Below are positions 1 through 32,000 of a DNA stretch of 32,000 nt, one piece after another. This DNA comes from Acidothermus cellulolyticus 11B. Lineage in GTDB: Bacteria > Actinomycetota > Actinomycetes > Acidothermales > Acidothermaceae. How positions within the stretch are numbered: the stretch's first letter is position 1; each line of letters starts with the position of its first letter. Under the pieces are notes generated by a model. That model did not search any database and had not been told where the DNA came from. It was given only the letters and a program-made list of their open reading frames with translations. Made by a program: the position numbers and the translations under genes. The stretch is taken from positions 2,340,001 through 2,372,000 of the forward strand of contig NC_008578.1 in assembly GCF_000015025.1 (NCBI RefSeq). The letters run 5' to 3'.

Positions 1-535
1 TCCACCCAGGGCGTGGATACCGGGCGAACAATTCGAGGTACGGCCCGGGTGAGCAGGCTTCGATGATGTCGTACTGTTCGTCCGGCTTCCTGCTGTGTTC
101 CCGTTTCCGGGTCTCAATGAGATTCACCTGCGACCGTCCGGGCGCGAGTGTGCGCATTCTGCCGCGGACGCCGAAAAGGATCGGTTCGGTGACGTTGCGG
201 AAATAAAATCCGACGCCGCGGCCGTCAGGGCCGCCGTCCTTCCGCCGCTTCACCCACACGATCATGGAAACGTACCGGAACCCCCACGCCGCCATCACCT
301 GAAGACCGTCGGGGATCAGCGCGTTGGGACACCACAGGTACAAGTGAGCCGCATCGGCGACAACCTCGCCGACCGGCAGCGCCGAAATTTCGGCAACCGT
401 CATGGTCTCGTAGCGGCCAAGGCGTCGGTGCTCCGGCGCGACCTTGCCTGTTCGGTTGACAAACCGCCATGGCGGATCGGCCAACACGGTCCGGAAACCA
501 CCCGGAACCGTCGGAAGTGCAACGCTCATGGTCAT
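1..535 (-). CDS. MT-A70 family N6-adenine methyltransferase; the C-terminal end runs off the left window edge
   Basis: Absent from the supplied track because it has no stop in the window. My minus-strand translation from the ATG at 535 reads MTMSVALPTVPGGFRTVLADPPWRFVNRTGKVAPEHRRLGRYETMTVAEISALPVGEVVADAAHLYLWCPNALIPDGLQVMAAWGFRYVSMIVWVKRRKDGGPDGRGVGFYFRNVTEPILFGVRGRMRTLAPGRSQVNLIETRKREHSRKPDEQYDIIEACSPGPYLELFARYPRPGW. The frame is open for 178 codons. It has the DPPW catalytic motif, and the LYLW and EHSRKPDE motifs typical of MT-A70 enzymes. Confidence 0.7.
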   Translation of the reverse strand, partial: MTMSVALPTVPGGFRTVLADPPWRFVNRTGKVAPEHRRLGRYETMTVAEISALPVGEVVADAAHLYLWCPNALIPDGLQVMAAWGFRYVSMIVWVKRRKDGGPDGRGVGFYFRNVTEPILFGVRGRMRTLAPGRSQVNLIETRKREHSRKPDEQYDIIEACSPGPYLELFARYPRPGW

Positions 536-576
536 CTACGCTATCCCGCCGCACACCAGCGACCGCGTTGCCACAC

Positions 577-681
577 GTGTTGACGCTTCTCGGCGCCGGC
601 CCATGCATGTTGACACCCCTGCGCACCGGCCCATGCGTGTTGACGCTTCTCGGCACCGGCCAATAAGTTGGGACTGTCAAC
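577..681. repeat. Three tandem 30-bp units, each with a GTTGAC core, followed by an inverted GTCAAC; lies in the methyltransferase/xylA divergent intergenic region
   Basis: Units are 577-606 gtgttgacgcttctcggcgccggcccatgc, 607-636 atgttgacacccctgcgcaccggcccatgc and 637-666 gtgttgacgcttctcggcaccggccaataa. These are followed by gttgggactgtcaac (668-681). GTTGAC hexamers sit at 579, 609 and 639, an exact 30-bp phase, and GTCAAC sits at 676-681. Confidence 0.85.
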
Positions 682-703
682 AAAATCCGGACCGGAGGCG
701 GGA

Positions 704-1927
704 ATGTCACTCACCACTGCATCGTCGAAAACTATCGAAGTTGCCACGCCGTCGAAGGAAGACCGTTTCAGCTTTGGTCTGTGGACCGTCGGCTGGCAGG
801 CGCGTGATCCCTTCGGTGAAGCGACACGTCCGCCGCTGGATCCGGTGGAGGCTGTTCACAAGCTCGCCGAATTAGGCGCCTACGGGGTCACCTTCCATGA
901 CGACGACCTCGTTCCGTTCGGCAGCAGCGATGCGGAGCGCGCTCGGCTTATCGACCGTTTCAAGAAGGCGCTTGCCGACACCGGCCTGGTCGTCCCGATG
1001 ATGACGACGAATCTCTTCACCCATCCGATCTTCAAGGATGGTGCGTTCACCGCCAATGACCGGTCCATTCGGCGGTATGCGATCCGTAAGGTGATGCGCA
1101 ATCTGGATCTGGCGGCCGAACTCGGCGCCCGTACGTACGTTTTCTGGGGTGGCCGCGAGGGAAGCGAAATCGACGCCGCAAAGGACATTCGTGCTGCGCT
1201 TGACCGGTACCGCGAGGCGATTGACACCCTCGCGCAATACGTCAAAGACCAAGGCTACGGCATCCGGTTCGCCCTCGAACCGAAACCCAATGAGCCGCGG
1301 GGTGATATTTTCCTCCCGACGATCGGGCATGCGCTCGCGTTCATCAACTCCCTGGAGCATTCGGACATCGTCGGGCTGAATCCTGAAGTCGGTCACGAGC
1401 AGATGTCCAATTTGAATTTCGTGCACGGGATCGCACAGGCCCTCTGGCACGGGAAACTCTTCCACATCGACCTCAACGGCCAGCACGGGCCGAAGTACGA
1501 CCAGGACTTGGTCTTCGGTCACGGTGACCTGCTCAGCGCGTTCTTCCTCGTCGACCTGCTGGAGAACGGCTTTCCCGGCGGCGGCCCGGTGTACGACGGT
1601 CCGCGGCACTTCGACTACAAGCCGATGCGCACGGAGGACATCGACGGCGTCTGGGCGTCCGCCGCGGCGAACATGCGCACGTACCTCCTCCTCAAGCAGC
1701 GGGCAAAGGCGTTTCGAGCGGATCCGGAGGTGCAGGCCGCACTCACCGCAAGTCGTGTTCCCGAGTTGGCCGTCCCCACCCTCGGCGAGGGCGAGTCGTA
1801 CGCCGACCTGCTGGCCGACCGGTCCGCGTGGGAGGAATTCGACGTCGATCGAGCCGCCAACCAAGGCTACGGGTACGCCCGTCTCGATCAGCTCGCCATC
1901 GAGCACCTCCTCGGCGCACGCGGCTGA
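704..1927 (+). CDS. xylA: Xylose isomerase (class I, actinomycete type)
   Basis: The translation matches Streptomyces-type XylA along its whole length: [65 protein letters not shown] and C-terminal [15 protein letters not shown] chose the ATG at 704, which follows GGAGGCGGG, over the upstream in-frame start at 668. Confidence 0.95.
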
Positions 1928-1960
1928 CCCGCGACGACCCGGCTACGAAACGGACACCCG

Positions 1961-3400
1961 ATGACGCGAACGCTCGTCGCCGGCGTCGATTCGTCGACCC
2001 AAGCCTGCAAAGTGGTGATCCGCGACGCCGTCACCGGAGAACTCGTCCGGCAAGGCCGGGCGCCGCACCCGCCCGGCACCGAGGTTCACCCCGACGAGTG
2101 GTGGACGGCCCTGCAGGCCGCAGTCGAGGACGCCGGCGGGTGGGACGACGTCTCTGCCATTTCCGTCGCCGCGCAGCAGCACGGCATGGTCTGCCTGGAT
2201 GCAACGGGAACCGTGGTTCGGCCGGCCCTGCTGTGGAATGACACCCGCTCGGCGCCGGACGCCGACGATCTGGTCCGGGAGCTAGGGAACGGCGACCCGG
2301 AAGCGGGCGCCAAGGCGTGGGCCGACGCAATCGGCACGGTTCCCGTCGCCTCGTTCACGGTCACGAAGTTGCGCTGGCTCGCTCGCTGCGAGCCGGCGCA
2401 CGCGGCACGGACCGCTGCCGTCTGCTTGCCCCACGATTGGCTCACCTGGCGGTTGCGCGCGTCCGAGGACTCGACGACGCCGGATCTGACGGCGCTGACA
2501 ACCGACCGCTCAGACGCCAGCGGCACGGGCTACTGGGCAGCCGCAACCGGCTACCGGCAGGACCTCCTGGAGCGGGCCTTTGGACGTCGTCCTCTGCTGC
2601 CGCTCGTCCTGGAACCCGCGGAGCGCAGCGGACTTGCCCGCGGCGGTCAGGTCCTGGGGCCTGGTGCCGGCGACAACGCGGCAGCCGCGCTCGGTGTGGA
2701 CGCCGGTCCCGGTGACGTGATCGTGTCAATCGGCACCTCGGGAACCGTCTTCGCCGTGAGCGAGACCCCGACCGCCGATCCCACCGGCGCAGTGGCCGGA
2801 TTCGCCGATGCGACCGGCCGTTTTCTGCCGCTCGTCTGCACCCTGAACGCCGCCCGTGTCCTTGATGTGACGGCGAGAATCCTGGGGACCGACGGCGATG
2901 GGCTTGCCGAGCTTGCCCTCTCCGCGCCGGCGGGCGCTGACGGCTTGGTTGTCATTCCGTATCTGGAAGGAGAACGAACGCCGAACCGCCCGAATGCGAC
3001 CGGCGCCGTCCACGGCTGGACGCTGGCCAATTCGACGCCGGCGCATCTGGCCCGTGCGGCCATTGAAGGCGTGCTCTGCGGCCTCGCGGACGGCCTCGAC
3101 GCGCTCGTCGCGCACGGCGTCGCGGTGCAGCGGGTGGTGCTCATTGGCGGCGGGGCACGGAATGCGGCCGTCCGGCAGATCGCGCCGGCCGTCTTCGGAG
3201 TGCCGGTGATCGTCCCCGAACCGGGTGAATACGTCGCCGACGGCGCCGCCCGGCAGGCGGCGTGGACTCTCCTCGGTGAGGCGGAACCTCCGCAGTGGAA
3301 GGCCACGCGGACCGATCGCTACGAAGCATCCCCTACACCGTGGGTGCGGGAGCGGTACGCGGAGCTGCGCGACCTGGTGGCGCAGCGACTCCCGCACTGA
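1961..3400 (+). CDS. xylB: Xylulokinase (FGGY carbohydrate kinase family)
   Basis: 479 aa, starting 34 bp downstream of xylA. It has the FGGY N-terminal [12 protein letters not shown], plus WNDTRS and [11 protein letters not shown] motifs, and a C-terminal GGGARN. Confidence 0.9.
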
Positions 3401-3442
3401 CGACGCACCGGTCAGTCGCCTGGCCGCGCAGTCGAGCGGCTG

Positions 3443-3937
3443 TTACGACCGCTGCGCAGGACGGCCGGGTTCGTGCTGCGGCTCAGCGTGCTCGATCGGG
3501 ACGTCTGTCATGAGGGCGGTCGCCAACGCCGTAATGACGAACAACAGAAACGTCACGACGTGCACCGCCGTGCACCAGAGGCAAATCTTGCCGATAATGA
3601 CGAATTCCGCATACAGCAGGTAAAACACAAAGAGAATTCCAGCGACGCAATATCCGACGCGGCCGTACCGGACACGGGGATCGGACGACCGCCATGCGGC
3701 GGGGAGCTGCCAGGGCACCATGCCGAGGAAATACGCCAGACCGAGCACAGCCACCGGAATGCCGAACACCCGCGACTGCGGGCTTGTCGTCACCTGCTCG
3801 CAGTTGATGACGCCTTTGCTCGAGCAAATGAGCTGCACGGACTGGTCGTAGTGCACGACGGTGAGGTACGCCGCCAGACCGACGCCGATGATGGTGAGAA
3901 GGAGCCCGATCGGCGCGGCCCAGCGCGGTGTGCGCAT
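3443..3937 (-). CDS. Vitamin K epoxide reductase (VKOR) family membrane protein, a DsbB-like oxidant
   Basis: 164 aa with several hydrophobic helices. A loop Cys pair (ICSSKGVINC) and a CLWC active-site motif in a transmembrane helix are typical of bacterial VKOR. The start lies 9 nt after the upstream gene's stop. Confidence 0.8.
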   Translation of the reverse strand: MRTPRWAAPIGLLLTIIGVGLAAYLTVVHYDQSVQLICSSKGVINCEQVTTSPQSRVFGIPVAVLGLAYFLGMVPWQLPAAWRSSDPRVRYGRVGYCVAGILFVFYLLYAEFVIIGKICLWCTAVHVVTFLLFVITALATALMTDVPIEHAEPQHEPGRPAQRS

Positions 3938-3945
3938 CGCAGGCG

Positions 3946-4857
3946 CTACTTCCCGCCGTTCAACGCCGCTTCGGCCGCCTTGACGGACGGTGCGCTGCAG
4001 ACATTTGTCGGCTGACCGCCGGTCGCCTCGCAGATTATCGCGGTGTAGATGTCAGCGGCGGCAAGAATCGCCTTGCCTTGCTTGGAGGACGGATCCTCAA
4101 GCGCCTTGGCAACCTGGTCCACCGTCATTCCGCTCAGCAACGTCGGTTGAAGGGCATCGCCTTTCTGCGCCCATTTGCCGGCAAAATCGATGAACGGGTA
4201 GGCCAGCCCGCCTACTGACTGGAAGAGGGAATTTTCGGCGCTGGTGAGCTGCTCCAGCGGGCGCCCCAGCCCGTCCTCTTCTTCCTTGCCGACAAAGACC
4301 AGGTACGGGCTGGAGTAGCTGGACTGGTAAAAGGAGAGGGTCGGAATGTGGGCCGGTGAGTCGCTGTTCGACGAGTACGTCGTCTTCAGATTGCTGAACT
4401 GGCCGAACCGGCTGAGCGCAATGGCCAGGGGCCACCGGGTGTTGCCGCAGTGCGGGCAGTATTCCGCGCCAACGTAGAGGACTTCCGGCTTTCCCCCGGA
4501 GGTGAGCGGTTGACCGTCGAGCTTGGCCGGCGGACCGGCGATCGTCGAGAAATCCGGCGTTGTCGAGGTGCGCTGCGCCGCAGCCTGAAGCGCGTTGAGG
4601 ACGGACGGGGCAGCGGGTGTCACGGGATTCGCCTTCGCGCCGTGTGACGACTTGGTCACCACGCCGACGATGATGACCGCTGCCACGACGGCAAGCACGG
4701 CGAGCACGGAGCCGCCGACGACCATGATGTTCCGGCGCCGCTCCTTCCGGGCCTGGGCGGCGCGCTGCGCGGCGATCCGTTCGGTGGCCGCACGCTTGGC
4801 GGCGTACTTGGCGGAGACCCGCTCCGACGAGTGAACGCTTCGATCGTCGCCGCTCAC
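3946..4857 (-). CDS. Membrane-anchored DUF929 thioredoxin-fold protein with a CPHC motif (DsbA-like partner of VKOR)
   Basis: GAEYCPHCGNTRWPLAIALSRFGQFSNL matches my recollection of the DUF929 signature. The N-terminus is basic and cytoplasmic, followed by one transmembrane helix (VVGGSVLAVLAVVAAVIIVGVV). I chose the GTG at 4857, preceded by GGAGGAGG, over the track's 4980 start. Confidence 0.65.
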   Translation of the reverse strand: MSGDDRSVHSSERVSAKYAAKRAATERIAAQRAAQARKERRRNIMVVGGSVLAVLAVVAAVIIVGVVTKSSHGAKANPVTPAAPSVLNALQAAAQRTSTTPDFSTIAGPPAKLDGQPLTSGGKPEVLYVGAEYCPHCGNTRWPLAIALSRFGQFSNLKTTYSSNSDSPAHIPTLSFYQSSYSSPYLVFVGKEEEDGLGRPLEQLTSAENSLFQSVGGLAYPFIDFAGKWAQKGDALQPTLLSGMTVDQVAKALEDPSSKQGKAILAAADIYTAIICEATGGQPTNVCSAPSVKAAEAALNGGK

Positions 4858-5000
4858 GTGCGTCCTCCTCCGCCGATCGGCACGAACCCTGCCGCGCCAC
4901 TGAGCATACGACGCCGCCACAGTAGCGGTTCGATCTGAGAGCGTGCATAACGAGGGCCCCTGGTCATCCCAGGGGCCCAAGGACCGAAACGGGAGCGCGG

Positions 5001-5210
5001 CTACTGCCCGGAGCGCTGGAGTGGAACTCCCCCGAGGAGCGCCCGGACCTCGGTCTCCCGGTAGCGGCGGTGGCCGCCGAGGGTGCGGATGGAGGTCAGC
5101 TTGCCCGCCTTCGCCCAGCGGGTGACGGTCTTCGGATCGACCCGGAACATCGTCGCGACCTCCGCCGGCGTGAGCAGCGACTCCGCCTCAGGTGTGCGTG
5201 CGTGTACCAC
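5001..5210 (-). CDS. bldC: BldC, a small MerR/excisionase-like developmental DNA-binding protein
   Basis: The 69-aa protein MVHARTPEAESLLTPAEVATMFRVDPKTVTRWAKAGKLTSIRTLGGHRRYRETEVRALLGG is near-identical to Streptomyces BldC as I recall it. Confidence 0.9.
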   Translation of the reverse strand: MVHARTPEAESLLTPAEVATMFRVDPKTVTRWAKAGKLTSIRTLGGHRRYRETEVRALLGGVPLQRSGQ

Positions 5211-5323
5211 GGAACTTCCTCCAATCAGAGCCGACGCGCTGCCGACTCCTCCTCCTTGAGCCGACGGAGCGTCGGCCCCCCACTACGGGATGGCGTAACC
5301 CAACCCGTAGATGAATAGTGCCT

Positions 5324-5361
5324 GATGACCCGGATGTCCGAAATGGTCCAGGCGGGTCATC
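5324..5361. promoter_or_regulatory. Inverted repeat 114-151 nt upstream of the bldC start; candidate operator or 5'-UTR stem-loop
   Basis: GATGACCCG (5324-5332) pairs perfectly with CGGGTCATC (5353-5361), giving a 9-bp stem and a 20-nt loop. A perfect 10-bp palindrome GTACTAGTAC at 5375-5384 lies in the same locally AT-richer tract. Confidence 0.35.
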
Positions 5362-5941
5362 TTGGAATCTTGATGTACTAGTACCCGATACGCCATTCAG
5401 CGGAAAGCTCTGACCGGATTGCACGAAAGAACCCATCTGGTCGAGCGTCGCACGACACGAAATTCCTTATACGGAAAGGAGTTCTGTCTCGTCAGTACCT
5501 GCGGGACGGAACACGGCGCCGCGTCGCACGATCCTGCTGAGTCGCGTGCCGATACCGAACTGCGCTGACCGCGCACACGGCAATTTGCGACATAACTGCG
5601 TCACTTGGCAATGTTTTTGACAGCGTCCCTCGGCCCGTGCGGCGCCCATACCAGCAGCGATATGACGGAATGTGACACCACAATTACCGGGTGCAAAGAA
5701 TTCACGGCCGGGCGCATGCGGTTTATCCCATAACGCACGCGTGTCAACCGAAGCCGCTGACGACTCCACCGTCCGAGGACGAAGAACGCACGATCGACAC
5801 GTACCAAACGAGCGTGTCGAGGCAGCGGCGCGTCACCGCGCGGAGGTGACGACGCATACCACGCGACCAGCGTGACCAACAGGCGCGCGCCCACCAGGTG
5901 ATCACAATCGGCGGAAAGCGCGACGGGAAGTGATCAGCCCG

Positions 5942-6066
5942 GGCGGGTTCCGGACGGGCGCCGACATCGCAGGCGACCTCCACGGCGGGTTCCGGACGAG
6001 CGCCGCCATTGCGGCAAATCCCCGACCGACCAGACCCCGGGCCGACCAGACCCCGGGCCGACCAAG
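5942..6066. repeat. Direct repeats in the bldC/DUF3073 spacer
   Basis: ggcgggttccggacgggcgccg (5942-5963) recurs as ggcgggttccggacgagcgccg (5984-6005). The 16-bp unit ccgaccagaccccggg is tandem at 6026-6041 and 6042-6057, with a partial third copy at 6058-6066. Confidence 0.8.
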
Positions 6067-6287
6067 TGAACAGCCGGACCGTGAGCACGTCAGAACGCCG
6101 TCCACCTGCTCCAAGCAAGGCACAGTCGACCGACCGCGCACGACCATGTCAGCGCGGGGTCCCACACCTCCACTGCGCCGCAGACCGCCGTCCTTCTGCC
6201 TCAACCGACGTGAGCAGGTACCCTAAGAAGCACAACCAACGTCGTCCGACGGGGAGCAGCGAGCTCCAAAACGAGGGGGTCGAGCCG

Positions 6288-6533
6288 ATGGGGCGCGGCC
6301 GAGCCAAGGCCAAGCAGGCGAAAGTCGCTCGCCAGCTCAAGTACTCAACGGGTCGTACGGACCTTGAGGCATTGCGTCGCGAACTGCTCGGCAACAAAGC
6401 GCGTCAGGATTCCGACGCCGCTGATGAGTACGACGGCTACGACTACGGCGACTACGACGAAGACGACGCCGAGTACGGCGACCCGCTGCTGGACGATGAT
6501 TTCTCGAGTGGCGCCGATCAGCGCCGCCGTTGA
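6288..6533 (+). CDS. DUF3073 family protein (actinobacteria-restricted, function unknown)
   Basis: The 81-aa protein starts MGRGRAKAKQAKVARQLKYSTGRTDLEALRRELLG and ends in a strongly acidic Tyr/Asp tail (DEYDGYDYGDYDEDDAEYGDPLLDDDF). A GAGGGGG ribosome-binding site precedes the ATG at 6288. The track ORF starting at 6009 is an upstream extension. Confidence 0.8.
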   Translation: MGRGRAKAKQAKVARQLKYSTGRTDLEALRRELLGNKARQDSDAADEYDGYDYGDYDEDDAEYGDPLLDDDFSSGADQRRR

Positions 6534-6672
6534 TCCTCACTTTGGCTCTCCAGCTGAACTGGACGCCGGTCAGGCACGTGCGCGTCTCGGCAGCGCATGC
6601 CTGGCACCAGGCAGGGCGCCTCGTCGCGGCACCATCGAGCGATAGCCGCCAAGCAGCTAGACGCCAAACAGG

Positions 6673-7725
6673 TCAGCGATAGACGCCGACCAAGTGGGCC
6701 GCCGCGTCGTCCGCCCGGGGCTGCACGTGACCGGCGACCCAGGCGCGGATGCCGGTCGCGTTGAGCAGCTCGACGGCACGATCGGCGTCCGGTGACGCGA
6801 CGATCGCAACCATGCCGATGCCCATGTTCAATGCCCGCTCCAACTCCGCTTGCGGCACACGGCCGAGCTCGCCGACCAGGCGGAAGATCGACGGCGGCTG
6901 CCAGGTGGATCGATCGATCACGGCCGTGTACTCCTCGGGGATGACGCGAGCGACGTTCCCCGCCAGTCCACCGCCGGTGATATGGGCGAAGGCGTGAACG
7001 TCGACGGCTTCCCGAAGCCTCAGGCAGTGCGGTGCGTAGATCGTCGTCGGCGTGAGCAGCTCGTCGCCGAGGCTCCTGCCGAGCTCGGGGACGTACCGAT
7101 CGAGTCGCCAGCCCGCCAACGTGAAGAAGATGTGCCGAACGAGCGAGTACCCATTGGCGTGCAGCCCGGAGGATGCCATCGCAACAACGGCGTCACCGGC
7201 GGTGACGCGATGCGGGCCAAGGAGCGCATCTTCCTCGACGACGCCGGTGGCTGCTCCGGCGAGATCATACTCATCGGGCTCGAGCAGCCCGGGATGCTCG
7301 GCGGTCTCGCCGCCGATCAGCGCGCAACCGGCGATCCGGCAACCCTCGGCAATCCCCGCGACGATGGTCGCAATCCGCTCGGGAACGATCTTTCCGCAGG
7401 CAATGTAGTCCGTCAGAAAGAGCGGTTCACCGCCGCAGACGACGATGTCGTCAACCACCATCGCGACGAGATCGAGGCCTATCGTGTCGTGCCGGTCGAG
7501 CATCCGTGCGATGGCGACCTTGGTTCCGACGCCGTCGGTCGACGTCGCGAGCACTGGGCGCCGATAGCGCGTCAGGTCGAGCCGGAACAAGCCTGCGAAA
7601 CCGCCCAGCCCACCGAGCACTTCGGGACGGGACGATCGAGCCACCGCCGTCCGCATAAGTTCGACGGCCCGCTCACCAGCGTCGATGTCGACGCCGGCCG
7701 TCGCATACGAGACCGGGCCGGTCAC
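6673..7725 (-). CDS. purM: Phosphoribosylformylglycinamidine cyclo-ligase (AIR synthetase)
   Basis: 350 aa with YATAGVDIDAG, GGLGGFAGLF, STDGVGTK and DDIVVCGGEPLFLTDY motifs. The 4-nt overlap with purF indicates coupling. Confidence 0.95.
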   Translation of the reverse strand: MTGPVSYATAGVDIDAGERAVELMRTAVARSSRPEVLGGLGGFAGLFRLDLTRYRRPVLATSTDGVGTKVAIARMLDRHDTIGLDLVAMVVDDIVVCGGEPLFLTDYIACGKIVPERIATIVAGIAEGCRIAGCALIGGETAEHPGLLEPDEYDLAGAATGVVEEDALLGPHRVTAGDAVVAMASSGLHANGYSLVRHIFFTLAGWRLDRYVPELGRSLGDELLTPTTIYAPHCLRLREAVDVHAFAHITGGGLAGNVARVIPEEYTAVIDRSTWQPPSIFRLVGELGRVPQAELERALNMGIGMVAIVASPDADRAVELLNATGIRAWVAGHVQPRADDAAAHLVGVYR

Positions 7726-9242
7726 GGTCGCTCCAAAGCCGAACCGCCGCCCACGGACGGCAGGCTGGCGAGCAGGCTCCGCGTCGAGATCGTCTCACCC
7801 CGGCTGAAGAGCTCAGCGTCCGGAACCGGAGTCGGATAATCGCCGTCAAAGCACGCCCGGCAGAGTGCATGCCGCGGCATCCCCGTCGCGGCAACCAGGC
7901 CATCAAGTGAGACGTAGCCGAGGGAATCCGCACCGAGTGAGCGGCAGATTTCGTCGACGGTAAGGCCGTTCGCGATGAGCTCACCGCGTGTAGCGAAGTC
8001 GATGCCGTAAAAGCAGGGCCACTTCACCGGCGGCGAGGAGATGCGCACGTGCACCTCAGTCGCCCCCGCTTCGCGCAGCATGCGAACCACCGCTCGCTGC
8101 GTATTCCCTCGCACGATCGAATCGTCGACGACGACAAGCCGTTTCCCCCGGATGACGTCACGGAGGGGATTGAGCTTGAGCCGGATGCCGAGTTGCCGCA
8201 GGCTCTGCGACGGCTGGATGAACGTCCGGCCCACGTATGCGTTCTTCACCAAGCCGGCGGCGTACGGAATGCCCGATTCCTCGGCGTAGCCGATCGCCGC
8301 AGGCGTTCCGGAATCCGGGGTGGGCATCACGAGGTCGGCGTCCGCCGGGGCCTCGCGGGCCAACCGACGCCCGACCTCAACCCGAACGGCATGCACGTTG
8401 CGGCCTCCGAATCGCGAATCGGGGCGCGCCAGGTAAACGAATTCAAAGACACAGAACCGCGGTGCCGGCGGCGCAAAGCGCAGGGACCGCGGACCGCGTT
8501 CATCAATCGCCAGCAATTCACCGGGCTCAATGTCCCGGACATAGGCCGCGCCGACGATATCGAGCGCCGCTGTCTCACTCGCCACCACCCAACCACGTTC
8601 GATTCTGCCGAGCGCCAACGGGCGAAAACCCCGTGGATCGCGGGCGGCGTACAGAGTGGTCTCGTCGAGAAACACAAAGCTGAAGGCCCCGTCGACTCGA
8701 GGCAATACCGCCAGGGCGGCGTTCTCCAGACTCTGTTCAAGGTGCGCCGCCAGAAGAGCGGTCACCAGATCGGTATCCGACGTCGAGGACACCGGCCGCC
8801 TGGTAAAAGGAATCTCACCGCTCCGCTCGCCCACGTCCTCGAGCATTTTCGCGAGCTCACCGGTATTCGTGAGGTTTCCGTTGTGCGCCAGAGCGATGCT
8901 CCCGACTGGTGTGGCGCGAAACGTTGGTTGCGCGTTCTCCCAGACCGATGCGCCTGCCGTCGAATACCGAGTATGACCAATGGCGACGTGTCCACGCAGG
9001 CCGGCAAGATTCGCCTCGTTGAAGACCTGAGAGACGAGGCCCATATCCTTGTAGACGAGAATCTTCTCGCCGTTGCTCACGGCGATGCCTGCGGATTCTT
9101 GACCGCGGTGCTGCAGTGCGTACAACCCAAAGTAGGTAAGGTTAGCCACCTCCTCCCCGGGAGCCCAGATACCGAAGACTCCGCACTCTTCCCGGGCGCC
9201 GGAAAAAGCCGGGGCAGGAGCTCGGCCGTCGCAGACACGCAC
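7722..9242 (-). CDS. purF: Amidophosphoribosyltransferase
   Basis: It has an N-terminal propeptide followed by the catalytic CGVFGIW, then YALQHRGQESAGIA, HTRYST and the PRPP loop VVVDDSIVRGNT. The GTG start at 9242 follows GGAAGGGA, but the exact start is uncertain. Confidence 0.93.
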   Translation of the reverse strand: MRVCDGRAPAPAFSGAREECGVFGIWAPGEEVANLTYFGLYALQHRGQESAGIAVSNGEKILVYKDMGLVSQVFNEANLAGLRGHVAIGHTRYSTAGASVWENAQPTFRATPVGSIALAHNGNLTNTGELAKMLEDVGERSGEIPFTRRPVSSTSDTDLVTALLAAHLEQSLENAALAVLPRVDGAFSFVFLDETTLYAARDPRGFRPLALGRIERGWVVASETAALDIVGAAYVRDIEPGELLAIDERGPRSLRFAPPAPRFCVFEFVYLARPDSRFGGRNVHAVRVEVGRRLAREAPADADLVMPTPDSGTPAAIGYAEESGIPYAAGLVKNAYVGRTFIQPSQSLRQLGIRLKLNPLRDVIRGKRLVVVDDSIVRGNTQRAVVRMLREAGATEVHVRISSPPVKWPCFYGIDFATRGELIANGLTVDEICRSLGADSLGYVSLDGLVAATGMPRHALCRACFDGDYPTPVPDAELFSRGETISTRSLLASLPSVGGGSALERP

Positions 9243-9292
9243 TGTGAGGCAATCCCTTCCGTGGCGGACACCGGCCGCACGCAGGTCTCAGT

Positions 9293-9889
9293 TTACGGTT
9301 CGCGGGACCGCGCTGCGAGGCGCCAGGTGCGGCAGATGACCGGAAGGTGGGCGCTCAGGTCGCTGCGCGGTCCGCTGGCCGTCAGGCTTCCGCGATCAGC
9401 CGCTTCGTCCCAGGACAATCGGCCGCTGGCGACGGCCAGCCAGGTGACCGGGTCCGTCTCCACGGTGTTCGGCGGCGTTCCTCTGGTGTGCCGCGGACCC
9501 GCTCCGCACTGAATGGCGGCCACGGGCGGTACCCGCACCTCGACCGCCTTCCCCGGGCATTCCTCCGCCAACAGAAAGAGGGTGGCTCGTACCGCCATGC
9601 GGAGCGCACCGTCATCGACCGGATGGCGGTCGAGCTGGTGGACGACGGCCTCGCCGCATAACACGGCCAAGCCGGCGTCACCGCTTCGACGCGCGGTGAA
9701 CCGCGGCGCCGTTCTTTCGACCACCCCAGCCAGGTCATCGCCGGCAAGGGCGGGGTCGGCACCGAGGGTCGCGAGAAGAACTTCGCGCAGATGCTCGGTC
9801 GTCGCGCCGGCAAGCGGTTCCGCGGCGATGGACCGCCACTGAGCGAGGACGGCTTCGGCAAGGTTGGCAGGCAGCAGCCGGCGGCTCAT
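9293..9889 (-). CDS. Sterol-carrier (SCP2-like) family protein of unknown role, embedded in the pur operon
   Basis: 198 aa. The C-terminal [33 protein letters not shown] resembles the SCP2-like or MDMPI C-terminal fold. The ATGA overlap with the purL stop indicates translational coupling. The functional call is from memory only. Confidence 0.45.
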
Positions 9890-12150
9890 GACATCAGCGC
9901 GGCAAAGGCGGCCGGCAGGGTCGTCGCCCAGGCGGCATGCAGGTCGTCCAACGGAATCGCGAAATAATCCTCGACCACGAAGTCGGCGCCGCCGGTACGG
10001 CCGATGACAGCGGCGGGAACGCCGTGACGAGCGCAGAGAGCTTCGAATTCCGTCACGTTGCCGGGCGCAACGGCGACGACGGCCCGAGCCGTTGATTCGG
10101 CGAAAAGCGCAACGAATGGATCACCCGTCAGGGAAATCCGCACTCCGCGCCAGCCCCGCAGGCACGATTCGACAAGAGCCTGCGCCAACCCGCCGTCGGA
10201 GAGATCGTGCGCGGCGTGCACCAGCCGCCGCTGCGCCGATTCCACGAGGACGGCGGCAAGGGACCGCTCCGCCGCGAAATCGACCGCGGGCGGCCGCCCG
10301 CCGAGATGGCCGTGGATGACGTGCGCCCACTCGCTGCCGCCGAATTCGTCCCGCGTCGTGCCCAACAGGTACACCACGTCGCCGTCGTCGGAAAATCCGA
10401 TGCGCAACCGAGTCGTGACGTCGTCCAATACGCCGAGGACACCCACCACGGGTGTCGGGTGAATCGAGCGTGCGCCGGTCTGGTTGTAGAAGCTGACGTT
10501 GCCGCCGGTGACGGGGACGTCGAGCGCAAGGCAGCCATCCGCCAGGCCGCGGACCGCCTCGGCGAATTGCCACATCACTTCGGGATCTTCAGGAGAGCCG
10601 AAATTCAGGCAGTTCGTGACCGCCAGCGGACGCGCACCCGCCGAGGCGACGTTACGGTACGCCTCGCAGAGCGCGAGCTGAGCTCCGACGTACGGATCGA
10701 GACGGGCGTATCGGCCATTCCCGTCGAGCGACAGCGCGACCCCTATGCGTACTGCGTCATCGTCCGTGAGACGCACCACACCGGCGTCGTCCGGCATTGC
10801 CGCGACGGTATTGCCGAGGACGTACCGGTCGTATTGCTCGGTCACCCACGTTTTGTCGGCCAGATTAGGCGAAGCCGCAAGGCGCAGCACGGTGGCGCGC
10901 AGCTGGTCCGGCGATGTCGGACGGGCGAGCCGCCCCGGGTCGTCGCTGAGCATCACGGCCCGCTCGGCTGGTTCCCGCATTGGACGCCGATAGACCGGGC
11001 CATCGTGCGCGACGCTCCGCGGTGGAACGTCGACGACGAGCTCGCCCCGCCAGTAGACGTGCAGTCGGCCGGTATCGGTGACCTCGCCGATGATTGTCGC
11101 CGGCACGTCCCACTTGTCGCAAATTTCCATGAAACGCGGAATATTTTCCGGCGTGACGACCGCGCACATCCGTTCCTGCGACTCGCTCATGAGAATTTCT
11201 TCCGGGGCGAGCGACTCGTCGCGGAGCGGGACGGCGTCCAACTCGACGCGCATTCCCCCGCTTCCGGCCGATGCCAGTTCGGCGGTCGCGCAACTCAGTC
11301 CTGCCGCACCAAGGTCCTGGATACCGACGACGAGGTGGGCGGCGAAAAGCTCCATGCAGCATTCAATGAGCACCTTTTCGGTGAACGGATCCCCGACCTG
11401 CACGCTCGGCCGCCGCTTGGCGGCATGCTCGTCGAACGTCGCACTCGCCAGCACCGACGCCCCCCCGATCCCGTCGCCGCCGGTCCGCGCTCCGAACAGA
11501 ACCACCTTGTTGCCGATACCGGTTGCACTCGCCTGCTGCACCCCGTCGACCGGCAAGACCCCGACGCACAAGGCGTTGACGAGCGGATTAGCGGCATAGC
11601 ACGGATCGAACGAGATTTCGCCGCCGATGTTCGGCAGACCCAGGCAATTGCCGTATCCGCCGATGCCGGCGACCACCCCGGGCGCGACCCGCTTGGTGTC
11701 GGGCGCCTCGAGTGGCCCGAAACGCAGGGAGTCCATGACCGCGACGGGCCGCGCTCCCATCGCGAGAATGTCCCGCACAATCCCGCCGACACCGGTCGCC
11801 GCACCCTGGTACGGCTCGACGTAGCTGGGATGATTGTGCGATTCCACTTTGAACGTCACCGCGCAGCCACGCCCGACCCGGACGACACCGGCATTCGCGC
11901 CGATTCCCGCGACGAGAACATCGCGCGCGCTCGGAGGCACCTTCTCCGCAAATTGCCGAAGGTGCACCTTCGACGATTTGTACGAGCAATGCTCGCTCCA
12001 CATGACGGAATAGATGGCTAATTCGCAGGACGTCGGTCGCCGTCCGAGGATTTCGCGGATGCGTGCGTACTCGTCATCGGTCAGGCCAAGCTCCCGGTAC
12101 GGCAGGGCCTGATCGGGCGTTCTGGTGGCGTGCGCAACAGTATCGATCAT
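9886..12150 (-). CDS. purL: Phosphoribosylformylglycinamidine synthase subunit PurL (FGAM synthase II)
   Basis: 754 aa with [24 protein letters not shown]-like [14 protein letters not shown] and a duplicated AIR-synthase-like fold. It overlaps the purQ stop by 4 nt. Confidence 0.95.
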
Positions 12151-12824
12151 GCTGGAACCAGGGAACGGAGCAGACTGACAAAGAAGCCAAGCCCGTCGGT
12201 CGAAGGACCGGTCAGCGGATCAATCGCATGCTCCGGATGGGGCATCAACCCGACGACATTGCCTTCCGCATTGGCAATTCCTGCGATGTCGTGCATCGAG
12301 CCGTTGGGGTTGGATCCGGCGTACCGGACGACGACCCGGCCGGTCTCCTCGAGGTGACGGAGTGTCTGCTCGTCCGCCACATACCGGCCCTCGCCGTGCT
12401 TGGCGGGGATCAGAATCCGGCTCCCGGGACGGTACGCCGACGTCCACGGTGTCTCGACGCTCTCGACGCGCAGCGGCTGGTCAACACAGCGGAAATGAAG
12501 GTGCGCGTTACGGATCAGCGCCCCCGGGAGCAAGTGGGCTTCACACAGGATCTGGAAACCGTTGCAGATGCCCAACACCGGCATGCCGTCCCGCGCCGCC
12601 GCAATGACGGCTTCCATGACCGGAGAGAACCGCGCGATTGCGCCGGGGCGGAGATAGTCGCCGTAGGAGAAACCGCCGGGGAGGATGACGGCGTCGACTC
12701 CCGCGAGGGAGTTGTCCTTATGCCATAAGCTGACCGGCTCGGCGCCAGCGGCCCGGACCGCCCGGGACGCGTCCCGATCGTCCAGCGAGCCGGGGAAGGT
12801 CACCACACCGACGCGGACGCCCAC
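12147..12824 (-). CDS. purQ: Phosphoribosylformylglycinamidine synthase glutaminase subunit PurQ
   Basis: 225 aa class I glutamine amidotransferase. It has [17 protein letters not shown] and the GICNGFQ nucleophile elbow, and MPHPE near the C-terminus. It uses a GTG start after GAGGAG. Confidence 0.93.
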
Positions 12825-12860
12825 CGACTCCTCACTTCCTGATCGCTGCCGGCTGCCCGC

Positions 12861-13106
12861 TCACTCGGACCGGCGCACGACAAAGTCTTCGATCACTGGA
12901 TTGCTCAGCAGCGTGGCGGCCAGCTCTTCGATCATTGCAAGCGTGGCGTCGTCGAGGGTGCCGTCGACGTCCAGCTCAAAGTGCTTCCCTTGACGGACAG
13001 AACGGACTCCCGTGTGCCCCAATCTCTTGATCGCACCAAGAATCGCCTGACCCTGCGGATCGAGGATCTCAGGCTTGAGCATGACGTCGACAGCGACGCG
13101 CGCCAC
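12861..13106 (-). CDS. purS: Phosphoribosylformylglycinamidine synthase subunit PurS
   Basis: 81 aa, reading VDVMLKPEILDPQGQAI...NPVIEDF. It uses a GTG start after AAGGAG and sits directly upstream of purQ. Confidence 0.9.
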   Translation of the reverse strand: MARVAVDVMLKPEILDPQGQAILGAIKRLGHTGVRSVRQGKHFELDVDGTLDDATLAMIEELAATLLSNPVIEDFVVRRSE

Positions 13107-13162
13107 ATCAACTCCTTGCGGTACGGGCGACCGGACGCGTCCAGCGTAATCGAGCAGGCGGG

Positions 13163-13400
13163 CACGGCTCGCGGTGCTCCCACGGCGCGCGGGGCGGCAC
13201 GGGCACGGTGCTCACCCTGACGTCCACGGCTCGCGGTGCTCCCCCATGGCCCGCCGGGCGGCACGGGTGACGCCGAGGCCCCGGTCAATGCGTGCGGCAC
13301 CCCGTTCCCAGCGGCTGCGCAGGTCGGATGACGTGTCTTCGCCGTGCCCGGCATGCCCCAGGCGACCCGGGCGGCTGCGCAGGTTGGGTGGTGTGCCCAC
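13163..13400. repeat. Degenerate tandem repeats of about 60 bp between purS and the accessory cassette
   Basis: cacggctcgcggtgctccc occurs at 13163-13181 and 13225-13243 (62-bp spacing), each followed by ...cggcacggg. gcggctgcgcaggt occurs at 13311-13324 and 13371-13384 (60-bp spacing). Confidence 0.75.
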
Positions 13401-13461
13401 GCGGCGCATGTCCTCCGCCGGCACGCCGGACGGCGGGGGGCACGCGCCACGCAAAGCACCC

Positions 13462-13490
13462 TTGACAGACGAATTCACCATAAGTAGTCT
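13462..13490 (+). promoter_or_regulatory. Consensus-like housekeeping-sigma promoter for the 13552-15922 cassette
   Basis: TTGACA (13462-13467), an exact 17-nt spacer, then TAGTCT (13485-13490), which fits TAnnnT. It lies about 60 nt upstream of the ATG at 13552, which follows GGGGGGA. Confidence 0.5.
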
Positions 13491-13551
13491 CAGCAGACGG
13501 TTAGTGTAATGGACGGTGTAAGCGACTGACTGACGAAGTTTCGGGGGGATC

Positions 13552-14577
13552 ATGAAACCGCATCGGCATGTCGTCACGGACGTTGACGCTTGTCTCGGCC
13601 CCGCTGAGGGTCGATTCTTCGGCTCCGGTTATCGCCGGGTCACGCGTGAGCTCTCGGAGGTTGTGCTGCGGGCCATGTCGTTGGGAGACTCAATCGAAGC
13701 CTGTGCCCGTGTCCACTATCCCGTCGATTGGTCGTGCAAGGCCGCCGGAGAGCTTGCTCCTCACCTGAGCAGTATTGACGCGGCACTGATCGCCATCGAC
13801 CTTGCCGAGTTGTATGTGTCGCACGGCGAACGTTTCGACGGCGACGCCCGCCGACGCAGCTGGATATCCGAACTTGCCCTGACTGCAGGTTCACGCCCCA
13901 CTGATGTGCGCACGGCATTTCCCTGCTCGCTTCACGCAGCGGAGGGCGGCTCACGGGAGAACGGGCATTTTCGGACCCGATTTGACGGGCGAATCGGGTC
14001 GATCCGTGTCCGGCTCGAGATTGAGCACGACGTCGCGCTCCCGCCGCTTCCCCAGACCGGCCGCACCGTTGTCGACGCATCGGTCCTCGGGACGGACGGC
14101 AGCCGCTACTTCAGCACGGGTTATCGCAACCGGCGGCATACGATTTCTGAGCTCCTCGTGGACGTTGAACGCCGCGCCGCCGCGGCCAGTCTCATGGTGA
14201 GCGGCGACACGTGCCGATCCGACACCGGTCTCGGTGGCGCATATCAGCCCACCGTCTCCGTCATAGAAATCATCGTGAGCCTGGCCCAACTCGCGCAGGT
14301 CGTCCTCTACCAGGCGGACGATCTGCCCCGGCAACACAGCAATACGCTCTGGATGCGCGCGATCTGGCTCACCGCCCATACGCCCTCGCATCCCCTGAAC
14401 GCGCCCATCCCGATCCGCGTCGGCACACGCCGGTGGGACCAGGTACAAATGGACTCGCGCACCTGGCGGCTGGCCGAATTCTACGGATCCCTTCCGGGCG
14501 TTGACGTCGGCGCACGACTCGCGCATGCCCTGCCTGAACGCGTGAGTCTTCCGGAATTAGACCGGGTGGCGCCGTGA
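13552..14577 (+). CDS. Internally duplicated protein, tentatively AvrD-family (syringolide-type acyl-sugar signal synthase-like)
   Basis: 341 aa in two homologous halves. LGPAEGRFFGSGYRRVTRELSEV aligns with LGTDGSRYFSTGYRNRRHTISEL, PHLSSIDAALIAIDLAELYV with YQPTVSVIEIIVSLAQLAQVVLY, and RRSWISELALTAGSRP with SNTLWMRAIWLTAHTP. The RYFGxGY and SNTLWMR motifs match my recollection of Pseudomonas syringae AvrD, but the family call is unverified. The gene itself is well supported by its long ORF, ribosome-binding site and promoter. Confidence 0.5.
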   Translation: MKPHRHVVTDVDACLGPAEGRFFGSGYRRVTRELSEVVLRAMSLGDSIEACARVHYPVDWSCKAAGELAPHLSSIDAALIAIDLAELYVSHGERFDGDARRRSWISELALTAGSRPTDVRTAFPCSLHAAEGGSRENGHFRTRFDGRIGSIRVRLEIEHDVALPPLPQTGRTVVDASVLGTDGSRYFSTGYRNRRHTISELLVDVERRAAAASLMVSGDTCRSDTGLGGAYQPTVSVIEIIVSLAQLAQVVLYQADDLPRQHSNTLWMRAIWLTAHTPSHPLNAPIPIRVGTRRWDQVQMDSRTWRLAEFYGSLPGVDVGARLAHALPERVSLPELDRVAP

Positions 14578-15143
14578 ACTGCCGCGCGCCGTTCCTCCTC
14601 CGAGACGACATTCTCGTCATCTTCGAGGGCTCCCGTCGTCTCATCTGGCGTCCTCAGGGCCGTCGCGACGCTGTCCCTGAATTGTGGCCCCAGAAGGCCG
14701 ACATCGAGTGGATCGCCAGACGAAGGAACGGCGGGCGGCCGATCCTCGTTCTTCTCGAGGAACCTCCCGCCCGACTCACGTTCCTGCCGGAGGAGGTTGA
14801 GGCTTTCCCCAAGAAGCTCCTGCGCTACGTACGCCCCACCGACGGTGGGCTTTTTGAATTCGTCATTCCATTCCTCGACTGGCTGCCGGAAGACGTCCGC
14901 GGCCGGGCGCAGATTCTGGTGAGCCGTGCGACGGCGCTTCGCGCGACATCGCCGACGCCCTTGCTGCCGCCGTGGCTGTTCGAAACCGACGTCGACAGCC
15001 GGGAGAGCGTGCGCTTTGCCTTCCGGCTGCGCCCACATCTATGCAGTGACGCCGATGTCGCGGCCCTCGCCGCCTACGCGCGCGGCAGTCTGCCGCCGCT
15101 TGAACCGGCGCATTCGTTCAGAGAAGAGGTACACAAGGCATGA
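14574..15143 (+). CDS. Hypothetical protein with no recognisable domain
   Basis: 189 aa. Its GTG start overlaps the upstream TGA (GTGA at 14574-14577) and its stop overlaps the next ATG (ATGA at 15140-15143). The composition looks coding, whereas the competing minus-strand ORF 14481-15038 is Arg-rich shadow sequence. Confidence 0.6.
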   Translation: MNCRAPFLLRDDILVIFEGSRRLIWRPQGRRDAVPELWPQKADIEWIARRRNGGRPILVLLEEPPARLTFLPEEVEAFPKKLLRYVRPTDGGLFEFVIPFLDWLPEDVRGRAQILVSRATALRATSPTPLLPPWLFETDVDSRESVRFAFRLRPHLCSDADVAALAAYARGSLPPLEPAHSFREEVHKA

Positions 15144-15922
15144 CGCAGTCCGTCCCGCAACCGGTCGCCATCGCAATTTCCGGAACATACTCCACCGGAA
15201 AGACGACGACAACCGAAGCACTGTCTCTGGCGACCGGAATCCCGACAATCCAGGCCCGATCAGCGAGAGAAATTCTCTTTGACCTGACGCCGGAGAAGAA
15301 CTTTCAGCACCTGGATGCACGTGAGCTTCTTGCTCTCGGCCTGCGTCGGCTCGAAGAACGCATTCACGGCGAGGCTCTTGCCGCATCAAACGGCTGCTTT
15401 CTCTCTGACGGCTCGGTGTTGAACGAGTGGGTTTACGGAAGGGTCCGTATGATTGTGGGACTCAATCCCGGTGCACCGTTGCTTGAGCGGGCGCTGCGCC
15501 GCATCGCCGGCTTCGGCGCCCGACGCTTCACGGAACGCTACCTGGACGCCTACGGTACGGTCGTGAAGGAGCGCGCAAAGCGCCTGTACACGTGCTTTGT
15601 TCACCTGCCGGTTGAGTTTCCGATGGATCCGGACGGTCACCGGCCGGTCTCCGAGAGGTACCGCACGCTCTCCGACACGTTGCTGCTCGACACCGTCAAC
15701 GAGCTCGGAATACCGTGCGCGGTCGTCCGCGGCACCCTATCCGAACGGATCGCGGCAATTGTCGACCACTATCGTCTTCCCCTTGCCATGCCGATAGAGG
15801 ATGCCGTTCGGCTCGCCCGAGAACGCATCGGCGCAAGCCGGGATGCACTCCACGAACGCTGGCTCGCCACCCGTGAGCAGCCGTCGATCGTCCGCCGAAT
15901 GCGATACGCCTCGCGCTATTAG
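15140..15922 (+). CDS. P-loop NTPase of the AAA_28/NadR-kinase-like type
   Basis: 260 aa with a Walker A motif in IAISGTYSTGKTTTTEAL close to the N-terminus. It has the size and layout of small-molecule kinase-like AAA_28 proteins. Its start is coupled to the upstream gene by an ATGA overlap. Confidence 0.6.
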   Translation: MTQSVPQPVAIAISGTYSTGKTTTTEALSLATGIPTIQARSAREILFDLTPEKNFQHLDARELLALGLRRLEERIHGEALAASNGCFLSDGSVLNEWVYGRVRMIVGLNPGAPLLERALRRIAGFGARRFTERYLDAYGTVVKERAKRLYTCFVHLPVEFPMDPDGHRPVSERYRTLSDTLLLDTVNELGIPCAVVRGTLSERIAAIVDHYRLPLAMPIEDAVRLARERIGASRDALHERWLATREQPSIVRRMRYASRY

Positions 15923-15999
15923 GCGGCCGCCCGACGCCGACAGCATGCCCGGCATCCACGTCGGCACCCAACGGAAGACCCGATGACCATGGAGGATTC

Positions 16000-17586
16000 A
16001 TGACCGCTCCGACAACATCCCGCTGGTGGACCCTGCTCGTCGTCGGCATTGGCACCTTCATGCTGATGCTCGACATCAGCGTGGCGAGTATTGCGCTGCC
16101 GCAGATCCGCGCGTCATTGCACGCGAGCTTCGCCGAGCTGCAGTGGGTTTTTGACGCGTATGCCCTGACACTCGCCGCCTTTCTCGTGACCGCCGGCTCA
16201 ATCGCCGACCGGCGGGGGCGCCGCGGTCTCTTTTTTCTCGGCCTTCTCGTGTTCACCGCCGCCTCGCTGAGCTGCGGTCTCGCCCCCAATGCGGTGGCGC
16301 TCAACGTGAGCCGCGGCTGTCAGGGCGTGGGGGCTGCAATTCTCTTTGCCGTGGGTCCGGCGCTGCTCGGCCAGGCGTTTCACGGCAAGGAGCGGGCGAT
16401 GGCATTCGGTGTCTTCGGCGCCGTCACGGGCATCGCTGTCGCGTCCGGGCCGCTCATCGGCGGTGGTCTCACCTCGGGCGTGAGTTGGCGGTGGATCTTT
16501 TTGCTCAACGTCCCGCTCGGTGTGTCGGCTGCGGTCATCACCCGGCTGCGCGTACAAGAGTCCCGGGACCCACGCGCTCGGGGAGCGGATTGGGCAGGCA
16601 TGCTGACCTTCACCGTCGCCCTCGCTGCCATCGTCTACGCACTCATCCGCGGCAATGAGATCGGCTGGACGAGTCCGGAGATCCTCGCAATGTATGGCAT
16701 TTCGGCTGTCATGCTTGTTGCCTTCGTTGTGACGGAGCGGCGGCTCGGCGAGCGGGCGATGTTTCCGCTTTCTTTCTTTAGGAACGTCATATTTGTCGGC
16801 ATCTCGCTTGTCGCTCTGATTGCCAACGGCTCGGCACTGCCCGCGATTTTCCTCGAGACGAATTACGTGGAGAACATCATGCACCTGTCGGCGTTCAGCA
16901 CGGGCGTTCGCTTTCTTCCGCTGACCCTGGCGCTGTTCGTGTTCGGCGCCGTAGCGGGCGCACTGACTGGTCGGGTGCCGTTCCGTCTTCTCATGGGCGC
17001 CTCCTGTGTCGCCCTCGGCATCGGCCTGCTGCTCGCCCGGACGACGACCGCTGATTCACGGTGGACGGCGCTTGTCCCGAGCATGATTGGAATGGGCGTT
17101 GGAATGGGCATTTTCAACCCGACGCGCGCCGCACTCGCGATCGGGGTCGCCGAACCGCGGGACGCCGGCGTCGCCTCCGGTATCAATGAGACCTTCCAGC
17201 AGGTGGGCATTGCGGTCGGCATCGCCGGCATCGGCGCGCTTTTCCAACACCGCGTCGTGTCGCTGTTCGCGGATTCGCAAGCGGGACACCTGCTCGGCGG
17301 CCAGGCTGCCTCGGGGGCGGCCCGGGGCATCAGCGCCGGTTCCCTGGACTCCGTCGCCGCCGCGTTCAGTGGGCTGCGCGACATGGTCCTCCGTGACGGC
17401 CGAGCCGCCTTTGTGGCCGCATTTCACGACGCCATGCTGGCCTGCGCGACGTGCGCTCTTGCCGCAGCCGCTCTCGCCGCCCTGCTCCTGCGTACCAAGG
17501 ACCTCCACGCCTCCGCGCTCTCGCTTGTGCCGCCGGAGACCGAGACGGACGCCGCGGAGCGAACGGCGGTCGCTGCCCGCTCCTAG
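16000..17586 (+). CDS. MFS transporter, DHA2 (EmrB/QacA, 14-TMS) drug/metabolite:H+ antiporter family
   Basis: 528 aa. It has LDISVASIALPQI, a motif A-like GSIADRRGRRGLF and LGVFGAVTGIAVASGPLIGG, with about 14 hydrophobic segments. GGAGGA precedes the ATG at 16000. Confidence 0.85.
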   Translation: MTAPTTSRWWTLLVVGIGTFMLMLDISVASIALPQIRASLHASFAELQWVFDAYALTLAAFLVTAGSIADRRGRRGLFFLGLLVFTAASLSCGLAPNAVALNVSRGCQGVGAAILFAVGPALLGQAFHGKERAMAFGVFGAVTGIAVASGPLIGGGLTSGVSWRWIFLLNVPLGVSAAVITRLRVQESRDPRARGADWAGMLTFTVALAAIVYALIRGNEIGWTSPEILAMYGISAVMLVAFVVTERRLGERAMFPLSFFRNVIFVGISLVALIANGSALPAIFLETNYVENIMHLSAFSTGVRFLPLTLALFVFGAVAGALTGRVPFRLLMGASCVALGIGLLLARTTTADSRWTALVPSMIGMGVGMGIFNPTRAALAIGVAEPRDAGVASGINETFQQVGIAVGIAGIGALFQHRVVSLFADSQAGHLLGGQAASGAARGISAGSLDSVAAAFSGLRDMVLRDGRAAFVAAFHDAMLACATCALAAAALAALLLRTKDLHASALSLVPPETETDAAERTAVAARS

Positions 17587-17616
17587 GATCGGGACAGCAC
17601 CGCGATGCAGCAACAC

Positions 17617-17659
17617 GGCGCGTCCCGGTGCAGGCGCTCAGCCTGCACCGGGACGCGCC
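17617..17659. terminator. Perfect 19-bp stem-loop; bidirectional intrinsic terminator between the convergent MFS and MarR genes
   Basis: GGCGCGTCCCGGTGCAGGC (17617-17635), loop gctca, then GCCTGCACCGGGACGCGCC (17641-17659), which is an exact reverse complement. It lies 31 nt after the MFS stop and 8 nt after the MarR stop. Confidence 0.7.
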
Positions 17660-17666
17660 GCGAACG

Positions 17667-18143
17667 TTACGCCGGCCAGTGGTTGGCGAGCACCTTCCGG
17701 GTCAGATCGGCGTAGGTGTCTCGCTCGGCGGCGGTCAGAGGGGAGAAGATTTCGGCCTCCACCTCGTCGGCGACCCGATGTGCTGCGGCGAGATTACGCC
17801 GTCCCGCGGCCGTCAGGAGCAGATCGTGCCGGCGCCGATCGCTCCGGTTACGCGATCGCTTGACGTAGCCCAGTTGTTCGAGGTCGTCGACCAAGGCCAC
17901 GACGGTGGTCGGATCGACACCGATAAGCCGTGACAATTCTTGTTGGGACAGAGGTGGTTCGCGATCAATAGCACTGAGCATGAAATATGTCCGTGTTGTC
18001 AGCTTTACCGCGGCTAGTCGCTCTTCGAAGGTGTGCAGCAGAATTTGGGTCAGCTTGTAGCTGAGAAAGCCTACTCTGCGACTAAGCGACAGCGACGCGA
18101 AGTTCGTTGGATTGCCTACTGGCCCAGTCAGACACTCAGTCAT
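17667..18143 (-). CDS. MarR family transcriptional regulator
   Basis: 158 aa with a winged HTH: LSQQELSRLIGVDPTTVVALVDDLEQLGYVKRSRNRSDRRRHDLLLTAAG. Confidence 0.85.
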   Translation of the reverse strand: MTECLTGPVGNPTNFASLSLSRRVGFLSYKLTQILLHTFEERLAAVKLTTRTYFMLSAIDREPPLSQQELSRLIGVDPTTVVALVDDLEQLGYVKRSRNRSDRRRHDLLLTAAGRRNLAAAHRVADEVEAEIFSPLTAAERDTYADLTRKVLANHWPA

Positions 18144-18216
18144 TCTTACAGTCTAGCGCGAAAAAGCATGAAGCTTGCAGTAATGCCGCGGCTTGGCGCC
18201 CGGATGCCGGATTATT

Positions 18217-18276
18217 GACCACCGACAGGACGGCGGCTGGTCGTCGGCAGGACGGCGGCTGACCACCGACAGGACG
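18217..18276. repeat. Interleaved short direct repeats in the marR/dnaB intergenic region
   Basis: gaccaccgacaggacg occurs at 18217-18232 and 18261-18276. caggacggcggctg occurs at 18226-18239 and 18248-18261. Confidence 0.75.
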
Positions 18277-18606
18277 CCAGCCTGCCGATGCCCTGCGCCC
18301 CGCCGGTGGGGGCCGGCCGCTGCCGGGCTGCCTTCCGGGAGGTCACCGCCGATCCACCGGCGTACGCCGCATTGGAATTTTCCGTCCCCAGCCTGTGGAA
18401 GCCACGCACGCGACAAGACGCCGCGGGTCACGAGTTCTCCACAGCGACGGGATGTCCGTATCCACAGTGACGCGCGGCGCCGTCCGCACCCTTTCCCCAG
18501 GGTCATCCACTGAATCGGCGACTTCCATCGCCGAGCCTGCCTGTTTTGTCGGCGCAGTGCGATAGAACTCTCTATCGCAGCTACCGAGTGAAGGAGTCTG
18601 ACCGGC

Positions 18607-19965
18607 GTGACCGTGATCGAACTGCCTGACCGTCCGACGGCCGGCCTCCGTACCCCGCCGCAGGACGTCGTCGCGGAACAGTCGGTGCTCGGCGGGATGC
18701 TCCTATCCAAGGACGCCATCGCCGACGTCGTCGAGATCCTGCGCAGCGCGGACTTTTATCGGCCGGCGCATCAACTGATCTTCGACGTGATCGTGGATCT
18801 CTACGGCCGCGGTGAGCCAGCCGATGCGATCACGGTGGCCGCCGAGTTGACCAAACGCGGTGAGCTGAACCGCGTGGGCGGCGCGGCGTACCTCCACACA
18901 CTGATCCAAACGGTGCCGACGGCAGCCAATGCCGGCTTCTATGCCCGCATCGTGGCCGACAAGGCCGTACTACGGCGCCTGGTCGAGGCCGGCACCCGGA
19001 TCGTCCAGCTCGGCTACGCGACCGACGGGTCGGACGTCGACGAGGTGGTGGATGCCGCCCAGGCTGCGATCTTTGATGTGACCACCCGCCGTGACAGCGA
19101 GGATTACGTCGTCCTCGAAGCACTCCTCCAGCCGACCCTCGACGAAATCGAGGCCAGCGGACACCGAGGCATCGGCCTTACCGGTGTCCCCACCGGCTTT
19201 GCCGACCTGGACGCCCTCACCAACGGCCTCCACCCCGGACAGCTGATCGTCGTTGCGGCGCGACCGGCCATGGGGAAGTCGACCTTGGCGCTGGACGTCG
19301 CCCGGTGCGCTGCGATTCGCCACCAGCTCACGACGGTGCTCTTCTCGCTGGAGATGAGCAAGCACGAAATCACCATGCGGCTGCTCTCCGCGGAATCCCG
19401 GGTCCCGCTGCAGGCGTTGCGCACCGGCCAGCTGCGTGACGACGACTGGATGAAACTGACCCGCCGATTGGGCGAGCTCGCGAGCGCGCCGCTGTACATT
19501 GACGATTCGCCCAACCTGTCGATGATGGAGATTCGCGCCAAGGCCCGCCGGTTGCGACAGCGGCACGACCTCCGGCTGGTGATCGTCGACTACCTGCAGC
19601 TGATGACGTCACACACCCGAGTGGAGAACCGCCAACAGGAGGTCAGCCAGATCTCCCGCTCGCTCAAGTTGCTCGCCAAGGAGCTCGGTGTGCCGGTCGT
19701 CGCACTTTCACAACTCAATCGGGGCCCCGAACAGCGCACCGACAAACGCCCGCAACTAGCCGACCTACGGGAATCCGGTGCCATCGAGCAAGACGCCGAC
19801 GTCGTCATCCTGCTGCATCGCGAGGATATGTACGAAAAGGAATCACCACGCGCCGGCGAGGCGGACCTCATCGTCGCCAAACACCGCAACGGCCCGACGG
19901 CGACGTTGACGGTGGCGTTCCAAGGACATTACAGCCGGTTCGTGGACATGGCGCCCGTCACGTGA
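18607..19965 (+). CDS. dnaB: Replicative DNA helicase DnaB (intein-free)
   Basis: 452 aa with PPQDVVAEQSVLGGMLLSKDAI, Walker A ARPAMGKST, SLEMS, IVDYLQLM and LSQLNRGPEQR. LRESGAIEQDADVV is uninterrupted. It uses a GTG start 10 nt after GAAGGAG. Confidence 0.95.
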   Translation: MTVIELPDRPTAGLRTPPQDVVAEQSVLGGMLLSKDAIADVVEILRSADFYRPAHQLIFDVIVDLYGRGEPADAITVAAELTKRGELNRVGGAAYLHTLIQTVPTAANAGFYARIVADKAVLRRLVEAGTRIVQLGYATDGSDVDEVVDAAQAAIFDVTTRRDSEDYVVLEALLQPTLDEIEASGHRGIGLTGVPTGFADLDALTNGLHPGQLIVVAARPAMGKSTLALDVARCAAIRHQLTTVLFSLEMSKHEITMRLLSAESRVPLQALRTGQLRDDDWMKLTRRLGELASAPLYIDDSPNLSMMEIRAKARRLRQRHDLRLVIVDYLQLMTSHTRVENRQQEVSQISRSLKLLAKELGVPVVALSQLNRGPEQRTDKRPQLADLRESGAIEQDADVVILLHREDMYEKESPRAGEADLIVAKHRNGPTATLTVAFQGHYSRFVDMAPVT

Positions 19966-20003
19966 GATCGGTCCGGTCCGGCCGCAACAATTCCTCGGAC
20001 GTC

Positions 20004-20120
20004 GCGGCCCGGCTCGTTACTCCGAAGACCCGGTCGGTGTCAACGCGTACCCCGGAGACCCGGTCGGTGTCGACGCGTAGCCGGTGAGGCAGCCGTCACG
20101 GCCGCGCCCCGGCTCGTTAC
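20004..20120. repeat. Nested direct repeats between dnaB and the second marR gene
   Basis: The outer pair is gcggcccggctcgttac (20004-20020) and gcgccccggctcgttac (20104-20120), exactly 100 bp apart. The inner pair is agacccggtcggtgtcaacgcgta (20026-20049) and agacccggtcggtgtcgacgcgta (20056-20079), exactly 30 bp apart. Confidence 0.85.
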
Positions 20121-20276
20121 GCCCGGAAACCTGACAGATCTCAGCACTCCCGCATGAATTGCGGCGTTTGTCGTATTCACTGGCAACCGAGTCGCGAAAA
20201 ACACTCGCCGTGCGTGGTCGGATGCGAGACGATCCGAGCATCGAATGGCGTCCGCCCTTCGGCACGGGAGGCCGCA

Positions 20277-20744
20277 ATGAGCCGCATGACTGACGATGAT
20301 TTCCGGGCCGTCGTCGACTTCCGACTCCAGTTGCGCCGCTTCATTCGCTGGAGTGAAGCAGCAGTACGCCGAGCCGGCCTGACCCCCGCGCAGCATGAAT
20401 TGCTTCTCGCCATTCGGTATCACCCGGACTCACGGGGGCCGACGATCGGGGAGATCTCCCAGGCGCTCGCCCTACGGCCGCACAGCACGGTCGGCCTGGT
20501 TGACCGTGCAGAGGCCGCGGGTCTCGTCGTCCGCCATCGCACCGATCGCGACGCGAGAGTCGTGCGGGTGACCTTGACCAGGCGCGGCGCCCAGCGTCTG
20601 ACCGGACTCACAAGCCAGCACGTCGCGGAGATTCGGCGTCTGGCGCCGGCATTTGCCCGTCTGACAAAGGAGCTGGCGGCGATGCAAGAGGAACACGCAA
20701 CCGATTCACCGGCACGCCGACGGCCCGCCCGACACACCGGCTAG
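20277..20744 (+). CDS. MarR family transcriptional regulator
   Basis: 155 aa from the ATG at 20277, which follows GGGAGG. It reads LTPAQHELLLAIRYHPDSRGPTIGEISQALALRPHSTVGLVDRAEAAGLVVRHRTDRDARVVRVTLTRRG. The track's 20154 start adds a Cys/Arg-rich extension that does not look real. Confidence 0.8.
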   Translation: MSRMTDDDFRAVVDFRLQLRRFIRWSEAAVRRAGLTPAQHELLLAIRYHPDSRGPTIGEISQALALRPHSTVGLVDRAEAAGLVVRHRTDRDARVVRVTLTRRGAQRLTGLTSQHVAEIRRLAPAFARLTKELAAMQEEHATDSPARRRPARHTG

Positions 20745-20796
20745 CACGATCGACTTGCTGGGAAACCGCGGCCACTTCTCATCGGCGAGATCGATA

Positions 20797-21219
20797 TCAC
20801 CGTCGGCCGGCCGCGCAACCGGGGCAGGTGCCAACCACCTCCAGCGTATGGTCGACATCGACAAAACCAGCGCGTGCCGCAACCCGCTCGGCCCACCGTT
20901 CGACGGATATCCCTTTGACTTCGACCGTCCGGCCGCAGTACCGGCACCGCAAGTGGTGGTGATGGGCGTTCGTCTCGCATTGCCTGTAGAGGGTCTCGCC
21001 GTCCGGCGCGCGCAAGGTATCCACGAGACCGGCCTCCGCCATCGCCCGCAATTGGTTGTAGACGGTGGTGAGCCCGACCGACTCGCCACGATCAATCAGG
21101 GCCTCGTGCAGCTCCTGAGCACTCCGAAACTGGCGTGACTCAGCCATGACTTGGGCGAGCGCCCGCTTCTGCCGTGTCGAACGACTCTGCCGGCCTTCAC
21201 TGGATCCGCTCATGGTCAT
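20797..21219 (-). CDS. zur: Zinc uptake regulator, Fur family
   Basis: 140 aa from the ATG at 21219. FRSAQELHEAL...VGLTTVYNQLRAMAEAG...HHHHLRCRYCGRTVEV...GTCPGCA is very close to Streptomyces/Mycobacterium Zur as I recall them. It is divergent from a metal ABC transporter operon. Confidence 0.8.
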   Translation of the reverse strand: MTMSGSSEGRQSRSTRQKRALAQVMAESRQFRSAQELHEALIDRGESVGLTTVYNQLRAMAEAGLVDTLRAPDGETLYRQCETNAHHHHLRCRYCGRTVEVKGISVERWAERVAARAGFVDVDHTLEVVGTCPGCAAGRR

Positions 21220-21339
21220 TGCCCTTCTTACGGTAGCGAGCCACCTGGCAGCCGACGAGCCGTGGCGGCCATGGCAGCGGCTGTGGGGCGCCCACCCAGG
21301 CCGCCGGGTTGTTATTGGCAACGACTTCAGATAAGCTAC

Positions 21340-21355
21340 TTGCAATGATTTCCAA
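21340..21355. promoter_or_regulatory. Candidate Zur box
   Basis: TTGCAATGATTTCCAA is an AT-rich imperfect palindrome. It matches about 11 of 15 positions of the actinobacterial Zur consensus TGAAAATGATTTTCA as I recall it. It lies in the zur/znuA divergent spacer and overlaps a possible znuA start. Confidence 0.45.
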
Positions 21356-22337
21356 CAAGGTGACCAGTGAGACGCCGCACCTGGAGCGTAAGACCGCTCG
21401 ACGCGGCCGCGCCGCGGCGTACAGTGCACGGGCCCGCCTCCGCGGCAGGATCGCGGCCGCCGTGCTGCTCGGAATGCTCGGCGCCGGCTGCAGCGTTACT
21501 GCCCCGCAGCCGGAGTCCGGCAACCTGCACGTCGTCGCCGCTGAGAGCGTCTGGGGTTCGATCGCCGCCCAACTTGGCGGGAATCACGTTGCGGTTACCG
21601 ACATCATCCGCTCCCCCGCGATCGATCCGCACGATTACGATCCGACATCCAGCGACGCTCGGGCCTTCGCCACCGCGGACCTCGTCATCGTGAACGGCAT
21701 CGGCTACGACCCGTGGGCCACGAAACTCCTCGCACCCGGCGCGGTCCACCGCCGGCTCGTCGTTGACGTCGGCGCCGTCACCGGAACGAGGCCCGGCGGC
21801 AATCCGCACCGGTGGTACGACCCCGCCGATGTCGTCAAAGTCGCCCACGCCATCACGGCCGCGTATCAGCAGCTCCAGCCGGCCGAGCGGTCGTATTTCG
21901 CCCAACGCTACGAATGGTTCACACACGTCGCGCTTGCGGAGTATCACAGCGTGATCGCCGAAATCCGCGCCCGCTACGCCGGCGTTCCGGTCGGGGCGTC
22001 GGAGAGCATATTCGCCCTGCTCACGCCGGCACTGGGACTGCGCCTCGTCACCCCGCCGGGTTTTCTCCGGGCCGTCAGCGAAGGCACCGATCCGACCGTC
22101 GCCGACAAGCAGACCATCCTGCGACAGTTGGCCGACCGGGAAATTCGCGTCTACCTTTTCAACGCGCAGAACACGACGCCGGACGTCGAGGAACAGGTCC
22201 GATTGGCGAAGGCGCACGGGATTCCCGTTGTCCCGATGACGGAGATGCTCGACCCTCCGTCCGCATCCTTTCAGCAATGGCAGGCGGCTCAACTACTGGC
22301 GCTCGAAAGAGCGCTGGCCGAAGGAGTGACAGCGTGA
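21345..22337 (+). CDS. znuA: Metal (probably zinc) ABC transporter substrate-binding lipoprotein, ZnuA/TroA family
   Basis: It has a signal peptide with lipobox-like LLGMLGAGCS, then VVAAESVWGSIA, DPHDYDPT and a GNPHRW metal-ligand context. The start is uncertain: TTG 21309, ATG 21345 and GTG 21360 are all in frame. Confidence 0.8.
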   Translation: MISNKVTSETPHLERKTARRGRAAAYSARARLRGRIAAAVLLGMLGAGCSVTAPQPESGNLHVVAAESVWGSIAAQLGGNHVAVTDIIRSPAIDPHDYDPTSSDARAFATADLVIVNGIGYDPWATKLLAPGAVHRRLVVDVGAVTGTRPGGNPHRWYDPADVVKVAHAITAAYQQLQPAERSYFAQRYEWFTHVALAEYHSVIAEIRARYAGVPVGASESIFALLTPALGLRLVTPPGFLRAVSEGTDPTVADKQTILRQLADREIRVYLFNAQNTTPDVEEQVRLAKAHGIPVVPMTEMLDPPSASFQQWQAAQLLALERALAEGVTA

Positions 22338-23182
22338 GCACTACCGCGAGACGCGGGCCCGCCGACGGCACGGCGGCCGCCATCGAGGTGACGAACGCGA
22401 CCGTCGCCCTTGGCGGTCGGGTCATCTGGCGGGACCTCTCCTTCGAGGTCGAGCCTGGTCAATTCGTCGCGATCCTTGGACCGAACGGCGCGGGCAAAAC
22501 GACGTTGGTGCGGACACTGCTCGGCCAGATCGAGCCGGTCGAGGGCGTCGTGCGGCTCTTCGGCCGACCGCCCCGTCAGAGTCGCGATCTCATCGGCTAT
22601 TTGCCGCAACGCCGGCACTTTGACGCCACGACGAGACTCCGCGGCGTGGACATCGTCCGGCTCGGCTTGGACGGCGACCGGATAGGTGTGCCGCTCCCCT
22701 GGGGACGGAAGGCGGCCGAAGCCCGCGCCCGTGTTGCAGCCGTACTGGAGCGGGTCGGCGCGGCGCCGTACGCCGGGCGGCCGATCGGCAGCCTCTCCGG
22801 CGGGGAGCAACAGCGTCTCCTCATCGCGCAAGCACTCGTCCGCGAACCACGGATGCTGTTGCTCGACGAACCGCTGGACAGTCTCGACCTGCCCAATCAA
22901 GTAGCGGTCGCGGCGCTGCTCAAGGAGCTGAGTCACGTCGACGGCGTGACCATCGTCATGGTGGTGCACGATGTCAATCCCATTCTTTCGTACCTCGATT
23001 GCGTCGTGTATCTGGCCAATGGGACCGGATTGTGCGGTGCGCCCTCGGAGGTCATCACCTCTGCACGGCTGACCGCGCTCTTCGGCACGCCGATCGAAGT
23101 GCTCCGCGCGGGTGACGGTCGTCTTGTCATCGTCGGTGAACCGGAGGCGCCGGCCCGGCACGTTGATCGGCACGCAGGATAA
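22334..23182 (+). CDS. znuC: Metal ABC transporter ATP-binding protein
   Basis: Its GTG start overlaps the znuA stop (GTGA). It has Walker A GPNGAGKTT, the signature LSGGEQQR and Walker B LLLDEP. The track's 21812 start is a spurious upstream extension inside znuA. Confidence 0.88.
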   Translation: MSTTARRGPADGTAAAIEVTNATVALGGRVIWRDLSFEVEPGQFVAILGPNGAGKTTLVRTLLGQIEPVEGVVRLFGRPPRQSRDLIGYLPQRRHFDATTRLRGVDIVRLGLDGDRIGVPLPWGRKAAEARARVAAVLERVGAAPYAGRPIGSLSGGEQQRLLIAQALVREPRMLLLDEPLDSLDLPNQVAVAALLKELSHVDGVTIVMVVHDVNPILSYLDCVVYLANGTGLCGAPSEVITSARLTALFGTPIEVLRAGDGRLVIVGEPEAPARHVDRHAG

Positions 23183-23185
23183 GCC

Positions 23186-24022
23186 ATGCTGCGCTATCCC
23201 TTCATGATTCATGCCCTCGCGGCGGGCAGTATCGTTGCGGTCATCGCCGCCGTGGTCGGTTGGTTCATGGTGTTACGCCGACAGAGCTTCGCGGGTCACG
23301 CCATCTCGCTCGCCGCCTTTCCCGGAGCCGCAGGCGCGGCGGCATTGGGCTGGAACGTCACGGCCGGATATTTCGTCAGCTGTTTTCTCGTCGCCGGGAT
23401 CCTTAGCGCTCTCGGACCGCGAAGCCAGCCTGGGACGCCGCGGGAATCCGCGATAGTCGGAACAGTTCTCGCGTTCATCCTCAGCTGCGGTTATCTCTTT
23501 TCCGCGCTCTCCGGAACATTGTTGTCCGAGACCACCCACACGTTGTTCGGCTTCATCTTCGGTATTTCCCAGGCTGAGCTGGTGGCGCTCGCGGCCACTG
23601 CTGCCGCGCTGCTCGTCGTCCTCGGTGTCGTCGGACGTCCGCTACTCTTCGCCTCCGTCGACGCGACATTGGCGCAGGCCCGCGGATTGCCGCTGCGCCT
23701 TCTCGACCTCGCATTCCTTTCTGCGCTGGCCGTTGCCTCGGCTGAAGGAAGCCAGATCACCGGCGCGCTGCTCGTCTTTCCACTGCTCGTGCTGCCGGCG
23801 GCGATCGCCCGGGACATCACCAGCAGGCCGGCCGTCAGTCTGCTGCTCAGCATTGGTTTCGGACTGGCCGCGGTCTGGATTGGATTGGTCATTGCCTACG
23901 CCACCTCGTACCCGAGCGGTTTCTGCGTGACGACACCGGTTTTCGCGGGCTTTGTCGTCACGAGACTTCTCCGCCGCCACGAACGCGGGCGCATCGCACG
24001 ACAGGTGGTGACCTCGCCGTGA
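23186..24022 (+). CDS. znuB: Metal ABC transporter permease (ABC-3 family), copy 1
   Basis: 278 aa and polytopic. It opens with the typical ABC-3 N-terminus F(M)IHALAAGSIVAV and starts 3 nt after the znuC stop. Confidence 0.85.
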   Translation: MLRYPFMIHALAAGSIVAVIAAVVGWFMVLRRQSFAGHAISLAAFPGAAGAAALGWNVTAGYFVSCFLVAGILSALGPRSQPGTPRESAIVGTVLAFILSCGYLFSALSGTLLSETTHTLFGFIFGISQAELVALAATAAALLVVLGVVGRPLLFASVDATLAQARGLPLRLLDLAFLSALAVASAEGSQITGALLVFPLLVLPAAIARDITSRPAVSLLLSIGFGLAAVWIGLVIAYATSYPSGFCVTTPVFAGFVVTRLLRRHERGRIARQVVTSP

Positions 24023-24882
24023 ACATCGCCGCATTCGTCACAACCAGTTATCTGCAGCACGCGCTGATCGCCGGTAGCGCTGCGGCAATAACCGCGGGCG
24101 TCATCGGATATTTCCTGGTCCTGCGCGCTCAGGTTTTCACCGCCGATGCGTTCGGTCACATCACGTATGTCGGCGCGCTCGGCGCCCTCGTCGCGGGCGT
24201 GAATCCGTTGGCCGGGATTTTCCTTGCCGTGTCGATAACCGCGGGCCTCCTCGCCGTCGCGGGCGGACCGAGAGGCGGTGCGGACGACGTCACCATCGGC
24301 GCGACTTTCTCCTGGGCGCTCGGTCTCGGCGCCCTCTTCGCCGCGATATACACCACCCGGGTCACCGGCGCGCACGACGGCCGGGCAAGCATTTCGTACT
24401 TGTTCGGTACGGTCTTGAGCCTGACGACCACCCAGGTGGTCATCAGCGGTGTCGTGCTGGCGATCGTCGTGGGAACGCTCTGGGTCGTGGGTCGGCCGCT
24501 GCTGTTCGCGACGGTTGACCCCCGGCTCGCCGCCGGCCGCGGCGTACCCGTTCGGTGGCTCGACGCCGGATTCCTGCTCCTTGTCGGTCTCACCGTAGGC
24601 CAGGCCGCGCAGACGATGGGCGCCCTGCTCATTCTCGGCTTGCTCGCGGCTCCGGCGGGAGCAGCGCACCTCCTCACGCCTCGTCCGATCGCCGGCATGC
24701 TGCTGGCCGCGCTCCTTGCCCTGCTCGCCGTCTGGTCCGGGCTCTTCGTTGCGTACGCGCTGCCCGACGTCCCGCCAAGCTTCGCGATCCTCGCGACAGC
24801 GGCGTTCGAGTTCGCCTGCGCCGGCGCGCCGCGCGTGCGTCGGCTGATTTCCCGGCGGGCATTGGTCCACTCGGCTGGCTGA
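24019..24882 (+). CDS. Metal ABC transporter permease (ABC-3 family), copy 2
   Basis: 287 aa and polytopic, a paralogue of the preceding gene (YLQHALIAGSAAAITAGVIGYFLVLR). Its GTG start overlaps the upstream TGA. Confidence 0.85.
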   Translation: MNIAAFVTTSYLQHALIAGSAAAITAGVIGYFLVLRAQVFTADAFGHITYVGALGALVAGVNPLAGIFLAVSITAGLLAVAGGPRGGADDVTIGATFSWALGLGALFAAIYTTRVTGAHDGRASISYLFGTVLSLTTTQVVISGVVLAIVVGTLWVVGRPLLFATVDPRLAAGRGVPVRWLDAGFLLLVGLTVGQAAQTMGALLILGLLAAPAGAAHLLTPRPIAGMLLAALLALLAVWSGLFVAYALPDVPPSFAILATAAFEFACAGAPRVRRLISRRALVHSAG

Positions 24883-24889
24883 TCGATCG

Positions 24890-24949
24890 CGCTCAGCTGA
24901 GCGGCGTCCCTGCCGAAAGGCAGACGGGAGCCCGGATGAGGCCCGTCTG
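24890..24949 (+). terminator. Cluster of stem-loops after the znu operon; possible terminator or attenuator
   Basis: There is a 14-bp perfect palindrome CGCTCAGCTGAGCG (24890-24903). A CTGCC-GAAA-GGCAG hairpin lies at 24910-24923. An 8-bp stem pairs CAGACGGG (24921-24928) with CCCGTCTG (24942-24949), and it shares bases with the previous hairpin. There is no U-tract. Confidence 0.3.
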
Positions 24950-24973
24950 ACACCGCCACCAGTGAGGATCGCG

Positions 24974-26695
24974 ATGTCTGTCCAACCGACGGAAATCGAT
25001 CCGCCGCAGCTGCCGCAGCGGCGCCGGCTCGGTGACGTCCTCGTCGAGCGGGACCTGCTGACCCGCGAGCAGCTGGAGGAGGTTCTTGCGGCACAGCGAC
25101 GACTCACCGGCCGAGACCGCAAACGCCTCGGTCAACTGCTCGTCGAGATGGGCTACCTCACCGAGCGACAGGTCGCTCAGGCGTTGGCGGAGCTGCTCGC
25201 CCTCGAGCTCGTCGACGGGAACGATCTCGCGGTCCCGATGGAGGTCGCCCGGCTGCTCCCCCGGCAGGTCGCAGAACGAGCCCGGGTTCTTATACTGGGC
25301 CGCACGCCGGACGGTCTGAAGGTCGCAACCGCCGATCCGACAAATGTCGTCGCGTTGGACGACGTTCGCGCCTACACCGGCGCGCACTCGCTCTCCGTTG
25401 TCGTCGCTCCGGAATCCGTCATCAAAGAGCAAATTGCCCGCGTGTACTCCATGGCGGCGGAGGCTCAGCTTGACGCCAGCAAGGATGAGGACACCAAAGC
25501 GAATCTCCTCGAGGACGCAGAACTTGCCCGCGCTGCGGACCAGGCGCCCACCGTCCGGCTCGTCAACCAGATACTCACCGATGCGATTCGGATGGGCGCA
25601 AGTGACGTGCACATCGAGCAGCAGAGCGACGGCGTGTGGGTTCGCCATCGCATTGACGGCGTCTTGCGGGACATTACGCGGGTGCCGCGCGGAGCTGCAC
25701 CCGCGCTGATCAGCCGATTGAAAATCGTCTCCGGGATGGACATCGCCGAGCGGCGCCTTCCGCAGGACGGGCGGATGAAAATCGACACCGACGGTGTCAG
25801 CACGGAGGCGCGGGTGAGCAGTCTGCCCGCAGTACATGGGGAAAAAATTGTCATCCGCCTGCTCGCCAGCGCGGACCGCATCACACGGGTCGATGGATTG
25901 GGCATGGAACCCGCCCAGCGGGACATTCTCTTGGCGGCGGCCCGGGCGGCGCAGGGGCTCATTCTCATCACGGGACCAACCGGCTCCGGCAAGACGAATA
26001 CGTTGTATTCGGTTCTGGTGGACACCGCGACCCGGGAGAAGAACGTCGTTACACTCGAAGATCCGGTGGAAATCCGGCTTCCCGGCATTACCCAAGTGCA
26101 AATCGACCAACGCGCCGGTCTGACGTTCGCCCGCGGACTCCGTGCGGTCCTGCGTCAAGACCCGGACGTCATTCTCGTGGGTGAGGTACGCGACAGCGAA
26201 ACAGCGCACCTTGCCCTGGAAGCCGCCCTTACCGGGCATCTCGTCTTGACCACCCTGCACACGAACAGCGCCCCGGGAGCGGTGACCCGGCTCGTCGAAA
26301 TGGGTGTCGAGCCGTTCCTCGTTGCCTCCTCGCTCCGACTCGTCGTGGCTCAGCGACTTCTTCGCCGGCCTTGCCCCGGCTGCGCCAAGCCCTATCGCCC
26401 CGACGACGACGTGCTGCATCGCCTCGGCGTACGGACGGAATTGCCTTCGGACGCCGCGCCGGTGCGTGGCGTGGGCTGTGTGGAATGCAACGGTACCGGC
26501 TACCGTGGACGGACCGGAGTGTTCGAAGTACTTCCCATCAACGACGAAACCCATCGCATTGTCGTGCGGAATCCGACGGAAGCTGCCATCGCCGAAGCGG
26601 CGGCCCACGTCGGCATGCGCCCGCTCCGTCAAGCGGCCATTAGCAAGGCCTTCCGCGGCGAAACGACCTTTGAAGAGGTCCTCCGCGTCTGCTGA
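24974..26695 (+). CDS. PilB/GspE-family secretion ATPase with an N-terminal MshEN/T2SSE_N-like domain; orphan, with no partner genes nearby
   Basis: It has Walker A ITGPTGSGKT, Walker B/Asp box DPDVILVGEVRD, His box GHLVLTTLHTN and a tetracysteine cluster CPGC...CVEC followed by GTGYRGRTGVFE. The N-terminus carries RLGDVLVERDLLTREQLEEVLAAQ and RLGQLLVEMGYLTERQVAQALAEL. I chose the ATG at 24974, after TGAGGA, over the GTG at 24962. Confidence 0.88.
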   Translation: MSVQPTEIDPPQLPQRRRLGDVLVERDLLTREQLEEVLAAQRRLTGRDRKRLGQLLVEMGYLTERQVAQALAELLALELVDGNDLAVPMEVARLLPRQVAERARVLILGRTPDGLKVATADPTNVVALDDVRAYTGAHSLSVVVAPESVIKEQIARVYSMAAEAQLDASKDEDTKANLLEDAELARAADQAPTVRLVNQILTDAIRMGASDVHIEQQSDGVWVRHRIDGVLRDITRVPRGAAPALISRLKIVSGMDIAERRLPQDGRMKIDTDGVSTEARVSSLPAVHGEKIVIRLLASADRITRVDGLGMEPAQRDILLAAARAAQGLILITGPTGSGKTNTLYSVLVDTATREKNVVTLEDPVEIRLPGITQVQIDQRAGLTFARGLRAVLRQDPDVILVGEVRDSETAHLALEAALTGHLVLTTLHTNSAPGAVTRLVEMGVEPFLVASSLRLVVAQRLLRRPCPGCAKPYRPDDDVLHRLGVRTELPSDAAPVRGVGCVECNGTGYRGRTGVFEVLPINDETHRIVVRNPTEAAIAEAAAHVGMRPLRQAAISKAFRGETTFEEVLRVC

Positions 26696-26859
26696 TTCGC
26701 TGCTCCACGCCACCGCGCAGGCCGGCAACCGCGCAGGCAACAATCCCGGTCGGCTTGGGCGGAACACCGAGACACGGGCCGGTCGCTGCGCCTGCCGTCG
26801 ATACCCCAACCGCGGAATCGGAGGGTCCGTGACAGAGTTGGACTTGACGGAGGGTGCGA

Positions 26860-27765
26860 GTGTCCAGGCGTGGTTGGCTGCTGTTCGGCGCAATGGGATT
26901 GATCTGGGGCATCCCCTACCTGCTCATCCGGGTGGCCGTCCGCGATTTTCCACCGGGAACTCTCGTCTTCGCCAGGACTGCAGTTGGCGCCGCCCTGCTC
27001 ACCCCACTCGCCGTCCGCCGGCGCGCTCTCCCTCCTCTGCTGTCACGCTGGCGAATCGTTCTCGGCTATACAGCGGTCGAAATCGCGATCCCATGGTTGC
27101 TGCTCTCCGAAGCCGAAGTGCGGCTGTCCAGCTCACTCGCGGGGCTGCTCATTGCGTCCGTCCCGCTTATCGGCGCCATCATCCTGGCGTTTCTGCCGCA
27201 CGACCGCCACGATGAGCGGCTCACCACGACTCGGATCATCGGACTGGCCATCGGCATCAGCGGCGTTGGTCTCCTCATGGGGGTCGATCTTTCTTCCCGT
27301 GACGTCTGGTCTGTTGTGGAAATGTGCGTAACCGCGATCGGCTACGCGATCGGCCCGATCATCATTGCGCGGCGGTTATCGACCCTGCCAAGCCTGGGTG
27401 TCGTCACCGCTTCGTTGCTCATCACCGCTGTGGCTTATGCACCGTACGCCGTCACGCATTGGCCGGCCCATGTCAGCGCCGCTGCCGGCTGGTCGGTCGC
27501 CGGCCTCGGCGTCATCTGCACCGCGATAGCGTTTCTGCTCTTCTTCGCGCTCATCGACGAGGTCGGTCCTGGACGGGCGACCGTGATTACCTATGTCAAC
27601 CCAGCCGTGGCCGTGCTGCTCGGAGTCGGAGTGCTTGGTGAGCGGTTCACCCTTGGCATAGCGCTTGGCTTCCCATTGATCCTCCTCGGTTGCGTGCTCG
27701 CGACGCGGCGGGCCGGCCGGTCCGCCGGCGATGAGCTCGTCGTACCCGAAGTAGCCGAGCCATGA
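26860..27765 (+). CDS. EamA/DMT family transporter
   Basis: About 10 hydrophobic helices in two EamA repeats (LFGAMGLIWGIPYLLI; TVITYVNPAVAVLLGVGVLGERF). The GTG at 26860 lies 6 nt after GGAGGG, and the GTG at 26854 is an alternative. Confidence 0.8.
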   Translation: MSRRGWLLFGAMGLIWGIPYLLIRVAVRDFPPGTLVFARTAVGAALLTPLAVRRRALPPLLSRWRIVLGYTAVEIAIPWLLLSEAEVRLSSSLAGLLIASVPLIGAIILAFLPHDRHDERLTTTRIIGLAIGISGVGLLMGVDLSSRDVWSVVEMCVTAIGYAIGPIIIARRLSTLPSLGVVTASLLITAVAYAPYAVTHWPAHVSAAAGWSVAGLGVICTAIAFLLFFALIDEVGPGRATVITYVNPAVAVLLGVGVLGERFTLGIALGFPLILLGCVLATRRAGRSAGDELVVPEVAEP

Positions 27766-27885
27766 CGGCATTGCCGATTGCCGAGACGTCACCTGCCTGG
27801 CGGCTGTCCGGCGGCGCAGGTTCGGTATCGCCGTCATGCCGCGTGCGTGCTTCCGGAGACGGGTCCGCCGAGGCACGATAAGACA

Positions 27886-28773
27886 GTGTGGATAGCGAGA
27901 GCTGCCGCCATTCTCGCCGTCGCCGGACTCGTCTGCGGTTGCACGAACGAAGCTCGCCATGGGCCGCCCGCGCGCGCCGGCGTGTCGTCACCGCTGTCGC
28001 AACTGACGCCGGCGCCTAGCGCAACGCCCGCTGTCACACCGCCACCGTCACCTGAAGGGACAACGGCTCGCCCGCTCACCCCATCGCCCGCGGCCGGCGT
28101 CATCGCGAGCACGCACCCGGCGAAGCCACGTACGCAGCCGGCGCCGCGCGTGACGTCGCCCAGCCCCGGCCCACCACTCCTGGTCACCCAGCTGGACGTC
28201 GGCGATGCCCGCCAGGTCATCACCGTGACGTCCTCGAGTTGGACGTCCACCACCGCGGTTGTACAGACGTTCGAGAAGACAGCCGCCGGATGGCGAGCGG
28301 TTTTCCCCGCGATGCCTGCACATATCGGCTATAACGGCTTCGCGGTCGACAAGCGGGAAGGGGACGGGAAAACACCGGCCGGCATCTTCGGATTGACGAT
28401 GATGTTCGGGCAGCCGCCCAATCCGGGTGTGTCATTCCTCTATCGGGTACCGGACGCCGCCTCGGTCTGGGTGGACGATCCGAGTTCGCCGTACTACAAC
28501 ACGTGGCAGGAGAATGCCGCGCTCAAAGGCGAACATCTCGCCAGTCCGGGATATGCGACCGCGTATGCCTACGCCGCCGTCATTGCGTACAACACAGACC
28601 CCGTCGTGCCGGGGAAGGGAAGCGCGATATTCCTTCACGTCGACACCGGCGGGCCAACCGCGGGATGCGTGTCGGTTGGCAAGACAAACCTTATCCGGAT
28701 TCTCCGCTGGCTGTCGCCGTCCGCACATCCGGTCATCGTGATGGCCCCCGCCTTTGTCATCACCCGGTACTGA
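27886..28773 (+). CDS. L,D-transpeptidase (YkuD/ErfK fold) family protein, probable lipoprotein
   Basis: It has the catalytic motif FLHVDTGGPTAGCVSV, an upstream GDGKTPAGIF, and a Pro/Thr/Ser-rich linker. Signal peptide AAILAVAGLVCGC follows the GTG at 27886. The track's 27778 start is a likely over-extension. Confidence 0.75.
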   Translation: MWIARAAAILAVAGLVCGCTNEARHGPPARAGVSSPLSQLTPAPSATPAVTPPPSPEGTTARPLTPSPAAGVIASTHPAKPRTQPAPRVTSPSPGPPLLVTQLDVGDARQVITVTSSSWTSTTAVVQTFEKTAAGWRAVFPAMPAHIGYNGFAVDKREGDGKTPAGIFGLTMMFGQPPNPGVSFLYRVPDAASVWVDDPSSPYYNTWQENAALKGEHLASPGYATAYAYAAVIAYNTDPVVPGKGSAIFLHVDTGGPTAGCVSVGKTNLIRILRWLSPSAHPVIVMAPAFVITRY

Positions 28774-28876
28774 CGGCGCCGCGCACGGAGTCATCCCCAA
28801 GCCGCACACGAAAGCGCTCTTACCCGTGATGGGATGGTCCTGGTCATTGGCTATTCGTGGACAAGGACGACACACA

Positions 28877-29485
28877 ATGCCGAGGGACGTATACGTGTCA
28901 CTGGACGTCGAGACAGACGGTCCGATACCAGGGCCGACGGGTTGGGGTTTCTCGATGCTGAGCCTCGGGGCATGCATCGCGGGCGTCATGGACGACACGG
29001 GTTTCCAGCCGATTGCACCCGATCGGTCAACGTTTTACGTCGAACTCCAACCGATTTCCGACGATGTCAACGCCGAGGCTCTCGCGGCCTGCGAACGGGG
29101 ACTATCGATGCCGCGTTCCGCGTTGGTACACCACGGCACGCCGCCCACCGTGGCGATGCGGGACTTTGTCCGCTGGGTCGAGGCGGCAGAGCGTGACTAC
29201 CGCGGTAGTGCGGTCGCGGTCGGTTGGCCGTCCTCGTGGGATTTCGGCACCTGGGTTTTCTGGTATCTCACGCGCTTTGCCGGGCGATCGCCGTTCAGCC
29301 ACGGACAGCACCGCGACATCCGGGACCTCGCGGCGGACCGCCTGCAGGTGCCGATTCGCGGCTTGACGAAACACCGACTGCCCGCAGAGCTGCGAACGAA
29401 GCGGCGGCACACGCATAACGCACTGGCTGATGCACTGGAACAAGCGGAGCTGTTCACCCGCGTCATGACGAGACGCGACAGGTAG
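28877..29485 (+). CDS. DEDDh 3'-5' exonuclease (DnaQ/RNase T-like) domain protein
   Basis: 202 aa from the ATG at 28877, after AAGGACGA. It has the Exo I motif SLDVETDG and the Exo III motif HNALADALEQAELF. Confidence 0.65.
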   Translation: MPRDVYVSLDVETDGPIPGPTGWGFSMLSLGACIAGVMDDTGFQPIAPDRSTFYVELQPISDDVNAEALAACERGLSMPRSALVHHGTPPTVAMRDFVRWVEAAERDYRGSAVAVGWPSSWDFGTWVFWYLTRFAGRSPFSHGQHRDIRDLAADRLQVPIRGLTKHRLPAELRTKRRHTHNALADALEQAELFTRVMTRRDR

Positions 29486-29512
29486 GGCCGGCAGTCACTA
29501 CCGCCGGCCCTA
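29483..29512. terminator. Bidirectional stem-loop between the convergent exonuclease and catalase genes
   Basis: TAGGGCCGGC (29483-29492) pairs perfectly with GCCGGCCCTA (29503-29512), with a 10-nt loop. The left arm includes the exonuclease stop codon. Confidence 0.6.
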
Positions 29513-29540
29513 CCTGACTGACGCCGCACCCGCTGACGGT

Positions 29541-30989
29541 CTAGCGGCCGAAATTCTTGGCGACCCGGGCGCCGAGATCGGGATCGACGCTGCGCCAGTA
29601 CTCAAAGGCACGTTCCAGAACCGGTGTGCTGACCCCCTGCTTGAGGTGGCGGGTGATGTTGTCGACCAGCCGATCGCGGGCCGCGTCGTCCAGCACCTTG
29701 CGATACAACGTGCCGGCCTGCACGAAGTCGTCATCGTCCCGGTGCTTGACGTACGCCGTCCGGACAATTTCTCCGCCCTCGACGAACCAGGACGGGAGTT
29801 CGTAGCTCGGGTCGGCCTGCGGCCCGCCGTACGAGTTCGGTGCGTATACCGGGTCGCCCGGGTTTTCGTACCGCATCGCGCCGTCGCGGTTGTACGAGTG
29901 CACGGGAACCTTGGGCCGGTTGACCGGCAGCTGTAGGTAATTGGTGCCGATGCGGTACCGGTGCGTGTCGGGGTAGGAGAAGAGCCGGCCGAGGAGCATC
30001 CGATCCGGAGACGGACCGATGCCGGGAACCATGTTCGCCGGTTCGAAGGCCGCTTGCTCGATCTGGGCGAAGAAGTTGTCCGGATTGCGGTTCAGGACCA
30101 TCCGGCCGACCTTGATGAGCGGGTAATCGCCATGCGGCCAAACCTTCGTGAGGTCAAAGGGATTGAACCGGTAGTCGGCGGCTTCGTGGAAGGGCATCAC
30201 CTGGACGTAGAGCGTCCACGACGGGTGCTCGCCGCGCCGGATGGCCTCATAGAGGTCACGGCGGTGAAAATCGGCGTCTTCACCGGCGATCCGGTCGGCT
30301 TCGTCCTGGGTGAGAAAATCGATGCCCTGATCGGTTTTGAAGTGATACTTGATCCAAAAACGCTCCCCGCCGGCGTTCTGCCAGAGGAAGGTGTGCGACC
30401 CGTAACCATTCATGTGCCGCCAGGTCTTGGGAATTCCGCGGTCGCCCATCAGCCACGTGACCTGGTGTGCGGATTCCGGCGACAGCGTCCAAAAGTCCCA
30501 CTGCATGTTATGGTCGCGCAGACCGCTGTCCGCCCGCCGCTTCTGTGAGTGAATGAAATCCTGGAATTTCTGCGGATCGCGGATGAAGAAGATGGGCGTG
30601 TTGTTGCCCACCAGGTCATAGTTGCCCTGCTGGGTGTAGAACTTCACCGCAAAGCCGCGCGGGTCCCGCCAGGTGTCCGGCGAACCTTGCTCGCCCGCCA
30701 CGGTCGAGAAACGTACCAGAACCTCGCAGCGGCGTCCCGGCTGAAACAGATCCGCCTTCGTGAACTGCGAGACGTCTTCCGTCGTTTCGAAGAAGCCAAA
30801 AGCACCGCCGCCCTTGGCATGCACGACCCGTTCGGGAACTCGTTCCCGATTGAATTGGGCCATTTTCTGAATGAGGTAGTGGTCTTGCAGCAGGATCGGG
30901 CCGCCGGCGCCGACGGTGAGCGAATATTCGTCGCTCGCCGCGGGAATCCCGGCATCCGTCGTCGTCACCGGACGTGTCGTTTCCGTCAT
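29541..30989 (-). CDS. katA: Monofunctional heme catalase (small-subunit, clade 3 type)
   Basis: 482 aa with [46 protein letters not shown] and a distal/proximal residue context ([14 protein letters not shown]). A strong GAAGGAGGAG ribosome-binding site precedes it. The gene symbol is generic. Confidence 0.93.
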
Positions 30990-31513
30990 CGGTCTCCTCC
31001 TTCACCTCGTGCCGGCACATGATGCTTCTCGGTGGGTCCGGCCGTTGTCCCGCCGTGGTCGGCGGACGGTCGGCGATGGTTCTGACATTGCGGGCAGAGT
31101 CCCCAATACGTGACTTCTGCTTCGTCGACGAGATAACCCGCTGCATCGGCGGGTGACAGACACGGCACGACGCCGACGGCGCAGTCGACATCCGCTATCG
31201 CACCGCAGACTCGGCAGACCAGGTGATGGTGGTTGTCGGAAACCCGCGATTCGTAACGGGCCGGATGTCCCAGCGGCTCGATCCGGCGAACGAGACCGGC
31301 GCCGGCAAGAGCATCCAGCACGTTGTACACCGCCTGGAGGGAAACCGCGCCAAGGGTCCGCCGCACCGCCGTCGCGATCTCGTCGACCGATCGGTGCACC
31401 CCGACCGGAAGTTCCTGCAGCACGGCAAGCCGCGCGGGCGTCACGCGCATTCCAGCCGCCCGCAACCGGTCGACAGGGGACCGCACCCCCGGAGACCCGG
31501 GAACCTCGCTCAC
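30986..31513 (-). CDS. furA: FurA/CatR-type Fur family peroxide-responsive regulator, co-transcribed with catalase
   Basis: [16 protein letters not shown]...[56 protein letters not shown]...[16 protein letters not shown] closely parallels M. tuberculosis FurA as I recall it. Its stop overlaps the catalase ATG (ATGA), and the GTG start is at 31513. Confidence 0.85.
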
Positions 31514-31557
31514 GCGCCCACTCTTGCACTGTTTCTTGAACGACTCAAGAACTTGAG
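31514..31557 (-). promoter_or_regulatory. Candidate furA promoter (leaderless) with an overlapping FurA operator
   Basis: Two overlapping palindromes are TCTTGA-N5-TCAAGA (31534-31550) and CTCAAGAACTTGAG (31544-31557). On the gene strand the sequence reads TTGAGT-17 nt-(TGc)AAGAGT-6 nt-GTG. This would place the transcription start at or next to the start codon. Confidence 0.45.
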
Positions 31558-31727
31558 TGCATCAAATCTCTCCTGAGGTGGAAGGGTGCACGGAGTGAGA
31601 TCTGTCACAACGGTTGGGTCACCCGGACGCCGTCCACACCGAGGCGAGCCACTCACGGACGACGGAACGGTCGTGGCGGGACGGCGTTCGGCGTTACCCG
31701 CCGGCACTCACCGGCAATCAGGCGTCG

Positions 31728-32000
31728 CTACGGACGAACCGCGCCGCTTGGGGATCCCCAAATGCTTTGAATTTGTACAACCGTCCCGGTATGCGGCGCG
31801 GTGATGACGCGGCCGCCGCCGATGTAGATGGCAACGTGCCAGGCCGGAATCCCCCAGAAGATCAGGTCACCAGGCTGGACCGCGGAGAGCGGAATCGGCC
31901 GTCCTTCGTGCCGCTGGGCTTCCGCGGAGTGGCTGAGCTGCACCCCGGCGGCCTGCCAGGCCCGCATCGTCAATCCCGAGCAGTCGTACCCGTACGGTCC
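31728..32000 (-). CDS. NlpC/P60 (C40) cell-wall peptidase, C-terminal part; the N-terminus lies beyond the right window edge
   Basis: Minus-strand translation continued to the window edge gives GPYGYDCSGLTMRAWQAAGVQLSHSAEAQ...GDLIFW...HVAIYIGGGRVITAPHTG. This contains the catalytic Cys (DCSG) and His (HVAIY) motifs. Confidence 0.85.
   Translation of the reverse strand, partial: GPYGYDCSGLTMRAWQAAGVQLSHSAEAQRHEGRPIPLSAVQPGDLIFWGIPAWHVAIYIGGGRVITAPHTGTVVQIQSIWGSPSGAVRP

Follow-up and report, generated by a model that had tools for sequence, protein, structure and literature searches.

A compact operon of Acidothermus cellulolyticus 11B joins an AvrD-family gene to a putative kinase gene and a probable exporter

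AfsA, ScbA and MmfL are tandem hot-dog enzymes that join a beta-ketoacyl thioester to DHAP, yielding a butenolide phosphate from which reductases and phosphatases then form a diffusible signal. AvrD-type butenolide synthases are, to our knowledge, known from three products only, namely the syringolides, methylenomycin and sphydrofuran. In E. coli, AvrD is sufficient by itself for the production of syringolides (PMC3879358), deletion of mmyD abolishes the methylenomycins (PMC12593393), and the AvrD homolog SAM23877_3931 is needed for sphydrofuran (PMC11195616). The reaction proposed for MmyD is the condensation of a beta-ketoacyl thioester with a pentulose, MmyX and MmyK are labelled 'Kinase' as a sequence-based proposal (Table S1), and the mid-pathway steps of methylenomycin biosynthesis, those of MmyX and MmyK among them, are still to be settled (PMC12593393). 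A preliminary description of the locus studied here held AvrD-type chemistry to be essentially unexplored in actinobacteria and knew of no described pathway with these genes. Both statements went too far, the former in view of MmyD (methylenomycin) and SAM23877_3931 (sphydrofuran) (PMC12593393, PMC11195616), and the latter because an AvrD gene followed by an AAA_28 gene is what mmyD-mmyX represents.

The stretch of Acidothermus cellulolyticus 11B DNA that we analysed, hereafter the window, is 32,000 nucleotides long and contains a cassette of three genes, encoding proteins P1, P2 and P3, that is flanked by purL/Q/S and dnaB (Table 1). All features of the overlapping three-ORF cassette claimed in the preliminary description were found where it had placed them, and the exporter and MarR genes that it had placed directly downstream are there as well. 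Read in the sequence, the P1/P2 overlap is GTGA (14574-14577) and the P2/P3 overlap is ATGA (15140-15143); overlaps of 4 bp are also present in three related loci (L002, L090 and L091). The internal start codons of P2 and P3 are the sole choices that keep the conserved N-termini of their homologs, and the GC1/2/3 pattern is coding-like in all three ORFs (0.72/0.49/0.75 for P2).

Table 1. Positions in the window of the cassette, its promoter-like element and the two genes that follow
Feature	Position	Strand	Family match or basis
Promoter-like element: -35 TTGACA 13462-13467, 17-nt spacer, -10 TAGTCT 13485-13490	13462..13490	+	sequence read
Protein 1 (P1), AvrD/MmyD-family, 341 aa, start ATG	13552..14577	+	PF05655
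Protein 2 (P2), 189 aa, start GTG	14574..15143	+	unnamed actinobacteria-restricted family
Protein 3 (P3), AAA_28 P-loop, 260 aa, start ATG	15140..15922	+	PF13521
DHA2/EmrB-type MFS efflux pump, 528 aa	16000..17586	+	MFS_1 E = 2e-45; TIGR00711 E = 3e-64
MarR-family regulator, 158 aa	17667..18143	-	Pfam MarR_2/MarR, E about 1e-13

The MFS gene begins 77 nt past P3 and is preceded by a GGAGGA ribosome-binding site, and a terminator scan called none in the gap between the two genes; the MFS gene is likely to be the operon's fourth, co-transcribed with the trio. The MarR gene is convergent with the MFS gene, and its product is likely to regulate the pump or the operon. An Rfam search of 13000-16100 returned no RNA element, and an HMM scan of the window found one P3-type gene in total and no SDR. 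As the operon has no phosphatase, reductase or acyl-supply genes, its product may be very simple or may require unlinked genes.

Approximately 60 nt separate the promoter-like element from the AvrD start codon downstream. Its earlier description as near-consensus is apt for the -35 hexamer but not for the -10 hexamer, which agrees with TATAAT at 3 of 6 positions and fits the actinobacterial TANNNT form. A strict sigma-70 scan, which uses the E. coli -10 criterion, did not call a promoter at 13462-13490 because of this limited agreement. With both strands counted, the motif TTGAC-N16-18-TANNNT occurs twice in the window and about once per 16.7-kb related locus, and it heads the homologous gene block in two Acidothermus MAG loci (L002 and L005) and in 14/14 Streptomyces-type loci, a positional recurrence far above chance. 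A ATCATCGG-N5-6-CCGATGAT palindrome of Streptomyces-type loci, considered as a candidate MarR operator for the window promoter, is missing from the window and from Acidothermus.

P1 had been suspected of being an AvrD protein with a tandem hot-dog fold, and both expectations were borne out by the corresponding searches. It matched Pfam PF05655 over model positions 4-331 of 331 (E = 4.2e-70, 237.2 bits against a cutoff of 25), so that it passes the curated threshold at full length, and it has the invariant residues of the prototype and of MmyD, to which it is 28% (P. savastanoi AvrD) and 32% identical, respectively. When P1 was aligned with P. savastanoi 1448A AvrD, MmyD and homologs from S. 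mitis, Xenorhabdus, Acidothermus and Streptomyces, invariant positions were found in both the N-terminal half (LG15-16, R21, F23, G26, W60, S61, K63, H71, L72, S73 and D76) and the C-terminal half (R194, G226, Q246, Y253, R260, S263, T265, W267, M268, W305 and L327-P328). The AF2 model (pLDDT 90, pTM 0.90) comprises two helix-in-sheet repeats, and its best 50 Foldseek matches were all double hot-dog proteins (TesB, PKS DH, FatB and MaoC) at a probability of 1.00, with a lowest E value of 2.5e-9 (TesB) and modest TM-scores of 0.38-0.47. P1 is thus confidently predicted to adopt a tandem (double) hot-dog fold. By analogy with its family, it is further predicted to be a butenolide synthase that would condense a beta-ketoacyl thioester with a pentulose. 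Pfam reported PF05655 alone at E <= 1, and hence no AfsA domain (PF03756).

The assignment of P3 to AAA_28 was likewise upheld by an HMM search (PF13521, E = 2.9e-23, 83.3 bits, cutoff 27). Its Walker A motif, GTYSTGKT at residues 15-22, is invariant across phyla, and a cross-phylum alignment of 15 sequences contained 61 invariant columns. P3 shares 43% identity with MmyX (E = 8e-59) and 36% with MmyK (E = 2e-38), both of which score above the AAA_28 threshold themselves, and it falls in a separate subfamily of longer proteins (about 255 aa) that is highly conserved. The preliminary label of NadR-like found no support: single-sequence and profile searches of the PDB returned only weak matches to generic P-loop kinases (2rhm, E = 0.12; 1zp6, E = 0.15; adenylate kinase, E = 0.3) and none to NadR, and no NCBIfam NadR model matched. 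Based on its similarity to the methylenomycin proteins, we propose that P3 is a putative small-molecule kinase of the MmyX/MmyK type.

P2 had been described as an orphan with no recognisable domain. The latter is correct for Pfam, NCBIfam and sequence-profile searches of the PDB, none of which gave a significant match, and the former is not, as a profile search at E <= 1e-3 recovered a conserved family of about 212 representative clusters. A single-sequence, word-indexed search had returned one relative, a same-species copy with 98% identity, which reflects the limit of the word index. Homologs occupy the same gene position in dozens of loci. Four sequences at 31-49% identity have 26 invariant columns, and the residues that never vary (R, W, P and L) show no detectable catalytic signature. 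The AF2 model has a pLDDT of 86 and a pTM of 0.82, and a Foldseek search of the PDB found nothing significant (best E = 0.31, TM = 0.19). We rejected a metallophosphoesterase assignment, which was suggested by several of the top non-significant structure matches only, since no invariant His/Asp metal-binding motifs are present. Also set aside were four apparent domain fusions (P0140, P0122, P0077 and P0147), in which low-complexity Arg/Pro-rich extensions look like mis-called ORFs.

We then considered how the three genes are distributed in other genomes. AvrD is encoded upstream of P3 on the same strand in 76 of the 80 P3-anchored loci, and three of the four loci without it are truncated contigs. 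Both AvrD and AAA_28 are present in all four P2-anchored loci, and AAA_28 is found in each of the five AvrD-anchored loci whose flanks are long enough to show it. Among AvrD plasmids from outside Pseudomonas, every one carries a P3-like gene close to AvrD, and in most of them the two adjoin. The co-occurrence of the trio, along with an exporter and a regulator, therefore holds beyond the window. The AvrD and P-loop pair occurs in Actinobacteria, in Gammaproteobacteria and in Firmicutes, the Streptococcus mitis group among them, and constitutes the core that is conserved across three phyla. The Firmicute and proteobacterial versions lack P2, as do Nocardia and the mmy cluster, which indicates that P2 is dispensable for the core chemistry; it is an actinobacterial add-on to the AvrD/AAA_28 core.

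The genes around this core vary from one lineage to the next. An MFS gene lies alongside the cassette in most actinobacterial loci, and MarR adjoins it in the Acidothermus, Streptomyces and metagenomic versions. In Xenorhabdus the accessory genes encode an MFS protein and TetR/GntR regulators, and in S. mitis an ABC/FtsX exporter and a two-component system (histidine kinase and LuxR-type regulator) take the place of MFS and MarR. The carriers of the S. mitis group are oral commensals. Acyl-supply genes adjoin the core in some versions: KAS III-ACP-KS genes lie directly upstream of AvrD-P2-SDR-AAA_28 in L090, and genes for an acyl-AMP ligase, a KR and an ACP adjoin AvrD-AAA_28 in Xenorhabdus. 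Identity between the window and an Acidothermus MAG is 44% for AvrD, 48% for P2, 68% for P3 and 74% for the MFS protein, with housekeeping proteins at 77-89%. Between the window and S. mitis, it is 52% for P3 and 21% for AvrD, a difference that fits action of P3 on a constant moiety and of AvrD on a variable acyl part. Our literature search found no paper that names AvrD together with AAA_28, and nothing on the streptococcal version of the cassette.

We hold with moderate confidence that AvrD-P2-P3-MFS, with MarR alongside, makes up a minimal small-metabolite operon of the AvrD/MmyD type that functions as follows, and the operon probably makes and exports a small acyl-sugar-derived molecule. 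The AvrD enzyme would use a beta-ketoacyl thioester and a pentulose, or a pentulose phosphate, to form an acyl-butenolide, as expected from its family, in which AvrD performs this condensation for the syringolides and MmyD is proposed to do likewise; since the window has no dedicated KAS III or ACP, the acyl donor would be drawn from primary fatty-acid synthesis. P3 may then phosphorylate a hydroxyl on the invariant, sugar-derived part of the AvrD intermediate, the phosphate serving either as a leaving group or as a mark of the product. More speculatively, P2, which evolves in step with AvrD, could bind or process the AvrD product or the phospho-intermediate, or bridge AvrD and P3. Judging from the conserved gene context, the DHA2 MFS pump would export the product and MarR would control expression. 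In P. syringae and S. ambofaciens, the AvrD clusters that have been characterised encode a histidine phosphatase in place of a P3-type kinase, so that the phosphate chemistry may run in either direction. The preliminary description envisaged a secreted, diffusible metabolite or signal; the exporter and regulator that accompany the cassette agree with secretion, while a signal is just one of several possible roles, an antibiotic-like metabolite being another. A more far-reaching proposal, which we regard as doubtful, is that AvrD and P3 form the synthase core of an unrecognised, cross-phylum group of diffusible phospho-butenolide or furan-type signals with exporters and sensors particular to each lineage, and that P2 is an actinobacterial enzyme or specificity factor of new fold that co-evolves with the synthase and diversifies the signal.

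The order of the first two steps could be reversed, with P3 phosphorylating a free pentulose or related ketose as the substrate of AvrD, in the manner of AfsA and DHAP, rather than the butenolide product. AAA_28 takes in ribosyl kinases, P3 is far more conserved across phyla than AvrD (52% vs 21%) as would befit a universal small-sugar substrate, and the phosphatases of characterised AvrD clusters (MmyP, and the histidine phosphatases of P. savastanoi and S. ambofaciens) imply phosphorylated intermediates. We nevertheless think this order unlikely, as E. coli needs only AvrD to make syringolides (PMC3879358). Moreover, xylulose-5-P and ribulose-5-P are abundant in the pentose-phosphate pathway, so that a dedicated kinase seems needless, and the presence of two paralogous kinases in the mmy cluster, MmyX and MmyK, is a better fit to the modification of several hydroxyls than to substrate supply.

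The same genes might instead make up a module for sensing, detoxification and hence resistance rather than for biosynthesis, in which the hot-dog protein hydrolyses or opens an incoming acyl-lactone or thioester compound, P3 inactivates the compound by phosphorylation, the MFS pump expels it and MarR senses it. Chloramphenicol phosphotransferase inactivates a drug by phosphorylation in this way, MarR beside a DHA2 MFS pump is a classic drug-efflux pairing, the best fold matches of P1 are acyl-CoA thioesterases, and the two-component system and ABC/FtsX transporter of the S. mitis version resemble antimicrobial-sensing modules. These points are countered by the invariant residues that P1 has in common with the biosynthetic prototypes, and by the dedicated genes for KAS III/ACP/KS or acyl-AMP ligase/ACP that relatives carry within the block, which make sense for biosynthesis only. 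As the AvrD family members studied experimentally are, in addition, all biosynthetic (PMC3879358, PMC12593393, PMC11195616), we consider such a module quite improbable. Scarcely credible are a chance juxtaposition or annotation artefact in which P2 is no gene and the three ORFs are no functional unit, as the lone relative from the word-indexed search might have hinted, and an anti-phage defence system built around the P-loop ATPase, in keeping with a weak match of P3 to the PADLOC P-loop model mad8 (E = 1.2e-4, 19.7 bits). PADLOC matched neither AvrD nor P2, and the positional conservation of P2 homologs, the GC3 signature and confident AF2 model of P2 and a co-occurrence that holds from all three anchors refute both readings.

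The AvrD-AAA_28 pair itself had already been encountered, if not studied, as mmyD-mmyX, and what is newly brought out here is its spread over three phyla and the P2 family, whose roughly 200 clusters have a confident predicted structure with no fold relative detected in the PDB and are bound to AvrD-type chemistry. Conservation of the pair at about 50% identity (lower for AvrD) extends from relatives of Acidothermus to Streptococcus mitis, Lactobacillus and Gammaproteobacteria, which suggests that many bacteria, human commensals included, probably make a common class of small molecules not yet known. With four co-oriented genes, the locus is near the smallest natural setting for the AvrD-kinase pair, and as it has neither dedicated acyl supply nor redox tailoring it offers a clean system for the action of the kinase on the AvrD product.

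Among described systems, the methylenomycin cluster of Streptomyces coelicolor SCP1 and of S. anthocyanicus plasmids resembles the locus in that mmyD is directly followed by mmyX on the same strand and that an MFS exporter is present (Mmr position). The window differs in lacking KAS III (MmyC), ACP (MmyA), the HAD phosphatase (MmyP), the second kinase and any flavin or F420 redox tailoring enzymes, in having P2, which mmy does not, and in having MarR rather than the TetR-type MmfR/MmyR. An operon of AvrD, P2, P3 and MFS only is not a methylenomycin-type cluster, and its product cannot be methylenomycin.

The AvrD of Pseudomonas syringae and P. savastanoi belongs to the same Pfam family at full length, has common invariant residues, is encoded by the first gene of a small-molecule enzyme operon (PMC3879358) and uses host fatty-acid intermediates, being enough by itself in E. 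coli. In contrast to the window, the avrD operon is plasmid-borne and HrpL-regulated, and it encodes a histidine phosphatase, dioxygenases, a sulfotransferase, an aminotransferase and an AAA_18 ATPase with no homolog of P3 or P2, its AvrD being only 28% identical to P1. The ATPase that closes the P. savastanoi operon was considered as a relative of P3 and, as an AAA_18 protein, is unrelated. The sphydrofuran island GI-9 of Streptomyces ambofaciens likewise uses an actinobacterial AvrD homolog for a small furan and contains an MFS transporter and regulators (PMC11195616), but by its published gene table it also has KAS III, ACP, a histidine phosphatase, aldo/keto reductases and monooxygenases, and has no AAA ATPase or P2-like hypothetical protein adjoining AvrD. 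The gamma-butyrolactone and furan hormone synthases AfsA, ScbA and MmfL follow an analogous logic based on a hot-dog condensing enzyme. Those systems rely on a TetR-family receptor, whereas the window, in which P1 has no PF03756 domain and the regulator is not of the TetR type, pairs its condensing enzyme with MarR and with a putative kinase instead of a phosphatase.

The locus is a minimal version of an AvrD/MmyD-type butenolide-synthase gene cluster, within which protein 2 represents a new conserved accessory protein family. As the preliminary description had proposed, the first gene product (protein 1) belongs to the AvrD family, matching the Pfam model PF05655 over its full length (237 bits, E = 4e-70). 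The tandem hot-dog fold expected of it was recovered in an AF2 model (pLDDT 90, pTM 0.90) composed of two repeats with a long helix wrapped in sheet, whose top Foldseek matches are exclusively double hot-dog proteins (TesB, E = 2.5e-9; PKS dehydratase domains; FatB; MaoC), with a probability of 1.00 throughout and modest TM-scores of 0.38-0.47. Protein 1 is 28% identical to the prototype AvrD of P. savastanoi and 32% identical to MmyD, the AvrD homolog of the Streptomyces methylenomycin (mmy) cluster. Invariant residues common to these three proteins and to the Streptococcus and Xenorhabdus homologs include the motif PHLSSID, whose H71 and D76 are predicted to open the first central helix, and, in the second half, Q246, R260 and SNTLWM.

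Protein 3 scores 83 bits against Pfam AAA_28, in line with its earlier assignment, and has the Walker A sequence GTYSTGKT. The label NadR-like is not retained, as NadR was not matched in structure-sequence searches and no close solved structure was found in the PDB. Scanning one genome per species yielded 200 loci with relatives of protein 3. The best 80 of these 200, which were examined, have proteins 49-68% identical to protein 3 and span actinobacteria (Acidothermus, Streptomyces, Amycolatopsis, Nocardia, Lentzea and Actinacidiphila), Firmicutes (Streptococcus mitis, S. oralis, S. pseudopneumoniae, S. equinus, Lactobacillus and Limosilactobacillus) and Gammaproteobacteria MAGs. An alignment of 15 protein 3-type sequences from three phyla contains 61 invariant columns.

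Protein 2 has no Pfam or NCBIfam domain, but its earlier description as an orphan applies only in that sense. While a first search returned a single match, a 98% identical copy from the same species, ORFs at the equivalent position in three other loci align over their full length with 31-49% identity and 26 invariant columns. A profile search found 20 members, some from cultured Streptomyces, and an exhaustive HMMER search across 1.84 billion representatives yielded 212 clusters, 186 of them with E <= 1e-10. Nearly all members stand alone as single proteins about 175-220 aa long; apparent domain fusions were rejected as mis-called ORFs. With a confident AF2 model (pLDDT 86, pTM 0.82) as query, Foldseek gave no match in the PDB (best E = 0.31, TM = 0.19). 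Protein 2 is thus a genuine unnamed family without a recognisable fold relative.

The proposal that these three proteins co-occur in other genomes was borne out from three anchors. Starting from protein 3, an AvrD homolog lies upstream on the same strand in 76/80 genome loci (the best 80 of 200), and of the remaining four loci three are truncated contigs; AvrD and protein 3 are adjacent without protein 2 in 47 of the 80, protein 2 lies between them in 22, and an SDR ketoreductase is present in 20. Starting from AvrD, an AAA_28 gene occurs in the block in 5/5 related loci with sufficient flanks (L003, L004, L086, L089 and Xenorhabdus L087/L088), with protein 2 also present in the actinobacterial ones, and starting from protein 2, both partners are found in 4/4 loci. 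In L091 the exact trio recurs, with a 4-bp overlap at each junction. Among plasmids, a protein 3-like gene is near AvrD in every non-Pseudomonas record (Streptomyces, Nocardia, Bacillus, Ralstonia, Lactobacillus and Arthrobacter), adjoining it in most, and is absent from 17/17 Pseudomonas avrD plasmids. Nocardia, Actinacidiphila and the mmy cluster have no protein 2. On the basis of these counts, the conserved core consists of AvrD and a protein 3-type protein, protein 2 is an actinobacterial accessory, and the SDR is optional. All five genes of the window (MFS, MarR, AvrD, protein 2 and protein 3) are found in Streptomyces sp. SAJ15 (L089), and in identical order in Acidothermus MAGs. Amycolatopsis thailandensis JCM 16380 (L010) and S. 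varsoviensis (L092) are, like SAJ15 and S. mitis, carriers that can be cultured.

Some of the loci exhibit further variations. In many S. mitis-group genomes AvrD appears as two or three separate HMM matches in different ORFs at about 6900-7970 with protein 3 intact downstream (L026, L028, L032, L036, L040, L042, L044, L046, L049, L051, L056, L061, L064 and L067), which suggests that AvrD is frameshifted or decaying in some strains. In S. mitis B_009152_10 (L020, 4633-11706), a histidine kinase and a LuxR-type response regulator lie upstream of AvrD-AAA_28 and an ABC ATPase and an FtsX-type permease downstream, all on one strand, a layout in this human oral commensal that resembles a putative module of synthase, exporter and sensor. 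Three loci from metagenomes or MAGs (L003, 4563-5327; L004, 1-711; L008, about 4535-5536) encode, immediately upstream of AvrD, a second unannotated family of about 240-254 aa that has no Pfam match and no member in the window.

Coordinates of the cassette and its promoter-like element in the window
Feature	Position	Strand	Remarks
Promoter-like element	TTGACA 13462-13467, 17 nt, TAGTCT 13485-13490	+	read from sequence
Protein 1 (AvrD) gene	13552-14577	+	341 aa ORF
Protein 2 gene	14574-15143	+	189 aa ORF, GTG start
Protein 3 gene	15140-15922	+	260 aa ORF
MFS gene, DHA2/EmrB-type	16000-17586	+	77 nt past protein 3 gene; GGAGGA ribosome-binding site
MarR gene	17667-18143	-	convergent with MFS gene

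The translational coupling described earlier was found as claimed, with overlaps of GTGA (14574-14577) and ATGA (15140-15143). The internal starts of proteins 2 and 3 are the sole codons that fit the conserved N-termini of their homologs, and the high-GC coding signature is normal in all three frames (GC1/2/3 = 0.72/0.49/0.75 for protein 2). No canonical terminator was called between the protein 3 and MFS genes. The cassette is flanked by purL-purQ-purS on one side and dnaB on the other. Exactly the same arrangement is found in an Acidothermus sp. MAG whose housekeeping proteins are 77-89% identical, which places the window in an Acidothermus-related actinobacterium. The cassette is chromosomal and vertically inherited in this lineage. 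A JGI metagenome contig matches the window with 99.8% DNA identity. Downstream of dnaB (L001, 6456-7392; about 20280-21215 in the window) are another gene of the MarR family and a divergent one of the FUR family, both probably unrelated to the cassette.

The promoter had been described as near-consensus. The motif is present and its position conserved, but TAGTCT agrees with TATAAT at only 3/6 positions, fitting the actinobacterial TANNNT form, and for this reason the element was not called by a sigma-70 scan. With both strands counted, the relaxed motif TTGAC-N16-18-TANNNT is rare, occurring twice in the 32-kb window and about once per 16.7-kb related locus. Both Acidothermus MAG loci have a single copy, upstream of AvrD, and in 14/14 Streptomyces-type loci, where the block reads MFS-MarR-AvrD-P2-SDR-P3, the sole plus-strand copy is 100-200 nt ahead of the block's first gene; in L003, L004, L007 and L008 the motif is likewise found upstream of the MFS gene. 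Given this rarity and conserved position, we accept the element, as read from sequence, as a real promoter that probably heads AvrD-P2-P3-MFS. An Rfam search of the leader found no RNA element.

Just past the -10 in Streptomyces-type loci (L011, L015, L018, L029, L030, L071-L075, L079 and L084) is a conserved palindrome, ATCATCGG-N5-6-CCGATGAT within TCAAATCATCGG...CCGATGATTGAGAA, about 10-45 nt beyond the -10 ahead of the MFS gene (around 2375-2405 in L015). The palindrome has the look of a repressor operator, for which MarR is the candidate binder, and has no equivalent in the window or Acidothermus promoters. The purS-avrD intergenic region of the window contains several repeats (13163-13451): a 15-nt unit in three copies (13163, 13181 and 13225), a 37-nt unit in two copies spaced 60 nt apart (13311 and 13371), and a 21-nt inverted repeat (13400-13420/13431-13451, 81% complementary) ending 10 nt before the -35. 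These could be a regulator site, or a terminator or insulator for the divergent purS side.

Relatives of the cassette share their blocks with dedicated acyl-supply genes, namely KAS III-ACP-KS in L090 and an acyl-AMP ligase, KR and ACP in Xenorhabdus, which argues for a biosynthetic role. These same contexts weaken the alternative that the cassette is a detoxification module, and a function in defence found no support. As the window has no dedicated acyl-supply genes, fatty-acid synthesis is the expected source of the beta-ketoacyl donor, just as for P. syringae AvrD when it works in E. coli. The replacement of exporter and regulator in other phyla by analogous parts (ABC/FtsX and a two-component system in S. 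mitis; MFS and TetR/GntR in Xenorhabdus) supports a secreted product under dedicated control, for which a signal or an antibiotic-like metabolite are candidate roles.

Identity between the window and the syntenic Acidothermus MAG is 44% for AvrD, 48% for protein 2, 68% for protein 3, 74% for MFS and 58% for MarR, beside 77-89% for housekeeping proteins; against S. mitis it is 21% for AvrD and 52% for protein 3, with protein 2 absent. Judging from these divergence rates, protein 3 would recognise an invariant sugar-derived moiety, and AvrD and protein 2 may track the variable acyl part or each other. Protein 3 could act by supplying a phospho-sugar, but we prefer a model in which it would phosphorylate the product.

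On domains, fold, coupling and co-occurrence the preliminary description was for the most part correct, but it overstated novelty. It held AvrD chemistry to be unexplored in actinobacteria and knew of no described pathway with this trio. However, MmyD acts in the methylenomycin cluster, where mmyD is paired with mmyX, sphydrofuran requires an AvrD homolog as a second actinobacterial case (PMC11195616), and avrD-like genes were described in a 2014 P. syringae study as widespread and clustered with enzymes (PMC3879358); only the association with protein 2 appears undescribed. No paper naming AvrD and AAA_28 together was found in the literature searched.

Other AvrD systems have different neighbours. 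On the large plasmid of P. savastanoi pv. phaseolicola 1448A (L094, 5977-12432), a histidine phosphatase immediately follows avrD, and the last gene of the operon, at the PSPPH_A0106 position beside a sulfotransferase, encodes an AAA_18-type ATPase; this ATPase, rejected as a relative of protein 3, could be a kinase or a supplier of activated sulfate. A published account of Lactococcus lactis KF147 (llkf_1224-1226) and S. mutans TnSmu2 places an 'AvrD family macrolide biosynthetic protein' next to an NRPS/PKS island and, two genes downstream, a 651-nt hypothetical gene whose best match is an Enterococcus 'ATP-binding protein' (PMC5822349); this gene may be another protein 3-type partner.

The closest parallel is the methylenomycin cluster, matched on an S. 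anthocyanicus plasmid in the order AvrD family (mmyD), AAA family ATPase (mmyX), KAS III, ACP, HAD-IB hydrolase (mmyP), ATP-binding protein (mmyK) and MFS (mmr). Protein 3 shares 43% identity with MmyX (E = 8e-59) and 36% with MmyK, both of which exceed the AAA_28 threshold. [quoted passage not shown] In Nocardia (L033, L076, L077 and L082), two protein 3-like paralogs (about 4986-5615 and 8001-8753) surround an MFS gene without protein 2, in parallel with the MmyX/MmyK duplication. The locus exposes a widely distributed and unstudied pairing of AvrD with a putative kinase, and offers a clean route to the open methylenomycin-type step and to small molecules of a class that may be widespread.
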